Shown: positions 1 to 64,000 of the stretch, in pieces | How the letters are laid out: the number at the start of each line of letters is the position of its first letter | How positions within the stretch are numbered: position 1 is the stretch's first letter | NCBI GenBank assembly: GCA_012719955.1 | Contig: JAAXZI010000223.1 | Span: 500-64,499, forward strand | Origin: Phycisphaerae bacterium | GTDB lineage: Bacteria; Planctomycetota; Phycisphaerae; UBA1845; PWPN01 | DNA: 64,000 bases | Direction of reading: 5' to 3' | Translations under genes and position numbers: made by a program | The notes under the pieces: generated by a model | Databases searched by the model: none | The model's input: the letters and a program-made list of their open reading frames with translations, nothing else | What the model was told of the DNA's origin: nothing

Positions 1-1411
<1,411 letters not shown>

Positions 1412-1480
1412 GTTTGCCTCACGTTCTTGCGGACCCTCTGGGCCAACCCCATCCTGGGATTCCGGCCGCGAGGCGGGCTT

Positions 1481-1948
1481 TTACGCGCCCTCCCTCGTGC
1501 TCTGAACCTGTCCGGGCCGCGGGGGCAGGTTGTAGACCGTCGACGGATAGTGATCCACGAGATACGCCACTATGTGCTTGGCCGAGACAATCCCGACCGG
1601 CACGTCGTCCTCACTCACGACGGGCAAATGTCGATAGTGCCCCTGAAACATGATACGGATCGCCGAGGCGATCGGGTCGCCGCATCGAATGGTGACCGGC
1701 TCGGGCGTCATGTACGGTTCAATCGGCGAAGCGGGATCGACGCGACGGACCAGGATGCGCTTGATGAGGTCGCGATCGGTGAAGATCCCCACCAGGCGCC
1801 GGCCGCGGCAGATCAATGCATATCCGGCCCGGACACTGCGCATAACCTGCACCGTCCGCCGTACGCTTGTCTCCGGCGCAACGATCAGCGGCTCCTCCAG
1901 CGGGAGCTGGGTGACGTTGTCATAGCACAGGTTCTCGCGGAGGCCCAC
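1481..1948 (-). CDS. CBS-domain pair protein
   Basis: LVGIFTDRDL and YRHLPVV...VGIVS CBS motifs; co-oriented directly upstream of korA. Confidence 0.88.
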   Translation of the reverse strand: MGLRENLCYDNVTQLPLEEPLIVAPETSVRRTVQVMRSVRAGYALICRGRRLVGIFTDRDLIKRILVRRVDPASPIEPYMTPEPVTIRCGDPIASAIRIMFQGHYRHLPVVSEDDVPVGIVSAKHIVAYLVDHYPSTVYNLPPRPGQVQSTREGA

Positions 1949-2019
1949 CGAATCGTCTCCGGAATTGAAACCTCTTCAGCTTATCGCATCACCCGGCGTT
2001 TTCAAGTGCCGGTCGGCTA

Positions 2020-2042
2020 ATGTTGCATAAAAACTGCAACAT
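2020..2042. promoter_or_regulatory. Perfect 8-bp inverted repeat, candidate operator
   Basis: ATGTTGCA-TAAAAAC-TGCAACAT in the AT-rich gap between divergent CBS genes. Confidence 0.5.
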
Positions 2043-2146
2043 ATTTTATCGAGCGGCCGTCGAAAGCGCGGGTGGAGTTCACCGGATTCTTATCGGGCAT
2101 GTGCGCCGATCCGACTCAACGTGCGGAATTCCCTGCTCGTTCCGCT

Positions 2147-2196
2147 TTTCACGAGACTTCGCGACATCTTTCACGAATGCGCGTTCCATTTTTCAC
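2147..2196. promoter_or_regulatory. Three phased TTTCAC direct repeats (22-bp period), candidate regulator-binding array
   Basis: TTTCAC starts at 2147, 2169 and 2191. Confidence 0.45.
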
Positions 2197-2309
2197 AAAT
2201 CTTCTCCTGGTAAATCCGCGCGTGCTGAATTTGCAGCCGGAAATAGCCGAAGAGGGTTCCGGGCAACCTCCACTGTCGGGCAGGAGGAATTGCTGGAGAA
2301 GGAGCAGCC

Positions 2310-3131
2310 ATGATCATTCGCGAGCTGGGTCTGCGCCCGCCGGTGCACATTTCACCGTTCAGCACCACGGACGAAGCCATCGACCTGATGTGGCAAAACG
2401 ACATCCGCCACCTGCTGGTGACGGATCGTGATGGATTCGTCGGCCTGGTGACCGACGGCGACCTGCTCGAGAGCGTGGGCATGTTGACGCGGGCCGAGCG
2501 CGAATGCCTGTTCCCCGGCGCGAGCGAAGAGATACTGGTCGCGGACATCATGGACGCCGAGGCCATCTGCGTCACGCCCGAAACCCTTCTGACCGATGCC
2601 GCCCATCACATGATTTACGGCATGCGCACGGCTTTGCCGGTGGTGGAGGACGGCGAGCTGGTGGGCATTGTGACCGAGATGGATCTGCTGGGCCTGTTCA
2701 ATGATCCGAGCTGCGCGACCGCGGCCATGCTGCGCGACGAGCCGGTGATCAACCACAGCTCGCGGGTGCTGCGGACCGTCACGCGCCACGAACGTCTGCG
2801 CAAGGTTTGTGAGAAACTGAACGGCAGCAAGCATCACCACGTGCTGGTGGTCGAGGACGGTCGGCTGGTGGGGGTGATCTCCGACTGGGATGTGCGCATG
2901 GTCATCGGACGCTCCCAGGTGGGCCAATGGCTCGACCGGCCCATCGATGACATCATCGTGTCCGGCATCACCTTCCGGCCCGACGAGACCCTGGACCGCG
3001 TCGCCTGGCTGATGCGCGAGGAAAAACTCACCGCCGTGCCCATCACCACCCCCGACGATCTGCTCATGAGCATGGTGACCGTCACCGACCTGCTGCGCGT
3101 GCTGGTGGCCGACGCGGTCATCCACGCCTGA
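2310..3131 (+). CDS. Tandem CBS-domain protein (two CBS pairs)
   Basis: IRHLLV/VGLVTDGDL, ALPVV/LVGIVTEMDL, HHVLVV/LVGVISDWD and AVPI/MSMVTVTDLL motifs; AAGGAG SD. Confidence 0.88.
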   Translation: MIIRELGLRPPVHISPFSTTDEAIDLMWQNDIRHLLVTDRDGFVGLVTDGDLLESVGMLTRAERECLFPGASEEILVADIMDAEAICVTPETLLTDAAHHMIYGMRTALPVVEDGELVGIVTEMDLLGLFNDPSCATAAMLRDEPVINHSSRVLRTVTRHERLRKVCEKLNGSKHHHVLVVEDGRLVGVISDWDVRMVIGRSQVGQWLDRPIDDIIVSGITFRPDETLDRVAWLMREEKLTAVPITTPDDLLMSMVTVTDLLRVLVADAVIHA

Positions 3132-3163
3132 CAGCCCGGAATTAGCGCGGCTTTCTCCTCAGA

Positions 3164-3240
3164 CTGATCAGACCGAACAGACCGAACAGACCGATCAGTC
3201 GGATCAGTCGGATCAGTCGGATCAGTCCGATCGGTCTGAC
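3164..3240. repeat. 9-mer GATC-containing tandem repeat array
   Basis: ctgatcaga-ccgaacaga-ccgaacaga-ccgatcagt-cggatcagt x3-ccgatcggt between convergent genes. Confidence 0.85.
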
Positions 3241-3276
3241 CGGCACCCCTGTGCCTGCCTGATCCGCACAACGCTT

Positions 3277-4284
3277 CTACTGGTCACTGCCGGCCGGAAA
3301 CGTGGCGGGGGCTTCGGCGGTGAGCGGCTGGGCTTCAATCAGCTTGAAATGCACCGGCCCGTTGCTCGTTTCGGCGTCGATGCGTCCGCCGCCGCCGTTT
3401 AAGATGGCGGAAAGCGCGTCGTCTCCGTCCTCGCGGTCGGCGACCTGGGCGCCGGACAGGTCCGCGCGGATGCGAGCGTTGGTCGTGTTCAGGTCCAGGG
3501 CGGCGCGCACGTGGCGCGGCACCTCAACCTGGACGTGCGCGTTGGAGGTCTCGATCCGGATCTGAGGCTCGGAGGCCAGCGAAGGCGCTCTCAGCTCGAC
3601 GGGGCCGTTGCTCGATACCAGCGTCACCTCGCCGCGCGGATCGATCGCACGAATGCGGGCATTGCTGGTCTTGGCGACTACGCACTGCCGCCCGCACGCT
3701 TCGATGTCGATGTCGCCGTTGGAGGAGACGGCCCGTACGTCGCCGGCGATGCGCCGGGCAATCACCTGGGCATTGGAGGTCCTTGCCTCGAGGTTGCCTT
3801 CGATGGCTTCCACCTCCACCGGGCCGTTACTGGTCCGCACATCGACATCCCCTCGAGCGCCGGCCGCGGCGACGCTGCCATTGCTGGTGCGCAGCCGTAA
3901 AGCCAGGTTGGCCGGCAGGGATATCTGGAAGTTGGCCCCCGCGCTGCCATCCGGGAATTTTGGAATGGAGGCCTTGATGCGCAGCACCTCGGGCTTGTCC
4001 GCCTCCCGCTGGGCTTCGATCTGAATCTGGTCCAGCCGCTGGCGGGCGACTTCACGGCTGGAGGCCCGGACGTATTTGTCTCCGGCAATGTCGGCCTCGC
4101 CGCCGGAGCCGTTGCAGCGCACATCGATGCGGCCGTTCTGCGTCTCCACTACCACCAGGCTCACCCCCTGGAGGTCGGCTTTCTGATGGAAACCCGTCTC
4201 CACCCGGCTGGAGCCACCCCGCCAGCCGCAACCTGCCAGCAGGCCCACGGCCACAATCCCGATCCATCCTGTTGTCCGAGTCAT
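3277..4284 (-). CDS. DUF4097-type beta-strand repeat lipoprotein (adhesin-like)
   Basis: LLAGC lipobox; many (R/K/E)TSNG/TSNA-x-I/V repeats. Confidence 0.8.
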   Translation of the reverse strand: MTRTTGWIGIVAVGLLAGCGWRGGSSRVETGFHQKADLQGVSLVVVETQNGRIDVRCNGSGGEADIAGDKYVRASSREVARQRLDQIQIEAQREADKPEVLRIKASIPKFPDGSAGANFQISLPANLALRLRTSNGSVAAAGARGDVDVRTSNGPVEVEAIEGNLEARTSNAQVIARRIAGDVRAVSSNGDIDIEACGRQCVVAKTSNARIRAIDPRGEVTLVSSNGPVELRAPSLASEPQIRIETSNAHVQVEVPRHVRAALDLNTTNARIRADLSGAQVADREDGDDALSAILNGGGGRIDAETSNGPVHFKLIEAQPLTAEAPATFPAGSDQ

Positions 4285-4374
4285 GTCGTATCTCCCGCAT
4301 CAAGGAATCGCGATCCGGGCGCAAAGTACGCCTGCAGGGATAGACACGCTACCGGGCAGGATGTTTCAAGTGAC

Positions 4375-4698
4375 TTACGATTTATTTGGTGCTTCCAGCA
4401 TCTTGCGGGTGTGGTCCTGGAGCTGCGGATGGATGCGGCCGGCCAGGGCGGCCAGCAGCCAGGGCAGGTCCACCTCGATGTGCACGGCGTCTTGACCGAC
4501 ATCCACCCGCCCGGTGACCGACTGCCCCAGGATTCCTACGTGGAAATCCAGGTGGTTGCCGGTCCAGCGTTCCTCGATCCTGGCGAAGCTGCCGGTGTAT
4601 TTCTCGCGGGCCTCGGTGACGCCCGCCGCAATCCGTGTACGCGCCTCGTCTTGGGTCAGGCGGTGGGGAACGTCTATGGTAAGCGTCTTGGTGGTCAT
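4375..4698 (-). CDS. Polyhydroxyalkanoic acid system family protein
   Basis: TIDVPHRLTQDEAR...WTGNHLDF...VTGRVDV...IEVDLPWLL pattern typical of the family. Confidence 0.75.
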   Translation of the reverse strand: MTTKTLTIDVPHRLTQDEARTRIAAGVTEAREKYTGSFARIEERWTGNHLDFHVGILGQSVTGRVDVGQDAVHIEVDLPWLLAALAGRIHPQLQDHTRKMLEAPNKS

Positions 4699-4793
4699 AT
4701 CGCCCTTAGTGTAAGCGCGTCTCCGAAGATTGTCCCGGCAAGAGCTGATGAGCTGTCCATCACCAGCGGGGATAGAGTCCCCCTCATCATCCC

Positions 4794-5720
4794 TTACTCA
4801 GGATTCTCTCGCGCGGTGGCGGTCCGCGGCTTCACCCAGCCGTTGAGGCGCATCCAGTCCGCACAGCGCTCCGGCCACGATCGCAGGAACGGGTCGTTCG
4901 CGGCCAGGCCCACGCCGTGGGGCCCCGGCTGGTAAATGTGCAGTTCGGCGGGCACCTTGGCCTTCCGCAAGGCCAGGTAAAACAGCACGCTGTTCTCCGG
5001 CGGGACGCCCGTGTCCGCATCCGTGTGGAAAAGGAACGTCGGGGGCGTTTGCGGTGTGACCTGCTTTTCGCTGGAGAGCTCCTCGATGAGCTTGGGGTCG
5101 GGCGGATCGCCGATCAGGTTGCTCCGCGAACCGCGGTGGAGCTTCGGCTCCGTAAAGGTGATCACCGGGTAGCAGAGGATCAGGAAATCGGGGCGCGAGC
5201 TGACGCGCTCGATGCGGTCCTCGGCGGAAGCGTTGCCCGCGTCGAAGTGCGTGCCGGCCGTGGACGCGAGGTGCCCCCCGGCCGAGAAACCCATGATGCC
5301 GATCTGGTTGGGGTTGATCTTCCATTCGTCGGCCCGGGCCCGGACCGTGCGGATGGCCCGTTGTGCATCCTGCAGCGGGGCGGGGTGGCGGTAGCGCGGA
5401 GCGAGCCGATACTGCAGAACGAAGCCGGCCACCCCCAGCGAGTTGAGCCACCGGGCAACGGCCGTGCCTTCCTTCTCCACGGCCAGGTGCGCGTAGCCGC
5501 CACCGGGGCAGATGACCACGGCAGCGCCGGTGGCCTTGTCGGCGGGCGGCAGGTGGATCGTGAGGGTGGGCTTGTCGGCGGCCTCGTTGCCGACCGCGCC
5601 CGGGACGCCGTTCGGCCAGAGTGGTATCGTCGGAGGCGACGTGGCCGGTTCCTGTGCGCCGGCGGGCGCGATGATGAGGAGGGAAAGCAGGCCGAGCGTG
5701 AATACGTTCTTGTGCAGCAT
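4794..5720 (-). CDS. Secreted alpha/beta hydrolase (acetyl/carbohydrate esterase-like)
   Basis: Signal peptide; ICPGGGY oxyanion motif, GFSAGG nucleophile, D (HTDAD) and H (GPHGVG). Confidence 0.88.
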   Translation of the reverse strand: MLHKNVFTLGLLSLLIIAPAGAQEPATSPPTIPLWPNGVPGAVGNEAADKPTLTIHLPPADKATGAAVVICPGGGYAHLAVEKEGTAVARWLNSLGVAGFVLQYRLAPRYRHPAPLQDAQRAIRTVRARADEWKINPNQIGIMGFSAGGHLASTAGTHFDAGNASAEDRIERVSSRPDFLILCYPVITFTEPKLHRGSRSNLIGDPPDPKLIEELSSEKQVTPQTPPTFLFHTDADTGVPPENSVLFYLALRKAKVPAELHIYQPGPHGVGLAANDPFLRSWPERCADWMRLNGWVKPRTATARENPE

Positions 5721-5812
5721 CTGACAGCTCCTTATGATCGGCGATCAATCTCTCATTAAACGGGCCCCGGGTCAAGGCGGCCCGCAGACAGGTCTTGCAA
5801 ACAGGTGGGATC

Positions 5813-7459
5813 ATGAACAAGCTTCGTGAGGTTCTTTTGGTTGCGTTGATGGTTGGAACCTGTGTGCCGGCGGCGCTGGCCGACGTGCCGGCGGGTGCGT
5901 CCCCCAGCCGGCCCGCGGAGGCTCCCGCGGATCTTTGGCCCCTGGCCCGCAAGCATGCGGAGACGTTCCGCTTCTCGACCCTGTTTACCGCGCAGGAGGT
6001 GCGCGACTGGCTGTCCAAACCGGATGGAATCACAGAAGCCATCCGCTGGTGCCGGGCCACCGCCGTGACCCGCGTCTTTGTGGAGACGTTCCGCGACGGC
6101 TACACCGCCGATCGCGACACGCTGGTGCGGGCCAGGGACGCTTTCAAGGAGGCGGGTCTGCTGGTCAGCGGATGCGTGACGACCACGGATATCGGGCGCG
6201 AAAGCGTCCGCGGGTGGCGGTTTCCCTGTTTCTCGGAGCAGGCGGGACTGAACAACCTGAAGCGCATCTTCGAATACACGGCCGGGCTCTTTGACGAGAT
6301 CATGATCGACGATTTCCTCGCCACCATGTGCGAGTGCGAGGATTGCGTCAAAGCCCGCGGTGAGAAATCCTGGAGCCAGTTTCGCCTCGAACAAATGGCG
6401 GACGTTTCCAGGCGGTACGTGCTTGAACCGGCGCGTCGGATCAATCCCAGGGTGAAGCTCATCATCAAGTACCCGTGTTGGTACGACGCGTTCCACCAGG
6501 GTGGGTACGACGTGGCCGGCCAGACGGCCATGTTCGACAAGATGTGGGTGGGCACGGAAACCCGCGATCCAGACAATTTGGAGTGGGGCCACAAGCCGCA
6601 GTACGAGGCCTACTTCATCATGCGCTGGCTGGGCCAAGTAGGGGGGGCCAAGTGCGGCGGCGGATGGTTCGACTACCTGGGCACGACCCCGCCCACCTAC
6701 CTGGAGCAGGCTCGTCAGACTGTTTTGGGCGGGGCCCGTGAGGCGATGCTGTTCTGTTACGGCGGCCTGCATACCTCGGGCGGCCAGGCGGACGTGGAAG
6801 CGCTGCGCAAGGAAATACCCGGACTGTTCGAGCTGGCCGAATTGGTTCACGGCAAGAAGCCCTGGGGCATCGCCGCGCCCAAGCCGCCCAACAGCGATGC
6901 GCACGGCAACATGTACGTGTATGGCTTCATCGGTATGCTGGGCCTGCCGCTGGTGCCGGAGGCGCGCGTGCGGGCGGACGTGCAGGCGGCGTTCCTGCCC
7001 GTGCAGGCGCTCAAGCACCCCCAGACACCGGCCGTCATCGCAAAGATAATGGAGGCGAAAACGCCGGTTCTGCTGACCCGCCAGCTTGCGGAGAAACTTC
7101 CGAAGGATCTCCGGCTGGAGGGGAACGTGGAGGTGCTGGACATCCCTGCCGATGCCTGGGAGCTGGTGAATCTACCGCGGGAACGTCTGCGTGCCATTCG
7201 CAAACACCTGCTGACGCCGTTGGGCATGGAGTTTGAAGCCCCCTCGCGTGTGGCCCTGTACCTGTTTGACGAGGGTCTCGTGGCGGTGGAGAACTTCAAC
7301 GATTTCGAGGTGGAGGCCCAGGTGACGCTGCGGGGCGCATCCCGGCCGGAATTGGCCCTGGCCCTGCCGGCGGGCTCGACGAAGGTAATGGCCGCAGAGA
7401 ACGGCGCGACGCTGAAGATCCAGCCACGTTCGCTGGCCATGCTGCGCTTCAAGCGGTGA
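5813..7459 (+). CDS. Secreted hypothetical protein, probable glycoside-hydrolase-like TIM barrel
   Basis: Signal peptide from ATG 5813; FDEIMIDDF, CECEDC and WVGTETR motifs; neighbours are an esterase and a sulfatase. Fold call is inference. Confidence 0.5.
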   Translation: MNKLREVLLVALMVGTCVPAALADVPAGASPSRPAEAPADLWPLARKHAETFRFSTLFTAQEVRDWLSKPDGITEAIRWCRATAVTRVFVETFRDGYTADRDTLVRARDAFKEAGLLVSGCVTTTDIGRESVRGWRFPCFSEQAGLNNLKRIFEYTAGLFDEIMIDDFLATMCECEDCVKARGEKSWSQFRLEQMADVSRRYVLEPARRINPRVKLIIKYPCWYDAFHQGGYDVAGQTAMFDKMWVGTETRDPDNLEWGHKPQYEAYFIMRWLGQVGGAKCGGGWFDYLGTTPPTYLEQARQTVLGGAREAMLFCYGGLHTSGGQADVEALRKEIPGLFELAELVHGKKPWGIAAPKPPNSDAHGNMYVYGFIGMLGLPLVPEARVRADVQAAFLPVQALKHPQTPAVIAKIMEAKTPVLLTRQLAEKLPKDLRLEGNVEVLDIPADAWELVNLPRERLRAIRKHLLTPLGMEFEAPSRVALYLFDEGLVAVENFNDFEVEAQVTLRGASRPELALALPAGSTKVMAAENGATLKIQPRSLAMLRFKR

Positions 7460-7460
7460 A

Positions 7461-7495
7461 AAAACTGAGAACTGAGAACTGAAAACTGATAACTC
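7461..7495. repeat. 7-mer tandem repeat (ARAACTG x5)
   Basis: aaaactg-agaactg-agaactg-aaaactg-ataactc in the 51-bp gap between convergent genes. Confidence 0.8.
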
Positions 7496-7510
7496 GCAGG
7501 CGAAGCCCTC

Positions 7511-8959
7511 TTACCGCTCTGGCCGTGTAGTCGGCAAGCGGCGCAACAGCTCCCGCATCTGCCCGGCGGTCTCCCTCTTTGCAGGGTCCGTGGCAAGATT
7601 GCGAAGCTCCTGCGGGTCGGTCTCGTGGTCGTAGAGCTGTGTGCCTTTCTTGCCCTCGTCCCACTCGATGTAACGCCATCGTTCCGTGCGGACGCTCTGG
7701 CCGAGGAACGGCGGGCGCTCCAGCCGTCGATACACCTCCGTATAGGCCGGGCGGGTCCACTCGCGCTGCGGATCCTCCAGCAGTGGCCGCAGGCTCACGC
7801 CCTCCAGACGCTTGGGCGCGGGCAGGCCGGCCAGTTCGGCCAGCGTGGGATACACGTCCACCAGTTCCACCGTGCGCGGGCAACTGTGGCCGTTGCCCTT
7901 CATGCCCGGGGCCGAAATGATGAGCGGCACGCGGGCGGATTCCTCAAACAGGCTGTTCTTCTGCCACTGCCCATGCTGGCCCAGCATCCAGCCATGATCC
8001 CCGAAGAAGACCACGATGGTGTTGTCCGCCAGGCCGAGACGTTCGAGGGCCTCCAGCAGCCGGCCGACCTGGGCGTCCACGAAGCTCACGCACGCGTAAT
8101 AGCCGCGGATGAATCGGCGGCAGTCGTCAGGGGCCACGCCGTGGTTGAGTGGCTGGGTCCACAGGGCCGCCGGGGGAATGTCCTTCATGTGCTCCGGCGG
8201 CTCCTCCGGCAGCTTGATCTTTTCGAGCGGGTAGAGATCGAAATACTTCTTCGGGGCGATGCAGGGCAGGTGCGGACGATAGAAGCCGGCGGCGATGAAG
8301 AACGGCTTGTCGCGGTGCTTTTCGAGCAGTCGGATGGTTTCGAGCGTCACCCTGCCGTCGGTCTGCTCGTCGTCCGTGCCTTCGGCGGCCAGCCAGGCCA
8401 GCGCCGAGCCGAGGCTCTTGTGCCAGGGCATGTAGTTGATCAGGTCATCCTCGTCCTCGGTGCGGTCCCGCCCGATGGGGTTGATGGAGACGGTCCACGA
8501 GGGCGGATCGTCCATGCCGTCCGTGCCGATTTCCATGGGGACGCCATAGTGAAAGACCTTGCCCACCCGGGCGGCGAAATAGCCGTGGTTCTTGAACAAT
8601 TGCGACATGGTGACCGCATCAGGCACATTCTCGCGGAAGTGAACCTGGTTGTTGCGCACCCCGGTGGTCGCGGGGCGCAGACCGGTCATGAAGGACGCTC
8701 GGCTGGGATTGCACAGCGGATACTGGCAATACGCTCGATCGAAGCGCACGCCCTGGCGGGCCAGGCGGTCGATGTGGGGCGACTGCACCACCGGATGACC
8801 GTAGCAGCCCAGGGAGGCATTGAGATCATCGCTGAGAATGAGGAGGACGTTGAGTTTCTTCGGCGCGGCCGGTTCGGCCGCCAGCACGCTGGCGCTTACG
8901 GCCAGTGACACCAGGCCGACGTATCGAGCGACGGAATTCAGCATCGTGGTCCTCCTCAT
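7511..8959 (-). CDS. Sulfatase (iduronate-2-sulfatase-like)
   Basis: LLILSDDL, CNPSRASFMTGLRP (CxPxR formylglycine motif), GKVFH, GFYRPHLP, GDHG...WQKNSLFE. Confidence 0.93.
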   Translation of the reverse strand: MRRTTMLNSVARYVGLVSLAVSASVLAAEPAAPKKLNVLLILSDDLNASLGCYGHPVVQSPHIDRLARQGVRFDRAYCQYPLCNPSRASFMTGLRPATTGVRNNQVHFRENVPDAVTMSQLFKNHGYFAARVGKVFHYGVPMEIGTDGMDDPPSWTVSINPIGRDRTEDEDDLINYMPWHKSLGSALAWLAAEGTDDEQTDGRVTLETIRLLEKHRDKPFFIAAGFYRPHLPCIAPKKYFDLYPLEKIKLPEEPPEHMKDIPPAALWTQPLNHGVAPDDCRRFIRGYYACVSFVDAQVGRLLEALERLGLADNTIVVFFGDHGWMLGQHGQWQKNSLFEESARVPLIISAPGMKGNGHSCPRTVELVDVYPTLAELAGLPAPKRLEGVSLRPLLEDPQREWTRPAYTEVYRRLERPPFLGQSVRTERWRYIEWDEGKKGTQLYDHETDPQELRNLATDPAKRETAGQMRELLRRLPTTRPER

Positions 8960-9096
8960 CGGTACATCGAGTTCCCAGTCCCGACGCCCGAGTCAAAATC
9001 GGCCAGGCCTGCCGCAGCGATCTGCCTGACTTTCCTGAGTCAACGTCTTTGTTGAGACCGTACTCTTCTCTCCGCTTCAGGCTGGAGATTTCATGT

Positions 9097-10296
9097 TCAT
9101 GTTCCGAACACCCGGCGGCGGGTGGCACGGTCCAGCAGCGGCACCAGTGTGTTGGCGATCAACAGGGCCCAGTATCCCGCCGCCGGCACGCCGGTGAGAA
9201 TACGCAAGCCCACTGCCAATCCGCCGATCAGGGCCCCGAACAGCGCGTGCCCGCGGGTGGTGAGCGGCGAACTGGTCGGGTCGGCGGCCAGCAGCATCAG
9301 TACAAACAGGAGCTCGCCGGCGGTCAAGTGGTACAAAACGTAGACCAGACCCACCGGCAGCCCCTCGTAGACACTGATCCCGGGCAGCCAGTGCCACTGC
9401 TGCGGCCCCTTTGCCGGCTGGAGCGTAACCGGCAGGATGGCCGCCAGTATCGCAACCGCCAGCACCCCGGCCACCGGCAATGACCAGCGCGCCAGTCCCC
9501 GCCACAACAGCAGCAGACCCCCCAGAATGACCGCCAGCCCACAAGCCTCCCCAATGGCGCCGCCGGCCACGCCGGTGAGCGTGTGCGACCAGGGTGGCAG
9601 CGCATCGCGAACCAGGGCGGCCAGCGCCTTGGCGGCCGACGCGTTCTCCGGGACAGGGATGGCCGAGGCCAGCACATCGGCCGGACGCTGAACCTCCCAG
9701 GCCTGGGCGCCATAGGGCAGCGGCTCGCAGGCCCAGGTGGCTGGTGGGGGCAGGGGACGCGCGGCGCTCAGGTTGCCCCACAGCAGGTATTCCTTGTCCA
9801 GCACCGGCCAGTGCGGCGGCGTCAACTGCGCGGGGAAGAGTATCTGAACCACCACCCGGGCCAGCGCCACCGGGTGCCAGAGATAATTGCCCAGCCCGCC
9901 GGTCATGACCAGCCCGGCCAAAACGGCCAGCGCCGCGGCCAGCAGCGGGACCGGCCAGTAGACGGTGGGCGGCAAGGTACATGCGGTCAGCATGCCCACC
10001 AGGGCGGCGGTGCCCTCGGCGCCTCTCTCGCTGCGCCCGAGCACCGCGCGGGCGGCCGAGTCGATCAGGACCGCCGACGCGACGCAGATGGCCAGCACGC
10101 GAATGGTATTCCAGCCAAAAAGAACCAACCCGGACGCTAGCACGATGGCGGCGGCCAGAATGAACATGCGGGTCACGGACGAAAGCCCCCGGCCGGCGCG
10201 CAAGTAGGGAGGCGCGCCAACTCGCAGCATTCCTGGCTGGGGCAGTGGGATGAGACGCTCGTCAGGCATCTCCAGGCTTATACAGCAGGATGCCAA
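9097..10296 (-). CDS. rnfD: RnfD/NqrB-family membrane protein, atypical and orphan
   Basis: GGLGNYLWHPVA, GGAIGE, HL.AGELLF...ADP.SSPLT..G...FG..IG, ALLIANTLVPLLD...R.FG. True start may be downstream of 10296. Confidence 0.78.
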   Translation of the reverse strand: MASCCISLEMPDERLIPLPQPGMLRVGAPPYLRAGRGLSSVTRMFILAAAIVLASGLVLFGWNTIRVLAICVASAVLIDSAARAVLGRSERGAEGTAALVGMLTACTLPPTVYWPVPLLAAALAVLAGLVMTGGLGNYLWHPVALARVVVQILFPAQLTPPHWPVLDKEYLLWGNLSAARPLPPPATWACEPLPYGAQAWEVQRPADVLASAIPVPENASAAKALAALVRDALPPWSHTLTGVAGGAIGEACGLAVILGGLLLLWRGLARWSLPVAGVLAVAILAAILPVTLQPAKGPQQWHWLPGISVYEGLPVGLVYVLYHLTAGELLFVLMLLAADPTSSPLTTRGHALFGALIGGLAVGLRILTGVPAAGYWALLIANTLVPLLDRATRRRVFGT

Positions 10297-10342
10297 TGGG
10301 AGCCAGCCATACGCCGCTGGTCAGGCCGCCGCCCGACTCCGT

Positions 10343-10413
10343 ACCGGCCGTTTTCCATAAATATCTGTAGCCGCCGGGCTCTGTACCGGCCGTTTTAGCC
10401 ACACCGGCCGTTT
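10343..10413. repeat. GTAG-type REP-like cluster
   Basis: GTAGCCGCCGGGCTCTGTACCGGCCGTTTT at 10367, plus partial ACCGGCCGTTT copies at 10343 and 10403. Confidence 0.7.
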
Positions 10414-10555
10414 CACGGACACAACGCCTGCCCGCGTTCAGATTCTTAAAGGCCAGCAGGATGCCCGCCCCCCGTTCGGATCCGGGGGGCCGGAAAGGAG
10501 ATGACCGGTCACCGTGACATGATCAGGCAGATGAACCGGCCGTCCCTGGGGCATT

Positions 10556-11044
10556 TCAGGGCTGCGCGCCCAACTTCGCCAGAGGAGCGCTGCGGCGCAG
10601 CAGGCCTGAAAGGCTCAGCTTGCCTGGGCCGGTAAAGGCCAGGCCGAACAAAACCACGCCCAGCGTGAGGGCGTATTCCATGCCGCCATGTCGGATGTCG
10701 AAGGCTTTGCTGTGAACCAGCAGGATAGCCACCAGCATGTTGATGGCCATGGGAACGGCCACAATGCGGGTCGCAAGGCCCAACAGGATGGCCAGGCCAC
10801 CGAAAAATTCCACACACGCCGAGACGGTCGCGCTGGCGAAAGCCAAGGGTACGCCCATCCCGGAGAGCATGTCTGCAAACTGGCTCAACGCGCCGGAGGG
10901 GAAGAGTTTGTGGGCGCCATGATAGATGAACACAATGCCGATGATGAGTCGAATGGCCAGCAGGCCGATATCGGTTCCGGTGATCGGGCCGATGGAGAGC
11001 GCCGCCGGAGTGACCGGTTCTCGAGTGGATGGGACGGTAGCCAT
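10556..11044 (-). CDS. DoxX family membrane protein
   Basis: LLAIRLIIGIVFIYHGAHKL, EFFGGLAILLGLATR, GGMEYAL. Confidence 0.92.
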   Translation of the reverse strand: MATVPSTREPVTPAALSIGPITGTDIGLLAIRLIIGIVFIYHGAHKLFPSGALSQFADMLSGMGVPLAFASATVSACVEFFGGLAILLGLATRIVAVPMAINMLVAILLVHSKAFDIRHGGMEYALTLGVVLFGLAFTGPGKLSLSGLLRRSAPLAKLGAQP

Positions 11045-11188
11045 GATAGATCTCCTCTTCCGACACCATGAGAACTTTATGGCGAGAAATGTGCGCAGAT
11101 CAATTGTACCAAAAGATTCCAGGGGCGGTGTCGCAAAATGAACCCGCGGCAGAAAGTGGTGACAATCTCGAAAAACGTCTGCCTCGGG

Positions 11189-11821
11189 TCATCGTGTGGC
11201 GTAGTGCCCGCCAAGGATTTCCCGGCCGCATTCGGGGCATCGGCCCGAGCGGTTGCCCTTGAGGTTATAGCCGCATTCGCCGCAGATGCGACCCGGAAGA
11301 GAGAAGGGGTAGCTGCGGGCGTAGCGCCGCCAGCTCACCATGGTGCCGGAGATCCGGTCCCCCAACCGCTCGCCGGTGGTCATGATCAGGGGCTCGATCA
11401 AAATGAGGCCGGGGACGAGAAAGATCGCATTGCGTATAGCGGTGGCCCACATGCCGGCCGGCCGACGGGTGGGCTCCTCAATCACCTGCAGCCCGAAGAG
11501 CCGCTTACCGGGAGAACGGCCATCCAAGGCGTCTTTCAGCAGGAAGAGCGCGGCTGAAAGGGGAAGCGCCGGCAGGGGGTTGCTTGGCAGGAGCAGGCAG
11601 ATCGCGACAGCCACCAGACCGACAAGAAGAACGTCAACCGCGAACGCCGACAGACGCCGCGTGATGTATTCGGTCCGGCAACTCTCGCAGACGACCGCGC
11701 GATAGAGCATGACATTGGCCTGCCTGCGCTCGCAGAGGGGGCAGATGCGGAAGCCGGCGGCGGTCAAGGGCATTGGCGCGCTCATATGGATGAGCCTACC
11801 AGCGCGGAGGGCGGCTGTCAC
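11189..11821 (-). CDS. RDD family protein with N- and C-terminal Cys4 Zn-finger motifs
   Basis: RRLSAFAVD, GRSPGKRLFGLQV, RLGDRISGT RDD motifs; CPLC...CESC and CGECGY...CPECG. Confidence 0.85.
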   Translation of the reverse strand: MTAALRAGRLIHMSAPMPLTAAGFRICPLCERRQANVMLYRAVVCESCRTEYITRRLSAFAVDVLLVGLVAVAICLLLPSNPLPALPLSAALFLLKDALDGRSPGKRLFGLQVIEEPTRRPAGMWATAIRNAIFLVPGLILIEPLIMTTGERLGDRISGTMVSWRRYARSYPFSLPGRICGECGYNLKGNRSGRCPECGREILGGHYATR

Positions 11822-12038
11822 GGCGAGGGTGCAAAGAATGCAGCAGGGTCCGATTGCGTGTTAAAAACGATCGTCCCAACAATCAGGGGCTCTTGATCGC
11901 CACACCGGGACTGGCTATTTTGTAGCAGATGTGATACAACTTCAGAAACGTCTTGTGGGGACTTTCCTGAAATGACCCATTTATTTCCCCCGGTGGGCCG
12001 GACCTCGGAACCCGGCCCACCGGGTAGCTGTTTTGGTC

Positions 12039-12287
12039 ATGCTTAGGCACAAGCCTGTCGCTAAAGTGTGGATTGATCCCGGCTGCATTGTTTGCTCGGC
12101 CTGTGAGACCACCTGCCCGGACGTGTTCGAGGTGCGGGAGACCACCTGCGTTATCCGGCCGGAGGCCCTGCACGCGCCGTTTCTCCAGTCCCGTGGCCAG
12201 ATGATCAGCGATGCGGCCGAGGAGTGTCCCGTCCAGGTGATCAAATTTGAGACCATCGAATGCGAGGAGCCGAGTCACTCCCTCTGA
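12039..12287 (+). CDS. Single-cluster ferredoxin
   Basis: CIVCSACETTCPDVF...AAEECPVQVI. Confidence 0.9.
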   Translation: MLRHKPVAKVWIDPGCIVCSACETTCPDVFEVRETTCVIRPEALHAPFLQSRGQMISDAAEECPVQVIKFETIECEEPSHSL

Positions 12288-12459
12288 CGGCTCTGGCGAA
12301 GTGAGCCGCGAGCTCTCCCTGTGACCCGCCAGGGGCGGATGGACAGATTCTCTTTACAGATCACAACAAAACTTGAGATTCTTGCCTCCTCGGGCCTCTT
12401 GCCGATGAACCCGTTGAGCGAGGAAGCATTCCAGCCCCTGGGGTTGGAGGTATGAGGAG

Positions 12460-15400
12460 GTGACGGGGGTGTATTGCGCCAATTTTCAGGTGGTCCTCCT
12501 GGCAGCCATTGGCCTGCAGGTGGCTTCACCGGCGACTCAACCGGTACAGACCCAACCGCATGGTGACGCAACGGCGCCCGCCGCGCGGGGGCAGCCTGTC
12601 GTTCCGCGGTTCACGGCCCGTTTTGCGCCGCCGGACATCAAAGTGTTCGTTCAATCCCATCCGGACAAGCTGCCCTTATTCCTGCAATCCGAGTATCACC
12701 GGCAGGCGATTCTTGACACCCTCGACCACATTGACATGGGTGAACTGCTGCGGCTGGTCGAGCCGGACCTCAAGAGCACCTTTTCCGATCGTTTCGATCC
12801 CAAGCGGGACCTTTTGATCGTGCCGGTTCCGCCCGACCGCCAGGTTGAAGTTCCCGCGCCGGCTTTGGAGGGGGGCGTCTATCGCGGCCCGGCCGAGGAA
12901 GTGACCGGCTTCCTGCTGCACGACATCACGGAGGCCGAGTACCTCAGCACGGTCATCCGGCTGATCCAGCGAGCCCGGCAGTGTCTGGATACCGGCGACC
13001 CGATCTACGATCGCACGGCCCCGGATCATCTGCGCAAGCTCGCCGAGCGCGAAGCGGCCCGGCAAAGCGAGACCCGCGCCGCGGAGGACGCCGCCCGGCG
13101 GCAGCGGGAGGAGGTCCGCCGGAGGATTGGAGCGGCTCTCGGCGTCTACGACCCGGAAACCGGGCAATTCAACGGCCCGCCCGAGTGGCTGAAAGAATCG
13201 CGACGGTTCACCTACGTGGTCCAGAACGGCCAGTTCATCGACCGGCTGAAGCCCACTGTCGATCGGATCAACGCTGAACTTGAGATGGCTGGTTTCCCGC
13301 CGCCCTCCGTGCATGACCGGCCGGGCATCCGTTTCGACTCCGACTTGCAGGACGTCGAAATCGTGCTTCCCCGCTCGATGATGCGCGAATTTCTGGAAGA
13401 GGCCGACCGGCTCGAACGGCGCATGGCCGAAGAGCACATCATCAGCATCGAAGCGGTCCGGCTGACCGACCGCGATATCATCAGCGGGGCTCTGGCCTCC
13501 CGCCTCAATGCCCAGGTTCAGGGCGTCCACGACGTCAAGCGATATAACGTGGAGGGCGTATTCCGTCAGCTCGGGCTCAATGCCCTGCTGGCCGTCGCCA
13601 ATCAGCAGCTTCAGGTCGCCACGCTCAACTCCATTGAGGCCGGCAAGCTGCCGGAGGGCGTCTCCCCGGTGCAGATCGCCTCGCCCGATTTGCCGCCGAT
13701 CCGCCTGAACCGCGACGCGACCACGGTGGGCAGCACCTTCTCCGTCGGCGCGGATGACATCTTCTTCGACGGCCGGGAACAGTCCTACGGCTTCAGCTAT
13801 ATCGGTCCTGATGGACTGAAGCACACGCTTGCGGTGGAGGTAGTGGACAGCCTCCGGGAGTTCTGGGATCGGATCGAGCGCAATCTCATCGTGCACAAGA
13901 TCAAGCGCACCGGCGAAACCATCCCCTTCACCGTTCCGGTGGGGCCGGCCAACCGTACCTTTCCCGGCATCGCCGCCCTCGTCTCCCAGGAAAATCAGCA
14001 ACTGGTGGTGGCCACGGGCACCGGGGCTATCAGCGAGATCAGCGCCACCGCCGGCACCTGGCTGATTATTCAGGATTTCCAGATTGCCCCGCTGCCGGGC
14101 TCCTCAACCACCTTGACGGAGGACGAGCGCAAGCTGATTCATGACAAAGTCCTGCTGACCATGTTCCTGCGCGACCCGGCAACCGCCGTCGAAAGCAAGT
14201 GCGCGCTGCTGGAGGCCCGCACGCCCGAGCAACTCACCGAGCTGCTGGCGGCTCTCCTGCGCGAGAAGGCTGACCAGCAGATCCATCCTGAATTCCTGGC
14301 TCCCACCTACCAGGAGGTGTTCCGGCGCCGGCTCGAGGAGGTCACCGAGTGCGCGGCTGTCGAGAAAAAGGAGCGCAATTCCACCATCTCGCTCACCTTC
14401 TTCTCCAGCCAGGGAAACATCATCGCCCAACCGGGCGTTACCCAGCTTGGCGACTCCAACGATCTGACTTCCTTCACCACCGAGTTGCGTCCCAATGTCG
14501 TCACCCCCATCTCATCCTTCTTCACCAAGAGCGGCAGCGGAGCCAAGGGCTCTTCGCCCCTGACTGGGGTAGCCAAAGGCGAACAGACCAACGAAGAAAA
14601 GACCATGACGCACCTGGTCATCCGGGCTCGCTTTCCAACCCTGGCCCGCGAGCGCATGGACCGGGACGAAGGCCGGCATCTGGGCTATTTCGAGCTGCCC
14701 ATCGGCCGGCAGGCCCAAAGCCTCGTGGACCTGCCCTTCCTCTCCAGCTCGGAGCATCCGCTGGAACGGCTGTCCAAGTTGCGCGTGGGGCTGATGTTCG
14801 ACTCGCTTCAGGAAGAGCGCGTCAAGAAGCCGCTTAGTCTCATCAATCCGAACCAGCTTATGGGCACGGTGCCGGCCAGGGTGTGGGAAACGGCCACCAC
14901 CCGGATGCTGATGAATCGCAAGATCATCAGTGATTCGCCCCATACGGGATCGAGCCTCGCGATGGAATATCGCCAGCGCTTCATTCTCCAGGTCCGTTCG
15001 CTGCTGGAATACGACGAGGACTTCTTCGCTTCGCCTAATTTCGCCCTGCGAAACATGGCTCAGTGGAATGATCCGGATCGCATTGTGCTGGCCCTGGACA
15101 ACAGTCCCGGCCGGTTCGCCCTCCAGCGGCTGATCATCCTGCTGGATGAGTTGGGCGCGCTGCTGGTACCCGACGAATACGCGGACCGGTTCCTGGCGCT
15201 TTCCATGCCGGGGCCGTTCGGACAACACAAACTCCGTCCCCTCACCGCCGATGAGCTGCGCACCCTCCGGCGCGACGTAGCCAACCACTATCTGCGCTTC
15301 CAGGAGGCCTACGGCGATGCCTTCCTCGAAGCCGTCTCCATGATCCTGAACCTGGGAACCTATCGGACCGTTGCCCATGCGAAAATGCTGGATGGTCCCT

Positions 15401-15648
15401 TCCGCGGCTATCACGACCTGGTGGTGTTCGATTGCGGTGCCGAAGCCGTTGCCGAGGAAGAGCTGTTCCAGGCCGCCCACGGCGACTTCCTGATCGTCCG
15501 CGGCGGTGGTGTCGACGGCGGGTTGTTCAGCAAATCACGCAAGTACCTCGAGGATATTGCCCCCGAGCGACGGGCTTTTATTACCCGGGGCCGGGATGTG
15601 CTTGAGCGTACCGAATGGTGGCGTCCCTACGCCCCTATGCTTCCCTGA
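12460..15648 (+). CDS. Large exported hypothetical protein with secretin-like motifs
   Basis: 1062-aa ORF with coding-like composition; likely start GTG 12469 behind GAGGAGG; signal peptide ending ...ASPATQP. See findings for secretin-like segments. Confidence 0.6.
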   Translation: MTGVYCANFQVVLLAAIGLQVASPATQPVQTQPHGDATAPAARGQPVVPRFTARFAPPDIKVFVQSHPDKLPLFLQSEYHRQAILDTLDHIDMGELLRLVEPDLKSTFSDRFDPKRDLLIVPVPPDRQVEVPAPALEGGVYRGPAEEVTGFLLHDITEAEYLSTVIRLIQRARQCLDTGDPIYDRTAPDHLRKLAEREAARQSETRAAEDAARRQREEVRRRIGAALGVYDPETGQFNGPPEWLKESRRFTYVVQNGQFIDRLKPTVDRINAELEMAGFPPPSVHDRPGIRFDSDLQDVEIVLPRSMMREFLEEADRLERRMAEEHIISIEAVRLTDRDIISGALASRLNAQVQGVHDVKRYNVEGVFRQLGLNALLAVANQQLQVATLNSIEAGKLPEGVSPVQIASPDLPPIRLNRDATTVGSTFSVGADDIFFDGREQSYGFSYIGPDGLKHTLAVEVVDSLREFWDRIERNLIVHKIKRTGETIPFTVPVGPANRTFPGIAALVSQENQQLVVATGTGAISEISATAGTWLIIQDFQIAPLPGSSTTLTEDERKLIHDKVLLTMFLRDPATAVESKCALLEARTPEQLTELLAALLREKADQQIHPEFLAPTYQEVFRRRLEEVTECAAVEKKERNSTISLTFFSSQGNIIAQPGVTQLGDSNDLTSFTTELRPNVVTPISSFFTKSGSGAKGSSPLTGVAKGEQTNEEKTMTHLVIRARFPTLARERMDRDEGRHLGYFELPIGRQAQSLVDLPFLSSSEHPLERLSKLRVGLMFDSLQEERVKKPLSLINPNQLMGTVPARVWETATTRMLMNRKIISDSPHTGSSLAMEYRQRFILQVRSLLEYDEDFFASPNFALRNMAQWNDPDRIVLALDNSPGRFALQRLIILLDELGALLVPDEYADRFLALSMPGPFGQHKLRPLTADELRTLRRDVANHYLRFQEAYGDAFLEAVSMILNLGTYRTVAHAKMLDGPFRGYHDLVVFDCGAEAVAEEELFQAAHGDFLIVRGGGVDGGLFSKSRKYLEDIAPERRAFITRGRDVLERTEWWRPYAPMLP

Positions 15649-15710
15649 CTGAAGGCGATGGATGCGTCGACCGCTCCCCGCTCCCTGGCCGGTGCTCCGC
15701 GCCCGCAAAC

Positions 15711-15771
15711 GGGGGGCAGGATGCCCGCCCCCCACGTCCGCCGTAGCGGCCGGGCTCCGTACCAGCCGTTT
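15711..15771. repeat. Two adjacent REP-like elements (GGCAGGATGCC family + GTAG family)
   Basis: GGGGGGCAGGATGCCCGCCCCCC at 15711; GTAGCGGCCGGGCTCCGTACCAGCCGTTT at 15743; between convergent genes. Confidence 0.75.
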
Positions 15772-15848
15772 GCTGTCCCGGCCGTTACTCGCGCAGAGGC
15801 TCGCACAAGGCCGCGGCAACCGGGCCTGGGGGTTGACCGGAATCGCGG

Positions 15849-18320
15849 CTATTCTCCGTATTTCCACTCCAAAATGCCGGCGGAGAGGCCCGGCGCAAGT
15901 TGGACATCCAGCCGGATGGCCGTCGTGGTGACGGGCTCAAAGGTCGCCCGGTTGAACTGGTCGGCCTTCCGGGGATACGAGCCGCTGGTCAAACGGACAT
16001 CCTTCCAGGTATCGCCGTCCAGCCACTGCACCTTCCAGGATGCCGGCAACCGGCATCCGCCACCCCGGGCGATGTCGTCAAACCAGTAGACCTCCACCCA
16101 TGAAAACTTTCGCGGCTCGGGGAAGGTATATTGCACCCATTCCCGCGTCCCCCGATGGTCCCACCAGGTGAAACGCGGAATGCTTTGATCGCCGGAGGAC
16201 TTCGGCTCGATCCGATCATTAAGAGCGGATAGTGAGTCATACCGATTGTGGAACGAGGCCGTCGGCAGATAGGGCTGCGACGACCACGTCTTGGCCTCGG
16301 GGCCCTCCCCAATGGTGGGGAACTGGCTGATCCGCAGACGGGCGCAACCCATGGGGATCAGGGTAATATCCTCAATAGGTTGCTCGGAGCGGACCGGGCT
16401 GCCCTGGATCTCGCACACCAAGCCGTTGGGCTCCTGCTTCCATTCGGGAATTCGCCGGCCTTTGGCCTTCAAGGCTATGGGAGCCCCTTCATGGGTGAAC
16501 GGCTGCGCGGCCGGCCTGGCGGCGGTCTTGATCACCTCGAACGATTTGGCGGGGGCCTGCGCGTCCAAAACCAGCCCGTAATTCCACGGAGTAGTCGGGA
16601 ACACCTCATAGCCCGGCCAGGGATCCTTGCCGTACTTGACCCATTTCTCGCCGATCTTGAGTGAGTAAGTGATCGGGCCGCGATGCACCGACACGGCATT
16701 GTGATTCTTGGCCCAGGTTTTCACCTGGATGGTCATGGGTAGCTCCAGGCGGACGGTATCCCCGTCGGCCCACTCGCGCTCCAGCGTGGCCCAGGTGCCG
16801 GGGCGGAACTCGGTCTGAACGGCCTGGCCGTTGATGTTGACGCGGGCCCCTTCGCACCAGCCGGGGATCCGCAGAACCAGCGGGAACTTTACGCTCCGGG
16901 GAACGGAGAGCTTGAACTCCACCACCTCGTCAAACGGGTAGTCGGTGGTTTCCTTGACAGTTATCTTTGTGCCGTCGCCCACTTTGGCCTTCACGGTGCC
17001 AGCCGCGTAGAACACCGCCGCCAGACCGTTGGCGGGCGTGGCCATCCACAGGTGCTCGGCGTAGTACGGCCAGCCGAAAGCCACGTTGTGCTGGCAGCAG
17101 CGGTACTGCTCGAAGGGGGTGTAGGTGAACATGTCCCCGGCGTTGTAAATCAGGGGGGCCTTGTTCTTGCGGTCAAGCTGGATCTGGTTGGGGGCCGTCA
17201 GGTAGTGCAGGCCCTTGTGGTCCGGGGTGCAGGAGGCCGGCAGGGAGTTCAAGGCTACTTCCTCGCACCGGTCAGCCCAGAGCCCGTCGCCGGAGATCTT
17301 CAGCAGGATCTGGGCGCTGTGCATAAATTCAACCCAGGTGCAGGTCTCCGTGCCCTGGCGCGGGCCGGTGAAACCGGGACGGCAGATCTCGTCGGCGCCG
17401 ATGCCCCCGCCCGGAACCTGGCCATAGAGGCCCCAGATGGTGTCGTAATTGCGGTAAGCGGCCTTCAAGTAGCGCGGGTCGGCGTACTGCTGATAGAACT
17501 GTGCCGGCTCGCGGAAACACTCGGCGATATTGACCCCGTGCCAGGAGGCCACCCCGCCGGTCCAGTCGGCGGTGCGCTCGTGATTGACCCGGGCCACCTC
17601 CAGCAGCCAGGATTCGCCGGTGCGGTTGTAGAGCCAGTAAATGCTGTCCAGGTTGTCCCCGCCGCGGATTTTCTGCCAGCTTTCCGGTAGCAGATGTTCG
17701 AAAGGCAGGGTGCTTTGCCACTTGAAGTAGTTGGTCATGAGCTTCAGGACGCGCTCGTCGCCGGTGGCCTCGTGGTAGGTCCGCAGAGCGTAGAGCATGC
17801 ACATGTTCGGCCAAAGATCGCGGCTGTCGAGACCCTGCTGGGGGCCGAAATAGCCACTCGGCCGGGCACTGGCCAGGGTGGCCTCGATCCAGCGTTTGGA
17901 TTCGTCGAGAATGCGCGAGTCGTTGAGCGCGTAGCCGAGGCTGATAAAGCCTCTGAGCCAGTAAGGCAGCTCTTCCCAGCCCAATCGACCCCGGCCCTGG
18001 GGATCGGTCCACGCACTGCCCTCGAATTTGCACCAGGGGCTGATCTCGGTGAGCCGGCCAGTCATGCCCTCGGCCATCAGTTCGAGCTGGGTGCGCACCC
18101 AGCCTTCCGGCCGGATCGACCCGACCGGCAATTTGATGAATGGGCTGGGCGTGAGTGGCTGGCGGTTGCCGACATAGAAGCGGTTTTCGCCCGTCGGCAG
18201 CGAGGGGGTGATCACGGGAGCCGCCTGGACGAGAGCGGATGCGGCGACCACGGTCAGGCCGGCCGCCGCCAGGAACGGGCGCTTGCTTAAAGCATTGGAA
18301 GATAAAATGTTATATCTCAT
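15849..18320 (-). CDS. GH127-family (beta-L-arabinofuranosidase-like) hydrolase with C-terminal discoidin-like module
   Basis: Signal peptide from ATG 18320; GWEELPYW, WHGVN, ETC...E, CCQHN, TDYPF, LIPMGCARLRI motifs. Confidence 0.85.
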   Translation of the reverse strand: MRYNILSSNALSKRPFLAAAGLTVVAASALVQAAPVITPSLPTGENRFYVGNRQPLTPSPFIKLPVGSIRPEGWVRTQLELMAEGMTGRLTEISPWCKFEGSAWTDPQGRGRLGWEELPYWLRGFISLGYALNDSRILDESKRWIEATLASARPSGYFGPQQGLDSRDLWPNMCMLYALRTYHEATGDERVLKLMTNYFKWQSTLPFEHLLPESWQKIRGGDNLDSIYWLYNRTGESWLLEVARVNHERTADWTGGVASWHGVNIAECFREPAQFYQQYADPRYLKAAYRNYDTIWGLYGQVPGGGIGADEICRPGFTGPRQGTETCTWVEFMHSAQILLKISGDGLWADRCEEVALNSLPASCTPDHKGLHYLTAPNQIQLDRKNKAPLIYNAGDMFTYTPFEQYRCCQHNVAFGWPYYAEHLWMATPANGLAAVFYAAGTVKAKVGDGTKITVKETTDYPFDEVVEFKLSVPRSVKFPLVLRIPGWCEGARVNINGQAVQTEFRPGTWATLEREWADGDTVRLELPMTIQVKTWAKNHNAVSVHRGPITYSLKIGEKWVKYGKDPWPGYEVFPTTPWNYGLVLDAQAPAKSFEVIKTAARPAAQPFTHEGAPIALKAKGRRIPEWKQEPNGLVCEIQGSPVRSEQPIEDITLIPMGCARLRISQFPTIGEGPEAKTWSSQPYLPTASFHNRYDSLSALNDRIEPKSSGDQSIPRFTWWDHRGTREWVQYTFPEPRKFSWVEVYWFDDIARGGGCRLPASWKVQWLDGDTWKDVRLTSGSYPRKADQFNRATFEPVTTTAIRLDVQLAPGLSAGILEWKYGE

Positions 18321-18598
18321 TGGCACGCCTCTCGTCAGGTAGGGTGGTGGCGCGGAGGTGGGCTTGAAAGCATCCGTGGTGCTCTGGACAGCCGGCCCCC
18401 GTGCGACGATCATTCAAGAGCTGTGCGGATGCTATCGGCGGGTCCGGGAATCTGCAAACGAGGGCCTTGGGAACGAGGTTGTCCCCGCCGTTGGGGGAAG
18501 GCGCAGTCCGATAACGGCAGCGCACTGCGGCGCCGCCCAGGCAGGAGTCCGCCTCGAAGTCGCGCGTGCCGGTGCCTTGGAGCAGGGCCGCTGTGGGC

Positions 18599-18616
18599 CA
18601 CTGCTCTTGAGCAGTG
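18599..18616. repeat. REP-like palindrome CACTGCTC-TT-GAGCAGTG
   Basis: Perfect 8-bp stem; same family at 40029 and 61864-62075. Confidence 0.75.
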
Positions 18617-18869
18617 CAGGCCCGCATCAATCGTTTCCTGAACGCCCGGAAAGGCGGGCCTGAGGCGAACGCGTGGGCAGCCTCTGGAAGGGATTCGTAA
18701 GTCGTTCTTTCTGCAATTATTGCATCAGCTCAGCAGTACATTTGTTCTGCGGGCTTTACTTTGCGGGGTTCCGAAAGCCGCTTGCCAGCGCTGATTATCA
18801 AGAAAACTGAAAGTATTGGTTGCGTGATGGTCGATAAGAAATGCCAAGTTTTGCGGGAGTGGACCTGTC

Positions 18870-19952
18870 GTGTCTGAGACCCTGCTTCCGAAGACGATTT
18901 GCTGGGTCGGAGGGCTCGACGGATGGATCGAGATGATCGATCAGACCCTCCTGCCGGGCGAACTGAAGGTGCTCGCTTGCCACGACGTGGAGACGTTGTG
19001 GGAGGCGATCCGGAATCTGCGGGTTCGCGGCGCGCCGGCCATCGGAATTGCGGCGGCTATGGGCGTGGTGCTGGGAATCCGGGATTCGCGTTCGTCTGGT
19101 GAGTTCTTTGACAATTTGGCCGGCGTGTGCAGTTATCTGGCCGGCAGTCGGCCCACCGCTGTCAACCTGTTCTGGGCTTTGGATCGAATGCGTGCGCGGG
19201 CGGAAGCGCTTCGCGGCGCAGATCTGAAGGTTTTGAAACAGGCGATGCTGGCGGAGGCCCAGGCGATTCGCGATGAGGACGCCGCCACCTGCCGGGCTAT
19301 CGGTGAGGTGGGGCAGAGCCTGATCGCGGATGGCGCCGTGCTGGTAACTCACTGCAACGCTGGCGGATTAGCCACTTCCGAGTACGGAACCGCATTGGCC
19401 CCCATGTTTCGTGCCCATGAGCTGGGGCGGCGATTTAAAGTCTATGCTGACGAAACCCGCCCCTTACTTCAGGGGTCACGGTTGACCGCCTGGGAACTCG
19501 CCCGGGCGGGTATTGACGTGACGATCCTGTGCGATAACATGGTAGGGCACTTGATGAGCCGTACACAGGTCAGCCTGGTCATCACTGGCGCGGATCGGAT
19601 TGCCTCGAACGGTGATACGGCCAATAAGATCGGGACCTACGGCTTGGCCATTCTGGCGAAGGCACATAACGTGCCCTTTTACGTGGCGGCGCCGCGCTCA
19701 ACTTTTGATCGGACTCTGGCCGATGGTTCGATGATTCCGATCGAGGAGCGGCCGGCTGACGAAGTCCGTAAAGGTTTCGGCCGCCTGACGGCGCCAGAGG
19801 GAGTGGCGTGTTATAACCCGGCTTTTGATGTGACTCCCGCGGCTCTGATTCGCGGGATTATCACCGAAGTGGGGTTGGTCTCTCCGGTGACCCCGGGCAA
19901 TATCCGTAAGATTTTTACGGATGAGGCTTGCAATGAACCGGAAAGACGGTAA
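18870..19952 (+). CDS. mtnA: S-methyl-5-thioribose-1-phosphate isomerase
   Basis: IDQTLLP, VRGAPAIG, RPTAVNL, THCNAGGLAT, DETRPLLQGSRLTAWEL, GADRIASNGDTANKIGTY, NPAFDVTP. Confidence 0.96.
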   Translation: MSETLLPKTICWVGGLDGWIEMIDQTLLPGELKVLACHDVETLWEAIRNLRVRGAPAIGIAAAMGVVLGIRDSRSSGEFFDNLAGVCSYLAGSRPTAVNLFWALDRMRARAEALRGADLKVLKQAMLAEAQAIRDEDAATCRAIGEVGQSLIADGAVLVTHCNAGGLATSEYGTALAPMFRAHELGRRFKVYADETRPLLQGSRLTAWELARAGIDVTILCDNMVGHLMSRTQVSLVITGADRIASNGDTANKIGTYGLAILAKAHNVPFYVAAPRSTFDRTLADGSMIPIEERPADEVRKGFGRLTAPEGVACYNPAFDVTPAALIRGIITEVGLVSPVTPGNIRKIFTDEACNEPERR

Positions 19953-20178
19953 GATTCCCGCCCTAATGGGCTGCCGGCGCGGTCGGCCCGCAGGGTGGAC
20001 GTGGAGATAGAGACACCATTAGCAATGTTTACCCTGCCGATCGGCGCGGATCGGCTCGTGAATTGCGTTGAATGTTTCACTAATCGGAGCAAGTCGTCGG
20101 CTACGGAGTTGGCGGCTCGCGGCTCTGGTGGCCTCCGGTCGAGAGGCCAAGTTCGTTTCCTTCTAAAGGAGGCTCACA

Positions 20179-20316
20179 ATGTCAATGTGGAGCAAGTTGA
20201 AGGTCGCACTGTTGACGGCTACAGTCGGGCTGTCGGCAATGCAGTTCGGTGGCTGCCTGAACCTGGACTGGAACACCATCCTGCGCTACGTCGCGATCGG
20301 CAGCATCTTTGATTGA
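20179..20316 (+). CDS. Small putative lipopeptide precursor 1 (45 aa)
   Basis: Hand translation MSMWSKLKVALLTATVGLSAMQFGGCLNLDWNTILRYVAIGSIFD; AAGGAGG SD; below ORF-track cut-off. Confidence 0.72.
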   Translation: MSMWSKLKVALLTATVGLSAMQFGGCLNLDWNTILRYVAIGSIFD

Positions 20317-20437
20317 GTGGTTTTGAAACATCTGTGGGTGCCCTGCGGCTTGGGCGTCCCCGTGTATGGGAATGCAGCCGAAGCGGGGCTGAGATGGCCT
20401 GACTAACGAAAAGGCCGACATCCTACGAGGAGAAAAA

Positions 20438-20566
20438 ATGATGTCGAAAATGAGCTGGTTCAAGTGGGGTCTGCTGGTGGCGGGTTCCTCCGTCCTGACC
20501 CTGCAGCTTGGTGAGTGCATCTCCCAGTTGCTGTTGCAGTCGTTCATCCTTCGGGCTGTGAACTGA
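20438..20566 (+). CDS. Small putative lipopeptide precursor 2 (42 aa)
   Basis: MMSKMSWFKWGLLVAGSSVLTLQLGECISQLLLQSFILRAVN; GAGGAG SD. Confidence 0.68.
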   Translation: MMSKMSWFKWGLLVAGSSVLTLQLGECISQLLLQSFILRAVN

Positions 20567-20697
20567 GAAATCTGAGTTGAACGGGGCCGGTTTCCAACCA
20601 ACACCGGCCGCCGTGCAGGGCGACTGGCGCCTGCTCTTCGCAGGATGAGAAAAGCATCCGGAGCCGCGCGTCGGTTTCCCGCTTAAGGAGGCTCGCA

Positions 20698-20829
20698 ATG
20701 TCGAAACTGAGCAAGAAGTGGGCGATTCTGGCTGCCGTGATGGGCGGCATGATGTTTCATTTCGGTGGCTGCCTCGGTGGTCTGAACCGCTGGATCGTGG
20801 CTATCCTGAACGAGGATCTTTTTGGCTAA
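20698..20829 (+). CDS. Small putative lipopeptide precursor 3 (43 aa)
   Basis: MSKLSKKWAILAAVMGGMMFHFGGCLGGLNRWIVAILNEDLFG; AAGGAGG SD. Confidence 0.72.
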   Translation: MSKLSKKWAILAAVMGGMMFHFGGCLGGLNRWIVAILNEDLFG

Positions 20830-20973
20830 GAGCCGATTCCGGATCAGCTGTGCGGTCAGACGGGAAAGACGCTGTTCGTTTCCGCTTTGACCGTCCGGCG
20901 TGTTCGGCAGGCTTGCCTCGGTGTTGATGACGTATCCGCATCGAGGATTGGGCATCGAATGGAGGTCATAAAT

Positions 20974-21129
20974 ATGACACGTTTGGCAAAGATCATGGGC
21001 GTCATTGGTTTGACGTCGGTGTACCTCATGCAGGCCCCCTGCACCTTCGCAGGCCACGGCTTCAGCATCATCCCGAACAACATCATCCCGAATCCGTTCG
21101 CGGGTTTGCTGGCCACCCTGGGCTTCTAA
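20974..21129 (+). CDS. Small putative lipopeptide precursor 4 (51 aa)
   Basis: MTRLAKIMGVIGLTSVYLMQAPCTFAGHGFSIIPNNIIPNPFAGLLATLGF; GGAGGT SD. Confidence 0.68.
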   Translation: MTRLAKIMGVIGLTSVYLMQAPCTFAGHGFSIIPNNIIPNPFAGLLATLGF

Positions 21130-21880
21130 GCCCCTGGGTTGTTGCCAGGGCCGTGGAGCGCCGTGCCGCCTGATCACTCGGTCAGGCCAGGCGCTGGCGA
21201 TACGCTACCGCGTAGTCAGGCGGGGCGACGGACCACGGCAATATGGACGAGAGGCAGCGCTCTACCGGAGTGCTGCCTTTTGTTTTTTGGGGCAAGAGGC
21301 TGAGCTTCGCGCGCGGTTGCGCGAAAAAGCACACGTCGGCCGTACCCAGCGCTGGTGGCGGTGCCGGCCAGGATAGGTCCGGATTACCATCAAGCTCAAA
21401 GCGTCGGGCGCGCTGGTGAAGATGGTTGTTTATCGGGCGACTGCCCGAATGACGGCCTGGACGCATGTGCATGGAGCATCATTGCTGAAGGTCTTGTGGC
21501 CGGAAGGCAATGGACGCTCAGGCGGGGCAGCTCAGGGTTTTTGCGGCCTCGGGGGATGGTGACAGGCGGCTGAGGCAAGCGTTGGCCGCTGGTCCCGCGA
21601 GGCTGGCAGGGGGGCGGTCGAGAATAGATCGAATTGGAAGTGACACTGGCATCGGGTGTTGTTGCGGCACGGGATCGGCCGGCACCCGGGCGTTACACCG
21701 AAACGGCCGATACGGAGCCCGGGCACTGCAGTTCGATATGCGACCCGGTCGAAGCCGGGCCGTTACAGTTCGATATGTGACCTGTTCGGGACCCGGTCGC
21801 TTCGGGGTGGTGGGAATGGCCGGCACGAAGCCGTATGGGCTTGGCCTGGCCGGTGGGGAACTTTGCTCTTTGGCTCATGA

Positions 21881-21980
21881 GGCGGGCAGGATGCCTGCCC
21901 CCCGGCAGCGGCGGCCGGCTGTGCCGGAGGGCGGGCAAGATGCCACCTGAATTCCTCGGAGGGCGGGCATCTTGCCCGCC
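21881..21980. repeat. Cluster of three GGCGGGCA-RGA-TGCCCGCC REP-like elements
   Basis: Copies at 21881 (+), 21929 (+) and 21961 (-); the last two form an inverted pair. Confidence 0.75.
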
Positions 21981-22192
21981 TGAGTCTGATCCGCCGAGAA
22001 ACCGGTACGGAAAACGGTGCTAGACTCCTTATAGCGTTCGTCGGCGGAGGGTGTTGCCAAGACAAATGACCGGCCGTATACTTGGCCCACTGTTGAGGTC
22101 ACAATCCGCCGGCTGCGACGTGCTCCGGAGAGATGCGGGAGCGCATCAGGTTCTGGCAGACCAGCGGGAGACACCATGGTGGAGGTCCTCAT

Positions 22193-22555
22193 ATGACGCG
22201 GCGACAACGCGGCTGGATCTGGTTGGCGACCATTTGTGGCGGCGTGACCCTTTATCAGGGCATCGGAACGACGACGGGTTATCTGCCGGTCTACGGCGGT
22301 GTGATCGGCGGGCAACGGGGGAACAGTTGTGGCCGGTTCGCTTCCAACGGGCTGGTCAGCAGCATCGATTTCTGCTTCCTGCTCGATTGCGAGAACGGTT
22401 TCTTCGGCGGGGTGATTGATCCCTGCGGAAACGCGGGCACGGCCGGCGATCTCCTCGTCGACTGCGTCAACGTGCCGGGCCCTGTTGCCACCACGGAAAA
22501 CGACACCACAAATACCGGAACGGGCACGAACACAAACACAAATACCGGTTTTTGA
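22193..22555 (+). CDS. Exported Cys-rich small protein with Thr/Asn tail (array member 5, 120 aa)
   Basis: ATG 22193 behind GGAGGT; MTRRQRGWIWLATICGGVTLYQ...GNSC...C...C...C...C...NTGTGTNTNTNTGF. Confidence 0.7.
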   Translation: MTRRQRGWIWLATICGGVTLYQGIGTTTGYLPVYGGVIGGQRGNSCGRFASNGLVSSIDFCFLLDCENGFFGGVIDPCGNAGTAGDLLVDCVNVPGPVATTENDTTNTGTGTNTNTNTGF

Positions 22556-22673
22556 GGGATGGGAAGGCTGAACAATCAAACGCGGTTTGACGCAGCCCTT
22601 GGAGCGGGGGGCATCGGCTGACCACGGGCGTCGATGCGAACCGATGGCCCCACACGCGAGACACGAGGCTTTC

Positions 22674-23048
22674 ATGAAAACGACAACCAAATGGCGAACC
22701 GGGCTCCAGATCCTGCTGGCCACTTCCCTCTGCGGATCGGTCTTTCAGATTGGCAGTTGCTTGAGTGCTCTCGGGCGGAACTTCAATCCATGTGGGACCA
22801 TTCTCACGTGCGATCCGGCCGAGTTCGATCTGCTCACTATCGATCCCCTGGAGCCGGATTACGACTTTAACCCCACCTGTGTGATTCCCGGCCTGTTCAA
22901 CTGCACGACCCCGATTTCGGTGGGAGGCGCCACTTCCAGCACTGACACGACCACTACCAGCGGCTTGACGAGTACCACGACAACGACATCCACGAACCGC
23001 ACCAACACGACCGGAACGCGTGGTCAACTGCAGAGCGGGTTCTTCTAA
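22674..23048 (+). CDS. Exported Cys-rich small protein with Thr-rich tail (array member 6, 124 aa)
   Basis: ATG 22674 behind GAGG; MKTTTKWRTGLQILLATSLCGSVFQIGSC...four more Cys...TTTTSG...QSGFF. Confidence 0.7.
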   Translation: MKTTTKWRTGLQILLATSLCGSVFQIGSCLSALGRNFNPCGTILTCDPAEFDLLTIDPLEPDYDFNPTCVIPGLFNCTTPISVGGATSSTDTTTTSGLTSTTTTTSTNRTNTTGTRGQLQSGFF

Positions 23049-23091
23049 AACTTGACTGTTCAATCGTTTTTTCACGGATGAGGCTTTAACC

Positions 23092-23253
23092 ATGCGTCGA
23101 TGGTATCGTGTTCGACAAGTGCTGCTGGTTGTCCTGAGTGGGGGCATGCTCCTGCAGACCACCGCCGGTTGTGAGGAGCTGCTGGCCCCGATCATCGCCA
23201 ATGTGGTCAGCTCCCTGGTGCTGAACGCCTTGCTTGGCGGTTTGGCCTTTTGA
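23092..23253 (+). CDS. Small putative lipopeptide precursor 7 (53 aa)
   Basis: MRRWYRVRQVLLVVLSGGMLLQTTAGCEELLAPIIANVVSSLVLNALLGGLAF; GAGG SD. Confidence 0.68.
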   Translation: MRRWYRVRQVLLVVLSGGMLLQTTAGCEELLAPIIANVVSSLVLNALLGGLAF

Positions 23254-23635
23254 CCCGGCCGTCAGGCCGCTGATCAAAACCGGCTTCTCCCTGGCCCTGC
23301 GAGTACTGGTATGGCCGTAGCTCGTGGGAGATTCTCCAGACCGGCTCGATTCTGCTTTTCTTGGGGGAGAGGTCGTTTTTGCCTGGTTGTTAAAGTATTT
23401 ATTTAAGCCAGCTTCCGGCGTACCCATTCTGTTTTTGGTCTTTTGACCTTGATCGATGAGCGGTCTATCATCTTCAGTGATGCAAGCCACCGGTCAGTTC
23501 ACATAGAAGAGGTGCTGCAGCACATCGGTTGGCTGGTCGCCCTTCGAGCCCGCCATCCACCAGCGGCAGAACCCGAAGGGGAGAAGAGGGCGTGTTGGGA
23601 TCGATCAGCTTTTGCAGCGAGGTGTGCCAACAGCC

Positions 23636-24322
23636 ATGACTCTCAGTTATTCCCATGGTCGGGAATTCATCGAGCAGGTTCGTCCGATCCTGGAACGGAG
23701 AGACACCGAGGCCTTCGTCAGGCATCTCGATCAATTTTGGCCCCCAAACGCTTTACGCGGCTTATTGCAGTGTGGACATCAGGACGCCGCGTATGCCGCG
23801 CTCGCCGGGTTGGCACTGGTCGGATCAATGGAGCATTGCCCCTTCATTGCCGGCCTGCTGCATGACGACGATGGGCTCACCGCTGATCTTGCCGAACACG
23901 CGTTGTGGTGCATCTGGTTCCGGGCGGGCGGGCCCGAACCCAACCAGCAGGTGGCTCTGGCGGTAAGACTCATCAGCCGGGGGGAGCTGGATGCCGCCCA
24001 CGAATGCATCGCCCGCGTGCTCGCCACCCATCCCAGTTTCGCCGAAGCTTACCACCAGATGGCTCTGGTTCACTTCCTCCGGGGGGATTACGTTCAAGCC
24101 ATCAGTTTCTGCCAGGCCACGCTACTGCTGAACGCGTGGCACTTCGGGGCCGTGGCCCTCATGGGTCACTGCTATGCGTCCAGCGCTCAATTTGAGCAGG
24201 CCTGTGCCGCTTACCAACGGGCCCTGCAGTTGCATCCGCGCTTGCAGGGCGTGCGTCAAGCCATCCATCAGATCCGCGCCGCGGCCTGTCCGAATTCCGT
24301 GAATACATTCACAAAGTTTTAA
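23636..24322 (+). CDS. HEAT/TPR repeat protein
   Basis: AEHALWCIWFR segment followed by TPRs (HPSFAEAYHQMALVHF, WHFGAVALMGHCY, AYQRALQLHP). Confidence 0.8.
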   Translation: MTLSYSHGREFIEQVRPILERRDTEAFVRHLDQFWPPNALRGLLQCGHQDAAYAALAGLALVGSMEHCPFIAGLLHDDDGLTADLAEHALWCIWFRAGGPEPNQQVALAVRLISRGELDAAHECIARVLATHPSFAEAYHQMALVHFLRGDYVQAISFCQATLLLNAWHFGAVALMGHCYASSAQFEQACAAYQRALQLHPRLQGVRQAIHQIRAAACPNSVNTFTKF

Positions 24323-24540
24323 ACTGCAAGGACTTGCATTCTCTCCGCCGGCGCTGCATGATATCGTGTGGGCTGGCTTGGATCGAATCCTCTCTGACCA
24401 GGCACTTGTGCGGACGCGTCCGCCCGGATGGCGGCATCGCGGATGCGGTCGGCCTGTTGGGGCCTCGGCATCACTGCCGCAGGTGCTGTACCGAATCTGC
24501 CCATCTTTACCAGTTGTCTACTCGGTTGCAGGAGTATGCC

Positions 24541-24978
24541 ATGACAGTGGTCAGGGACATTCTGGAACGTAAGAACCGGAAGACGGTGACCGTGATCCCG
24601 GAGGACACCGTGCTGCGCGCCGCCCAGTTGATGAACGAGGCGCGAATCGGTTCCGTGGTGGTCGTCGATTCCAACGGGAGCGTTGTGGGTATCTTTACCG
24701 AACGCGACATCCTCCGCCGGGTGGTTTGCGAGTGCCGATCGCCGGCCAACACCCGTGTGGGTGAAGTCATGACCCATCCTGTCACCTGCTGCAAGTCCGA
24801 TACTTCCCTGGCGGAATGCCGAAGTGTCATGACCACCAAGCGGCTCCGTCATCTGCCAGTGGTTGAAAACGGCGAGCTGGTGGGCATGGTTTCCATCGGC
24901 GATATTCTGGCCTGGGAGGTGGAAATGCAGCAATCCACCCTCGAGTACTTCAATGAGTACCTGCACGGCCGGGTTTAG
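24541..24978 (+). CDS. CBS-domain pair protein
   Basis: AGGAG SD; VRDIL, VGIFTERDIL, LRHLPVVENGELVGMVSIGD. Confidence 0.92.
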   Translation: MTVVRDILERKNRKTVTVIPEDTVLRAAQLMNEARIGSVVVVDSNGSVVGIFTERDILRRVVCECRSPANTRVGEVMTHPVTCCKSDTSLAECRSVMTTKRLRHLPVVENGELVGMVSIGDILAWEVEMQQSTLEYFNEYLHGRV

Positions 24979-25202
24979 GTCGCCTGAGGGCGACGAATGG
25001 CCAGGAAAACCAAACCTGAGTTGACCCACTTGGGCGCACGCGGCGCGGCCGATCGAGCGAATATCGCCGCACGGGACCGCAGAACCCGGCATCACACCAT
25101 CCTCCGCGGACGGCGGTAAGCCGTTGCGCCCGGAATAACACCCACCCACGAGGCCGGATTCAGGGCTCATCGAACAGGCGCTCCGTATGGCCGAGGCCCA
25201 GC

Positions 25203-25248
25203 TTGACATGCAGGATGGGCGGTATTACGATCCGTCCGTTCGTAATAC
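25203..25248 (+). promoter_or_regulatory. Sigma70-like promoter overlapped by a NikR-like palindrome
   Basis: TTGACA(25203)-17 bp-TACGAT(25226); GTATTAC-N13-GTAATAC at 25222-25248 covers the -10 and start region. Confidence 0.7.
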
Positions 25249-25460
25249 TTCCCGCGTGGTAATCGGGTGACGGCTGCGCTCAAGAGCAGGTACGAGAGAA
25301 TCAGTCGGTAGCCGGGTGGTAGGGGGCGCAGGCCAGATCAGCATCCCCAGGGCGCATTCCAGTGATCCTGCCGTCGGCTCCGAGCCTCACCCGCTTGCGG
25401 GCCGGAGCCAGCTTGATGTGTCTGAGCCGATGAATCAGCGGGTCTTGCGGAGGTCATTGC

Positions 25461-25991
25461 GTGGAGTTCTATCATTCTCAAGCGGCTGATCCGGACTGGC
25501 TCAGGCGGGCCAGCGAGTTTCATGGGCATCTGGGGCCTTGGCTGGTGATCGGTTCGCTGCTGGGCCAGGATGCCGTCACCCGGCTTCAAACGCCGGGGCA
25601 GTGGAAGATTGACGTCACCTGCTGGATGCCGCCTGATAAGCAGCGGACGCCCTTCTCCTGTATCCTCGACGGTTTGCAGGTCTCTTCGGGAGCCACGTTG
25701 GGTAAGCAGAACATTCGTTTTGATTACCTGCCGGCCATCCTGGAGAAGGGCTGGCCGGTGGTGCAGGTTATTCGGCTGGCTGAGGCCGAGCGTCCCGCGG
25801 CGGGTTGCGAGTATCGCCTCAGCAGCCGGCTGTACGAACTGCTCGAGCGCGTGGTCCCCGAACGCCTGGAAGAACACTCGCGGCAACTGGCCCGTGAACG
25901 GGCTGACGCGTTGTTCATCGTCCGGTCGATGACCGGGGAGGAGATTGCCGAGACTCTCCAGCGCGGGCGCGGCTCGCAGGCGAAGACGTGA
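25461..25991 (+). CDS. FmdE (formylmethanofuran dehydrogenase subunit E)-family protein
   Basis: FHGHLGP and SCILDGLQVSSGATLGK motifs; GGAGG SD before GTG. Confidence 0.82.
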   Translation: MEFYHSQAADPDWLRRASEFHGHLGPWLVIGSLLGQDAVTRLQTPGQWKIDVTCWMPPDKQRTPFSCILDGLQVSSGATLGKQNIRFDYLPAILEKGWPVVQVIRLAEAERPAAGCEYRLSSRLYELLERVVPERLEEHSRQLARERADALFIVRSMTGEEIAETLQRGRGSQAKT

Positions 25992-26869
25992 TGAGGCAGG
26001 TGTATTCTCATTCCTGGTGGCATCTGCTTGCCTGGCTATGTGTGCCGCTGACTTGGATCGTGGCCACGGCAGGTTGCCAGCGATCGCAGACGGCTGCACA
26101 GGGGCAGGCGCAGTCCGGGGCCGTCGCCCGGGTGGCCGCCAGCAACTCCTACCTGGAAGCGATGGTTCTCGATTTGCTCGGGCCCGATACCGGCATTGTG
26201 CGCCTGGCTGAACCCGGTACCTGCCCAGGGCATTTTGACATCCGGCCCAGCCAGATGACCGCGCTGCGGAATTGCCGGGTGTTGCTGCGCTTCGATTTCC
26301 AAAGATCCCTGGATGCCAAGCTCTCCGGCGTGGCGAGTGAAGGGCTGACCATCGTGGAGGTGAAGGTGCCCGGTGGCATGTGCGAGCCGGACAGCTACCT
26401 GGCCGCGGGCGAACAGGTGAAGGATGGGCTGGTGTCGGCGGGCCTGATCGACCAGGCGTCCGCGGACCAGCGAATGCAGTCTATCCGGGCACGTCTCGCG
26501 GAGACGGCCGCGCGGTGCCAAAGGCAGGTGAAAGAGGCCGGGCTGGCGGAGAAAGCGGTGCTTACCAGCAACCATCAGGCAGCGTTCTGTCGCTGGCTCG
26601 GGCTGCAGGTGGCGGCCACTTTCAGCGGGGCCGACGTGGCTTCCGTCGAGCAGGTTCAGACGGCGATCCGAGGGGGCGAACAGGCCGGGGTGATCGGGGT
26701 GGTAGCCAACCTGCCGGAGGGCCGGCGCGTGGCCGATGCTCTGGCCAAACGGCTGAACGCCAAGGTGGTGGTTTTCGGCAACTTTCCGCAGATACAAGGC
26801 GATGGGCCGGCTTTCGATGCCCTTATCCTCGGCAACGTCGCGGAACTTGTGAAAGTCCTCCAGCCATGA
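25988..26869 (+). CDS. Metal ABC transporter substrate-binding lipoprotein (ZnuA/TroA fold, atypical ligands)
   Basis: TAGC lipobox; GTCPGHFDIRP in place of GxDPHxYEP; overlaps FmdE stop. Confidence 0.8.
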   Translation: MMRQVYSHSWWHLLAWLCVPLTWIVATAGCQRSQTAAQGQAQSGAVARVAASNSYLEAMVLDLLGPDTGIVRLAEPGTCPGHFDIRPSQMTALRNCRVLLRFDFQRSLDAKLSGVASEGLTIVEVKVPGGMCEPDSYLAAGEQVKDGLVSAGLIDQASADQRMQSIRARLAETAARCQRQVKEAGLAEKAVLTSNHQAAFCRWLGLQVAATFSGADVASVEQVQTAIRGGEQAGVIGVVANLPEGRRVADALAKRLNAKVVVFGNFPQIQGDGPAFDALILGNVAELVKVLQP

Positions 26870-27669
26870 GCGAGGAAATCATCAGTATCAGCGACCTCTG
26901 TGTCCGGGCGGGCCGCCGAAAGGTTCTCGCGCTTCAGAATCTCTCTATCCAGCGGGGTGAGTTTGTCGGTATCCTCGGGCCCAACGGGGCGGGTAAGAGC
27001 ACCCTGTTGAAGGCCTGCCTGGGATTGCAGCGGGGCGTCTCCGGTCACATCTCGGTCTTCGGCCATGCGCTGGCGGACTTAGGTTTCCGAGAACTGGCCT
27101 TGCTGCGGCGCCGGATCGGTTATATCCCCCAATTGCTGCCCGGCCGGATGGAAATGCCCCTCACCGTCCGCGAAGTAGTCGCGATGGGCCGCACTGCCCA
27201 TGCGGGCCTGCTGCGTTCCCTGACGCGCCAGGATCACCGGTTGGTGGACGAGTGGATCGAGCGGCTGGGGTTGAGTGACCTGGCCGGGCAGACCTACGGG
27301 GCGATATCCGGCGGCGAACAACGCAGGACCCTGATCGCCAGGGCAATGGTGCAGGAGCCGGAGCTGCTTCTGCTGGATGAACCCACAGCCAATCTCGACC
27401 TGGGCGGGCGCGAGCGGCTGGTGTCAATCGTGGAGGAACTGTATCGGCAGAACAGCCTGACTGTACTGCTGGTGTGCCATGAGTTGGAGGTGTTGCCCGC
27501 CTGCTGTGGCCGACTCATTTTGCTGGGGGACGGACAATTGACGGCCGATGGCAGTCCCGACCAGGTCTTGTCCGAGCGGCGGGTCGAATCACTCTATGGG
27601 CCGAGCTTGACCGTGTTGTGTCGGCAGGGCCGCTACGCCATTGTCCCCGCGGTGCTGTCTCATGCTTGA
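26866..27669 (+). CDS. Metal ABC transporter ATP-binding protein
   Basis: ATG overlaps SBP stop; GPNGAGKST, ISGGE, LLLLDEPT, H-loop VCHE. Confidence 0.93.
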   Translation: MSEEIISISDLCVRAGRRKVLALQNLSIQRGEFVGILGPNGAGKSTLLKACLGLQRGVSGHISVFGHALADLGFRELALLRRRIGYIPQLLPGRMEMPLTVREVVAMGRTAHAGLLRSLTRQDHRLVDEWIERLGLSDLAGQTYGAISGGEQRRTLIARAMVQEPELLLLDEPTANLDLGGRERLVSIVEELYRQNSLTVLLVCHELEVLPACCGRLILLGDGQLTADGSPDQVLSERRVESLYGPSLTVLCRQGRYAIVPAVLSHA

Positions 27670-28480
27670 CCTGACCTTCTGGATGCCGGTGATGGCGGGC
27701 GGGCTGGTGGCCGGGGGCTCCAGCGGGTTGCTCAGCGTCTACATTGTCGGGATGCGCATCCCGTTCCTGGGTGTTTGCGTGGCCCATGCCGCTCTGGCCG
27801 GGGCTGTTTTCGGGTCCCTGGCGGGCCTGACCGGGCCAGCCCTGCTGGGAGCCGCTCTGGTGGCGGCGATGATTGCATCTTTGGCCCTGGGTTTGGCCGA
27901 TCCCCAACGACTGAATGCGGACACCAACGCGCTCATGGGCCTGCTCTTCTCTGCCACGATGGGGCTGGCCTTCATCGGGATGGGCCTGTTCCCGATGCTG
28001 GGACGCAGCGACAACGACGTTCGCAGCCTCCTGTGGGGCAGTCTCAACTTCTGCCGGTGGGAGGATGTTGGGCTCATGCTCGCGGCCTTCGCTGCCTTGG
28101 CGGCTTTCGTCGGGCTGTTCGGTAAGGAGATGCGGGCGATCATGTTTTCCCGGCAGGATGCAACGGCAGCGGGGATCCATGCCACGTTCGTGTGGACCGG
28201 GTTCCTGGTTCTGACGGCGGTAGTCATGGCCGTCAACTTCCAGACGGTCGGCGGCTTGATGATCTACAGCCTCATCAGCAACCCCGCCCTCGCGGCTTTC
28301 CAACTGGTCCGGGGCAGCGGGAAGGCCCTGATCCTCGCGTCCATCCTGGGCGCGACCAGTGGCCTGGGCGGCTTTCTGATTTCAGCGGCCACGGACCTGC
28401 CCAGCGGGGCGGTCATTGTTCTGCTCTCGTCCGTCTTGGCCGTGGCAGCTATGGCCGTGGGGCGTCTGCGGCGGCTTTGA
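27662..28480 (+). CDS. Metal ABC transporter permease (ZnuB-like)
   Basis: VAHAALAG, LLWGSL, QTVGGLMIYSL, DLPSGAVIVL. Confidence 0.9.
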   Translation: MLDLTFWMPVMAGGLVAGGSSGLLSVYIVGMRIPFLGVCVAHAALAGAVFGSLAGLTGPALLGAALVAAMIASLALGLADPQRLNADTNALMGLLFSATMGLAFIGMGLFPMLGRSDNDVRSLLWGSLNFCRWEDVGLMLAAFAALAAFVGLFGKEMRAIMFSRQDATAAGIHATFVWTGFLVLTAVVMAVNFQTVGGLMIYSLISNPALAAFQLVRGSGKALILASILGATSGLGGFLISAATDLPSGAVIVLLSSVLAVAAMAVGRLRRL

Positions 28481-28544
28481 CGGAATTGCGCACCATGGTC
28501 CGGCATCCGTTGGGGCCAACGTCGCCGGTCCGCTGTCTCCAGTC

Positions 28545-29297
28545 TTAGCCGGCCCCGTGCATGGTCTTCACCAGCAGCACGACCCCTTTGGCCAGCAGGC
28601 TGATCATCAGCAGCAGCAACAGCACCGCCACGCTGAAAATCACCAGCGGCCAGGCCGTGTCGAGCAGGCCGGCCGTCGATTCGGCTATCTGGCCGATGAT
28701 GAAGGCGAACAGGCCGGTGAGCAGAATGGCCCCGATGGAGCCGCGCAGGTTGCCCGTCAGCGGCGCCATCCGCACCGTCAGGCAGACGGCCAGGTAGAGG
28801 AACAACCATGTCCGCCAGTCACGATAATCGCTGGCCCCAATGGCGTTGACCAGCCGTTGGACTAGGCTGATGGAGCTGCGAATGATCTCAAAAAAGAGGG
28901 TCAGCGTGGTGGGCAGCCCGAGTCGCTGGGGGCCCGGCTCGGCCATGCTGGCCAACACCGGGGCGCCAAAGTAACGCGAAACCCAGTAGATGGCGGCCGC
29001 ACAGCCCGCCAGTGGAAGCAAGGCCACGATAATCGATCCGATGACCGGCAGGCGCGACTCGGTCTCCGCAGGCGTCTGCGGTGCTCCGGAATCGTCGTCC
29101 TTAATCAACGAGGTATTGTTGACCGTCCCGCCGGTGAGCAGCAGCCCGAGAATGTATCCGAGCTGGGCCACGAGCGTACCCGGCAACAGCAACGAGTTGA
29201 CCACCTTCGGCTGGACCATGGAACTCCAGAGCGAGTGCACGCCCAGGGCCGAAAAGACCACTACCAGCAGCCAGAAGGTAAAAGCGGCATATTCCAT
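28545..29297 (-). CDS. Hypothetical multi-pass membrane protein (M50B-like fold, no HExxH)
   Basis: About 6 hydrophobic segments; LLPGTLVAQLGY where M50-like proteins have PGxxxHELxH. Family call is inference. Confidence 0.55.
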   Translation of the reverse strand: MEYAAFTFWLLVVVFSALGVHSLWSSMVQPKVVNSLLLPGTLVAQLGYILGLLLTGGTVNNTSLIKDDDSGAPQTPAETESRLPVIGSIIVALLPLAGCAAAIYWVSRYFGAPVLASMAEPGPQRLGLPTTLTLFFEIIRSSISLVQRLVNAIGASDYRDWRTWLFLYLAVCLTVRMAPLTGNLRGSIGAILLTGLFAFIIGQIAESTAGLLDTAWPLVIFSVAVLLLLLMISLLAKGVVLLVKTMHGAG

Positions 29298-29719
29298 TGC
29301 AACCGTCTCCCTACGAAACAGCACTACGGTTATCGGCCGAAACCCCCTTCATGTCTGAGAAACATGAAGAGACCGGCAACCAGATTTACCGGCCATGACC
29401 AAAGCGCGGGAGTGCCGGCGACAGAGTATGGATCTTCTCGTTGCTTCCAGTTGGAGTGTTGCGTGCTTCTGCAGCGGATGGGCGGGGCCGTGGTTATGGC
29501 CGGATGACCGGCCGTTGTGGTCCGAAGGCGCGCGCAACTGCGGAACTGGAAAGGGCGTCAGTCGCAACCTGCGCCGCTTTGCGTGCTGCTCTATGGATGT
29601 TTCATCGTGGCGTCTGAGGCCGCTGTTGCGTGCATAGACGCGAGATAAAAGCCTTCTTATAAGCCTTTCGTACTGAAGAGCTGGATCCCGCTGAAAACCG
29701 CGAAAAAACTGGATTTTTG

Positions 29720-29748
29720 TTGCCGGATCTGCCGTTTTAGAGTATATT
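29720..29748 (+). promoter_or_regulatory. Sigma70-like promoter with no convincing downstream CDS
   Basis: TTGCCG-17 bp-TATATT. Confidence 0.5.
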
Positions 29749-29754
29749 GATGGT

Positions 29755-30340
29755 GGAAGGCGTAAGGCCTTCCGGGCCCCGCGGCAACATGTCCGGCCGC
29801 GGAGATTTGACAATGCGATAGTTTCTCTGACGGTTGGTTCACCCTTCTTCATGGGGGACCGGAATGCCCAGAACGTCGATTCTTATCGGCGGCATCCGTG
29901 GTTCGCTGCGCACCGGTCGGTGTCACGCGAACCACCGGGTACACCTGTTTGGAGAAGCCATCAGTGCTCATGCGATGGAGGCTGCTCTATATGGCCGGCC
30001 TCTACGCAGACGGCTGATCGATTTCGGCTCGGAGGGCGAACGTGGTCCTCCGGGATGAATTCGGATGGTGTGACGGGAGGCTCACCGGCGAGCAAGTTCT
30101 ACCGTAGAGACAGCCGGTTTCCGGGCCTCCAGGGTTCCAGTTGTGAGGAGAAAAATCGACAGAGCACACCAGGACAACTCAACCGCGAAAGCGGGCGGAT
30201 GTAAGACATACTAATAAAAGAATGAGCCTTGAAAGGGCTCGGCTGACGGCCCGCACGATCAGCGGGACCCAAGCCGGATGACCAACGGCGAACGCACAGG
30301 AGTTCCTGCTCGGTAGCGTCCGCCGTTGGCCCCTTTTTAC
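29755..30340 (+). ncRNA. Candidate long structured ncRNA (unclassified)
   Basis: Starts just after the promoter with a hairpin, contains at least 8 stems, ends in a long hairpin plus T-tract; no ORF with SD and coding-like composition. Confidence 0.4.
30282..30338 (+). terminator. Putative intrinsic (possibly bidirectional) terminator
   Basis: CCAACGGCG...CGCCGTTGG stem with an inner CAGG/CCTG helix, then CCCC and TTTTT; the U-tract is offset, so imperfect. Confidence 0.4.
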
Positions 30341-30363
30341 TCAGCACTGCGCGGGTGGGTTTC

Positions 30364-31583
30364 TCATCTCTCGGCAGTGACGGCGGCCGTTCCGCGAGCT
30401 TGGCGCGAGGCCTTGGCCGCGCGCAGTATGTTCAGTAAGTCGGCCACCTGTCGCTGAGCGGAACTTGTATTTCGGACGACCAGCAGGCCATCGTAAATGC
30501 CGATCGCGCCACTCTCACCTTCGGGCGCCCAGGAGTCCGGCTCGACCATGCTGGTGATCAGCTTCAGCAATTCCGCAGCGTCTCGATCGCGCAGGGCTGA
30601 AAGTATCTCGGCAACGAGTGGCTCAGCAGCACTGCTTCCGGCCCGGCCGCCGGGCGGGATGCTGCTGCCTGGTCCTCACTCTCAGGCGCCGCCGCTTGGG
30701 GCCGGTTCGGGTGGGCGGACCTGGCGGGAGTTCGAGAGGTGCGCACCTTGATGGAGAATACCGCAAGCGTATCCTTCTGACTTGGGGTGAGAGGCTGGCC
30801 GATGAGGTCACTGCATTCGTAAGCGCGAACGACGGTGCGCGAGTTCAACTCTTCTTGGGTCGAGACGCGGATGATGCCGTCCATCACGTCATATGTTGCC
30901 CGGCCAACGCCGCCAGCCGCCAGGCTGACGTTGTCCAGGACGATGTCCAAGACAGTGCCGAGCTTCACGTCTCGAAGGTTCAGGCTGTCTGTCTCAGTGG
31001 TGCGCTCGATGTTGATCAGAGCCAAGGCCGCCCAATTCACGTTGAGACTCAATTGGCCCTGCAACCTCAAGTAATCTATCGCATCGGCCAGGGTGGTGCC
31101 CTCGGCCAGGTCTACCGTTGACAGGACCATCGTGAGCTTTTCACGCGCGGCCCGATCGACTTCAGATTCCGTGTACGATGCAACTTCGGCAGGTCGGGTA
31201 ACCGTTGCGGCGGTCGGCGGCTTGATCATCTTCTCGCCGGCTTGCGTCACGGCCGGCGCTGGCACCCATGCCGTGTGCTGGGGCAGGAGGAAGCTCACGA
31301 GGAGAACGGCGGCGGCAACAGCAAACATCGTGGTGGTGCGCATAATCCATCTTCTCGTTCGACCGATTTTGCCAGACTCGCCGGCCAACGCGGCGGCGTC
31401 TCCGAATTCATCCAACGCGGTCTGGATGGCTTCTTCCCGGGTGAAACCGCGCGCCATGAGCTCGTCGAGCTGATCCTCCATGTGGGTGCGCAACTCGCGG
31501 GCGATGGCCGTCCGCTGGTTTCCACTCAGGTTGAGAAAACGCGCCAGCAGGCGCAGGTAAGACTCGAACTCCTGCTCGGACAT
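30364..31583 (-). pseudogene. HAAS (permease-prefix-1)-TM-STN/secretin-N-like protein, split by a -1 frameshift near 30600-30670
   Basis: ORF 30564-31583: IARELRTHMED...EEAIQTALDEFG, TM helix, RAYECSDL. Its expected continuation EILSALRDRDAAELLKLITSMVEPDSW...GLLVVRNT...VADLL lies in the next frame (30364-30570). May be an assembly indel. Confidence 0.65.
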
Positions 31584-31663
31584 CGCGAGTCTCCTTCAGG
31601 TTTGATCTTCGTCCGGACCCGGGTGAGCTTGTCGCGACGAGTCCGCTTCGGGCTCGTCTCCCG

Positions 31664-32023
31664 TCAGGTCGGCTCGGGACCGATCCGCAGGGCGGCCAGC
31701 GCGGGGTTGAGAAGTCGCCGGATGCAGTTGACGTACTCCTGCCACTGGCTTGCCTGGTCTTGAAGCATTCGCCGGCCCGTGGGGGTCAGCTCGTACCATT
31801 TGCGGTCGCGCCCGGTGGTGTCGTCCCATCGGCTGGTGATCGCGCCGTCGGATTCGAGTCGGTGCAGCAGGGGATAAAGCGTGCCGGCCTGGATACGCAC
31901 GAGGTTGCCGCTGGCTTCACGGATACGCTTCTGGATGAGATACCCATACTGCGGCCCCTCGGCCAACGCCGAAAGCACCATCAGGTCCAGGCTGCCTCGT
32001 ACCAGATCACGATCAAAGGTCAT
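31664..32023 (-). CDS. PadR-family transcriptional regulator
   Basis: RGSLDLMVLSAL...YGYLI...GTLYPLLHRLE...RKWYELT..G. Confidence 0.93.
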   Translation of the reverse strand: MTFDRDLVRGSLDLMVLSALAEGPQYGYLIQKRIREASGNLVRIQAGTLYPLLHRLESDGAITSRWDDTTGRDRKWYELTPTGRRMLQDQASQWQEYVNCIRRLLNPALAALRIGPEPT

Positions 32024-32189
32024 AGGGCTCCCATCCAACTCATGTATCTGGACTATATATAGCACAACTATCTATCCGACGCAAGCGGTTTTTCGACCTT
32101 CTTGACGATTTCTGGGCGAGGGGGGTGTGCACCCCATAAGATCCATTCGGCCTGTTGGATATTCTACTGATGTGTCGCTGGAGATAGAG

Positions 32190-33614
32190 ATGAATCGACC
32201 TTCCACGGTGGGCGAGTTGAAGGCCAGTGGTTACCGGCCGCGGTCCGTTCGCGATGAGATGCGCGAGAACCTCATCCGTAAACTGCGGGCCGGGGAGCCC
32301 GTGTTTCCCGGCATCGTCGGGTATGACGAGACGGTGATTCCCCAGGTGATCAACGCGATCCTGGCCCGGCACGACATGTTGTTTCTGGGGCTGCGCGGCC
32401 AGGCCAAGACGCGCATCCTGCGGGCCCTGCCTTCGCTTCTGGATGAGTACATGCCCACCCTGGCTGGTGGGGAGCTCAACGACGATCCGCTGGAACCCCG
32501 GTTCCGCCGGTCGAAGGCGATCCTGGCCGAGCGGGGTGATGCGGCTGAGCTGCACTGGGTCCATCGCGACGAGCGTTACCACGAGAAGCTGGCCACGCCG
32601 GACGTGACCATCGCCGATCTGCTCGGTGAAATCGACCTCGTCAAGCACGCCGAGGGCCGCTACCTCTCCGACGAGGAGATCATGCACTACGGCCTGATCC
32701 CCCGGAGCAACCGCGGCATCTTCGCGATTAACGAACTGCCCGATCTCGCCCCACGCATTCAGGTGGGTTTGTTCAACGTGCTCGAAGAACGCGACGTGCA
32801 GATTCGCGGCTTTCCGGTGCGGTTGCCGCTGGACGTGTGCATGGTGTTCAGCGCCAACCCCGAGGATTACACCAACCGCGGCCGGATCGTCACCCCGCTC
32901 AAAGACCGCATCGGCTCGGTGATCCGCACGCACTACCCGCGCACCATTGAAGACTCCATGCGCATCACGCGGGAGAACGCCTGGCTGGAGCGGGGCGGCG
33001 GCGAGGGTCTGCCGCAGGTGACGGTGCCGAAGTTCATGGCCGAGATCGTGGAAGAGTTCATCCGCCTGGCCCGCGTCAGCCCGCACGTCAACCAGCAGTC
33101 CGGCGTGTCCGTGCGCGCCTCCATCGCCTGCATGGAGGCCCTGGTGTCCAATGCCGAGCGGCGGGGAATCCTGCTCGGGGAGCGCGAGGTCATGCCCCGG
33201 ATCTCCGATCTGGGCAATATCGCCGCCGCCTGCCGGGGCAAGATCGAACTGGTGCTTGCGGAAGATGAGCAGGCCGAGGACAAGCTCATCGCGGCCCTGC
33301 TCGGTGAAGCGGTCAAAGCGGTGGCCTCCAACTACTTCGAGGTGGATGACCTGGAAGCGGTGGTGGAACAGTTCCGAGGGGCAAAGACCAACCTGGAGGT
33401 CGGCGACGATCTGCCGGCCAGGACGCTGCTCGAAGCAATGGGATCGATCAAGGGCCTGCGGGACGTGACCCGATCGGTGGTGAGTGAGGCGGGGCTGCCC
33501 GCCGATTCCCCCGCGGCTCTGGCCAGCGCCGCCGAATTCGTGCTCGAAGCCCTCTACGTCAACAATCGCTTGAGCAAGTACGAGTATCGCGGGAGCACGT
33601 TCTACAAGCGCTGA
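32190..33614 (+). CDS. Mg-chelatase/MoxR-like AAA+ ATPase
   Basis: Walker A GLRGQAKT; NRGIFAINELPDL, FSANPEDYTNRGRIVTPLKDR. Confidence 0.85.
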   Translation: MNRPSTVGELKASGYRPRSVRDEMRENLIRKLRAGEPVFPGIVGYDETVIPQVINAILARHDMLFLGLRGQAKTRILRALPSLLDEYMPTLAGGELNDDPLEPRFRRSKAILAERGDAAELHWVHRDERYHEKLATPDVTIADLLGEIDLVKHAEGRYLSDEEIMHYGLIPRSNRGIFAINELPDLAPRIQVGLFNVLEERDVQIRGFPVRLPLDVCMVFSANPEDYTNRGRIVTPLKDRIGSVIRTHYPRTIEDSMRITRENAWLERGGGEGLPQVTVPKFMAEIVEEFIRLARVSPHVNQQSGVSVRASIACMEALVSNAERRGILLGEREVMPRISDLGNIAAACRGKIELVLAEDEQAEDKLIAALLGEAVKAVASNYFEVDDLEAVVEQFRGAKTNLEVGDDLPARTLLEAMGSIKGLRDVTRSVVSEAGLPADSPAALASAAEFVLEALYVNNRLSKYEYRGSTFYKR

Positions 33615-33646
33615 TCGCCCGCGCGGGACGCAGGGTCGCGCGGAGC

Positions 33647-34297
33647 TTACGGAGCGGTTCGTTTCTTGAGTACGTATTCGTCGACCCGGTCCGCGTAGAT
33701 CAACAGCCCGTTGTAGGTGATCGCGAACTGGCTGACGCCGTGAAGCTCCTGGTTCACGGGATCGTACCATCCATTGAAGTCATACGTGGCCGTGCCCGTG
33801 CCCGGCAGGGGAATGAACAGCACGATGATGTTCGAGCCGGTGGCCGAGGCCGCAAAGTGGGATTCGCCGGTCCACCGGTCGATAAAGGGTTCCCCGGGCG
33901 ACAAGGAGGCGTCCAGCGAACCCAGGGGAATGCTCATCCTTCGGGACTCGTCGAACTGCACGTTGGTTCGGAAGTCGCTCGGGTTTTCCTCGTTGCGGAT
34001 GGCCACCGGAATTCCCCGGGCGTCGAAGGTGAACACCACCGGCTGCCCGAGCACGTCCCATTCACCGGGTAACACCGTGGGGGCGATATTGGGTTCCTCC
34101 ACCGTTGGGGGCGGTTCCTCCGCTGGTGGTGGTGGTGGTGGCTCGGCCACCACCTCCTCGAGAACATGTGTCGTCTCGGCAGCCACACCCGGCTCGGGCT
34201 CGGGTTCGGGCGGCGGATCTACCGGCTGGGGAACCCAGGCGCCGCAACCGCAGATCCAAACGGCCCAGCCCAGTTTCGCCAGGCAACACGTTCTCAT
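33647..34297 (-). CDS. Hypothetical Pro-rich lipoprotein
   Basis: ICGC lipobox, PE/PP linker, beta-rich C-terminal half. Confidence 0.65.
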   Translation of the reverse strand: MRTCCLAKLGWAVWICGCGAWVPQPVDPPPEPEPEPGVAAETTHVLEEVVAEPPPPPPAEEPPPTVEEPNIAPTVLPGEWDVLGQPVVFTFDARGIPVAIRNEENPSDFRTNVQFDESRRMSIPLGSLDASLSPGEPFIDRWTGESHFAASATGSNIIVLFIPLPGTGTATYDFNGWYDPVNQELHGVSQFAITYNGLLIYADRVDEYVLKKRTAP

Positions 34298-34358
34298 TGT
34301 ACTACCCCCGGGGCCTTGTTGATCCGCGAACCGTGTTCAGTTGGGGAATTTCGCGTTT

Positions 34359-34391
34359 CTGCAGCGGCCGGGTACCTCCCGGCCGCTGCAG
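34359..34391. repeat. Perfect 14-bp hairpin related to the GTAG REP family
   Basis: CTGCAGCGGCCGGG-TACCT-CCCGGCCGCTGCAG. Confidence 0.7.
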
Positions 34392-34479
34392 ACGGCTCGA
34401 AACTCACTCACTGGAAACAATACTACATGAGCGTGCGCGATCTTGCGAGAGGCTCCCGGGCGCGCCGCCGCAGGGTCAT

Positions 34480-36717
34480 TTAGAATCCCAGCCCTCCAAT
34501 GCCTGGTATCAAAGCCAGATCGCTCAGGAACCCCTGGGGTATGACCAGGTCCATGCGGAGGCTGGCGCCCTCCACGCCGGCCGTTGCACCCAGCGCCTGG
34601 GTGGCATGGCCGGGATCACCTTCCGGCGTGCCGAGCAAGCCGATGTCGTACATCAGTTTCGCCATCTGCCGGGGCGCGAAGTGCAGGATCTGAACGCGGG
34701 AAGCCGGCAGCAGGGCCTCCGAATCGGCGATACTCGGCCGGGCCGCCAGCGGGGCGGCGTTCGCCTCTACGTTCTCCACGATGGCTGCCAGCCGGGCGGC
34801 GCCGCCACCCAGGCTCACTACCACTGCGTCGGAATTCACCGCTACGAAACGTATGATAATCTCCCCGTTGCCCAGCAGCGCGCTCAGGATGGGCTCGCTT
34901 GAGGGGGCTGCGTAGTTCGGAAACGCCGCAAGATCGATGATGAGCTGATAGACCGTTCGTCCCGCAAGCTCGGTGAAGTCTTGGGTCAGGCTCACGACCG
35001 AATCGGACGCGCCCATGGCAACTGCCCCAATCTTCAATTCGTCGGCCAGCACCTCGAGATGATTCAGGTAGGCGCTCGCTCCGCCTGCCGTAGTCTGAAC
35101 GATCTCCGCGAAGCCGAAACACCCTGTGGTTCCGTCAAGCTGCGAGACCATGCTGGCCGATTGCCGGGTCAGGGCGTCTATCGCCGCCACGGCGCTCTCC
35201 GTGCGCGCGGTGACTCCGCCGGAGGTGCTGGCTTGCAGTTGAGGCACGAGCTGGTGGATCCGCGCGGGGTTATCATTTCCATGAACCCCCATGGCCACGA
35301 TCAGGCGCTCGTCCGGGAGTCCGACCAGAAGATTGTCCGCCGTCATCTGCCGACCGGCCAGCTTGGTCGCGGAAGGCGTGCCCGGTGTGAACCGTACCCA
35401 GAGGGTGACATTGAGGACGTCGGTTATCGTGCCGGTCAGGCAGACAGCCTCGGCGTCCGGAAGAGTGGCCGAAGGATCGGACGGCGTTCCCGTGGTGACC
35501 AGCGGGAGAGGAATGATACCCAGGGGCAGCGGCACCTCACTGTCAGAGTAGAACAGGAACTGCCGCTGATTGTACGTCTCGATCCAGGCCGGCGAGAGCT
35601 TCTCCAGGAGCGAATGCGTCTGCGACTGGATCTCCAGTACGTGGGCGGCCTCAGAGGCCGCGACCAGGAATTCCCCGTCGGCCAGCGTGCCAATATAGAG
35701 CATGGGGTAGCCGTTCCTTATGATTTCGGTCAGGCCGTTATCCAGGTTCTGGATAGTACAGCCCGGTTGCCACTCGTTAATCGCGGCGATGACATCCTGA
35801 AGCGACGCCTGCGCGAAGAGGGCCGACATCAGGTCGCTCGTCCTCAGGGCAAAGGCCCATTGCCCGTCAAACACGGGTTGATTGAAGATGTGATCGAGCT
35901 GGTCGAGCGATCCGCCCACACCAGGGAGCGCCCTGGCGGCGTCGACGAGAGCTTTCAAGTGTTTTGCCCCCATGGCCATGTTCGCGTCCGCGGGTATGAA
36001 GCTCAATATCGAGACTTGCGCAGGGAGGACTGCCCTCACGACGATCCTCACCGTGTCGCTGGCAACCAGCTCGCCATCGCTGACCGTCAGGGTGAATTCC
36101 AGGACGGTATCCTCCGTCGGGGTGGGGGCCACGAAGCTGGCGGTCGCCGCATCGGCGCCGATCAGGGAAACCGCCGCCTCGGTGGACCACGCGTAAGTCA
36201 AAGCACTTCCGTCAGGGTCCCAAGAGCCGGTACCGTCAAGGATGACAGTAGAGCCCGCCTCAACCGTCTGATCGGGGCCGGCATTGGCGATCGGTGGGCG
36301 ATTCGCCGAGCTATCGGCGGGCAGAATCGTGACGCTGACGGAGGCATCGCTGCTGTTGGGGCCGTCACTGACTGTGACTGTGAAGGTCAGGACTGTGCCG
36401 CTGGGAGCTTCGGGGGCAACAAAGGAAGTCTCCGCCGCATCGGCGTTGGCCAGTTCGACCGACGGGCCGGCTGTCTGCACCCATCGGAAGGTGAGCGGGT
36501 CGTTCTCGGGGTCGGATGACTCCGCGGCCGAGATAATCACGGTTTCGCCAGGCCGGGCGCCCGGGTGACTGGTGGTTGCGCGGGCCTCCGGCGGAAGGTT
36601 GTCCTCCTCCGAGCCAGGACCCTGCGGGGTGTCGCCGCCGGGGCATCCTGCCAGTCCGATCAGGAGCAGCGAGACAGGTATCATCCAAAAGCCGTTTTTT
36701 CCTGCCGGTGTCGTCAT
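34480..36717 (-). CDS. Lipoprotein with two PKD-like Ig repeats and an unknown C-terminal domain
   Basis: LAGC lipobox; SSDPENDPLTFRWVQTAGP and PIANAGPDQTV...LDGTGSWDPDGSALTYAW repeats. Confidence 0.8.
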   Translation of the reverse strand: MTTPAGKNGFWMIPVSLLLIGLAGCPGGDTPQGPGSEEDNLPPEARATTSHPGARPGETVIISAAESSDPENDPLTFRWVQTAGPSVELANADAAETSFVAPEAPSGTVLTFTVTVSDGPNSSDASVSVTILPADSSANRPPIANAGPDQTVEAGSTVILDGTGSWDPDGSALTYAWSTEAAVSLIGADAATASFVAPTPTEDTVLEFTLTVSDGELVASDTVRIVVRAVLPAQVSILSFIPADANMAMGAKHLKALVDAARALPGVGGSLDQLDHIFNQPVFDGQWAFALRTSDLMSALFAQASLQDVIAAINEWQPGCTIQNLDNGLTEIIRNGYPMLYIGTLADGEFLVAASEAAHVLEIQSQTHSLLEKLSPAWIETYNQRQFLFYSDSEVPLPLGIIPLPLVTTGTPSDPSATLPDAEAVCLTGTITDVLNVTLWVRFTPGTPSATKLAGRQMTADNLLVGLPDERLIVAMGVHGNDNPARIHQLVPQLQASTSGGVTARTESAVAAIDALTRQSASMVSQLDGTTGCFGFAEIVQTTAGGASAYLNHLEVLADELKIGAVAMGASDSVVSLTQDFTELAGRTVYQLIIDLAAFPNYAAPSSEPILSALLGNGEIIIRFVAVNSDAVVVSLGGGAARLAAIVENVEANAAPLAARPSIADSEALLPASRVQILHFAPRQMAKLMYDIGLLGTPEGDPGHATQALGATAGVEGASLRMDLVIPQGFLSDLALIPGIGGLGF

Positions 36718-37109
36718 GACTGTTTTCCTCCGAGATCATTCTCGGTAATGGCAAAGATTCACTATCGCTACAAAGGAAGGGAGACGATTAAAGCCCACAT
36801 TCCTACACGGACTCACACGGCACGTTAAGACCGAGTGGAATATTTCATTGGCGTGAGGTCGGTTTTGAAATAGAATGGCTTTTTGAACTCAATGCTGGTC
36901 CAGAAATTGATCTGTGCCCGGTTTGTGATGGGTACGCGCCTCCTGGAGTGGCCGGCGCTGGCCCTGTGGCGGGGGCATTGGAGCGACCAGAAGAATGTCT
37001 TATAATGCCGCCTGCCGGCTCCACCGGCTGGCATCGTTGCAAGAATGCCTCGATTGCGCCCCGCTTTTCGGGGCAGGGCATTCTTCTCCATCGGGGATCG
37101 TGAGCTTAC

Positions 37110-38891
37110 ATGGTCGCTGGCGAACCATTTTCCCATCCGCTCCTGTCGATGCTCTCTGACGGGGCTATCGAGCGGGCGATTCAAATCCTGGCCGAGAGTG
37201 TGTCGGCAACGGTGGCGGTGTTCGATGAGACCGGTGAGCTGCTGGCCGGTCCGGCCGCGGGCAGTCGTTTCGTGCGCGTGATCCTGGAGACCAGCACCGG
37301 GCGGGAGGGGTTGCTGGCGGCCCATCGTGCCGATGTCATGCAGGCCTTGACGGATGCCCCCGGGCGGGCGGGGGACTTTGCCCCGGAGGGCGTGCTGGAC
37401 CGTTTCGTCATTCCCGTGACCCGGGGCGACCGCCGATTGGGGTTCATCACCCTGGGCGACCGGCCGCGACAGCCGCTTTCACCGCAGGCGGTGGAGCACA
37501 TGGAGGTCGCTCTGCAGCTCAAGCCCGGCACGCTGGGGCCGGCGGCGCAGGAACTGCCCCCCTGGGATGCCAACCAGGCGGCGGCGGCACGGCATCTGGC
37601 CGCGCTGATGGGCGAATTGTTCGCCGAACTTAGCGCCGCCGACGAAAACCTCCGTCGGCGGATCGATGAGTTGAGCGCGGTCTACAACATCGTCGGCCTG
37701 CTGTCGGGAACCCTGAACCTCCAGGGGATCCTCGACCGCACCGCCCGCATCGTCTGCCAGGTGATGCAGGTCAAGGCCTGCAGCATCCGCATGTTGGACG
37801 AGAGCAGCGGACAGCTCAAGATCCAGGCCGTGCATAACCTCTCGGACGAATATCTCAATAAGGGCCCGGTGACCGTCGAGGAGAATCCCATCGACGCCGC
37901 GGCCATCCGGGGCGAGATGGTCCGCATCATGGATGCCCCCACCGACCCCAGAACCCGCTATCCCGACGAGGCCCGCAAAGAGGGAATCGTCAGCGGGCTG
38001 GTCTGCGGCATGATCTACCGGGGCAAGGCGGTGGGCGTGATCCGTGTCTACACCGGCGAAACGCACGTGTTCACGCCCTTCGAGGAAGCGCTCCTGCGTG
38101 CGGTGGCCGCCCAGGCGGCCGCGGCGGTGATCAACGCCCGCCTGCTGGCCGAAACCCTGGAAGCCGAACGCTACGCCCGGCAGATTGCCTATGCCGGCGA
38201 GATCCAGCGACGGATGATTCCGGCCAATCCGCCGGTCTTGCCCAGCGTGGACATTGGGGCGGTGTACCGGCCCACTTACCAGCTTGGCGGCGATCTTTAC
38301 GATTTCATCCCCTTGCCCCACGGCAACCTCGGGGTGGGTATCGCCGACGTGTCCGGCAAGGGCGTGCCGGCCTCCCTGCTGATGGCTTCGGTGCGGTCCG
38401 CCCTCCGCGTCTACGCGCGATTCACTTACGACGTTGATCGGATCCTCTACGAAGTGAACCGGCACGTTTGCAGCGACACCAAGGTGGGCGAGTTCGTCAC
38501 CGCCTTCTACGGCGTGATAACCCCCGACGGGCGGCGGCTGACCTACAGCAATGCGGGACACGATCCGCCGATGCTGCTGCGCGGCGGATCCATCGAGCGA
38601 CTCACAATCGGCGGCATGGTGCTCGGCGTGGACTGCACGGCCACCTTCGAGCGGGCTGTCCTGGAGCTGCGGCCGGGGGACATCCTGCTGCTGTATACCG
38701 ACGGCGCGGCCGAGGCCCTCAACTTCACCGACGAGCGCTTTGGGCGCGAACGGCTGGAACAATCGCTGCGCCGCTACGCCGATCAGTCCGCACAACTGAT
38801 TGCCCAGAATATCCTCTGGGATATCCGGCGGTTCCGCGGCCTGGCGGACCGGACCGACGATGTGACGCTCGTGGTGTTGAAGATACGCTAA
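37110..38891 (+). CDS. SpoIIE/RsbU-type PP2C phosphatase with PocR-like and GAF domains
   Basis: GGDLYD, IADVSGKG, YSNAGH, LYTDG.E, DDVT; central GAF; N-terminal PocR-like pattern. Confidence 0.9.
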   Translation: MVAGEPFSHPLLSMLSDGAIERAIQILAESVSATVAVFDETGELLAGPAAGSRFVRVILETSTGREGLLAAHRADVMQALTDAPGRAGDFAPEGVLDRFVIPVTRGDRRLGFITLGDRPRQPLSPQAVEHMEVALQLKPGTLGPAAQELPPWDANQAAAARHLAALMGELFAELSAADENLRRRIDELSAVYNIVGLLSGTLNLQGILDRTARIVCQVMQVKACSIRMLDESSGQLKIQAVHNLSDEYLNKGPVTVEENPIDAAAIRGEMVRIMDAPTDPRTRYPDEARKEGIVSGLVCGMIYRGKAVGVIRVYTGETHVFTPFEEALLRAVAAQAAAAVINARLLAETLEAERYARQIAYAGEIQRRMIPANPPVLPSVDIGAVYRPTYQLGGDLYDFIPLPHGNLGVGIADVSGKGVPASLLMASVRSALRVYARFTYDVDRILYEVNRHVCSDTKVGEFVTAFYGVITPDGRRLTYSNAGHDPPMLLRGGSIERLTIGGMVLGVDCTATFERAVLELRPGDILLLYTDGAAEALNFTDERFGRERLEQSLRRYADQSAQLIAQNILWDIRRFRGLADRTDDVTLVVLKIR

Positions 38892-39052
38892 AGCCGCGCG
38901 TCAGCGGCTGTCCTCAGTGGCCGGGGGCCCATTCCTTTCTTCCGTTTCGAGGTGGTCGAAAGTCTGGGATGCCGCAATTAGAGTGACTGACCGCAACGGG
39001 CTGGTGAGAGCTGACGACTGACTGCCGGCATCCTTATGGATACAATCGCGGT

Positions 39053-39937
39053 ATGCAATCGTTGACACGGGAATCAGCCTGCCTGGTCTGCGGGTGTTCG
39101 CACATGACGCCCCATCTGGAGATCCTTCAGCGCTGCTCCGGGTGCGGGTTTGTGACCGCACGCCTGGATGCGCCGGTGGATGTTCGACAGATTTATGAGG
39201 GTCGCTACTTCACTGGCGAGGAATACCTCGATTACCTGGCCGACGAACCCTTCTTCCGGAAGAACTTTCGAAAGCGATTACGCGAACTGCTCCGGCGTTG
39301 CTCCGGCGGGCGCCTGCTCGAGATCGGTGCGGCCTACGGCTTCTTTCTGGATATGGCCAGGGAGCATTTCGACGTCGTCGGCTACGAAATCAACCCGGAA
39401 GCCGTCCGCCATGCCCGCGAGGTGCTGGGCGTGGATGTCCGGACCGACGATTTCCTGACCGCCGGTGTCGAAGATCTCGGCGGGCCCGTGGACATGACCG
39501 TCATGTGGGACGTCATCGAGCACCTGGAGCGGCCGGACCTGTTCCTGGCCCACATCGCCGAGGTATCCAGGCCGGGGGCGTTGATCTACATCACCACGGG
39601 CGACATCGGCAGCGCTCTTGCGCGCCGTCGCGGACGCCGTTGGCGGATGATTCATCCCCCTTCGCATCTGCACTACTTCGACCGTCGGACCCTGCCGCAA
39701 CTGCTGGCTCGCTATGGATTCGGCACGCTGGAGGTCCGCTCGGTGGGGGTGGCTCGCAGCTTCCGGCAGGTGCTCTACTCCATCCTGGTCCTGGGCCTGC
39801 AACGCCCGCGGGCGTATGAGGCGCTCAAGAAATTCGTTCCGCCCGCCTGGGGCTTTACCCTGAACACGTTTGACATCATGCAGGTCGTGGCCCGCTACGA
39901 GGGCACGGGATCGCCCCCCCGGAGCCCGGGTGCCTGA
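39053..39937 (+). CDS. Class I SAM-dependent methyltransferase with N-terminal Zn ribbon
   Basis: CLVC...CSGC; LLEIGAAYGFF; WDVIEH; PSHLHYF. Confidence 0.88.
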   Translation: MQSLTRESACLVCGCSHMTPHLEILQRCSGCGFVTARLDAPVDVRQIYEGRYFTGEEYLDYLADEPFFRKNFRKRLRELLRRCSGGRLLEIGAAYGFFLDMAREHFDVVGYEINPEAVRHAREVLGVDVRTDDFLTAGVEDLGGPVDMTVMWDVIEHLERPDLFLAHIAEVSRPGALIYITTGDIGSALARRRGRRWRMIHPPSHLHYFDRRTLPQLLARYGFGTLEVRSVGVARSFRQVLYSILVLGLQRPRAYEALKKFVPPAWGFTLNTFDIMQVVARYEGTGSPPRSPGA

Positions 39938-40028
39938 TAGCGGGAATGTCCCTCGTGCCGGCCTGACCATTGCGTGCCATGTGTGTGCTATGGCTCTGGA
40001 GCCGTGCCGGAGGGAGGCTGACGTTCTG

Positions 40029-40052
40029 CACGGCTCAAGAGCCGTGGCACCC
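40029..40052. repeat. REP-like palindrome CACGGCTC-AA-GAGCCGTG(GCAC)
   Basis: Perfect 8-bp stem upstream of leuS. Confidence 0.72.
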
Positions 40053-40312
40053 GCATCGTGGTACCCGCCCCGTGACCCCCGCATCGTGGCCCCACAGCGT
40101 GGCGGTGCACCCGATGACGGATGCAGGATCGCCCATGGCCATCAAAGCCCGCTTGGCCGGCGTCCAGCGGGGTTGCCATTGGCTCGGGCGGGGGGCAGGG
40201 TTATCATGTTGAATCTTTGCCGCAGGCGACAGGTGAAGCCTTGCCGCGCCGCGTTTCCGCCAGTGAGGGCGCCGGCGGCACGAGACTGAAGCCACATAGA
40301 GAGAATGTTGTA

Positions 40313-43204
40313 ATGAGCGAATCTGCAGGCACTTACAGCTTTCGAGAGATCGAGGCCAAGTGGCAGAAACACTGGCTGGAAACCAAGACGTTCCACACCC
40401 CCAATCCCGGGGAGCCGGGGTTCGACCCGGCCAGGCCCAAGTTCTACGTGCTGGACATGTTCCCCTACCCCAGCGGCGTAGGGTTGCACGTAGGCCACCC
40501 GCTGGGCTACATCGCCACCGACATCTACGCCCGCTTCAAGCGCATGCGGGGATACAACGTCCTGCACCCCATGGGCTATGACGCGTTCGGACTGCCGGCC
40601 GAGCAGTACGCGGTCGAGCATGGCGTGCCGCCGCGGGAGACGACCGAGAAAAACATCGCCAACATGCGGGCCCAGATGCAGCGGCTCGGCCTGGGCTATG
40701 ACTGGGACCGTGAGATCGCCACCACCGACGTCGAGTACTACCGGTGGACGCAGTGGATCTTCCTTCAGCTCTACAACAGTTGGTATGACCCCGAGGCCGA
40801 CGCCGCCCGGCCCATCGCCGAGCTGATTAGTCACCTCGAAAACGAGCGCTACCTGGTGGACTTTAACGGGCAACTGGTGCCCGTTGGGCAGTCGGTAACC
40901 ACCCAGTCGTGGTTCGGCGGCTCGCCGGCAGGCACCCAGCGGTGGACCGAGCTGTCCCCGGAGCAGCGCCGGGCAGTGATCGATAATCAGCGGCTGGCCT
41001 ACCTGGATGAGGTGCCGGTGAACTGGTGTCCGGCCCTGGGCACGGTGCTGGCCAACGAGGAGGTCACCAACGAGGGCCGATCCGAGCGCGGCAACTACCC
41101 GGTGTACCGCCGGCCGCTGCGCCAGTGGATGCTGCGCATCACCCGGTACGCCGACCGGCTGGAGCGCGACCTTGAAGCGGTGGACTGGCCCGAGCCCATC
41201 AAGCTTATGCAGCGCAACTGGATCGGCCGCAGCGAAGGCGCGGAGGTGGATTTCGCGGTGGCCGACAGCGAGGAGGTAATCCGCGTCTTCACCACCCGCC
41301 CGGACACGCTGTTCGGGGCCACCTACATGGTGCTGGCCCCCGAGCACGAGCTGGTCCCGACGCTGACCACCGACGCACAGCGGGCGGAAGTCGAGAGGTA
41401 TGTGGAGGTGGCCCGCAACCGTAGCGACCTCGAGCGCACTGCTGAAACCCGCGAGAAGACCGGCGTGTTCACCGGGGCCTACGCCATCAACCCGGTCAAC
41501 AATGAGCGGATCCCGATCTGGGTGGCGGATTATGTACTCACCGGCTACGGCACGGGGGCGATCATGGCCGTGCCGGCGCACGACACGCGCGACTTTGAGT
41601 TTGCCCGGAAGTTCCACCTGCCCATTCGCCAGGTGGTCCAGCCGCCGGAGGGCGTGGATTGGCGCGGGTATGTGGGCGACGGCATCGCGGTGAACTCAGG
41701 GGAGTTTGACGGGCTGCCCACGCCCGAGTTCAAGAAGCGGATCACCGCCTGGCTGGAGGAGCAGGGCATCGGCAAGGCCCGGGTGAATTACAAGCTGCGC
41801 GACTGGCTGTTCAGCCGGCAGCGCTACTGGGGCGAGCCGTTCCCGATCGTACACGATGTCAAGACCGGCGAGGTGTTCCCGCTGGATGAGCGCGAGCTGC
41901 CGGTGGTGTTGCCGCAGATTGACGACTTCCGCCCGCGGGCCTCCGAAGACCCGGACGTCCCGCCGGCCCCGCCGCTGGGTCGGGCGCGGGAGTGGGTGCA
42001 TGTGCGCGGCTACGTGGATGAGCACGGCTCCGTGCGCCTGCTCTCGCCGGACGAGGTGCCGCCCTCGGGCGCCGCCGTGCGCGAGTTCCGCCGCGAACTC
42101 AACACCATGCCGCAGTGGGCTGGCTCGTGCTGGTATTACCTGCGCTACCTCGATCCGCGTAATGAAGACGCCTTCGTGGACACCGCGATCGAACATTACT
42201 GGATGACGTCCCGCAAGGCGGACGGCACGGTGCACGCCGGTGGTGTGGACTTGTATGTCGGCGGGGCCGAGCACGCGGTGCTGCACCTGCTGTACGCGCG
42301 TTTCTGGCACAAGGTGCTGTTTGATCTGGGCTATGTGAGCACCCCGGAGCCGTTCGGACGGCTGTTCAACCAGGGTTACATCCAGGCGTACGCCTTCCAG
42401 GACGCGCGCGGCATCTACGTGGATGTGCGCGACGCGCAGGAGACAGAGGACGGGCGTTTCATCCGCAAATCCACCGGCGAGCCCCTGACCCGAACCCTCG
42501 GCAAGATGGGCAAGAGCCTCAAGAACGCCGTGTCGCCGGATGAGATCGGCGAGGAGTACGGCACCGACACGCTGCGCGTCTACGAGATGTACATGGGACC
42601 CCTGGAGGCCAGCAAGCCGTGGAGCACCCGTGATATCGTGGGCATGAGCCGGTTTCTGAACGCGGTCTGGCGGCGGTTCGTGGCCGAGGACGGCACCCTG
42701 CGGGTGACGAATGATGCTCCGGATGAGGGGTTGCGGCGATTGCTGCACAAGACCATCAAACGCGTGACCGTGGACATGGAGAACCTGCGTTTCAATACGG
42801 CCATCGCCGCCCTGATTCAGTTCAACAATTCGCTGAAGGTGGATCGCGTGCCGCGTGAACTGGCGGCGGCGTTCCTGAAGCTGTTGGCCCCGATCGCGCC
42901 TCACCTGGCCGAGGAGCTGTGGCAGCGGCTGCTGGGAGCGGACTGGAAGCGCTCCATCGCGTTTGAGGACTGGCCGACCTATGACGAGGCCCTGGCCGTG
43001 GATCTGGAGGTCGAGATTCCAGTGCAGATCAACGGCAAGCTGCGCTCCAGGATCCACCTGCCGGCCGACGCCGCGGCTGACCAGGATCAGATGCGCGAGG
43101 CGGCCCTGGCGAATGCCAGGATTCGGCAGGAGCTCAGCGGGATGACGGTGCGGAAAGTAATCTGCGTGCCCGGACGGCTGGTGAATATCGTCGCGACGGC
43201 GTGA
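40313..43204 (+). CDS. leuS: Leucine--tRNA ligase
   Basis: LDMFPYPSG.GLHVGH (HIGH), RDWLFSRQRYWGEP, GGAEHAVLHLLYARF, KMGKS (KMSKS). Confidence 0.98.
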   Translation: MSESAGTYSFREIEAKWQKHWLETKTFHTPNPGEPGFDPARPKFYVLDMFPYPSGVGLHVGHPLGYIATDIYARFKRMRGYNVLHPMGYDAFGLPAEQYAVEHGVPPRETTEKNIANMRAQMQRLGLGYDWDREIATTDVEYYRWTQWIFLQLYNSWYDPEADAARPIAELISHLENERYLVDFNGQLVPVGQSVTTQSWFGGSPAGTQRWTELSPEQRRAVIDNQRLAYLDEVPVNWCPALGTVLANEEVTNEGRSERGNYPVYRRPLRQWMLRITRYADRLERDLEAVDWPEPIKLMQRNWIGRSEGAEVDFAVADSEEVIRVFTTRPDTLFGATYMVLAPEHELVPTLTTDAQRAEVERYVEVARNRSDLERTAETREKTGVFTGAYAINPVNNERIPIWVADYVLTGYGTGAIMAVPAHDTRDFEFARKFHLPIRQVVQPPEGVDWRGYVGDGIAVNSGEFDGLPTPEFKKRITAWLEEQGIGKARVNYKLRDWLFSRQRYWGEPFPIVHDVKTGEVFPLDERELPVVLPQIDDFRPRASEDPDVPPAPPLGRAREWVHVRGYVDEHGSVRLLSPDEVPPSGAAVREFRRELNTMPQWAGSCWYYLRYLDPRNEDAFVDTAIEHYWMTSRKADGTVHAGGVDLYVGGAEHAVLHLLYARFWHKVLFDLGYVSTPEPFGRLFNQGYIQAYAFQDARGIYVDVRDAQETEDGRFIRKSTGEPLTRTLGKMGKSLKNAVSPDEIGEEYGTDTLRVYEMYMGPLEASKPWSTRDIVGMSRFLNAVWRRFVAEDGTLRVTNDAPDEGLRRLLHKTIKRVTVDMENLRFNTAIAALIQFNNSLKVDRVPRELAAAFLKLLAPIAPHLAEELWQRLLGADWKRSIAFEDWPTYDEALAVDLEVEIPVQINGKLRSRIHLPADAAADQDQMREAALANARIRQELSGMTVRKVICVPGRLVNIVATA

Positions 43205-43236
43205 GCATTTCGGATTGACGGAGGTTCTTCGAACTG

Positions 43237-43316
43237 GTTCTTTGTCCTTTGTCATTGGTCCTCAGTCCTGAGAACCATGTTGGACCAAGGACAAAGAACC
43301 AAGGACAGAGAACTCA
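43237..43316. repeat. Inverted 7-mer tandem repeat array (TCCTTGG-like then CCAAGGA-like)
   Basis: ttctttg-tcctttg-tcattgg-tcctcag-tcctgag ... ccaaggacaaagaaccaaggacagagaac. Confidence 0.65.
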
Positions 43317-43343
43317 ACCTGTTACACAGAAACCGGACTCTGG

Positions 43344-43910
43344 ATGGCCACCGAAGTTGAGGCCAAGCTGAAGGTCGATTCGCACGAGGCCGTGCGGGGG
43401 CGGCTGCGTGCGCTGGGGGCCGAGCCGCGGGGTCAGGTGCTGGAGGTGAACCACATCTTCGACAATGCCCATCGCTCGATGCTGGCCGGCGATCGTGGGT
43501 TGCGCCTTCGCGAGTGCCGCGACGAGCGGGGGGAACTGGTGCGGGCGGTGTTGACTTACAAGGGGCCGCGCGTGCCGGGATCGATCAAGCGCAGAGAAGA
43601 AATCGAAATTGTGGTTGACGATCCGGTCGCCGCCGGCACAATGCTGGAACGGCTCGGTTTTGTCGAAGCGGTCCGCTTCGAGAAGCGGCGCGAGACCTGG
43701 CGGCTCAATGGATGCCTGGTCGAACTGGACGAAGTGCCGTATCTTGGCCTTTTCGTCGAGATCGAGGGGCCCGACGAGGGACGCATCGAGCAGGTTCGTG
43801 GCGAACTGGGATTGAGCGGCGCGCCCCTGGTACACGGGAGCTACATCGGGCTGCTCGTGCGGCACTGTGAGGAACACGGTCTGCCGGTCACGTGCATTAC
43901 CTTTGAGTGA
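43344..43910 (+). CDS. CYTH-domain protein (class IV adenylate cyclase family)
   Basis: EVEAK, LRLR, LTYKGP, KRRETW, LDEVP.LG.FVEIEG. Confidence 0.9.
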   Translation: MATEVEAKLKVDSHEAVRGRLRALGAEPRGQVLEVNHIFDNAHRSMLAGDRGLRLRECRDERGELVRAVLTYKGPRVPGSIKRREEIEIVVDDPVAAGTMLERLGFVEAVRFEKRRETWRLNGCLVELDEVPYLGLFVEIEGPDEGRIEQVRGELGLSGAPLVHGSYIGLLVRHCEEHGLPVTCITFE

Positions 43911-44027
43911 GCCTCGCCGCCATGGACGCGGCGAGACGCGCCAACACGAGCAGGTCGAAAGAGTGCTGCTCATGGAGCGGTGGGCGCCCGGCGGCACGAC
44001 GTTGCTTGCGACTGAGGGCAGAAGCGC

Positions 44028-45134
44028 ATGACGCGCGGCTTGAGCACCATTCTGTTGTTGATCCTCTGTGCCGGTTGTCCGTTTCTGCCGCCGGCACTGA
44101 GCGGAGGCGGCGAGCCTGCTACTGAGCCTGTCTTGGCCGAAGCCGATCCCGGGGCCGAGGAAGCGCAGCGCCCCGAATCCCCCGAACTCCTTGATCTGGA
44201 CCGCCGCTATGAAGCCATCCTCGCCGCCAGCGCCCCCTTTGGTGAGGGAGGCCGGGAGGTGTTGGAGGTGGCCTATCGCGTGCTGCGCGAGGGCCGGGCC
44301 GAGGGGCGATGGCCGCTGGTGGGCCTGGAGGATCTCTGGGCGGAGGCCATCAAGGAAGGGACCGTGCTGTTCAACCGGCCGGAGCGCCGCTGGGGCCTGA
44401 CCACCGCGGACGAGACCGCCGACATGCTGGGCCAGAACACCATCGGCCCCTGGCAGATCACGGTGCGGAACGTCCGCTACATCTACGGCCGTCCGTATGG
44501 CATCGAGCCGGACTGGCCGGACGCGAAAGTCTACACCTTCTGCCGCGATAACCCCGATATCCAGGCCCGCATGATCGCGGATTACATTCAAGAGGCCTAC
44601 GAGAAGTACGGCCGGCGCAGCCCCTATGGCATCCAGTGCTATTTTTCACTCCGGGCATTCGTTCGCGGCACGATCGGGATGGGGCGGTGGGACCAATCGG
44701 TGTTGCCCGCCGCACCGGGCGGCAACCCGGCCCTGATCAGCCCCCAGGACAAGGCCAACACCGGCTTCTACGCCAAGCAGCTCCTGCTGGGCACGCGAAC
44801 GCAACCGCATGGGCTGTTATACTGGCTCTGGGTGACCGGTGACCTGGACGCGATCCGCGAGGTCCTGCGGGTGTGGCGCGACCAGCGCTGCTTTGTCTGG
44901 GACGAAATCCGGCAGAAGCCGCGACTCACGAACGTAGACGGTCTTTTTGCAATTCAACCGGACGATCTCAAATACCTGGCCGTCTTTCCCGGGTGCTGCC
45001 CGGCCGTGCAGCCTCTGGTCCGGGAAGTACTGGCCGAACGGGAGCAAATCCATGAGCTCGATCGAGCTGCATCCCCTGGCGGGAGCCGACCTGAAGGCGG
45101 TGTTGTCCATCTGGAACCGGGCGCTGGTCCGTGA
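44028..45134 (+). CDS. Hypothetical lipoprotein, possible divergent lysozyme/SLT-like domain
   Basis: CAGC lipobox; AIKEG...TIGPWQI...DNPDIQARMIADYI...KYG pattern. 3' end overlaps the next gene by 83 nt. Confidence 0.55.
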   Translation: MTRGLSTILLLILCAGCPFLPPALSGGGEPATEPVLAEADPGAEEAQRPESPELLDLDRRYEAILAASAPFGEGGREVLEVAYRVLREGRAEGRWPLVGLEDLWAEAIKEGTVLFNRPERRWGLTTADETADMLGQNTIGPWQITVRNVRYIYGRPYGIEPDWPDAKVYTFCRDNPDIQARMIADYIQEAYEKYGRRSPYGIQCYFSLRAFVRGTIGMGRWDQSVLPAAPGGNPALISPQDKANTGFYAKQLLLGTRTQPHGLLYWLWVTGDLDAIREVLRVWRDQRCFVWDEIRQKPRLTNVDGLFAIQPDDLKYLAVFPGCCPAVQPLVREVLAEREQIHELDRAASPGGSRPEGGVVHLEPGAGP

Positions 45135-45996
45135 TCCGATCAGCGAAAGCCGTTTCGTGAGTAGCACTTTGTGCGATCCGGATTACTGGCCGGGGGAGGA
45201 CTCCGGATTTCTGGTGGCCCATGCGGCTGGCCGCCCGGCGGGATTCGTGCGGGCCATCATTCGCCGTTGGCCCAACGATCGCGTGGGCGTCGAGCCGGAA
45301 GACGGCTGGATCCCCGTGATAGCGGTCGATCCCGACTATCAGCGGCAGGGCATCGGAACCACCCTGCTGAAAGCGGCAATCGACTACCTGCGCGGACACG
45401 GGCGCAAGCGCGTGTGGGTGTGCGGCAATACCGGCTCGGCCCCCGGTTATGTGTTTCCGGGCGTGGATCAGGACGTTTACGCCCCGGCCCTGCGCATGTT
45501 CCTGAAAGCGGGTTTTGTGGTCGACCATGAACCAGTGGCCATGTCCCGCTCGACACTCGATTTCGACGTGGCCGGCTGGTCCGCCCGAACCCGGGCCGCC
45601 TGTCCGCAGGCCCAGGTCCAGACGCTCACCCCCGAGCGGGTGCAGGATTTCATGGCCTTCCTGGCAGAGGAGTTTCCTGGTGATTGGAACATGGGCGCCC
45701 GGGCCAAGATCCGCAGCGGGGCGTTGCACGAGGTGCTGATCGCCGTCCTGGACGGCCGGGTGGTCGGCTATTGCCAGTGGGAGGGCGAGCACTTCGGCCC
45801 CTTCGGCGTGGCCCGTTCGACGCGCAACCGCAGGATCGGCGAGCAGCTTTTCATTGAGGCGGTGCGGCGCATCCGCGAGGCCGACGGTCGGACGGTCTGG
45901 TTCAACTGGGCGGATGCGGACGCGGCGCGGTTCTATGCCCGGTTTGGGCTTACGGCCACGCGACGGTTCGCAATACTGCGCAAGGAACTGGTCTAA
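45052..45996 (+). CDS. Tandem-GNAT N-acetyltransferase
   Basis: VDPDYQRQGIGTTLL and VARSTRNRRIGEQL motif A; ARFYARFG. Confidence 0.9.
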   Translation: MSSIELHPLAGADLKAVLSIWNRALVRDPISESRFVSSTLCDPDYWPGEDSGFLVAHAAGRPAGFVRAIIRRWPNDRVGVEPEDGWIPVIAVDPDYQRQGIGTTLLKAAIDYLRGHGRKRVWVCGNTGSAPGYVFPGVDQDVYAPALRMFLKAGFVVDHEPVAMSRSTLDFDVAGWSARTRAACPQAQVQTLTPERVQDFMAFLAEEFPGDWNMGARAKIRSGALHEVLIAVLDGRVVGYCQWEGEHFGPFGVARSTRNRRIGEQLFIEAVRRIREADGRTVWFNWADADAARFYARFGLTATRRFAILRKELV

Positions 45997-46018
45997 CGGG
46001 TTCGCGGTCAGTGGCCAA

Positions 46019-46054
46019 CCGATCGGACTGATCGGACGGATCCGTCGGATCGGG
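46019..46054. repeat. 9-mer GATC repeat array
   Basis: ccgatcgga-ctgatcgga-cggatccgt-cggatcggg. Confidence 0.75.
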
Positions 46055-46112
46055 CTTTTCCGGCGGCACGGGCTCTTCCGGCGGCTGCCACAACTGACAA
46101 AACTGGTGAGCC

Positions 46113-47699
46113 ATGAAACATCTCGATTCTGCCATCGTCGCCGCGTACTTTGTGCTCATTATCGTCATCGGGTACTGGGTCAGCCGCCGGCACGGAGCAG
46201 GCAGCGCCGAGGAATTCGTCACCGGCGGGCGCACGCGCACGTGGTGGCAGACGGGGCTGGCTATGCTGGGCATGGCCGTTGATCCGGGCTACATGAGCAT
46301 CGCCGGGCTGGGCTTTGCCTGGGGGCTGTACCTGACCCAGTGGACGGGCGTTCACGTCTGGTTCACTACCTGGTTCGCGGCCCTGTTCTTCGTGCCCGTG
46401 TACTGGCGCTCGCGGATCATCACCACGCCGGAGTATCTGGAGCGGCGTTTCAATGTTCAGTGCCGCGTGGTCTTCTCGCTGCTCATGAGCGTCCTGCTGG
46501 TGGTGACGCTGGCCCTGGGGTTATACCTGGGCGCGTTGCTGCTCGAGCAGTTGCTGGGTTGGCCGTTTGCGGTGAGTGTCGCGTTCATCGCCCTGGCGGC
46601 CGGCTTCTACGTGATTCTGGGCGGTATGCGGACGGTCCTGGTGCTGGACACCTACCAGGCCCTTTTCCTGCTGGCCACCCTGTTGCTGGTGGCGGGCATG
46701 GCCGTTTATCACGCCGGCGGGCTGGGCGGCCTGGCGGCGCTGACCGAAAAGAACGATGCCGGCGGAAACCTCAACAGCATCATCCCGCCCTGGACCTGGG
46801 ACCTGGGGACGCCTTTCTTCTTCCACGCTCAGGGCATCCTCTTCTGGGCCACGGTCGTGGGCCTGTCGTGGCTGGCCTGCAACTTCGGAATGGCCCAGCG
46901 GCTGCTGGCGGCCAGGAGCGAGCGCGACGCCCAGAAGAGTCTGCTGTTTCTGGGCGTGCTGGTGGCCATCGTGCCGACCTGCTCGTTCCTGGTCGGCGTG
47001 TGCGTGCGGCATCTGCATCCGGAGATGGCCCCGGACAAGGCCTTTCTGTACGTAATGCTGGAGCTGTTCCCGGTGGGCCTTCGCGGGGTGTTGGCCGCCG
47101 GCATGATGGCGGCGCTGCTTTCGACGGCGGACGGTTTGCTCACCGGCTCCAGCGCCCTGTTGTCAGAGGACATCTATCTGCGTTTTCTCCGGCCGCAGGC
47201 GGGGGACGTCGAGCGCAAGCGGTTTGTCCGGGCCGCGGAGGTGGTTGCCCTGGTCATCGGGGCGGCGCTGGTCTGGGTGTTGAAGGAGAGCCGGACGGCC
47301 ATGGGGCTGGTTCAGGCTTTCTACGCGGACTTGTTCGGCGTGATCGTCGGCGTGTACGTGGCGGGTATTTTTTCAAAGCGGGCTGCGCCCCGGGCGGCGT
47401 TCGTGTCGGTTCTCGGCGGACTGGCCCTGGCCGTCGGGCTTGCTCTGGCCACCGATCTGAACTTCGCCTATGTCGGCGCGTTCTCCTTTGTGGGCACGTT
47501 GGCGAGCACGCTGATCCTGAGCCGGTTCGAGACCCCCGTGCCGGAGAAGCAATTGGTCAACCTGACCATTCACACGCTGGCGGATGTGAAGGGCCCCTGG
47601 GTGGGACTGAAGGCCTGGCCGGGGCTGTGGAAGTGGGCGCTGCTGTTGGCGGTGGGCTGGTTCGGCGGCAGTGCTTTGTGGGAGTGGTATATTCGGTAG
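46113..47699 (+). CDS. Sodium:solute symporter family transporter
   Basis: About 13 TMs; TTPEYLERRF, AQRLLAARS, GMMAALLST.D. Confidence 0.92.
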   Translation: MKHLDSAIVAAYFVLIIVIGYWVSRRHGAGSAEEFVTGGRTRTWWQTGLAMLGMAVDPGYMSIAGLGFAWGLYLTQWTGVHVWFTTWFAALFFVPVYWRSRIITTPEYLERRFNVQCRVVFSLLMSVLLVVTLALGLYLGALLLEQLLGWPFAVSVAFIALAAGFYVILGGMRTVLVLDTYQALFLLATLLLVAGMAVYHAGGLGGLAALTEKNDAGGNLNSIIPPWTWDLGTPFFFHAQGILFWATVVGLSWLACNFGMAQRLLAARSERDAQKSLLFLGVLVAIVPTCSFLVGVCVRHLHPEMAPDKAFLYVMLELFPVGLRGVLAAGMMAALLSTADGLLTGSSALLSEDIYLRFLRPQAGDVERKRFVRAAEVVALVIGAALVWVLKESRTAMGLVQAFYADLFGVIVGVYVAGIFSKRAAPRAAFVSVLGGLALAVGLALATDLNFAYVGAFSFVGTLASTLILSRFETPVPEKQLVNLTIHTLADVKGPWVGLKAWPGLWKWALLLAVGWFGGSALWEWYIR

Positions 47700-47801
47700 T
47701 TGCTTTGTCAGTGGTCAGTTGTCGGTTTTTTTAGCCTTTGGTCCGTTGTGTGGACTGCCCGGACCGATCCGACTGATCCGACCGATCGGACGGATCTGAT
47801 C
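47698..47801. repeat. Composite 7-mer + 9-mer repeat array
   Basis: gtcagtg/gtcagtt/gtcggtt units, then ccgatccga-ctgatccga-ccgatcgga-cggatctga. Confidence 0.7.
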
Positions 47802-47852
47802 TTCCCGGCGGCGCTCACAACTGACCGAAGGACAAGTGAGGGCTGTATCGAC

Positions 47853-48581
47853 ATGAGCCAGAAGAAACACATTCTCGCAATCGGCGCGCACATCGGCGAT
47901 GCCGAGATCACCGCCGGGCTGCTGCTGACCAAGTATGCCGCCGCCGGACATCGAGCCAGCGTGATTCACATGACCGCCGGCGAAAAGGGCAATCCACGCA
48001 TGGACGCTGGCGAATACCGCCGCCAGCGCATCGAAGAGGCGAATGCCGCCGCCGCGAAGATGGGCGTGTCCGAGTGCATCGTGCTGGATCATCCTGACGG
48101 CGAGTTGCAGGCCGATCAGGCCACCATCCATGAAATGTGTGATCTGGTGCGGCGGCTCCGGCCGGACATCGTGCTGACCCACTGGCGGGGCTCGTTTCAT
48201 CGCGACCACCGGCTCACCTACCAGATCGTGATGGAGGGCGGGTTCCTGGCCGCGCTGCCGGGCATTCAGCGGAGCGAACCGGCCCACCTGATCCGCGGCT
48301 TGTACTACCTGGAGAACTGGGAAGATCTCGAAGACTACCAGCCGGACTTGTGGGTGGATGTCAGCGATGTGTTCGACCGCTGGGTAGAGGCCTGTCGCTG
48401 CCACCAGTTGCTGCGCGGCGAGGTTTCCTTCGGCTACCTGCACTACTACACCGGCCTGGCCGCCAAGCGCGGTGCGGAGGTGGGGGTGAAGTACGCGGTG
48501 ACGGTGAGTCTGCCGCCCATCTCACGCAAGCGGAAGGTCGATTTCTTCCCGGTGGATTCGGAGCCGGTGCTGATTTTTTGA
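47853..48581 (+). CDS. PIG-L/LmbE-family deacetylase
   Basis: AIGAHIGDAE (variant of AHPDD), MTAGEKG, RIEEA..AA, HRDH. Confidence 0.88.
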   Translation: MSQKKHILAIGAHIGDAEITAGLLLTKYAAAGHRASVIHMTAGEKGNPRMDAGEYRRQRIEEANAAAAKMGVSECIVLDHPDGELQADQATIHEMCDLVRRLRPDIVLTHWRGSFHRDHRLTYQIVMEGGFLAALPGIQRSEPAHLIRGLYYLENWEDLEDYQPDLWVDVSDVFDRWVEACRCHQLLRGEVSFGYLHYYTGLAAKRGAEVGVKYAVTVSLPPISRKRKVDFFPVDSEPVLIF

Positions 48582-48593
48582 GGAGTCCGTGAT

Positions 48594-48812
48594 CGGTTGT
48601 CGGTAGTCAGTTGCCGGGTGGTTTGTCCTGATGGTCAGTTGTGCGACTGATCGGACCGATCCGACGGATCAGACCGATCGGACGGATCAGGCGGGCAAGA
48701 TGCCCCCCCCCGAGGCGTTCAGATCGGCAAGATGCCCGCCCCCAAAATAGCCGGTCGGCGTGGCCGGGGGGCTACAACTGACCACGAACTACTGACCACC
48801 GACAATCAACCA
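48594..48812. repeat. Composite repeat island (7-mers, 9-mers, two GGCAAGATGCC REPs, GTAG-like element, inverted 7-mers)
   Basis: 7-mers 48594-48642, 9-mers 48647-48691, REPs at 48690 and 48726, ctac-ending element near 48750-48778, acaactg/actactg units to ~48812. Confidence 0.75.
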
Positions 48813-49570
48813 ATGTCTGCCGGCCAGGCGAACGCCGTGATGGGCGTATCCATGAGCAGACGCCTGGCGGTCTCGGGGTCGTTATTGGCTACGGCCGGGC
48901 CGGCGATCAGGCCGGTATCGAACTGGTTGGCCGCGTCGAACAGCTCCGGCCACCCCGGTTCCTGGTATGAGGCGTGCACCGTGATGGCGTGGGCGGGGGT
49001 TTGCTCGACGGCCTGGCGGGCATCGCGCAGATTGTCCACGGCGATGCCGAAAAAGCGCACCCGGCGCGAATCGCGCAGCTCTTCGAGCCGGCGGAAGGGC
49101 TCGCCGGCCTTGATTCTTTCCAGGTCGAAGGGGGCGAGTTGCAGCAGGTCGATGTGCGGCTGGCCTGTGCGCCAGAGCACCTGGTCAACCATGATCGACA
49201 TGCTCTGGTTCCAGTGAGCGGGGCCGACGCGGACGCAGAGGAAGAAGTCCGGGCGGTGGATTTCCTCTTCAGGAGCCACGGCCGGTGGGGCCAGCGGGGC
49301 GCTGCGTCCTTCGGCCGGCTCGCCGCCCATGGCCGAGGAGGCTTCGCCCTCATCGGCGGTCTGGGCCCAGGCGGAGAGCGCCAGGCTCCACTGGCCCTCG
49401 AGCAGGCCGACGAGTTGGGCCCATTCGGCGACGGCGACGTCCACGGGAATGTCGCACCAGTTCGGCGGTTGGTCAAAGGAGCTCATGCGCGGCGCGTCGG
49501 AACTCGTCCCCAGCGAGGGGCCGAAAGCCGAGAGCCGCAAGCCGGTGCGCCCTAGAATCTTGCCAGCCAT
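48806..49570 (-). CDS. Aldo/keto-reductase-like protein, truncated and lacking catalytic residues
   Basis: ILGRTGLRLSAFG, RPDFFLCVRVG, HIDLLQLAPFD, LEELRDSRRVRFFGIA. Confidence 0.65.
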   Translation of the reverse strand: MAGKILGRTGLRLSAFGPSLGTSSDAPRMSSFDQPPNWCDIPVDVAVAEWAQLVGLLEGQWSLALSAWAQTADEGEASSAMGGEPAEGRSAPLAPPAVAPEEEIHRPDFFLCVRVGPAHWNQSMSIMVDQVLWRTGQPHIDLLQLAPFDLERIKAGEPFRRLEELRDSRRVRFFGIAVDNLRDARQAVEQTPAHAITVHASYQEPGWPELFDAANQFDTGLIAGPAVANNDPETARRLLMDTPITAFAWPADIG

Positions 49571-49685
49571 GAAGAGGCCTCCCAAGAATACTGCAGTAAT
49601 TGACGCCTGTGGGCGGTAAACTGTATGATCCCGTTTCACCCGACGGCAGAGTCCTTCTGATAAGCCGGAGACAGGAGATAAACGC

Positions 49686-50630
49686 ATGGCGCGTCTTTTT
49701 GATGATATCACGCAGACGATCGGAAACACGCCTTTGGTGCGCATCAATCGCATTATTCAGGCCCCCGCCACCGTGTACGCCAAGTTAGAGTTCTTTAACC
49801 CGCTTTCCAGCGTCAAAGATCGCATCGGCGTCTCCATGGTCGAGGCTCTGGAGAAGGCCGGCCGGCTCACCAAAGATTCCGTCCTCATCGAGCCGACCTC
49901 CGGCAACACCGGTATCGCCCTGGCTTTTGTCTGCGCGGCCAAGGGGTATCGGCTCATCCTCACCATGCCCGAGAGCATGTCCATCGAGCGGCGCAATCTG
50001 CTCAAGGCCCTGGGCGCCGAGTTGGTGCTCACGCCGGCCACCGAAGGCATGAAGGGCGCCATCGCGCGCGCTGAGCAACTGGCCCATGAGTTGCCCAACG
50101 CGATCATTCCCCAGCAGTTCAAGAACCCGGCCAACCCCGAGATTCACCGCAAGACGACGGCCGAGGAAATCTGGCGCGACACTGACGGCAAGGCCGACAT
50201 CCTCGTCTCCGGTGTGGGGACGGGCGGCACCATCACCGGCGTGGGCGAGGTGATCAAATCGCGCAAGCCCTCGTTCCAATGCATCGCCGTGGAGCCGGCC
50301 GATTCGCCGGTCATTACTCAGAAACGCGCCGGGCAGGACCTCAAGCCCGGCCCCCATAAAATCCAGGGTCTGGGCGCGGGGTTCATCCCGGACGTGCTCA
50401 AAGTCGACCTGATCGACGACGTGGTTCGGGTGACCAACGAGGATTCTTTCAAGTGGGCCCGCCGGGCGGCCCGCGAGGAAGGCATCCTGTGCGGCATCTC
50501 TTCGGGCGCGGCCTTGTACGCGGCCAACGAGGTGGCCCGCCGTCCGGAGAACGAGGGCAAGATGATCATCGCCATTCTGCCCAGCGCTGGCGAACGCTAT
50601 CTGTCCACGCCGTTGTTCCAGGAGGGCTAG
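49686..50630 (+). CDS. cysK: Cysteine synthase A
   Basis: [16 protein letters not shown] (PLP Lys), [33 protein letters not shown]. Confidence 0.96.
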
Positions 50631-50728
50631 CCCAGCCAGTCCGCAGCCGGTGAGGGTGGGCATCGGGAAAGAGGCCGAAGTCGGAGGTCGGGGCGGCAGC
50701 CCTGTCCGCCCGCTGAAAAGGACGCCAG

Positions 50729-51466
50729 GTGGTCACCTCGCACGAGCAGTTGGTTGCCGCGTTGCGGGCCTCTATCACCGACAGTGGAGTCCGGCCCGGC
50801 ACGGAGCATCCCTGCCCATACCTTCCCGACCGCATGTCGCGCGAGCTGGCGTTCAGCGCTGACGAACTGACGCCCCGCTTCTACCACGCCTTGATGGATT
50901 TGAACTTCCGCCGGAGCGGATCCTGCATCTACCGCCCGGCCTGCGTCGCCTGTCAGGAGTGCCGGCAGATCCGGGTGCCGGTTGCCGACTTCCGGCCCAA
51001 CCGCTCTCAGCGGCGATGCTGGAAGCGCAATGCGAACCTGGTCGTCGAGGTGGGGGCCCCGCTGCTGACCGAGGAGAAGCACGAACTCTATTCCCGCTAT
51101 CTGTGCTCTCGCCACGACCGCCAGATGAGCAGCTCGTGGGCAAGCTTGAGGAATTTCCTCTACGAATCGCCCATCCACACGCTGGAAGTGACATACCGCC
51201 GGGAAGGGCGGCTGGTGGCGGTCGGCATCACCGACGCCGAGCCGGAGGCCCTGAGCACCGTCTACTGTTACTATGACCCCGATCTGCCCCGTGATTCGCT
51301 GGGTGCCTTCAACGTACTCTGGACGCTGGATCTGGCTCGTCGGAAGGGCATCGCCTACGTTTACCTGGGCTACTACATCCGCGACTGTGCCAAGATGAAC
51401 TACAAGCTCAACTTCCGTCCCTGCGAGCTGCTGCGGCCCGACGGGTCGTGGGAACGGTGTGAATGA
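50729..51466 (+). CDS. ate: Aminoacyl-tRNA--protein transferase, ATE1/Bpt-like
   Basis: HPCPYL, FRRSG..IYRP.C..C, YCYYDPD...SLG.F.VL, YLGYYI..C.KM.YK..F.P. Confidence 0.9.
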   Translation: MVTSHEQLVAALRASITDSGVRPGTEHPCPYLPDRMSRELAFSADELTPRFYHALMDLNFRRSGSCIYRPACVACQECRQIRVPVADFRPNRSQRRCWKRNANLVVEVGAPLLTEEKHELYSRYLCSRHDRQMSSSWASLRNFLYESPIHTLEVTYRREGRLVAVGITDAEPEALSTVYCYYDPDLPRDSLGAFNVLWTLDLARRKGIAYVYLGYYIRDCAKMNYKLNFRPCELLRPDGSWERCE

Positions 51467-51497
51467 GAAAACCCGCCCGGTTCCCTTGCGGACCCGC

Positions 51498-51526
51498 TTG
51501 ACGGCTGGGGTCCGGCTATCTAAACT
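51498..51526 (+). promoter_or_regulatory. Sigma70-like promoter of tRNA-Phe
   Basis: TTGACG-17 bp-TAAACT, 11 nt before the tRNA. Confidence 0.7.
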
Positions 51527-51537
51527 GCCTTGGCCAC

Positions 51538-51610
51538 GGGCAGGTAGCTCAGTTGGTAGAGCAATGGACTGAAAATCCATGTGTCACCAGTTCGAATCTG
51601 GTCCTGCCCA
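51538..51610 (+). tRNA. tRNA-Phe (GAA), CCA not encoded
   Basis: Acceptor GGGCAGG/CCTGCCC+A, D arm GCTCAGTTGGTAGAGC, anticodon loop CTGAAAA, T loop TTCGAAT. Confidence 0.96.
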
Positions 51611-52198
51611 ATAGATCCCCTTTCTTCCTCTCTAATGCACATAAACCCTTTAAAAACAGGGATTTGTCGCCATGCGCCGCCGGCGGCGAGAAGTTCCGTT
51701 CCCGGTTGAAACGTTCCATGTTTCTACAGCGGCCCGGCGGGCACCGGCCAAAGGCGGGATGACCGGGCGTTCCGGTGACGTGGCCGGGCCTCGGGGATAT
51801 ATTTTCAGTCAAATGGCGTCTGACCAGACCTGCCCGGTACTACGCTCGCTGATGCCGTTCTGGATGGGGTCGCGGATTTTGCCGCCGGCACCACGACCGC
51901 CATTCTTGAAGAGATCTCTCCCATTGACGAACTCATTGACGCGCAACGGTGAGGGGCTGGGGAGTGGATAAATTGCAGTCTGTATGACATGGGCTCGGGT
52001 GGCGGGTTTGCTCCCGTGGCCAGGCTTGAGAGGCCGCCGGGTGGCCGAACGCGCGAGCCGCTCGAAGCGACCGTCAAACATACAATAAGCGTATCGGAAG
52101 ACGCCGGGGCTCTCAGGCATCTAACCTGCATGAGAGCCCTGCCTTTCTGAGCGAACCGGTGGCTTCAAGGCCGAAATTGAACCTCTCATCGCGAGGAT

Positions 52199-54838
52199 AT
52201 GATGGCTGCACGCTCTGCACACCAGGGGCCACAGGCGCCGCAGGCTGATGATTCCGGCGGCACCAACCGCGGTGGGCTCACCCGGCGCGAGGCCACGAAT
52301 GGCTCGCACCATACGGCGACCACGCCTGACGGAGCACGCGAACGGATCGACCTGCCGTTGACGGGCATGAGCTGTGCAGCTTGCGCGCGGCGCATAGAAA
52401 AGGCGCTCGCGGGCGCGCCCGGCGTGCATCGGGCCAGTGTGAACTTCGCCACTTCCAGGGCCACGGTCGAATACGACCCCCGAACCACCGGTCTGCGCCC
52501 CTTGATGACGCTCGTGCGTGAGATCGGTTACGACACCGCGGCGACGGCGCGGGCCGATTTCGTGGTGGATGATTCAGCCCGACCGGCCGGAAGCAGTCGT
52601 CCCTTGGAGGAGCATCTCGGCCGGCTTCGCGGCGTCGTAGAAGCCGGTTTCAATCTGGGCACGATGGAAGTACGCATCGAATATCTGCCCGGCGCGATTG
52701 ACGTGCCGGCGTTGCGCAAGGCCATCGAAGCGTTCGGCTACCGCGTCGCCGATACGCCCCCGGACGCTGCCGCTCCCCCGGAGGAAACCGCCGACCAGGA
52801 GGCCCACAGCGCCGAGTACCGCGACCTGCGGCGCAGGTTCTGGATTGCGGCGGCCTTCTCCCTGCCCATCCTGGTCATGGCCATGTCCCACGGGCGGATT
52901 GCCTTTCTGAACTTCCCCGGAGCCAACTGGCTGCAACTGTTGCTGGCCACCCCCGTGGTCGTGTACTGCGGGGCGCAGTTTTACCGCGGCGCATGGCGGG
53001 CCTTCCGGCACCGGGCGGCGGACATGAACACGCTCATTGCCGTGGGCACCGGGGCGGCCTACCTGTATTCGGTGGCGGCGACGCTGGTTCCCGATTTCTT
53101 CGCCTCCGCCCTCGTGAGGCATGGCACGGAGGGAATGGACGCCGCGGCCGGGCCCATGGTGCCGGTTTACTTCGAGGCCGCCGCGGTGATCATCGCCCTG
53201 ATCCTGCTGGGGCGGATGCTGGAAGCGCGGGCCAAGGGGCGGACCGGGGACGCCATTCGCCGTCTGATCGGCTTGCAGGCCAGGACCGCGCGGGTCATCC
53301 GCGACGGCCAGGAGCAGGACATTCCGGTGGAGGAAGTCGTTCCCGGCGACCTGGTGCTGGTCCGGCCGGGAGAGAAGATTCCGGTGGACGGCACGGTTGA
53401 GGACGGGGCCTCGGCGGTGGACGAATCCATGCTGACCGGTGAAAGCCTGCCGGTGGAGAAGCATCCCGGCGACGAGGTGTTCGGCGCGACGATCAACAAG
53501 ATGGGGAGCTTCCGCTTCCGTGCCACCAAGGTGGGCAAAGACACGGCCCTCCAGCAGATTGTCAGGCTGGTGCGGGAGGCCCAGGGCTCCAAGGCGCCGA
53601 TTGCCCGCCTGGCGGATGTCATCAGCGGCATTTTTGTGCCCGTCGTGTTGTGCATTGCCATCGCCGCCTTCGTGGTGTGGTTCATCGTCGCACCGGAGGA
53701 GGTGCGTTTCACGATGGCCCTGGTCAGCTTTGTCTCCGTGCTGATCATCGCCTGCCCCTGCGCCCTGGGCTTGGCGACGCCCACGGCCATCATGGTGGGC
53801 ACGGGCAAGGGAGCGGAACACGGGGTACTCATCAAGGGCGGCGAAACCCTCGAAACGGCCCACAAACTTCAGACCATTGTGTTGGACAAGACCGGTACCA
53901 TCACCCAGGGCCAGCCCGCGCTGACCGACATCCTGCCTGCTCCGGCTATCAGCGAGGCCGATCTGCTTCGCCTGGCCGCTTCGGCCGAGCAGGGCAGCGA
54001 GCACCCGCTGGGTGAAGCCATCGTGCGCGCCGCCCGCGAGCGAAACCTTCCGCTGACTGAGACGCAAGCGTTCAATGCGGTGGCGGGGCAGGGCATCGAG
54101 GCGGTTGTGAATGGCCGGCGATTGCTGCTGGGCAACGCCAAGCTGATGCGGGAGCGTCATATTCACCTGGACGGCTTTGACGATCCGACCGCCGCCCTGG
54201 CCGCCCAGGGCAAGACGCCCATGTATGTGGCCGTGGGTGATCGACTGGCCGGTGTCATCGCCGTCGCCGACCCGATCAAGCCCGAGTCGAAAGAGGCCGT
54301 TCGGGCCATGCGGGACTTGGGGCTGGAAGTGGTGATGGTCACGGGCGACAACCGGCGTACGGCCGAAGCCGTGGCTCGCGAAGTCGGCATCGAGCGGGTG
54401 TACGCGGAAGTCCTGCCCGAAGGCAAGGTCGATTGCATCCAGGCCCTCCAGCAGGAAAAGAAGCGGGTCGGCATGGTGGGCGACGGGATCAACGATGCGC
54501 CCGCGCTGGCCCGGGCCGACGTGGGCATCGCCATCGGCACGGGCACGGACGTGGCCATGGAAGCGTCCGACATCACGCTGATCCGCGGCGATCTGCGCGG
54601 TGTGGTGACGGCCATCCTGCTCTCGCGGGCCACCATCCGGACCGTCAAACAGAATCTCTTCTGGGCTTTCATCTATAACATCCTGGGTATTCCCATCGCG
54701 GCGGGAGTGCTCTATCCGGTCACCGGCTGGCTGCTTTCGCCGATCCTTGCCAGTGCGGCTATGTCCTTCTCCAGCGTGTCGGTCGTGACCAACAGCCTGC
54801 GTCTGCGGCGATTCCAGCCCGCAACGGGAGGCGCATGA
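52199..54838 (+). CDS. copA: Copper-translocating P1B-type ATPase
   Basis: [47 protein letters not shown]...MSFSS. Confidence 0.95.
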
Positions 54839-54839
54839 C

Positions 54840-55241
54840 ATGGATGCGGCGGAAATTGCGGTCTTGCTGGCGGGCGCGGCGCTCATCGGGTTTGTCCTGT
54901 GGTATTTCTTCGGGGAACGGCCAGCGGTCAGTGCTGCGGTCGATCCATCGGGCGTTCAGGAGATCAAGATCACCGTGAAGGGTGGTTATTCCCCCGATAT
55001 GATCGTGGTTCGCCAGGGCCGGCCAGTGCGGCTGGATTTTTACCGGGACGAGACGGCCTCCTGCAGCGAACGGGTGGTCTTCGGCGATTTCGGCATCGCA
55101 CGCGATCTGCCCGCCTTCCAAACCACGCGCATCGAGTTTACGCCGGACCAGCCGGGCGAATTCACCTTTGCCTGCGGCATGAACATGCTGCGCGGGAAAC
55201 TGGTGGTAAAGCCCGCCGACGGGTCGCCCGGCATGGCGTGA
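54840..55241 (+). CDS. Membrane-anchored cupredoxin-domain protein (CupA-like)
   Basis: N-terminal TM; GGYSPD, C...FACGMNMLRG; 1 nt after copA stop. Confidence 0.88.
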   Translation: MDAAEIAVLLAGAALIGFVLWYFFGERPAVSAAVDPSGVQEIKITVKGGYSPDMIVVRQGRPVRLDFYRDETASCSERVVFGDFGIARDLPAFQTTRIEFTPDQPGEFTFACGMNMLRGKLVVKPADGSPGMA

Positions 55242-55296
55242 TGGCGCGAGCCTGTGGGCCTCATTTCGTGTAAGATACGCCGCGAGGTGATGATCC

Positions 55297-58200
55297 ATGA
55301 TTCCAACCGTTCTGCTCGTATCGTGCCTGTGTACACCAGCCGCTCCTGCGACCCAGCCGGCGTCGCGCCATCCGACGGTTTACGTGACTCCGGAGGATGT
55401 CGCTCGCGCGCGTGACCGGATCAAAAGTGACCCGGCCGCACGCAAATGGTTCGAGTCGCTCAAACGCCAGGCGGCGTCCTGGAACGACAAAACTCCTGAG
55501 TGGGTTAAAGAGGTAATGCCTGGCGAGGGCGCGTGTTTTGCCTACGGCTTCACCGGCTGCCCGATTTGCGGAAAAACATGGGGCATCTGGGGGGCGGCCC
55601 GGGCCTCGTTCGACAAGCCCGGCCGGATCACCTGCGACAACGGCCATGTACTCCCCGATGACCAGCATCCCGACCCCGGCACCGGCTACGTCGGCCCGGA
55701 CCAGCGCGTGCATTACTTCGTGGGTTCCTACAACGCTTGGGTGGTCGAGACGCTGATCTCCAAGATCGCCTTTCCGTACGCCACCATTTACCTTCTGGAA
55801 AAGGACGAGCGTGCCGGCCGGATGGCCGCGGTGATCCTCGACGAGATCGCCCGCATCTATCCTTCCTGCGATAAGGGTTCCTGGGACTACCCCTCCAATC
55901 CGCCCAGCGGCCGTCTGAACCGGCCGTGGTACCAGGTGGCCCGAGTGCTGGTGCACCTGGTGGACATCTATGACCGTATCTACGACCATCCCGCCCTGGA
56001 TGAGCCCTCATCCCGCGAAGGTCTGACCCGGCGGCAGAACATCGAACGCAACCTCCTGCTCAACGGGGCGCAGTATTGCCATGAGCAGTCCGTGAAGGGC
56101 AAGGGCCTGCACAATGGCCAGGCCGACTATCTTCGCGGTGTCCTGGCCGTCGGCGTGTTGCTGGACATTCCCGAGTACATCACCTGGCCGGTGGACGGGC
56201 CGTTTGGTTTCCGCGCCATGCTGGCCAACAACATCGACCGCGACGGGCGATATTTCGAGACGTCCACCGGCTATGGCTTGCACACGCGAAATCTCTATCT
56301 GACCTTCGCCGAACCGTTGCTCAACTATCGCGGCCGGGTGTACCCCAACGGCTTGAATCTCTATGACGATCTGCGCTTCCAGAAGTTCCTGACCGTGCCG
56401 CAGATGGCCCTCGTTTGCCTGGGCCACCTGGCCGTCATCGGAGATGATGCCCCGGCCACCAAGCGGAACAGCCTGCCCTACGTGCCACCCCGGATCTATG
56501 ACATACTCATGACCGATTACCTGGCCAGCAGGGTGTCCGATCCGGCCCGGCGGGCGGGATATGCGGCCCTGTCGCGACATCTGCGGGCCCTGGCCGCCAG
56601 TGCGAATCAGAAGTCCGAGCCGATGACCGAGTGGCGCGTCTTCCATGATATTGCGGACGAGGCGCCTGCCGACGCGGAAATCGACCCCCTGGCCCAGCAA
56701 TGGATGGACGGGTCGTATTTCTTTGGTCAGAAGGGGCTGGCCGTGCTTCGAACCGGCCAAGGCGCGCAGGCCCGGGCGGCCGTGCTTCGTTTCGGACCTT
56801 CTCTTGTCCACGGCCATTTCGACGATCTCAACGTGAACTATTTCGACCTCGGGTACGAGATGACCTACGATCTCGGCTATCACCTCGGCAGCACGCACAC
56901 GCAGGTGGGCTGGGCCCGCCAGACGGCCAGCCATAACACGGTAGTGGTAAACGAGAAATCGCAGGGCGGCGGCCCGTCGGGGGGCAGCCTGCTGCACTTC
57001 GCCGACCTGCCCGGCCTGGTGCTGGCAGAAGCTTCCTCGACCGCGTATGAGCACCTGGGCGTGAACCTCTACCGGCGCCTGTTCGCGTTGGCTGACGGTT
57101 ACGCCATTGACCTCTTCCGGGTGAAGGGCGGCCGACAACATGATCTGCCGTTGCATTCGCTGACCACCGATGTGGAATTCAAAGACCTGAGCTTCGGCCC
57201 CGTCCGGCCAGGCAGCCTGGCCGGTGAGGAGCACCGCTGGGGCGAGTTGCAACTCAATGACGGGGACATGAAGGGTTATCCCAACAAACCCTATTGGAAC
57301 CCGCCGCCCGGCAACGGCTATGGGTTCCTGACCGGGCCGCGCCGCGCACAACCGGCGGGGAACTGGTCGGCTACCTGGCGGCTGGAGGGCGACGATCAGC
57401 CGCGCTTCCAGATGCTGGCCATTCACGAGGCCGGTACGGAGGTGATTTCAGCCTCCGCGCCGGGGTTGTATCCGCACTATCCCAAGGCCGGCTACGTGAT
57501 TCGCCGGCGATCAGGCGACAATCTCTCTTCCTGCTTTGTCTCGCTCTGGCAGACCGCGGCGGATTCATCCCCCTTTGCGGCCCGCTCGCTGGAATGGATC
57601 GGCGGAGACGAGCCGCGCACAGCGGAGTCGTCGCTGGCTTTCAGCGTGAATTCGGGTCAGGGCTGGCGCGATATCTGGTTGGTGGCTGCGAGTCCCGACG
57701 ACGAGGTTGCCGGCAGCAGCGAAGGCATGCCCGTCTCGCTGCAAGGCGCGTTTGCCCGGTGCCGATGGGATGATGCCGGGCTGGTGTCCGCCTGGCTGCT
57801 CGAAGGGACCGAGCTCAAGATCGGTGACTGGACCATCCGCCTCGACGCCGATGGCTGGCAGACGCAGGTGGAGACGTTGCCCGACGGCTCGCCGACCCTG
57901 CGCTCGACAAATGTGTGGCCCTCCGACGGACGGTATGACGGCTGCCCGATGTATGTCGACAATCCGGCGTACTCGCGAAATTCGGCCTACGTGGTGAAGG
58001 CGGCCAGCGAGAACCGCGTACAGGTTCAACAGGCTGATACGCTGCTGGGCGTGGGGGTGGTTGATGCGATCCCCGATGGCCGAACGCTGGTGACTTCCAT
58101 TCCGCATGAGTATGCCTGCGCCATGGGCTGGCGCGAGACTTCGACCTTCTTCCGGGGCAAGCTGGTGACGGTGATTGACGGGCCGGCGGCCGCCAGGATT

Positions 58201-58515
58201 CAGAAGGTGTCCATGACCAATGACCTTCGCCTGGAGGTGGATTCAACCGAGGGGTTCAAGGTAGGGCAGAGATTCCATTATCACGATGTGCAGCCGGGCG
58301 ACACCCTGCGTGTTCAGCATTACGCCTGCCTGGAGCGTGTCTCGGCCGGCACGTATCGGTTGCGGGCCAATACCGACGTGACCCTCTTGGCCCCGCAGGC
58401 CGCACGGATCGAGTACCTGGACCGCGATGGAAATCTCCAGAATGCCGCGGATGGGCGGATCCCCTGGACCGCGTTGAAACCGGGACAGGGAACGACGCTG
58501 AACCTGCGGAATTGA
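55297..58515 (+). CDS. Heparinase II/III-family polysaccharide lyase-like protein
   Basis: Signal peptide + ATQP; HNGQAD, DGRYFETS.GY, HGHFDDL, TASHNTVVVN. Confidence 0.8.
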   Translation: MIPTVLLVSCLCTPAAPATQPASRHPTVYVTPEDVARARDRIKSDPAARKWFESLKRQAASWNDKTPEWVKEVMPGEGACFAYGFTGCPICGKTWGIWGAARASFDKPGRITCDNGHVLPDDQHPDPGTGYVGPDQRVHYFVGSYNAWVVETLISKIAFPYATIYLLEKDERAGRMAAVILDEIARIYPSCDKGSWDYPSNPPSGRLNRPWYQVARVLVHLVDIYDRIYDHPALDEPSSREGLTRRQNIERNLLLNGAQYCHEQSVKGKGLHNGQADYLRGVLAVGVLLDIPEYITWPVDGPFGFRAMLANNIDRDGRYFETSTGYGLHTRNLYLTFAEPLLNYRGRVYPNGLNLYDDLRFQKFLTVPQMALVCLGHLAVIGDDAPATKRNSLPYVPPRIYDILMTDYLASRVSDPARRAGYAALSRHLRALAASANQKSEPMTEWRVFHDIADEAPADAEIDPLAQQWMDGSYFFGQKGLAVLRTGQGAQARAAVLRFGPSLVHGHFDDLNVNYFDLGYEMTYDLGYHLGSTHTQVGWARQTASHNTVVVNEKSQGGGPSGGSLLHFADLPGLVLAEASSTAYEHLGVNLYRRLFALADGYAIDLFRVKGGRQHDLPLHSLTTDVEFKDLSFGPVRPGSLAGEEHRWGELQLNDGDMKGYPNKPYWNPPPGNGYGFLTGPRRAQPAGNWSATWRLEGDDQPRFQMLAIHEAGTEVISASAPGLYPHYPKAGYVIRRRSGDNLSSCFVSLWQTAADSSPFAARSLEWIGGDEPRTAESSLAFSVNSGQGWRDIWLVAASPDDEVAGSSEGMPVSLQGAFARCRWDDAGLVSAWLLEGTELKIGDWTIRLDADGWQTQVETLPDGSPTLRSTNVWPSDGRYDGCPMYVDNPAYSRNSAYVVKAASENRVQVQQADTLLGVGVVDAIPDGRTLVTSIPHEYACAMGWRETSTFFRGKLVTVIDGPAAARIQKVSMTNDLRLEVDSTEGFKVGQRFHYHDVQPGDTLRVQHYACLERVSAGTYRLRANTDVTLLAPQAARIEYLDRDGNLQNAADGRIPWTALKPGQGTTLNLRN

Positions 58516-58623
58516 GCCCGTTGCCGCCGTGGTCAGGGTGGTGGCAGTTGCCGGCCTTCGGCCAGGCTCAGATAATAACCTGTGGACTGGCCGAGAGATG
58601 GCTCTGCGGTGGAGAAGATCCTG

Positions 58624-59595
58624 ATGCCCGTGCGCACGCCAGCCGTGGCTGGACAGTTCTATCCGCGCTCGTACGAGGAGTGCCGTGCCGCGATCGAGGA
58701 GTGCCTGGCCCGGGCCGAGGCATCGCCCCCGGCCGGTTTGCCCGCCGGCTTCAAGCCGATCGCCGGCATCGCTCCTCATGCGGGCTGGATCTGCAGCGGG
58801 GCCGTGGCTGGCGAGGTGATTCGGGTCCTGGCGTTGGGGGGAACATCCCCGGGCCGGCCCTCTGAATCGGGGGGGGAGACATTCGTGATCTTCGGCGCCG
58901 CACACCGGCGGATGGCCTCGCCGGCGGCGGTGTATGACCAGGGCTCCTGGGAGACGCCTTTGGGCCAGGCGGTAATTGACGAGGAGCTGGCCCGGAACGT
59001 GATGGAGGCCGCCCCGACGGTGCCGGCGGACATCGACGTGCACGAGATGGAACATTCCATCGAGGTTGAGGTGCCGTTCGTTCGATACTTGGCGCCCGGC
59101 GCGAAGATCCTGCCGATCATGGTTTCCCCGGTGATGATGGCCGTGGAGGTGGGGCGAACCGTGGCCCAGGCGGCGGCGAAACTGGGCCGGCGGGTGGTGT
59201 TCCTTGGTTCGACCGATCTGACTCACTACGGGCCGCGTTACCAGTTTGCCCCCCAGGGGGTGGGGCCGGAAGGTATTCGTTGGGCTAAAGAGGTAAATGA
59301 CCGGCAGTTCCTGGGCCGGGTGTTGAATCTTCAGGCCGATGAGGTGGTTCATGAAGCCGCCACGCACCACAACGCCTGCGGACCGGGCGCGGTGGCGGCG
59401 ACCATTGCCGCCGCGCAGGTGATGGGGGCCACGGCCGCCCACGTGTTGCGGCACACGAACAGCAACGAGGTGCTCTGCACGCGCTACGGCCAGATGGATG
59501 ATGCGGTCGGCTATGCCGGCGTGGTCCTTGGGAGCGCATCGAACGGCAACGAGAAGCTGATGCCGGGCAGGGCTGTGACCGTACAGGAGACCTGA
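58624..59595 (+). CDS. AmmeMemoRadiSam system protein B (MEMO1 family)
   Basis: RTPAVAGQFYP, APHAGW..SG, EHSIEVEVPF, STDLTHYG, ACGPG. Confidence 0.92.
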   Translation: MPVRTPAVAGQFYPRSYEECRAAIEECLARAEASPPAGLPAGFKPIAGIAPHAGWICSGAVAGEVIRVLALGGTSPGRPSESGGETFVIFGAAHRRMASPAAVYDQGSWETPLGQAVIDEELARNVMEAAPTVPADIDVHEMEHSIEVEVPFVRYLAPGAKILPIMVSPVMMAVEVGRTVAQAAAKLGRRVVFLGSTDLTHYGPRYQFAPQGVGPEGIRWAKEVNDRQFLGRVLNLQADEVVHEAATHHNACGPGAVAATIAAAQVMGATAAHVLRHTNSNEVLCTRYGQMDDAVGYAGVVLGSASNGNEKLMPGRAVTVQET

Positions 59596-60536
59596 TGGAG
59601 CGGATGGAAAAAGACGACGTAGTGACGGGCGCGGCGCCCGGTTCGCAGGTTAGCGGTTCACGGGGTCTGTTCCTCTCGCGCGTGGTACGCAACGAGCCTC
59701 TTTGCCGAGAGCATTTTCGCCTGGTTCTGGAGGTGGATGACTTTCCGCCGGCCGCGCCGGGGCAGTTTGTCCAGATCCTCTGCGCGGAACCCAACGAGCT
59801 GGGCTGGACGCAGGGCGCCTTTATCCGCCGGCCTTTCAGCATCGGCGGGCTGCGGCGCGGCGGACGGCGATGCGAGCTGGACATTCTTTACCGGGCCCTG
59901 GGGACGGGAACGCGCTGGCTGTCGCGGCAGAGGAAGGGCGAGCCGGTGAGCGTGCTGGGTCCGCTGGGGCGGCCGTTTGAGATACATGCGGATCGAGAGA
60001 TCGCCTGGCTGGTGGGTGGCGGGATCGGGTTGCCCCCGTTGATCTGGCTGGCCCAGACGCTCTCTGCGGCCGGACGCCGGGCGGTGGCGTTTTGCGGGGC
60101 GCGTTCGGCTGACTTCATGCCGTTGACACGTGTTGCGGGCGTGGAGATCGTCGGCGAGCAGCCGGTCCTCGCTTTTGAGGAGTTCGCGTCTGTCGGCGTG
60201 CCGGTCATCACCGCCACGGATGATGGTTCACTGGGCGCGGCCGCCAGAGTGCCCGACGTGTTCGCCCGCTATCTTGATCAACATGCCGGCCAGATCTCCT
60301 CCGCGGCCATCTATGCCTGCGGACCGGAGCCGATGATTCGAGCCACCGCGCAAATCGGTCTGGCCCACGGGATTCCGACCGCGGTCTGCCTGGAGCGGGT
60401 GATGGCCTGCGGGATGGGAACTTGCCAGTCGTGCGTGGTCCGGGTGCATGACGCCGCCGCCGAAGAGGGCTGGCGTTATCGGCTATGCTGCACGGACGGC
60501 CCGGTGTTTGATGCCCGGGAAGTGGTCTGGGATTGA
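59595..60536 (+). CDS. pyrK: Dihydroorotate dehydrogenase electron-transfer-subunit-like flavoprotein (FAD/NAD + 2Fe-2S)
   Basis: RRPFSI, GPLG, GGGIGLPPL, TDDGS.G, ACGP.PM, MACGMGTCQSC...CC.DGPVF; ATG overlaps upstream TGA. Confidence 0.88.
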   Translation: MERMEKDDVVTGAAPGSQVSGSRGLFLSRVVRNEPLCREHFRLVLEVDDFPPAAPGQFVQILCAEPNELGWTQGAFIRRPFSIGGLRRGGRRCELDILYRALGTGTRWLSRQRKGEPVSVLGPLGRPFEIHADREIAWLVGGGIGLPPLIWLAQTLSAAGRRAVAFCGARSADFMPLTRVAGVEIVGEQPVLAFEEFASVGVPVITATDDGSLGAAARVPDVFARYLDQHAGQISSAAIYACGPEPMIRATAQIGLAHGIPTAVCLERVMACGMGTCQSCVVRVHDAAAEEGWRYRLCCTDGPVFDAREVVWD

Positions 60537-60638
60537 GCCGATCCCGCCTGCAGGCTTGCAGTTGGCCACGGCAGCCGGTCGCCGCGCCGGCACCTGCGGC
60601 TTTGCGCGTATTGTACTTATGCACTACCGCGCAAGGTC

Positions 60639-60722
60639 GTAGCGGCCGGGCCGGGTACCCGGCGAAAGCTGGGTGCCGGCCGTTTTACGGGCAAGACGGC
60701 CGGTACGGAGCCCGGCCGCTAC
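60639..60722. repeat. Inverted pair of GTAG-type REP-like elements
   Basis: GTAGCGGCCGGGCCGGGTACCCGG at 60639 (+) and GTAGCGGCCGGGCTCCGTACCGGCCG ending at 60697 (-). Confidence 0.75.
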
Positions 60723-60882
60723 AGAAAATGACCCACTTTGCACTGTGGGGTTGTGGATGCACTGAGGCCGCGGCCTTGCCGGAACCCCGCCCCGTAACTT
60801 GCCGCCTGAGCCATAAGGGTTTATGATTCAGCGAGTCAGCGTCCGAACGTGGTCAGGCATGTCTGGTCCGGGAGGCTCACTG

Positions 60883-61524
60883 ATGGGTAAACGCAAGGGG
60901 GTCGAGAGCCCGTCACCGGGCGAGTACTTTGGCATCTACGAGAACGGTTGCATCCGGCTATCGACGGGAGTGGATTGGCCGGAGGGTACGGCCGTTGTGA
61001 TCCGCATGGCGGATCTCAAACCGGGGCATGTGGTTCCATCTCTGAGCAAGGTAATTGTCGCGGGCTTCGGCCTGGCGGGGCGTTCCGTGGCGGGTTTGTG
61101 CGAGCGCTACGGCATCGAGTATGTGATCGTCGAGCGGAACGCCAGGACCATCCAGACGCAGCGGGAACTGGGCCGGCAGGTGGTCGAAGGCGACATCTCG
61201 GAAGAGCAGACCATGCGGGCCGCGGGGATCGAGGACGCCTCGCTGCTGGCCTTGGCCATTCCCGACGAGCACACCGTGCGCCGGGCCACGCAGATCGCCC
61301 GGGCGCTCAATCCGCACGTGTACATTATTGGCCAGGCCGTGTACGCGTCGACCGGCATGCAGATCGAGAAGCACGGGGCGGACGACGTGATCAAGGTCGA
61401 GCAGCTTGTGGCCCGGGAGTTCTATGAGCACCTGCTGCGTATCCTGACCTCCCGGCACGAGGGGACGGAGAAGAAGGCGGCTCTCGATGGTGGGCCGGTG
61501 CCGGGGGGGAATGTGCGAGGGTGA
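60883..61524 (+). CDS. TrkA-N (RCK) NAD-binding protein with N-terminal DUF104/AF2212-like segment
   Basis: GGAGG SD; GIYENGCIRL...DWPEGTAV; VIVAGFGLAGR, VIVERN, GDISEE...AGIEDA. Confidence 0.78.
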   Translation: MGKRKGVESPSPGEYFGIYENGCIRLSTGVDWPEGTAVVIRMADLKPGHVVPSLSKVIVAGFGLAGRSVAGLCERYGIEYVIVERNARTIQTQRELGRQVVEGDISEEQTMRAAGIEDASLLALAIPDEHTVRRATQIARALNPHVYIIGQAVYASTGMQIEKHGADDVIKVEQLVAREFYEHLLRILTSRHEGTEKKAALDGGPVPGGNVRG

Positions 61525-61624
61525 GAAGGTGAGAAAGTGAGAAGGTGGGAAAGTGAGAAGGTGGGAAAGTGAGAATGTGGGAAAGTGGGAGCGTGGGGGA
61601 GTGAGAATGTGAGAGAGTGAGAGA
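61521..61624. repeat. 8-mer tandem repeat GTG(A/G)GAAN x13
   Basis: 13 consecutive units counted from 61521; the first contains the stop codon of the upstream gene. Confidence 0.92.
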
Positions 61625-61863
61625 ACGCCAGCCGCTTGAACTGGGTTCAGGCGGGCCCACCTGAAAGCCTCCCTGCCTGTCGGCGAGTATTCACTCAAGA
61701 GAGAATCAAACCGTTTCCATCTTCAACCGGTGCGGGTGCCCTGCGCGCGGGAATCGCATGTCAATGCCCTTGCAATGGTGAGAGAGCCAGGAGCGCGATT
61801 TGTGCCCCGGATCCTGAATGCCCGTGCGCGATGATGCGATGACACAGAGCACAATTTGCGCGC

Positions 61864-62080
61864 CACGGCTCTTGAGCCACGGCAGGATAGTTCGGGGGTT
61901 GGTATGCCGTGGCTCTTGAGCCGTGATCTGGGAGACTCCACCTGCTTTCCCCACTGCTCAAGAGCAGTGACACACCCCGCGTGGCATCGCGCTCGATAGC
62001 GTGTCGCAGGATCGCGCACGGTTACAGAGGCCGTGCCGGGACGACTCGGATGTTCCCCACTGCTTGAAGGCAGTGGCACA
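61864..62080. repeat. Cluster of four CAC(T/G)GCTC-NN-GAGC(A/C)GTG REP-like palindromes
   Basis: Copies at 61864, 61905 (inverted partner), 61952 and 62058. Confidence 0.8.
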
Positions 62081-62150
62081 CACGGCGTGGCGGCGCAGGA
62101 TCACGCCTGATCATTGGGCTCCAGGCTCGCGCTCCGGCGGAAAAGTCCGG

Positions 62151-64000
62151 CTACTCGAGCCGGTACGTCGCGATGGCATTCGCGCCGATGCGGGCGCGGA
62201 TCTGGTTATTCTCCAGGGGCACGGCGTCCAACACGCGTTCCACCAGGTCGCACCGGGAGGCCTTGGAGAGGCCCGGGAATCCGATCCGGATTTCCGCGTC
62301 CGTATCGCGTCCGGCCGTCTCGCGGATACGCACGATGAGGCCCTTGCCGTCGTCGGCGGGCTTGAGGGTGGTCATCTCCACGTTGGCCGGGCTCACCTGG
62401 CAGAAGCTCAGCGCCGGCGGCAGGCCCTGGCCGCCTTGGCCGGTGTCGATGCGTACCGCCCGCATGGGGGCGTGTACTGCCTCGCCGAACATCGACGCAC
62501 TGGCCGGGTCGATGGTCTGGTCGCTGGTCAGGCTGTAGCGGAAGGTGAAGGCGCCGTCCTGGCCGGCCTTGTAGTTGGTGAACCAGTAATTGTTCATCAC
62601 GTAGGCGAAGATGGTGCCGTTGGTGACGGGCAGTTCCTCCAGCCACTTGCCGGGGGTCAGGTCGCAGAGGGTGATAAGTGGCGTATCCACCGCCGACCAG
62701 GCCACGGCCGCATCCTCGGTATGGACGGTCACCCAGCGCTGGACGGCGAACCAGTCCCGGCAGGCGCCGGGGAAGTGGTCCTCGTTCGGCCGGACGCTGC
62801 CCCCGCCGATTTCATAGCGGAATTGCGGCTTGGCCCCGGCGAAGGGGAAGGCGAAGTAGACGGCTTCTTTTTCCAGGATCATGTCTTTTTGAAGCTGATA
62901 GACAAAATCGATCCGGCGTTCCTGCTCGTAGAGGATCACCTCCAGCTCGGCGCGCTGGATGGGCGGCAGCTTGCTGATGCTCTTCGCGCTGGCGAACAGC
63001 GGGCCGGCCGGGCCGGGCCGGATGTCGGCCTGCGTGGTGGTGTGATACTTCACGCGCGAGAGGATGGGGGCCTCGATGGGCGTTTTGCCCTCGGGGTCAC
63101 TGCCACCGGCCGCGTAGATGACCTGGCCGAGCGTGTACTTGCTGCTCTTATCCACCAGTTCCTTGCCGAGTTTCTTGTCGACCAGGCTGGCGATGCCGCC
63201 GACCGGTGCGAACTCGACGCGGTAGAAGTCGTTTTCGAGAACTTTGCCGTTAAAGCGTTTTGGGGTCTCGCGTTTCTCAGCCGGGGCCAGGCGATACACC
63301 TTATAGCCCGCCGCCGGCACCTCGCGGGCGATGAAGTTCACGGTGACCGTCTCCAGGGCATCCTGGCGCACGACCTGTTGCGGGAGCGGGCCTTTCTCGT
63401 CCACGACAGCCTGGCCGCGCGGAATGTCCACCAGGACCATACCGCTGCGCGGCCGGCCGGAGGGGTTGAAGACCAGCACAGTATTCGCCGGGGCGTTCAC
63501 GCGGGCGGCGAGCTGGCGCAGGCCGCGATCGAGGAGCCGTTTGGCCCGGTCGGCGGCTTCGGTGGCGAAGGCGGCCTTGTAGGCGAACTGGCGGGTTACG
63601 AAATCAGAGTGCGGGGTCCAGATGCTGTTGTACGCGCCCCAGGTGTGCTCGTCGTAGAGCAGGATGCAGTCCCACATGCGGTTGAACTCGTCCTGGGGAG
63701 TGCCGGCCGACGGGTTGGCCAGGCGAGCGACAGCCCATGCGACCTCTGCGGCGATGGCGTCCTGGTGGGTGTTGCGGTTGATGGCCGTTTCCACCGCGCT
63801 GGAGGCCGCGCCGTCCTCCCACCAGCTTCCGCCGCAACCGCGCACGGTCTGGATTTTGTCGGCGAAGTTCTTCTCGATGTATTCGAAGAATTCGTTGTTG
63901 GCCGACATGATGACCTGGGGATAGGCGTAGCGCTTATGGTATTCGGTAATGGTTTCGGCGATGCCGCGTCCGATGGCCACGTTGTCGGTGTAAGCCCCGT
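62151..64000 (-). CDS. GH38-like alpha-mannosidase family protein (5' end outside window)
   Basis: WWEDG, LLYDEHTWG, VFNPS..PR, LENDFYRVEF, KPADDGKGLIVRIRE. Confidence 0.82.
   Translation of the reverse strand, partial: GAYTDNVAIGRGIAETITEYHKRYAYPQVIMSANNEFFEYIEKNFADKIQTVRGCGGSWWEDGAASSAVETAINRNTHQDAIAAEVAWAVARLANPSAGTPQDEFNRMWDCILLYDEHTWGAYNSIWTPHSDFVTRQFAYKAAFATEAADRAKRLLDRGLRQLAARVNAPANTVLVFNPSGRPRSGMVLVDIPRGQAVVDEKGPLPQQVVRQDALETVTVNFIAREVPAAGYKVYRLAPAEKRETPKRFNGKVLENDFYRVEFAPVGGIASLVDKKLGKELVDKSSKYTLGQVIYAAGGSDPEGKTPIEAPILSRVKYHTTTQADIRPGPAGPLFASAKSISKLPPIQRAELEVILYEQERRIDFVYQLQKDMILEKEAVYFAFPFAGAKPQFRYEIGGGSVRPNEDHFPGACRDWFAVQRWVTVHTEDAAVAWSAVDTPLITLCDLTPGKWLEELPVTNGTIFAYVMNNYWFTNYKAGQDGAFTFRYSLTSDQTIDPASASMFGEAVHAPMRAVRIDTGQGGQGLPPALSFCQVSPANVEMTTLKPADDGKGLIVRIRETAGRDTDAEIRIGFPGLSKASRCDLVERVLDAVPLENNQIRARIGANAIATYRLE

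What the first reader, a model, noticed from the sequence alone, without database searches (positions are those of the whole stretch)
20179..23253. Unannotated array of seven small exported peptides sharing a [QH]-x-G-x-C signal motif (candidate novel lipopeptide system)
Seen: seven co-oriented ORFs (45, 42, 43, 51, 120, 124, 53 aa), each with its own SD; four fall below the ORF-track cut-off and the other three appear there only with longer upstream starts. All have a basic N-terminus and hydrophobic stretch; six then show Gln/His close before a Cys: MQFGGC, LQLGEC, FHFGGC, MQAPC, FQIGSC, LQTTAGC. Member 5 has YQ plus a Gly-rich insert before NSC. The five short ones leave only 16-29-residue hydrophobic or amphipathic mature peptides (e.g. 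CLNLDWNTILRYVAIGSIFD, CLGGLNRWIVAILNEDLFG). Six of seven end with Phe last or penultimate. The motif differs from the ordinary LAGC-type lipoboxes elsewhere in the window. Known: Lgt/LspA lipidate and cleave at a lipobox Cys. Inference: a diversified family of ribosomally made lipopeptides (antimicrobial, surfactant, signalling or envelope-structural) matured by housekeeping enzymes, since no dedicated modifying enzyme or transporter is adjacent.
Basis: partly seen in the sequence, partly recalled or inferred. Interest (0 to 1): 0.88.

Follow-up and report, generated by a model that had tools for sequence, protein, structure and literature searches.

The report
Conserved, highly expressed mini-lipoprotein gene cluster
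Seven tiny genes next to mtnA are real, are conserved in fixed order across one order of anaerobic Planctomycetota (Sedimentisphaerales-type Phycisphaerae), and the first four give an mRNA several-fold more abundant than EF-Tu mRNA; they most likely encode very small lipid-anchored envelope proteins of an undescribed family, not a diversifying antimicrobial peptide array.

Summary
In detail: all seven + strand ORFs, their Shine-Dalgarno sites and the quoted motifs are present.

- **Conservation.** These are seven separate orthologous groups, O1 to O7, not a loose diversified array. They are kept in the order mtnA-O1-O2-O3-O4-O5-O6-O7 across genera of the same family. Reduced forms (mtnA-O1..O6, mtnA-O5-O6-O7, mtnA-O5-O6) occur across the whole order. 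O6 was found in 52 of 301 genomes of the class. The short-peptide profile hit 0 of 300 genomes from the rest of the phylum.
- **Selection.** dN/dS is 0.19-0.74. Coding nucleotide identity is 69-79%, against 21-53% for the spacers.
- **Expression.** In eight metatranscriptomes the O1-O4 RNA has contig depth 170-420 in seven of them. EF-Tu of the same genome has 4-43 and O5-O7 has about 5-30.
- **Family.** There is no Pfam, NCBIfam or PDB match, and all homologues are annotated as hypothetical.
- **Leaders.** They look like lipoprotein signals: 2-4 basic residues, a 12-15-residue hydrophobic core, and Cys at position 23-29. A conserved Gln and, in O2 and O4, non-canonical -1 residues make most of them fail the PROSITE lipobox pattern.

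The best reading is abundant envelope mini-lipoproteins with a structural role. Lipidation and function are inferred, not shown. The antimicrobial reading is disfavoured.

The parts
18870..19952 (+). mtnA (IF-2B family, methylthioribose-1-phosphate isomerase type). It is the conserved upstream neighbour and is at least partly co-transcribed.
   Evidence: Pfam PF01008, E 7.6e-88. It lies upstream of the cluster in about 40 of 61 loci across the order. RNA contigs start at 18858-18867 and in some runs continue into O1-O4.
19513..19540 (+). Promoter-like site inside mtnA (TTGACG-16-TAACAT). It is a candidate internal promoter for the O1-O4 transcript.
   Evidence: RNA contigs of two runs begin at 19558 and 19564, one with sequencing adapter directly before it. 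This is a weak consensus match only.
20129..20149 (+). Conserved 5' leader hairpin (GGCCUCC-loop-GAGGCC), followed by CCUUC-UAA(A)-GGAGG, which can pair with the O1 Shine-Dalgarno site.
   Evidence: The stem is invariant and the loop variable in 8 genera. The step-up in RNA depth lies at 20109-20148. Fold.
20179..20316 (+). O1, 45 aa. Leader ...LSAMQFGG, then Cys26. The mature part would be 20 aa ending in VAIGSIFD.
   Evidence: There are 21 orthologues. Position -1 is Gly in 18 of 20. The C-terminal ..(I/L/N)FD is conserved.
20438..20566 (+). O2, 42 aa. Leader ...KWGLLVAGSSVLTLQLGE, then Cys27. The mature part would be 16 aa ending in FILRAVN.
   Evidence: There are 19 orthologues. Position -1 is N, Q, A, T, E, G or S, which is non-canonical. 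The leader is as conserved as the mature part.
20698..20829 (+). O3, 43 aa. Leader ...GGMMFHFGG, then Cys25. The mature part would be 19 aa ending in AILNEDLFG.
   Evidence: There are 21 orthologues. The C-terminal (I/V)L(N/Q/K)E(D/E)(L/I)FG is conserved.
20974..21129 (+). O4, 51 aa. Leader ...GLTSVYLMQAP, then Cys23. The mature part would be 29 aa, rich in Pro, Gly and Asn.
   Evidence: There are 15 orthologues. Position -1 is P, N or T, which is non-canonical.
21245..21290 (+). Intrinsic terminator that ends the O1-O4 transcription unit.
   Evidence: Hairpin of -29.6 kcal/mol, z -5.8, followed by UUUUGUUUUUU. RNA contigs of 7 runs end at 21220-21253, two of them with adapter attached.
22054..22082 (+). 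Promoter-like site (TTGCCA-17-TATACT) for the O5-O7 unit.
   Evidence: RNA contigs begin at 22099-22106 in four runs, and at 22123 in a fifth.
22193..22555 (+). O5, 120 aa. It has a leader ending in GGVTLYQ, a linker, a Cys-rich core (C..F..NG...S.DFC.LLDC.NGFFGG.I.PC...L..DC) and a Thr/Asn/Gly-rich tail.
   Evidence: There are 114 homologues. Invariant residues are C61, C66, G69, F70, G72, G73, P77, C78, D90 and C91. Q22 is present in at least 90%. An in-frame 30-nt indel polymorphism lies at 22507.
22674..23048 (+). O6, 124 aa. It has a leader ending in VFQIGS, Cys29, a Cys-rich core (NPCGT.L.CDP.E.D...DPTC.IPG.C) and a Thr-rich tail ending in GFF.
   Evidence: There are 395 homologues. It is single-copy in essentially every genome of the order. 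Invariant residues are C29, P39, C40, G41, C46, C69 and P72.
23092..23253 (+). O7, 53 aa. Leader ...SGGMLLQTTAG, then Cys27, then a 26-residue hydrophobic helix-like segment.
   Evidence: There are 13 orthologues in three families. It is the only window member that passes PROSITE PS00013.

Best explanation
The region holds two adjacent transcription units.
- mtnA-linked O1-O4, which ends at an intrinsic terminator.
- O5-O7, which has its own promoter.

Together they form an order-specific gene cluster of Sedimentisphaerales-type Phycisphaerae. The cluster encodes seven very small Sec-exported envelope proteins.

Most likely mechanism (inferred, not shown):
1. Each precursor is inserted by Sec through its short signal peptide.
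2. The invariant Cys is diacylglycerylated by Lgt and the leader is removed by the LspA-like peptidase.
3. This leaves lipid-anchored peptides of 16-29 residues (O1-O4 and O7).
4. It also leaves two small lipoproteins (O5 and O6). Each has a core that probably holds two disulfides and a flexible Thr/Gly/Asn-rich tail.

The O1-O4 mRNA is several-fold more abundant than EF-Tu mRNA, and O5-O7 is at about EF-Tu level. The products are therefore most likely bulk structural constituents of the cell envelope, comparable to Lpp or OprI in abundance though not homologous to them. Regulatory or bioactive molecules are less likely.

The conserved Gln that closes the hydrophobic core is a family-specific leader signature. 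Its role is unknown.

Shown here: the genes are real, conserved, under purifying selection and very highly transcribed, and they belong to an undescribed family. Inferred: export, lipidation, disulfides, assembly and structural role.
For: **Conservation.**
- Gene order and orthology are conserved across genera and families.
- O6 is found in 52 of 301 class genomes, essentially all of them in this order.
- The short-peptide profile hits 0 of 300 genomes of the phylum outside the order.

**Selection.**
- dN/dS is 0.19-0.74.
- dS of O1-O4 is only 0.46-1.4 (one pair 2.0), against 1.4-2.7 for O5 and O6. This fits codon bias in highly expressed genes.
- Coding identity is 69-79% and spacer identity 21-53%.
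- In a variant strain, 3 of 5 changes in O1 are synonymous and the intergenic spacer is replaced.

**Expression in 8 metatranscriptomes.**
- O1-O4 contig depths are 298, 254, 168, about 100, 231, 170, 420 and 17.
- O5-O7 is about 5-30.
- EF-Tu of the same genome is 18.5, 36, 36-43 and 4-6.
- Transcript ends coincide with a strong terminator and with promoter-like sites.

**Leader geometry.**
- 2-4 Lys/Arg in the n-region.
- An uncharged core of 12-15 residues, which is too short for a stable transmembrane helix.
- Cys at position 23-29.
- Position -1 is Gly, Ala or Ser in most O1, O3, O6 and O7 orthologues.

**Processing enzymes.** lgt (122 bits, above the cut-off) and an lspA-like gene (43 bits) are present.

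**Disulfides.** O5 and O6 each keep four invariant Cys beyond the leader Cys.

It is not independent evidence.
Against: **No direct evidence.** Nothing here shows translation, export or lipidation directly. Contig depth is a crude expression measure, and contigs carry no strand.

**Lipobox failures.** Only O7 of the window's seven passes PROSITE PS00013. Across orthologues the pass rates are O1 9/21, O2 2/19, O3 6/21, O4 1/15, O5 4/40, O6 9/56 and O7 6/13. The causes are Gln at -4 and position -1 being N, Q, E, T or P in O2 and O4.

**O5 spacing.** In O5 of this family, 10-27 polar residues separate the hydrophobic core from the first Cys. That is incompatible with Lgt/LspA processing at that Cys.

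**Leader conservation.** The leaders of O1, O2 and O4 are as conserved as the mature parts (0.68 vs 0.61, 0.72 vs 0.67, 0.64 vs 0.61). This is unusual for discarded signal peptides.

**Structure models.** AlphaFold models of O5 and O6 are unreliable (pLDDT 53 and 57), so no fold supports the disulfide-core idea.

**Function.** No partner or function is known.
Confidence: 0.55

Rival explanations
1. The leaders are not removed. The seven products would be signal-anchored (N-in) membrane micro-proteins. Their short helices, each carrying a Gln near the outer end, would associate through inter-helix hydrogen bonds. The interface Cys might add disulfides. The result would be one hetero-oligomeric membrane complex.
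For: - The leaders are as conserved as the mature parts in O1, O2 and O4.
- The only profile-profile similarity between O5 and O6 is the leader end G..FQ.G, at 92.8% probability.
- The Gln keeps its place relative to the hydrophobic core while its distance to the Cys varies from 3 to 8 and more.
- The O5 linker insertion, and position -1 being P, N, Q or E in O2 and O4, disfavour LspA.
- The second segment of O7 is hydrophobic enough for a transmembrane hairpin.
Against: - The hydrophobic cores are only 12-15 residues, which is the length of a signal peptide and not of a membrane span.
- A small residue precedes an invariant Cys in most O1, O3, O6 and O7 orthologues, which is the lipobox hallmark.
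- The leader of O6 is otherwise poorly conserved, like an ordinary signal peptide.
Confidence: 0.2
2. The precursors are cleaved by signal peptidase I or LspA, and the products are soluble periplasmic or secreted peptides without a lipid anchor. They might act as chaperone-like or matrix components.
For: - Non-canonical lipoboxes.
- The O5 linker.
- The acidic, non-amphipathic mature peptides.
Against: - No Ala-x-Ala-type cleavage site is conserved before the Cys.
- The Cys is invariant and sits immediately after the core in six of seven groups.
- The mature peptides are too hydrophobic (mean H 0.3-0.57) to be comfortably soluble.
Confidence: 0.1
3. The products are bioactive molecules, as in the first reader's main idea. 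They would be antimicrobial, surfactant or signalling lipopeptides. A variant of this idea is that the conserved leaders are released as signal-peptide-derived pheromones, as in Enterococcus.
For: - Tandem small genes with short hydrophobic products.
- Unusually conserved leaders.
- Resemblance in size to the entericidins (from general knowledge).
Against: - The groups are single-copy orthologues in fixed order over an order-level time scale and under purifying selection, with no diversification.
- There is no immunity gene, transporter, receptor or kinase nearby.
- The peptides are neutral or anionic with low hydrophobic moment.
- Expression is constitutive and above EF-Tu level in 8 samples from several studies.
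- Entericidin and other Pfam models do not match.
Confidence: 0.07
4. The ORFs are not translated. The abundant RNA would be a structured non-coding or leader RNA, and the ORFs would be incidental.
For: - The 5' leader hairpins are conserved.
- RNA abundance is very high.
Against: - Amino-acid-level conservation with divergent spacers, and dN/dS below 1.
- A Shine-Dalgarno site at the correct spacing before every ORF in every genome.
- In-frame indels only.
- No Rfam match above threshold.
Confidence: 0.02

Closest known systems
Entericidin A/B (EcnA/EcnB, Pfam PF08085) of Enterobacteria
   Same: - Tandem genes for lipoprotein precursors of 41-48 aa.
- Mature lipopeptides of about 20-25 residues.
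- No dedicated maturation genes.
   Different: - No sequence relationship: Pfam gives no hit even at E up to 10.
- Entericidins are a toxin/antidote pair expressed in stationary phase.
- Here there are seven distinct orthologous groups in fixed order, with constitutive, very high expression and weakly amphipathic, neutral to anionic peptides.
Braun's lipoprotein Lpp (Pfam PF04728) and OprI
   Same: Very small lipoproteins encoded by one of the most abundant mRNAs of the cell. They have a structural envelope role. This is the proposed functional analogy.
   Different: - No homology.
- The mature peptides are 16-29 aa rather than a coiled coil of 58 aa or more.
- There is no C-terminal Lys for peptidoglycan attachment. 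The C-termini are D, N, G or F.
- This is a multi-gene set rather than one gene.
Canonical bacterial lipoprotein signal peptides (PROSITE PS51257/PS00013 lipobox)
   Same: A basic n-region, a hydrophobic core of 12-15 residues, and Cys at position 23-29. Position -1 is Gly, Ala or Ser in most O1, O3, O6 and O7 orthologues.
   Different: - A conserved Gln (or His) ends the core, usually at -4. PS00013 does not allow this.
- In O2 and O4 position -1 is N, Q, E, T or P.
- Gln or His in this place occurs in only 6 of 123 lipobox-like ORFs of the genome.
Operons of very small membrane subunits (for example psbEFLJ, or CydX/AcrZ-type micro-proteins)
   Same: Several 30-50-aa hydrophobic proteins, each with its own ribosome-binding site, encoded side by side and highly expressed.
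   Different: - Those proteins have full-length transmembrane helices and no lipobox-like Cys.
- Here the cores are too short for a membrane span.
- No partner complex is encoded nearby.

Membership tests
Bacterial lipoproteins (Lgt/LspA substrates) | Positively charged n-region, a hydrophobic core of 7-22 residues, and Cys between positions 15 and 35. | tested here: met
   There are 2-4 Lys/Arg in the n-region. The cores are 12-15 residues. Cys lies at position 23-29 in O1-O4, O6 and O7.
Bacterial lipoproteins (Lgt/LspA substrates) | Lipobox matching PROSITE PS00013: {DERK}(6)-[LIVMFWSTAG](2)-[LIVMFYSTAGCQ]-[AGS]-C. | tested here: inconclusive
   In the window only O7 passes. Across orthologues the pass rates are O1 9/21, O2 2/19, O3 6/21, O4 1/15, O5 4/40, O6 9/56 and O7 6/13. 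The failures come from Gln at -4 or from a non-small residue at -1.
Bacterial lipoproteins (Lgt/LspA substrates) | The processing enzymes are encoded in the genome. | tested here: met
   lgt scores 122 bits, above the cut-off, and there is a second copy at 102 bits. An lspA-like ORF scores 43 bits, below the cut-off.
Bacterial lipoproteins (Lgt/LspA substrates) | S-diacylglyceryl-Cys at the mature N-terminus, and globomycin-sensitive processing. | not testable with these tools
   This needs MS, radiolabelling or a globomycin assay.
Entericidin (PF08085) | Match to the family profile. | tested here: not met
   No Pfam hit for any of the seven proteins at E up to 10. NCBIfam also gives none.
Lpp / murein lipoprotein (PF04728) | Match to the Lpp repeat profile, and a C-terminal Lys for peptidoglycan linkage. 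| tested here: not met
   No Pfam hit. The C-terminal residues are D, N, G, F and L.
Class II bacteriocins / double-glycine leader peptides | A non-hydrophobic leader ending in GG, a neighbouring C39-peptidase ABC exporter and immunity gene, and variable copy number and sequence. | tested here: not met
   - The leaders are of the hydrophobic Sec type.
- The neighbours are mtnA, a TPR protein, GH127 and hypothetical proteins.
- The orthologues are single-copy and in fixed order.
RiPP precursor arrays | Adjacent modifying enzymes (radical SAM, YcaO, LanM and the like) and a conserved leader with a hypervariable core. | tested here: not met
   No such genes lie within several kb. The core peptides are conserved, not hypervariable.

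The most novel reading that the evidence does not exclude
The seven products are subunits of one super-abundant envelope assembly specific to Sedimentisphaerales.
- Ultra-short lipopeptides (O1-O4 and O7) would form a carpet in a membrane leaflet.
- A disulfide-stabilised O5-O6 head with flexible or fibre-like Thr/Gly tails would project from it.
- In one lineage O6 ends in a phage-tail-fibre-type intramolecular chaperone (Peptidase_S74), which points to trimeric fibres.
- All subunits would be routed by a previously unrecognised Gln-bearing leader signal (GG-x-x-F-Q-x-G-x-C).
- The assembly would take the place that Lpp- or OmpA-type tethers have in other diderm bacteria.
- The promoter embedded in mtnA would explain the order-wide synteny.
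Probability: 0.2. Interest if true: 0.8.

Novelty: new variant of a known kind. Interest (0 to 1): 0.6.

Why it matters
Sedimentisphaerales-type Phycisphaerae are common in anaerobic digesters, anammox reactors and sediments. The architecture of planctomycetal cell envelopes is still debated.

In eight metatranscriptomes the O1-O4 transcript is several-fold more abundant than EF-Tu mRNA. It encodes 42-51-residue precursors of a family that no database describes. If the products are lipid-anchored peptides of 16-29 residues, they would be among the shortest lipoproteins known and probably major envelope constituents of a whole order.

The Gln-bearing, partly non-canonical lipobox also tests how far Lgt/LspA specificity stretches outside model bacteria. 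It shows that standard lipoprotein predictors and gene callers under-report such genes.

Tried and rejected
1. **Family searches.** Pfam and NCBIfam scans of all seven proteins gave nothing.
2. **PDB.** Profile searches for O5 and O6 gave only chance hits at E about 0.4.
3. **Structure prediction.** AlphaFold2 with 78-81-sequence alignments gave pLDDT 57 for O6 and 53 for O5. No fold search was run because the matches would be meaningless.
4. **Exhaustive HMMER search.** The O6 profile was run against 1.84 billion representatives and gave 107 hits, nearly all of 70-140 aa. The two large multi-repeat hits (P0250, P0320) are repeat artefacts without the Cys pattern.
6. **Short-peptide profile.** The word-indexed search found only 15 proteins and was not useful.
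7. **Dedicated second Lgt.** Rejected. One or two lgt hits per genome occur both inside and outside the order.
8. **General leader class.** I tested whether the Gln leader marks a wider class that includes larger proteins. Rejected: a genome-wide scan for GG-x-x-F-Q-type leaders found only O5 plus three unrelated ORFs.
9. **Small ORFs downstream of mtnA outside the order.** None were found in 77 loci.
10. **Rfam.** Only a sub-threshold chance hit.
11. **Literature.** Four full-text searches found no description of these genes.

Full report
**1.

Searches show seven co-oriented + strand ORFs.
- O1: 20179-20316, 45 aa.
- O2: 20438-20566, 42 aa.
- O3: 20698-20829, 43 aa.
- O4: 20974-21129, 51 aa.
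- O5: 22193-22555, 120 aa.
- O6: 22674-23048, 124 aa.
- O7: 23092-23253, 53 aa.

Each has a GGAGG-type ribosome-binding site at normal spacing.

No Pfam or NCBIfam model matches any of the seven, even at E up to 10.

**2. They are real genes, and they form seven orthologous groups rather than a diversifying array.**

*Paralogues in the same genome.* The window's assembly is 5.29 Mb at 63.5% GC. A motif scan and an HMM of it found four further paralogues of the short type on other contigs.

*Close relatives.* A profile search of 40 relatives hit 18 of them (19 of 41 genomes with the window's own), with the hits lying in tandem.

*Gene order in the family.* The loci show that O1, O2, O3 and O4 each have their own orthologues, always in the same order. 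tblastn and HMM mapping show the full order mtnA-O1-O2-O3-O4-O5-O6-O7 in several genera of the family and in a second family.

*Reduced forms in other families of the order.*
- mtnA-O1-O2-O3-(O4)-O5-O6 in one family.
- mtnA-O5-O6-O7 in another.
- mtnA-(O5)-O6 in a family with complete genomes.

*Limits of the distribution.*
- O6 is single-copy in 52 of 301 genomes sampled from the class. These are essentially all the genomes of this order, plus weak hits in one other family.
- The short-peptide profile hits none of 300 genomes from the rest of the phylum.
- No such ORFs follow mtnA outside the order.

*Taxon.* Record titles of the nearest relatives read 'Phycisphaerae bacterium' and 'Sedimentisphaerales bacterium'. 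DNA and RNA runs that hold the sequence come from sludge, anaerobic digesters and bioreactors.

**3. Selection.**

- Pairwise dN/dS against four relatives is 0.19-0.74 for every gene.
- dS of O1-O4 is mostly 0.5-1.4 (one pair 2.0). This is well below that of O5 and O6 (1.4-2.7), as expected for strong codon bias.
- Coding nucleotide identity is 69-79%, against 21-53% for the spacers between the ORFs.
- A variant strain in one RNA run carries five changes in O1. Three are synonymous and two are conservative changes in the leader. Its O1-O2 spacer is replaced outright.
- O5 shows an in-frame 30-nt length polymorphism in its low-complexity tail.

**4. Expression.**

Eight metatranscriptomes from several studies contain the region at 97-100% identity.

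Contig word depths are:

| Region | Depths across runs |
|---|---|
| O1-O4 | 298, 254, 168, about 70-110, 231, 17, 170, 420 |
| O5-O7 | about 5-30 |
| mtnA (where it assembles separately) | 5-74 |
| EF-Tu gene of the same genome | 18.5, 36, 36-43, 4-6 |

*Transcript ends.*
- The abundant RNA ends at 21220-21253 in seven runs, twice with adapter attached. This is directly at a strong hairpin plus U-run at 21245-21290 (-29.6 kcal/mol, z -5.8).
- The O5-O7 RNA starts at 22099-22106 in four runs. This lies just downstream of TTGCCA-17-TATACT at 22054-22082.
- Depth steps up at 20109-20148. A hairpin GGCCUCC-loop-GAGGCC sits there and is conserved in eight genera.
- Other contigs begin at about 18860, the start of mtnA.
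- Others begin at 19558 and 19564, just after a promoter-like site inside mtnA at 19513-19540.

mtnA and O1-O4 are therefore at least partly one operon. A promoter or processing signal embedded in or just after mtnA would explain why the synteny with mtnA has survived across an order. That last step is inference.

*Caveats.* Contig depth is a crude measure, and these contigs carry no strand.

**5. What the proteins look like.**

*Leaders.* All seven share the same geometry.
- 2-4 Lys/Arg in the n-region.
- An uncharged core of 12-15 residues.
- A Gln (His in O3) that closes the core.
- Then usually x-G-x-C.

*The Cys.* It is invariant in O1, O2, O4, O6 and O7.

*Position -1.*
- O1: Gly in 18 of 20.
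- O3: Gly in 16 of 21.
- O7: Gly in 11 of 13.
- O6: mostly Gly or Ser.
- O2: N, Q, A, T or E.
- O4: P, N or T.

*Lipobox pattern.* Because of the Gln at -4 and these -1 residues, most members fail PROSITE PS00013. In the window only O7 passes.

*Specificity of the Gln.*
- Gln or His in this place is rare among lipobox-like ORFs of the genome: 6 of 123, four of them from this family.
- No larger protein carries the leader signature.
- The only profile-profile similarity between O5 and O6 is this leader end.

*Processing enzymes.* lgt and an lspA-like gene are present. lgt copy number is not special to the order.

*Short mature parts (O1-O4 and O7).*
- They would be 16-29 residues long.
- They are moderately hydrophobic and neutral to anionic, with low helical hydrophobic moment. 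They are therefore not cationic amphipathic peptides.
- Their C-terminal motifs are conserved: VAIGSIFD or VAVNFD, FILRAVN, and ILNE(E/D)LFG.

*O5 and O6.*
- Each keeps four invariant Cys beyond the leader Cys, plus Pro/Gly/Asp motifs.
- Tails that vary in length and are rich in Thr, Gly, Asn or in acidic residues follow.
- They have 114 and 395 homologues, all annotated as hypothetical.
- The AlphaFold models are unreliable, and there are no PDB relatives.

*A rare fusion.* One O6 orthologue, with an O5-like gene directly upstream, carries a C-terminal Peptidase_S74 intramolecular chaperone after its Thr/Gly linker. This hints that the tails can form trimeric fibres.

**6. Interpretation.**

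The geometry of the leaders, the invariant Cys with a small residue before it in four of the groups, and the presence of Lgt and LspA all make lipoproteins the most likely reading. The very high, apparently constitutive expression and the order-wide single-copy conservation point to a structural envelope role. Such a role would be comparable to Lpp or OprI in abundance but unrelated in sequence.

Four observations count against a simple lipoprotein reading.
- The non-canonical lipoboxes of O2 and O4.
- The 10-27-residue linker between the core and the first Cys in O5 of this family.
- Leaders that are as conserved as the mature parts.
- A Gln that keeps its position relative to the core rather than to the Cys.

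These keep alive a rival in which the leaders are retained as short membrane anchors that associate through the Gln.

Bacteriocin-like, RiPP-like or signalling readings fit poorly. There is no diversification, no transporter, immunity gene or modifying enzyme nearby, and the physico-chemistry does not fit. A non-coding reading is excluded for practical purposes by the coding-type conservation.

**7. Novelty.**

Four full-text searches found no paper that describes these genes. It agrees with this report but is not independent evidence.

New in this report:
- the expression data;
- the transcript architecture;
- the codon-bias signal;
- the order-level presence/absence pattern;
- the lipobox test across orthologues;
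- the Peptidase_S74 fusion.

I classify the finding as a new variant of a known kind, namely small bacterial lipoproteins, with an undescribed family, an unusual leader and unknown function.

Noticed in passing
window 21876-21985: GC-rich palindromic, REP-like elements lie in the O4-O5 spacer. RNA and DNA contigs from other loci join here. The first 24 nt of the 21955-21985 element occur 13 times in the genome, and those of the 21876-21910 element 3 times.
   Followed up: partly
window 22507 (O5 tail): In-frame 30-nt length polymorphism in the Thr/Asn-rich tail of O5. It is seen in contigs of four RNA runs and as a 110-aa allele in the protein database.
   Followed up: partly
L154:236-1063 (protein P0318): An O6 orthologue, preceded by an O5-like gene, is fused through a Thr/Gly-rich linker to a Peptidase_S74 intramolecular chaperone domain of the phage tail-fibre/endosialidase type. 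It is the only such fusion among 107 representatives.
   Followed up: yes
window 20050-20178 and the equivalent stretch in L013-L018 and L021: A structured 5' leader upstream of O1 is conserved in 8 genera. It has two hairpins (CGGCU-loop-AGCCG and GGCCUCC-loop-GAGGCC) and a CCUUC...GGAGG pairing that can mask the Shine-Dalgarno site. The stems are almost invariant, so there is no covariation support.
   Followed up: partly
window 19513-19540: A promoter-like site lies inside the mtnA coding region, and RNA contigs start about 20 nt downstream in two runs. It might explain the order-wide linkage of the cluster to mtnA.
   Followed up: partly
genome contigs C143:2031-2165(-), C222 (about 26987-27109, -), C66:73876-74019(+), C260:555-692(+): Four solitary paralogues of the short type, 41-47 aa, with leaders ...MLFQFGAC...FMFQMGGC...MVFSFGSC and ...MLFQPLGC. 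They lie outside the cluster next to unrelated genes.
   Followed up: partly
L019:3647-4047: In a genome of another family, two additional small paralogues (52 and 48 aa, leaders ...VCVQGGC and ...LLQWTNC) follow O6. The array can therefore grow.
   Followed up: no
genome contigs C244:51554-52456 and C252:49596-50600: There are two lgt homologues in the genome. lgt genes of this order score much lower against TIGR00544 (E 1e-17 to 1e-28) than those of other Phycisphaerae (down to 1e-75). The only lspA-like ORF scores 43 bits, below the cut-off.
   Followed up: partly
window 15849-18413 (-), 23612-24322 (+): The flanking genes are a GH127-type beta-L-arabinofuranosidase with a galactose-binding-like domain and a 236-aa TPR protein. 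The TPR gene lies on the same RNA contig as O5-O7 in some runs, but in the loci compared here it was found next to the cluster only in the two same-genus relatives.
   Followed up: no

What the first reader, a model, noticed from the sequence alone, without database searches (positions are those of the whole stretch)
25203..28480. FmdE + Cys/His-ligand ABC transporter under a NikR-like operator: candidate nickel uptake/chaperone module
Seen: TTGACA-17-TACGAT promoter overlapped by GTATTAC-N13-GTAATAC; an operon of FmdE, SBP, ATPase and permease with overlapping start/stop codons. The ZnuA-fold SBP has CPGH and GGMCEP in place of the usual DPH...DPH His motifs. Known: NikR operators are long dyads with GT(A/G)T(T/G)A-type half-sites separated by about 15-16 bp, and FmdE proteins bind metal through His/Cys. 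Inference: a Ni (or Co)-repressed importer with an unusual thiol-containing binding site and an FmdE metallochaperone, despite ZnuABC-like annotation.
Basis: partly seen in the sequence, partly recalled or inferred. Interest (0 to 1): 0.62.

Follow-up and report, generated by a model that had tools for sequence, protein, structure and literature searches.

The report
NikR-controlled ZnuA-type nickel importer
This operon, annotated as a zinc importer in an anaerobic planctomycete, most likely imports nickel under the nickel sensor NikR, and it belongs to an undescribed importer class that is common in Planctomycetota and Verrucomicrobiota.

Summary
A strong sigma-70 promoter (TTGACA-17-TACGAT, 25203-25231) is overlapped by a perfect dyad, GTATTAC-N13-GTAATAC (25222-25248). 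Behind it lie four translationally coupled genes: FmdE, a lipoprotein binding protein, an ATPase and an ABC-3 permease.

The dyad matches the published delta-proteobacterial NikR consensus. Only two such sites exist in the 5.3-Mb genome. The genome encodes a NikR with all four nickel ligands.

The dyad recurs at the same promoter position in orthologous operons. nikR lies within 6 kb of the binding-protein gene in 27 of 80 related loci. A canonical ZnuA with a His-rich loop, and a different palindrome upstream, lies elsewhere in the genome.

The binding protein has the ZnuA/PsaA fold. It has Cys-Pro-Gly-His and a Cys loop where two canonical His ligands sit, and it forms its own family of about 400 clusters.

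FmdE is an accessory, present in 9 of 80 loci. The usual partners are a secreted protein of unknown family and a GspG-like pseudopilin. In this genome these two sit on another contig behind the second dyad.

Nickel specificity is inferred, not shown.

The parts
25203..25231 (+). Sigma-70-type promoter: TTGACA (25203-25208), 17-nt spacer, TACGAT (25226-25231)
   Evidence: The same -35-to-dyad spacing (TTGAC + 14 nt + GTAT) is seen in orthologous promoters.
25222..25248 (.). NikR-type operator GTATTAC-N13-GTAATAC. It covers the -10 hexamer and the expected transcription start. The extended inverted repeat spans 25217-25253.
   Evidence: It matches the published consensus GTGTTAC-[N13/14]-GTAACAC (PMC545781). 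It is conserved upstream of orthologous operons.
25249..25460 (+). 5' leader of about 212 nt, no recognised regulatory RNA
   Evidence: No Rfam match even at E<=10. Folding z-score is +0.58 against shuffles.
25461..25991 (+). FmdE-domain protein, 176 aa, no signal peptide (cytoplasmic). It keeps His21, His23 and Cys67 of the known FmdE metal site.
   Evidence: Pfam PF02663, 49.9 bits. Ortholog alignment A2. Profile alignment to 2GLZ and 2GVI. The site is defined in PMC2954224.
25988..26869 (+). Lipoprotein substrate-binding protein with a cluster A-I (ZnuA/PsaA) fold and a remodelled site: Cys78-Pro-Gly-His81, Cys131, His195, Glu243, and Asn264-Phe-Pro (numbering from the ATG at 25991)
   Evidence: Pfam ZnuA, 44.2 bits. 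AF2 model pLDDT 89.2. Foldseek TM 0.61-0.70 to ZnuA, PsaA, FpvC and YfeA at 11-18% identity. Conservation. Ligand mapping.
26866..27669 (+). ABC ATPase, 267 aa
   Evidence: Pfam ABC_tran, 110.6 bits. No NCBIfam equivalog cut-off is reached.
27662..28480 (+). ABC-3 family permease, 272 aa
   Evidence: Pfam ABC-3, 125.9 bits. Best NCBIfam match is AztB at 83.9 bits, below its cut-off of 280.

Best explanation
This is a nickel-repressed, high-affinity Ni(II) ABC importer of an undescribed class.

Proposed mechanism:
- When cytoplasmic nickel is sufficient, Ni-NikR (encoded elsewhere in the genome) binds the 27-bp dyad. The dyad covers the -10 hexamer and the transcription start, so binding blocks RNA polymerase.
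- When nickel is scarce, the operon is transcribed.
- A lipid-anchored binding protein with the ZnuA/PsaA fold captures the metal in the periplasm. Two of its canonical His ligand positions carry Cys-Pro-Gly-His and a Cys loop.
- It delivers the metal to an ABC-3 permease powered by the ATPase.
- The cytoplasmic FmdE protein, which has a His2Cys site, probably takes over or buffers the incoming nickel. The genome's three [NiFe] hydrogenases need nickel.

Shown here: the sequence features, the NikR gene, operator conservation, nikR linkage, and the fold. Inferred: NikR binding, repression, nickel as the substrate, and the role of FmdE.
For: - The operator matches the published NikR consensus GTGTTAC-[N13/14]-GTAACAC. 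The second genomic site, GTATTAC-N13-GTAACAC, is identical to a published D. desulfuricans hydAB site.
- Only 2 such sites exist in the genome, against 0 for the control pattern.
- The second site heads a secreted-protein plus pseudopilin gene pair. In relatives this pair sits directly upstream of FmdE and the binding protein, in one operon behind one dyad.
- NikR has RHH and NikR_C domains and the QHHHH..HVH..C ligand pattern.
- In 80 loci from Planctomycetota and Verrucomicrobiota, nikR lies within 6 kb in 27. A dyad with at most 2 mismatches lies within 400 nt upstream of the first operon gene in 38 of 75 evaluable loci. About 0.1 would be expected from the genome-wide rate.
- Among 61 relatives, 18 of 19 genomes with the binding protein have nikR, against 26 of 42 without it (Fisher p=0.012).
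- Two canonical ZnuA-family paralogues lie elsewhere (239 and 216 bits, against 40 bits for this one). One has the His-rich loop and a different upstream palindrome.
- The binding-protein family conserves CPGH[F/Y]D (119 of 140 representatives), His195, NxxEG and NFP (133 of 140).
- Three [NiFe] hydrogenase large subunits show a nickel demand.
- An FmdE crystal structure held mixed Zn/Ni at the His-x-His-x-Cys...Cys site, and most FmdE genes neighbour metal transporter genes (PMC2954224).
Against: - No experiment exists. Metal specificity rests only on the regulator.
- The genome also has a CbiM/NikM homologue and a NicO-like fragment, so this need not be the only nickel route.
- The half-site carries A where the published consensus has G at position 3.
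- The published consensus is itself a computational prediction.
- The same-genus genomes G001 and G002 lack the binding protein.
- Hydrogenases are nearly universal in the order (55 of 61 genomes), so they do not discriminate between genomes with and without the operon.
- One operon-bearing genome (G031) shows no nikR.
- No model coordinates were available, so the ligand geometry comes from alignment only.
Confidence: 0.75

Rival explanations
1. It is an ordinary zinc or manganese/iron importer, as annotated, repressed by Zur or another non-NikR regulator that happens to recognise an AT-rich palindrome.
For: - The Pfam ZnuA and ABC-3 hits are above cut-off, and public records name it a zinc ABC transporter.
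- The extended half-site contains TCGTAAT/ATTACGA, which also occurs in the predicted Geobacter Zur box TAAATCGTAATnATTACGATTTA.
- Authors of the Methanothermobacter genome paper suggested that a nikR next to znuABC might sense zinc (PMC3087415).
Against: - The genome already has a canonical ZnuA with a His-rich loop and DPH/PH/FHD motifs. That gene has a different palindrome, GTCATACAACGTATGAC. There is also a TroA-like system.
- This binding protein scores only 40 bits to PF01297 and has Cys where canonical His ligands sit.
- Half-site orientation and spacing fit NikR (27 bp, N13), not the 1-nt-spaced Zur box.
- nikR is adjacent in 27 of 80 loci.
- The NikR here keeps all four Ni(II) ligands.
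Confidence: 0.07
2. NikR controls the operon, but the substrate is another metal: cobalt or another thiophilic ion. Alternatively the substrate is a nickel chelate rather than the free ion.
For: - Cys-rich sites also favour Co(II), Cd(II) or Cu(I).
- The conserved secreted protein and pseudopilin partners hint at a more complex substrate or capture step.
- Several known nickel binding proteins bind chelated nickel (general knowledge).
Against: - All characterised NikR proteins respond to Ni(II), and the ligand set is intact here.
- No cobalamin riboswitch is present, and no B12 gene was seen in the loci inspected.
- Cluster A-I proteins bind bare ions in a small interdomain site, and the model keeps that compact fold.
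Confidence: 0.12
3. The dyad is not a functional operator here. It is a leftover copied along when the ancestral operon was split, and the FmdE-ABC genes are expressed constitutively or from another start.
For: - An unusually long leader of 212 nt separates the dyad from FmdE.
- In most relatives FmdE has no promoter of its own.
Against: - The dyad is perfect, with 9-bp arms.
- It is paired with the only strong promoter in the region, at the same -35 spacing as in relatives.
- An independent lineage (G004, locus L014/L033) also has FmdE as first gene behind its own TTGACA-17-TACGCT promoter and dyad.
Confidence: 0.05

Closest known systems
E. coli NikR / nikABCDE and the predicted delta-proteobacterial NikR regulons (nikMNQO, hydAB; Rodionov et al. 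2004, PMC545781)
   Same: - A Ni-NikR repressor.
- A 27-28-bp inverted-repeat operator with GT(G/A)TTAC half-sites at N13, placed over the promoter of a nickel uptake operon.
- NikR has the RHH plus NikR_C architecture and the His3Cys site.
   Different: - The regulated transporter is neither NikABCDE (family-5 binding protein) nor the ECF-type NikMNQO. It is an ABC-3 permease with a cluster A-I binding protein.
- The half-site has A where the consensus has G at position 3.
- nikR is unlinked in this genome.
ZnuABC, TroABCD, PsaABC and AztABCD (cluster A-I binding protein with ABC-3 metal importers)
   Same: - The same fold (TM 0.61-0.70).
- The same permease family and the same three-part transporter.
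- A lipoprotein anchor.
- The third ligand, His195, aligns exactly with the canonical His.
   Different: - Only 11-18% identity.
- No NCBIfam equivalog is reached.
- The first ligand motif DPH becomes Cys-Pro-Gly-His, and the second His loop becomes Gly-Gly-Met-Cys-Glu-Pro.
- No His-rich loop.
- A NikR operator instead of a Zur, MntR or TroR operator.
- Extra conserved NFP and NxxEG motifs.
FmdE family, PF02663 (structures 2GLZ, 2GVI, 3D00; Axelrod et al. 2010, PMC2954224)
   Same: - The alpha+beta core domain.
- The FHGH motif and the xC(I/A)LDxxQ motif, which form the metal site.
- A gene neighbourhood with a metal transporter, as noted for most family members.
   Different: - The third ligand Cys (HxHxC) is Gly here, giving an invariant HGHLGPW.
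- No zinc-finger domain.
- No link to formylmethanofuran dehydrogenase.
NiuBDE (Helicobacter) and other NikR-regulated nickel ABC importers
   Same: A NikR-regulated binding-protein-dependent nickel ABC importer that feeds hydrogenase or urease.
   Different: NiuB/CeuE is a cluster A-II (siderophore/B12-type) binding protein with a FecCD permease and binds chelated nickel. The protein here has the small-ion cluster A-I architecture.

Membership tests
NikR regulon (NikR-operated promoter) | The genome encodes NikR with an RHH DNA-binding domain, a NikR_C domain and the high-affinity Ni site (His76', His87, His89, Cys95 in E. coli numbering) | tested here: met
   C43:12291-12707(-), 138 aa. PF08753 97-98 bits, RHH_1 36.5 bits. 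The sequence QHHHH-x7-HVH-x5-C has E. coli spacing.
NikR regulon (NikR-operated promoter) | A 27-28-bp inverted repeat with NikR-type half-sites separated by 13-14 nt, overlapping the promoter | tested here: met
   GTATTAC-N13-GTAATAC at 25222-25248 overlaps the -10 hexamer. It differs from the published GTGTTAC-[N13/14]-GTAACAC by one symmetric G>A change.
NikR regulon (NikR-operated promoter) | The operator is conserved in orthologous promoters, and nikR is linked to the target operon in some genomes | tested here: met
   A dyad lies upstream of the first operon gene in 38 of 75 loci. nikR lies within 6 kb in 27 of 80 loci.
NikR regulon (NikR-operated promoter) | Ni(II)-dependent binding of NikR to the site, and nickel-dependent repression | not testable with these tools
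   This needs EMSA or footprinting and expression data.
Cluster A-I metal binding proteins (Pfam ZnuA, PF01297) | Sequence match above the Pfam cut-off, and a two-lobe alpha/beta fold joined by a long rigid helix | tested here: met
   44.2 bits against a cut-off of 29. The AF2 model has a long helix at 155-182. Foldseek probability is 1.00 to ZnuA, PsaA, MtsA and FpvC.
Cluster A-I metal binding proteins (Pfam ZnuA, PF01297) | The canonical ligand set: His (DPH), His (PH), His or Glu, Asp or Glu | tested here: not met
   The first position reads Cys78-Pro-Gly-His81 and the second loop reads Gly-Gly-Met-Cys131-Glu-Pro. Only His195 and probably Glu243 correspond to canonical ligands.
ZnuA proper (zinc-specific) | A His/Asp/Glu-rich flexible loop, and control by Zur | tested here: not met
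   There is no such loop. The paralogue at C204:13301-14470 has it (HAHAHDHSDAHDHSEGHDHAEGH) and a different palindrome upstream.
ABC-3 permease family (PF00950) | Pfam match over the full length | tested here: met
   125.9 bits, profile positions 4-257 of 258.
FmdE family (PF02663) | Pfam match, and the His-x-His-x-Cys ... Cys metal site of the core domain | tested here: inconclusive
   The Pfam match is met at 49.9 bits. His21, His23 and Cys67 align with His15, His17 and Cys55 of 2GLZ, but Cys19 is Gly25 in all orthologues (site from PMC2954224).
Known nickel importers: NikABCDE, NikMNQO/ECF, NiCoT | A family-5 binding protein (SBP_bac_5), or a CbiM/NikM membrane component, or a NicO-type permease within the operon | tested here: not met
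   None of the four products hits these families. The genome's CbiM and NicO homologues lie on other contigs.

The most novel reading that the evidence does not exclude
Across the PVC bacteria the NikR-controlled unit is larger than an ABC importer. It almost always begins with a secreted, dockerin-tailed protein of unknown family, whose model shows tandem OB-like barrels, and a GspG-like pseudopilin.

The boldest reading is that these two proteins form an envelope-spanning nickel capture or hand-over device that feeds the Cys/His binding protein. That would give a first function to one member of the hugely expanded planctomycetal pseudopilin-like gene families. It would also describe a new way of getting a trace metal across a Gram-negative-type envelope.
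Probability: 0.2. Interest if true: 0.82.

Novelty: new variant of a known kind. Interest (0 to 1): 0.64.

Why it matters
- **A known gap.** A 2009 census found no known nickel or cobalt transporter in any sequenced planctomycete, although one had a [NiFe] hydrogenase (PMC2667541). This operon is a concrete candidate for the missing route. It is widespread: about 400 clusters at 50% identity, and 374 loci in a one-genome-per-species collection.
- **Annotation.** All public names call it a zinc transporter. Metal budgets inferred from metagenomes of anoxic sediments and digesters would therefore be wrong for this gene.
- **Chemistry.** A ZnuA-fold protein with thiolate ligands would show how a zinc/manganese scaffold is retuned for nickel.
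- **FmdE.** The case adds a regulon-based, testable handle on the FmdE domain, whose function has been open since its structures were solved in 2010.

Tried and rejected
- **Riboswitch in the leader.** I first suspected a cobalamin or other riboswitch in the 212-nt leader. Rfam gave nothing at gathering score or at E<=10, and the fold is no better than shuffles. Rejected.
- **More NikR sites.** I looked for sites near hydrogenase, hyp or nikR genes. With up to 2 mismatches, or with N14 spacing, only G+C-rich sequences that look like coding DNA turned up. No autoregulation site was seen.
- **CbiM/NikM homologue on C241.** It has one TCGTAATAC half-site about 50 nt upstream, but no dyad and no riboswitch. 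Its metal is undecided.
- **Hydrogenase co-occurrence.** It was uninformative, because 55 of 61 relatives have [NiFe] hydrogenase.
- **PDB sequence search with FmdE alone.** It found nothing relevant. A profile was needed.
- **Ligand distances.** The structure model's coordinates are not exposed, so they could not be measured.
- **Fold search of the secreted partner protein.** It gave only weak tandem-OB matches (TM about 0.2) and no function.
- **Rodionov 2006 nickel/cobalt paper.** It is not held in the library.
Full report
**1. What is in the sequence**

TTGACA lies at 25203-25208, a 17-nt spacer follows, and TACGAT lies at 25226-25231. This is the only sigma-70-like site between 24900 and 28700, with 10 of 12 consensus matches.

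The inverted repeat GTATTAC-N13-GTAATAC lies across the -10 hexamer at 25222-25248. It is better than described. The arms are perfect for 9 bp (GTATTACGA-N9-TCGTAATAC) and 86% complementary over 14 nt.

A 212-nt leader follows. It has no Rfam match even at E<=10, and its predicted fold is no more stable than shuffled sequence.

Four genes then run with overlapping stops and starts:
- FmdE, 25461-25991 (Pfam FmdE, 49.9 bits)
- a binding protein, 25988/25991-26869 (Pfam ZnuA, 44.2 bits)
- an ATPase, 26866-27669
- an ABC-3 permease, 27662-28480

The binding protein has a lipobox Cys. FmdE has no signal peptide.

**2. Is the dyad more than chance?**

The window lies in a 5.29-Mb genome with 63.5% G+C. 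The pattern GTRTTAC-N12-15-GTAAYAC occurs at two places only, and the reversed control pattern occurs at none. With one mismatch allowed at N13 the same two sites are the only hits. Other spacings give none, apart from three N14 hits in G+C-rich sequence that looks coding.

The second site is GTATTAC-N13-GTAACAC on contig C169. It heads two genes. One encodes a 387-aa secreted protein with no Pfam or NCBIfam family. The other encodes a protein with a prepilin-type N-terminus whose best match is the type II secretion pseudopilin GspG.

**3. The regulator**

The published, computationally derived NikR signal of delta-proteobacteria is GTGTTAC-[N13/14]-GTAACAC. One listed site, upstream of D. desulfuricans hydAB, reads GTaTTAC-[N13]-GTAACAC, which is identical in its half-sites to the C169 site (PMC545781).

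The genome encodes one NikR at C43:12291-12707. It has RHH and NikR_C domains (97-98 bits) and the sequence QHHHH-x7-HVH-x5-C. My comparison with E. coli NikR from memory places its four Ni(II) ligands (His76, His87, His89, Cys95) at the same spacing.

**4. Comparative genomics**

Among 61 related genomes, 19 have an orthologue of the binding protein. In the window's family the genes form one operon: dyad, secreted protein (sometimes duplicated), pseudopilin, FmdE, binding protein, ATPase, permease.

The window's genome has therefore split this operon into two transcription units, and each carries its own dyad. This is the strongest internal evidence that the dyad marks a regulon.

The dyad sits at a fixed distance from a TTGAC -35 element in these promoters, with 14 nt between TTGAC and the dyad. 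Its left arm therefore supplies the -10 hexamer. That is a repressor geometry.

More distant orthologues without FmdE carry the identical GTATTAC-N13-GTAATAC directly before the binding-protein gene (L018, L019).

A scan of one genome per species returned 374 relatives. The best 80 come from Phycisphaerae, Planctomycetia, Verrucomicrobiota and a few others. Within 6 kb of the binding-protein gene:
- nikR occurs in 27 of 80 loci, either divergent upstream or at the operon's end
- the secreted protein occurs in 57
- the pseudopilin occurs in 59
- FmdE occurs in only 9

A dyad with at most two mismatches lies in the 400 nt before the first operon gene in 38 of 75 evaluable loci. From the genome-wide rate about 0.1 would be expected.

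nikR is present in 18 of the 19 operon-bearing relatives, against 26 of 42 others (Fisher p=0.012).

**5. Not the zinc system**

The genome has two strong ZnuA-family paralogues, at 239 and 216 bits. The window's protein scores 40 bits in the same search.

The paralogue on C204 has the textbook motifs (CPHDY, NPHVW, FHDAF) and a long His-rich loop. It is preceded by a different palindrome, GTCATACAACGTATGAC. The paralogue on C181 is TroA-like.

**6. The binding protein**

An AlphaFold2 model (pLDDT 89.2) has the cluster A-I fold. Foldseek gives TM 0.61-0.70 to ZnuA, PsaA, MtsA, FpvC and YfeA at 11-18% identity. Sequence profiles reach solved structures only weakly, and no NCBIfam equivalog is reached.

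Profile alignment to the genome's own TroA-like protein and to MntC gives this ligand map:
- Cys78-Pro-Gly-His81 lies on the canonical Asp-Pro-His.
- The Gly-Gly-Met-Cys131-Glu-Pro loop lies on the second His loop.
- His195 lies exactly on the third His.
- Glu243 lies one or two residues from the fourth Asp/Glu.

In 35 orthologues Cys78, His81 and Glu243 are invariant, and Cys131 and His195 are nearly so.

An exhaustive profile search found 402 clusters at E<=1e-30. Among 140 full-length representatives, 119 keep C-P-G-H-[F/Y]-D and 133 keep N-F-P. The ligand geometry itself could not be measured, because model coordinates are not exposed.

**7. FmdE**

The family's metal site is His-x-His-x-Cys plus a distal Cys. 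In one crystal it held a Zn/Ni mixture. Most family members neighbour metal transporter genes (PMC2954224).

Here His21, His23 and Cys67 are kept, and the third ligand is an invariant Gly. FmdE is an accessory of this clade. A cytoplasmic nickel acceptor or buffer role is plausible but untested.

**8. Nickel demand and alternatives**

Three [NiFe] hydrogenase large subunits carry both the RxCGxC and the DPCxxCxxH motifs. The genome also has a CbiM/NikM homologue, with one half-site, no dyad and no riboswitch, and a NicO-like fragment. This system need not be the only nickel route. Hydrogenases are almost universal in the order and do not discriminate.

**9. Comparison with what is known**

Functionally the locus works like NikR/nikABCDE or NikR/nikMNQO. 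Structurally the transporter is a ZnuABC/TroABCD relative that fails the canonical ligand test.

Full-text searches found no paper describing a NikR-controlled cluster A-I nickel importer. The nearest mention is a nikR next to znuABC in Methanothermobacter, which its authors read as possibly zinc-related (PMC3087415).

Earlier AI notes of this scan report the same class (nikR plus a ZnuA-type system plus FmdE, with a Cys-Pro-x-His-(Y/F)-Asp and Asn-Phe-Pro signature) in archaea and other anaerobes. I treat them as leads. The signature is reproduced here.

**10. Verdict**

I put 0.75 on a NikR-repressed nickel importer. It is a new variant of a known kind.

The partner pair, a secreted protein with tandem OB-like barrels plus a pseudopilin, is the most unexpected element and remains unexplained.

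Noticed in passing
own genome, contig C169:4469-6444 (locus L002): The second NikR-type site of the genome has three half-sites: GTATTACGA-TT-TCGTAATAC followed by GTAACAC. It heads a 387-aa secreted protein with no known family and a GspG-like pseudopilin. The secreted protein's AF2 model (pLDDT 75) shows tandem OB-like barrels and a dockerin-like Asp-rich tail. In relatives this pair is the first part of the same operon as the window's genes.
   Followed up: partly
own genome, contig C204:13301-15144: A canonical ZnuA with a His-rich loop is preceded by the palindrome GTCATACAACGTATGAC. Upstream lies a 160-aa protein with a ribbon-helix-helix-like N-terminus and a Cys/His-rich C-terminus (…CPFCRG…CTCCHYEY…ICPHCDEHEHGH). 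This is a candidate zinc-responsive regulator of an unusual type.
   Followed up: no
own genome, contig C181:17389-20607: A TroA-like operon whose ABC-3 permease is 449 aa long. It carries a C-terminal extension that may be a fused regulator domain.
   Followed up: no
own genome, contig C241:22631-23747: A CbiM/NikM homologue (192 bits) starting MHMADT. It has a single TCGTAATAC half-site about 50 nt upstream, a TTGACG -35 element, no riboswitch, and short direct repeats (CAACTCGAAGACGTGG-like) further upstream. The contig ends soon after, so the rest of the transporter is unseen.
   Followed up: partly
window 26866-27669: The operon's ATPase scores highest against heme, corrinoid and F420-0 type ABC ATPase models (180-185 bits). 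It scores lower against manganese or zinc types (MntA 162, AztA 159). This is unusual for an ABC-3 system.
   Followed up: no
L040 (G060:C12:42200-49300), positions 414-815, 2155 and 4634: nikR lies divergent from the orthologous operon, with two perfect dyads. One is before the secreted-protein gene. The other is about 2.5 kb upstream, before other genes. Verrucomicrobial loci often carry the hybrid form GTCATAC-N13-GTAATAC.
   Followed up: partly
window 25376-25409: A 7-bp G+C-rich stem (GGCTCCG...CGGAGCC) lies inside the long leader. It has a 20-nt loop and no T-run. Its role is unknown.
   Followed up: no

Follow-up and report, generated by a model that had tools for sequence, protein, structure and literature searches.

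We describe a self-contained gene of about 585 nt that is real as a conserved unit in one family of uncultured Phycisphaerae. At about even confidence, we favor the reading that it is a family-specific dual-function RNA gene, in which a structured 3' RNA core is combined with a 5' ORF of the arrest type in an SgrS/SgrT-like build. The unit lies on the plus strand of the window, i.e., the whole stretch of 64,000 nt of contig JAAXZI010000223.1 that was analyzed. In an earlier note on this DNA, the region was put forward as a candidate structured non-coding RNA of ~590 nt that has a promoter and a terminator of its own. The structured RNA is upheld for the 3' part, but 195 of the about 585 nt are a conserved ORF of 64 codons.

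A unit with its own promoter and terminator

From promoter to terminator, the unit recurs across one GTDB family of Phycisphaerae, nearly always as one copy per genome. Both the location and the sequence of its promoter and terminator are conserved in about 20-30 genomes. The distance between them is 575-695 nt in nine homologues from six genera, and 16 of 19 further loci have a like architecture. The features of the unit in the window are as follows.

Immediately upstream of the promoter, plus strand: GGATTTTT
29720..29748, plus strand: sigma-70-type promoter, with the -35 element TTGCCG (29720-25), a 17-nt spacer and the -10 element TATATT (29743-48)
29755..29863, plus strand: 5' UTR of ~109 nt, with two stems
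29755-73, plus strand: 5' UTR stem GGAAGGC/GCCTTCC
29779-802, plus strand: 5' UTR stem CCGCGGC/GCCGCGG
29853-58, plus strand: purine-rich Shine-Dalgarno sequence GGGGGA, 5 nt upstream of the ATG
29864-30058, plus strand: small ORF of 64 aa, product MPRTSILIGGIRGSLRTGRCHANHRVHLFGEAISAHAMEAALYGRPLRRRLIDFGSEGERGPPG, then stop
29898-935, plus strand: stem GTGGTTCGC/GCGAACCAC, inside the coding region
30028-54, plus strand: stem CTCGGAGG/CCTCCGGG
30041..30052, plus strand: arrest-type core Arg-Gly-Pro-Pro, codons CGT GGT CCT CCG
30066..30172, plus strand: variable spacer with a long branched hairpin D, in which UGGUGUG/CACACCA closes the nested helix
30076-130, plus strand: nested helix GGAGGC..ACCGGC/GCCGGT..GCCTCC within hairpin D
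30145-50, plus strand: purine-rich, SD-like GAGGAG in the spacer, with no start codon downstream
30183..30194, plus strand: hairpin A, CCGC-GAAA-GCGG
30207..30339, plus strand: conserved 3' RNA core, matched by covariance model R1 at 77.9 bits
30224-40, plus strand: hairpin B, GAGCCT-TGAAA-GGGCTC
30241-75, plus strand: hairpin C, GGCT (30241-44) / AGCC (30272-75) around CCCGC (30250-54) / GCGGG (30262-66)
30283..30338, plus strand: intrinsic terminator, in which CAACGGCGAACG (30283-94) pairs with CGTCCGCCGTTG (30317-28), followed by T5 (30334-38)

The promoter, the stems and the terminal hairpin with its T5, as pointed out in the earlier note, are all present in the sequence at these coordinates. 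A promoter scan over 2 kb returned exactly one site, TTGCCG-17-TATATT, where 0.4 were expected, and transcription is predicted to start near 29755 on the plus strand. The pattern TTGC(C/T)N-17-TATA(T/C)(T/A) recurs at 16 of 19 further loci, where it stands 27-140 nt before the ORF, and it also precedes the versions of the unit that have no ORF. The promoter scan and the conserved spacing support the proposal of an independent unit with its own promoter and terminator. Judged by sequence, it is predicted to be a delimited transcript of ~585 nt, which would start at a strong promoter and end at an intrinsic terminator of high stability. The 5' UTR ranges from 27 to 134 nt among homologues, and both of its stems are restricted to the window or its genus (g1), with no conservation outside g1.

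The next gene was said to be convergent, and it is so in the window and at loci L021 and L022, while at L024 it is 680 nt away. No same-strand gene follows the unit in the window, and in the gene order the conserved terminator stands between the ORF and any downstream gene. There is partial synteny, with a divergent gene for a 259-aa membrane protein near the unit in five genera and a convergent PadR-HAAS operon in three, and the neighbors vary from genus to genus.

The folding energy of the 596-nt plus strand, -265 kcal/mol, does lie beyond that of shuffled controls, which is -228 +/- 7 (z = -4.99; none of 100 shuffles as good); the minus strand gives z = -3.85. No known RNA family accounts for the unit, as had been surmised. 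A scan of 29500-30500 found no Rfam family (c-di-GMP-I, 6S, SRP, RNase P, tmRNA, OLE, ROOL and others), whether the gathering thresholds or E <= 10 were applied, and gave no support to the suspected likeness to a c-di-GMP-I riboswitch. A housekeeping RNA was also rejected, since 6S, SRP, tmRNA and RNase P RNAs are located elsewhere in the genome.

The small ORF and its peptide

The ORF has the family consensus MPxMPEI(I/V)GE...SPLRLRLxDFSGEGERAPP and a length of 63-75 aa in homologues. It was open in all 10 of the first homologues, with a purine-rich SD upstream, and it is found in single copy in 20 of the 35 family genomes (11 genera); 73 metagenomic protein clusters contain it as well. None of these 73 small-protein homologues is named or has a Pfam domain, no NCBIfam family matched the five homologues tested, a profile from 40 members had no match among PDB chains, and the peptide profile had no match outside the family in 400 genomes of the phylum.

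The entropy by codon position is 0.34, 0.30 and 1.17 bits for positions 1, 2 and 3. Changes in the last 13 codons are nearly all at synonymous third positions, and the synonymous changes in the ORF include serine switches from TCG to AGT. Among 25 distinct sequences, the residue at a given position in the final 16 codons stays invariant, although R and A are each written with four codons, L with six, and G, E, S and D with two to four each. By this pattern, the ORF is clearly under purifying (coding) selection at the amino-acid level. The codon-position entropy also contradicts the claim that the region is purely non-coding, in that a translated ORF would explain 195 nt of it.

Conservation is uneven along the peptide. 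The N-terminal MPEI(I/V)GE segment and about 19 residues just before the core are conserved, and the middle region is poorly conserved. The copy in the window is divergent (RGPP, S/G swapped, N-terminus MPRTSILIGG), and compared with a congener it differs by 12 synonymous and 35 non-synonymous codons, which is a high non-synonymous rate. The stem at 29898-935 sits in the fast-evolving middle of the ORF and is missing in the congener G002, and the stem at 30028-54 consists of conserved codons for S-E-G...P-P-G. Of the stems in the earlier note, the 3' ones (A, B, C and the terminator) are conserved, the 5' UTR pair is confined to the window or its genus, and the stem at 29898-935 is not kept in G002. 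In 22 members the maximum 15-residue Kyte-Doolittle mean is 0.79-1.33, so that no signal peptide or TM segment is found by hydropathy; the peptides are acidic or hydrophilic. The peptide is short and of low complexity, and it is probably disordered. Other frames in the region were rejected: none of the frames of 117 aa (29851-30204, plus strand), 167 aa and 82 aa (both minus strand) in the gap has a family match, and the 117-aa frame is not open in G002.

An arrest-type motif near the stop codon

The ORF family ends in GER(A/G)PP. R, P and P are invariant in all 25 distinct sequences, and the second motif position is A in 23 and G in two. In the window the stop is one codon past the RGPP core, and stalling is predicted with CCT (30047-49) as the P-site codon and CCG (30050-52) as the A-site codon. 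Neighboring codons drift, but those for Pro-Pro are fixed (CCT in 24 of 25 sequences, CCG in 25 of 25), which suggests that either decoding or the RNA itself constrains them. The tail after PP has 0-3 codons in most copies, 9-30 residues in a few, and as many as about 45 in proteins from metagenomes. Because the length of the tail varies, the sequence past the motif is taken to be unconstrained.

The stalling function of R-(A/G)-P-P is taken from published work (PMC12992588, PMC10951233, PMC10987492). RAPP and RGPP are the strongest arrest cores, are resistant to EF-P, and are rare in proteomes save near the C-termini of small proteins (PMC12992588); the mechanism of stalling has been described (PMC10951233). 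By this comparison, we infer that the ORF encodes an arrest-type peptide that would stall the ribosome.

The spacer and the 3' RNA core

The spacer is variable. G002 retains its nested helix, where GGAGGC/GCCTCC is replaced by GGGGGC/GCCCCC. In the non-coding parts AGGAG is over-represented (z = 3.6), with one copy per RNA; of the motifs counted in 22 homologues against dinucleotide shuffles, it alone stands out. A second ORF behind this SD-like element was rejected for want of a conserved start codon or frame. A Rho-blocking (TnaC-like) model was likewise set aside, as the spacer is G-rich and folded and not rut-like, and is kept only as a remote option.

The structured 3' part of the unit spans ~135-200 nt and comprises hairpins A, B and C and the terminator. 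These stems are conserved with compensatory changes, and the linkers are conserved as well, as the expectation of homologues with covariation required. Hairpin A has counterparts in the same place in G002 (CCGC-GUAA-GCGG), L021 (CCGC-AUAAA-GCGG) and L162 (CUGCC-GAAA-GGCAG). The core that is described by R1 consists, in order, of an A-rich linker, hairpin B, hairpin C, the linker GGATGAC and the terminator. RNAalifold finds double changes in 12 of its 21 pairs. In the model-fitted alignment, 92.7% of cells are paired versus 32-41% when the structure is slid, and none of 500 shuffles matches this; in a MAFFT alignment, which is unfitted and carries a hand-written structure, the values are 85.6% versus 29-45%, with 15 of 28 pairs compensatory. 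Sense matches to R1 score 73-124 bits, and antisense matches at most 40 bits. Folded alone, the 3' part reaches z = -2.64 against shuffles, which is only moderate.

Within the unit, conservation is highest in the terminator. Its upper stem is variable and covarying, with compensatory changes, and its lower stem is nearly invariant; the exact lower-stem pattern occurs once each in 12 of the 35 family genomes and not at all in a reversed control. On the plus strand it was missed by a simple terminator scan, and the support for it is the conservation of the hairpin plus G-Y-C-G-U-U-U-U-A-C. The relaxed pattern ACGGCGAAC..GTTCGCCGT, sought in all genomes, gave mostly chance palindromes in unrelated phyla.

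The core is more widespread than the ORF. It is present in 30 of the 35 family genomes (14 of 16 genera), and R1 had no match outside the family in 300 genomes of the class, in a search of limited sensitivity that scored 10 candidates per genome. Promoter and core with no detectable ORF are found in 11 genomes of five genera (g4, g5, g10, g15 and two of the three g7 genomes), and second copies that have no ORF occur in G007, G014 and G050; versions of this kind were read directly in the sequence. Thus, the RNA module, as read from these sequences, is conserved independently of the ORF. A possible ORF remnant in G047 suggests that the ORF may have been lost repeatedly rather than gained; the independence of the core also fits an ORF that is a dispensable passenger.

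Discussion

The core most likely functions as an RNA in its own right, sRNA-like or protein-binding, and we infer that it has targets. An ordinary mRNA for a small protein, with 3' structures that are a stabilizing 3' UTR and terminator without a function of their own, is an improbable alternative. Coding selection on the ORF is clear, a terminator is plausible as a stabilizer, and the z-score of the 3' part alone is modest; but the core and promoter persist without a detectable ORF in those 11 genomes, the second copies have no ORF either, and the core has conserved linkers and compensatory changes in hairpins B and C. The opposite view, that the whole is a purely structured non-coding RNA of ~590 nt with a fortuitous ORF, would agree with the strong folding z-score, with an ORF that has no protein-family match, and with the genomes in which the core exists without it. 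However, 20 genomes and 73 metagenomic clusters preserve the frame with its start and stop, most of the variation falls on synonymous third positions and includes the serine switches, and six leucine codons at one invariant Leu are inexplicable by an RNA stem. The codon pattern contradicts this view, to which we give next to no weight. As little credit goes to a CsrA-titrating sRNA of the CsrB/RsmZ kind. The genome encodes two CsrA homologues, AAGGAUG-like sites are found in several homologues of the unit, and the window has four GGAUG in about 240 nt; nevertheless, compared with dinucleotide shuffles, 22 homologues have too few GGA (z = -2.6) and no enrichment of GGAUG (z = 1.1), and the loops of the conserved hairpins B and C have no GGA. 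On these motif counts the CsrA sponge was rejected.

Two further alternatives concern the peptide. The ORF could be a classical arrest-peptide leader that acts in cis, through terminator read-through or on the divergent or convergent neighbors (the membrane protein and the PadR-HAAS operon). The partial synteny and the fact that known RAPP peptides all regulate a neighboring gene (PMC12992588) speak for it. We find it very unlikely, since the gene past the terminator is on the opposite strand (window, L021, L022) or 680 nt away, the terminator is so strongly conserved, and neighbors differ among genera. The other alternative is a dual-function RNA without stalling, where the core is functional and the product of the ORF is an ordinary small protein of the cytosol with the conserved C-terminal DFSGEGERAPP as a binding or degradation motif, the resemblance to RAPP being coincidental or a cause of mild slowing. 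MPEI(I/V)GE and the C-terminal block do resemble two short linear motifs with a disordered acidic linker between them, the majority of RAPP-like motifs found in normal proteins cause no stalling (PMC10987492), and there is no downstream gene to regulate. On the other hand, tails of 9-30 residues past PP in some copies, and longer ones in metagenomic proteins, are odd for an obligate C-terminal motif, RAPP/RGPP is avoided in proteomes outside arrest peptides (PMC12992588), and the Pro-Pro codons stay fixed as CCT CCG amid drifting neighbors. We hold this alternative to be a serious one, though on balance unlikely.

For the dual-function gene with an arrest-type ORF, which we favor, the following course of events can be proposed. 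Within the predicted transcript, the core with its hairpins, single-stranded A-rich linkers and terminator is the part that is common to almost the whole family. The 5' third would be translated into a 64-aa cytosolic peptide, whose last ~19 residues (SPLRLRLxDFSGEGER-A/G-PP) have about the length of the exit tunnel and end in the RAPP/RGPP core. The stalled ribosome would come to rest immediately 5' of the folded spacer and the core, and during the stall the N-terminal MPEI(I/V)GE would be outside the tunnel, where it may serve as a handle for a cellular factor that releases the ribosome. Since there is no gene downstream, a stalled ribosome would decide what becomes of its own RNA, possibly as a roadblock to 5'-end-dependent decay or as a remodeler of the spacer. 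We hypothesize, tentatively and in the expectation that it may well be wrong, that the unit is a riboregulator with a RAPP/RGPP arrest peptide inside an RNA gene, in which the stall senses a cytosolic condition via MPEI(I/V)GE and sets the stability, processing or conformation of a trans-acting core, not downstream translation. If true, this would be arrest-peptide control with RNA as its output.

The arrest peptides with RAPP/RGPP include ApdA, ApdP, the 'RQH family', CruR and the Streptomyces lividans uORFs (Sakiyama 2021 PMC7897499; Fujiwara 2024 PMC10987492; Morici 2024 PMC10951233; Fujiwara 2025 PMC12992588). Like these, the ORF described here is small (<300 aa), has an invariant R-(A/G)-P-P that is 0-3 residues from the stop in most copies, and combines ~19 conserved residues before the core with a poorly conserved middle and variable sequence past the motif. 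It differs from them in that the signal peptide or TM segment, which is typical though not universal there, is absent. While they are usually directly upstream of a regulated gene, no co-transcribed gene follows here; instead there are a conserved structured RNA and a strong terminator, and stalling of this peptide is only predicted. To our knowledge, arrest peptides are known only as cis-switches of a downstream protein-coding gene.

Dual-function sRNAs such as SgrS/SgrT, RNAIII/hld, SR1/SR1P and AzuCR have been reviewed (PMC12310071). The unit resembles the SgrS/SgrT type in its short (here predicted) transcript with its own promoter and intrinsic terminator, in having the ORF 5' and a conserved RNA module 3', and in having, in some lineages, shorter homologues without an ORF. 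Homologues of SgrS in some lineages are likewise reported by Horler and Vanderpool (2009) to have no ORF and to be shorter. Unlike the SgrS/SgrT type, the unit is much longer (about 585 nt, 63-75 aa), its host belongs to the Planctomycetota and not to the Proteobacteria or Firmicutes, and its peptide bears an arrest motif. We know of no characterized dual-function sRNA with such a motif. The ermC leader of Bacillus subtilis, studied by Bechhofer and co-workers, is said to be a '5' stabilizer', where a drug-induced ribosome stall protects a coding mRNA. In a similar way, a ribosome parked on the short leader ORF would shield the RNA downstream from 5'-end-dependent decay, but here the stall would be intrinsic to RAPP/RGPP and the cargo would be a non-coding core.

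Calls of 'structured ncRNA' in GC-rich genomes need a codon-level check against homologues. The conserved unit couples a peptide of the arrest type with a structured RNA core, has no downstream gene, and would extend both concepts. It would also give a poorly studied phylum two unannotated families, one of RNAs and one of small proteins.

A small reading frame under coding selection

On translation of the homologues one reading frame is kept:

29864-30058, +, small ORF of 64 aa with a GGGGGA-N5-ATG start

Over its last 16 codons, compared in 25 distinct sequences, the residues stay virtually constant even as their codons drift. Arg is encoded by CGT, CGG, CGC or CGA, Ala by GCT, GCC, GCG or GCA, and one invariant Leu by six codons; across the final 13 codons, entropy is 0.34 bits at position 1, 0.30 at position 2 and 1.17 at position 3. 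This is coding selection, and RNA stems are unable to yield it. It contradicts the earlier note, which had read 29720-30340 as purely non-coding. The Pro-Pro codons are an exception to the drift, being CCT (24/25) and CCG (25/25) with a low-GC member included, which suggests a constraint on decoding or on the RNA.

The family consensus has the N-terminus M-x-x-[MI]-P-E-I-[IV]-G-E, a variable, mostly acidic middle of ~35 residues, and the C-terminus S-P-L-R-L-R-L-x-D-F-S-G-E-G-E-R-A-P-P followed by 0-4 residues. The copies in the window and its congener are divergent (MPRTS..., DFGSxGERGPP) with start, length and stop all kept. We have little doubt that the ORF is translated and selected. A profile search gave 73 protein clusters from metagenomes and MAGs, all unnamed and without Pfam domains; no relatives of the peptide were found in Pfam, NCBIfam or PDB.

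A structured RNA core 3' of the ORF

All homologues share one order of elements 3' of the ORF, namely D, AGGAG, A, linker, B, C, linker, terminator:

Hairpin D, first element 3' of the ORF, long and variable
AGGAG element, after hairpin D, purine-rich, without a start codon
Hairpin A, after the AGGAG element, small
Two A-rich linkers, between hairpins A and B and between hairpin C and the terminator
Hairpin B, after the first A-rich linker, GRGCCY-loop-GGGCYC
Hairpin C, after hairpin B, GGCC/GGCC closing, loop often GUGCAGGCCGAC

RNAalifold on 18 sequences predicted hairpin B and the terminator, with double changes in 12/21 pairs. With R1, a covariance model of this core, scores were 73-124 bits for sense copies and no more than 40 bits for antisense ones. 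The earlier note had named homologues with covariation as a check, and these were found for the 3' core in two alignments. The R1-fitted alignment (24 sequences) has 92.7% of its cells paired, against 32-41% for slid partners, and 0/500 shuffles reached the observed values. In a MAFFT alignment, unfitted to structure and read with a hand-written structure that also covered hairpin C, the figures are 85.6% and 29-45%. Here compensatory changes occur in 15/28 pairs, and in the inner stem of C two pairs have both partners changed, one in 10 sequences and the other in 8. The sequences behind the covariation counts are related, and one count was made on the model-fitted alignment. The core is very likely a functional RNA. 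No known family fits, with no Rfam match at gathering thresholds or E <= 10. The 6S, SRP, tmRNA and RNase P RNAs, whose signatures the earlier note could not match, are located elsewhere in the genome; therefore the core is a separate, undescribed RNA family.

Promoter, terminator and folding

The motifs listed by the earlier note were all found where it had placed them. The promoter, TTGCCG-17-TATATT, is the sole promoter-like site in 2 kb (consensus scan; 0.4 expected), and in the suggested folding comparison 29745-30340 (+) reached -265.3 kcal/mol, where dinucleotide shuffles gave -228.2 +/- 7.4 (z = -4.99). The minus strand has z = -3.85; by halves, the 5' UTR plus ORF has z = -4.5 and the 3' part z = -2.64.

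In the congener (G002) the promoter is TTGCCT-17-TATATT, the length ~580 nt and the terminator as in the window; the unit of G016, from another genus, is short (201 nt). The lower terminator stem CAACGGCGAACG...CGTYCGCCGTTG occurs exactly once per genome in 12/35 genomes of the GTDB family (reversed control 0), with GYCGTTTTAC always next on one strand and a TTGCCN-17-TATA(T/C)(T/A) promoter 575-695 nt upstream of the conserved terminator. Its lower eight pairs are invariant, hence uninformative on pairing, and suggest a sequence-specific use.

On the minus strand, 30214-30240 carries hairpin B and then a T-rich run, flagged as terminator-like; the T run of the G002 counterpart, ATTTTTTGTTTTTTGA, is much stronger. 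This signal could halt transcripts arriving from the convergent operon.

Locus and neighbours

The unit sits in a ~1040-nt gap of a 5.3-Mb MAG in 262 contigs. The flanking genes are both on the minus strand:

28545-29324, -, multi-pass membrane protein, 259 aa, no Pfam match, gene start towards the unit
30564-31583 (possibly on to 30364), -, HAAS-domain gene, 339-aa ORF, gene end towards the unit
31664-32065, -, PadR gene, preceding the HAAS-domain gene

The PadR-HAAS operon is convergent to the RNA gene, also in genera g9 and g12. That the next gene is convergent, as the earlier note said, holds for the window, the complete genome CP070790 and locus L022; at L024 that gene is 680 nt off. The HAAS ORF end (30564) overlaps a 68-aa ORF in another frame (30364-30570) by 7 nt. 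Because the CP070790 homologue has 411 aa, the window's copy may carry a frameshift or an assembly error.

The membrane protein is the divergent neighbour in five genera (g1, g2, g3, g7, g14), and is kept also at loci without the peptide ORF. Between its gene and the promoter, ~110 nt (29443-29561) have weak copies (66-75% identity) on contigs C49, C208 and C36 of the same genome and may be a small dispersed repeat.

Distribution

A DNA search of relatives initially gave the 3' end alone, in G002 and G016. All genomes compared are MAGs. The peptide profile matched 20/35 family genomes in 11/16 genera, single copy each, with no match in 244 other genomes of the order or in a 400-genome phylum sample. 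The core model matched 30/35 family genomes in 14/16 genera; run over 300 genomes of the class, with few candidates (10) scored in each, it gave no match beyond the family. Core-only genomes belong to genera g4, g5, g10 and g15, plus two of three g7 genomes; where recognisable, the promoter of these loci is the same, followed by a shorter unit (~200-420 nt) without the RAPP ORF. Three genomes holding the full unit have a second sense copy of the core without the peptide ORF (83-98 bits):

G007:C117:19494-19633, sense, second core copy
G050:C28:24205-24344, sense, second core copy
G014:C208:3523-3662, sense, second core copy

Thus, the core is the family-wide element. Judged by its occurrence, the peptide gene is a 5' module, strongly conserved yet dispensable. 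A short frame in the ORF-less G047, MSGLDLMRRRPEGSRLRV..., may be a decayed ORF remnant; if so, it would weakly favour loss of the ORF over gain.

Further regions singled out in the window's genome are C250:14597-14809 and C180:28034-28198. In G017 (L152 / L182) the core is broken off after hairpin B and a phage-like gene follows (MAQGSRIEWTEATWNPVTGC...), which we take to resemble the phage Gp37/Gp68 family. tRNA and tmRNA genes serve as integration sites, and by analogy the core or terminator may be one.

Predicted arrest motif and proposed mechanism

Among known arrest cores, R-A-P-P and R-G-P-P are the two most robust, RGPP being usually the stronger; their arrest is EF-P-resistant, and the motifs are depleted in bacterial proteomes and enriched near small-protein C-termini (PMC12992588). 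The present family resembles these arrest peptides in its core, C-terminal position, small size and conserved tunnel-length segment ahead of the core. Unlike them, it has no signal peptide, TM segment or downstream gene. Tails of 9-30 residues follow the motif in a minority of copies, and of up to ~45 among metagenomic proteins; therefore, residues beyond the motif are unconstrained. At one locus (L157, metagenome contig Ga0180109_1372010) the usual core is replaced ~280 nt past the peptide ORF by a small signal-peptide gene (MKKGLFVLVCLLAVFAFTSG...); rearrangement or chimerism of the contig may account for this.

RAPP-like motifs of ordinary proteins are mostly non-stalling (PMC10987492), so stalling here is something that we infer. 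We lean towards real stalling at the predicted motif. A small protein that does not stall, carried on a functional RNA, is a possible but rather doubtful alternative. An ordinary mRNA whose 3' UTR is structured is unlikely, being contradicted by the ORF-less core copies, and a cis-leader of a neighbouring gene is very improbable given the gene orientation and the conserved terminator. The genome has two CsrA genes, but GGA motifs are not enriched, and we give a CsrA sponge hardly any credence. The same applies to a pure ncRNA, in the face of the codon statistics.

The layout is that of SgrS/SgrT-type dual-function sRNAs (PMC12310071): the ORF lies 5' and a conserved RNA module 3', the unit has a promoter and a terminator of its own, and some homologues lack the ORF. 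Since this architecture is joined here to an arrest-type ORF without a downstream gene, we propose a dual-function RNA in which the fate of the core would depend on stalling. The ribosome would stall at R-G-P|P, one codon ahead of the stop and ~10 nt ahead of the base of hairpin D, and would influence what becomes of the core attached to it. Most plausibly it would act as a roadblock to 5'-end-dependent decay or would remodel the spacer, and the conserved exposed N-terminus could be a release handle. We put forward this coupling of the stall to RNA fate only tentatively. It would be unusual in that the arrest-type peptide ORF has only the RNA itself downstream to regulate.
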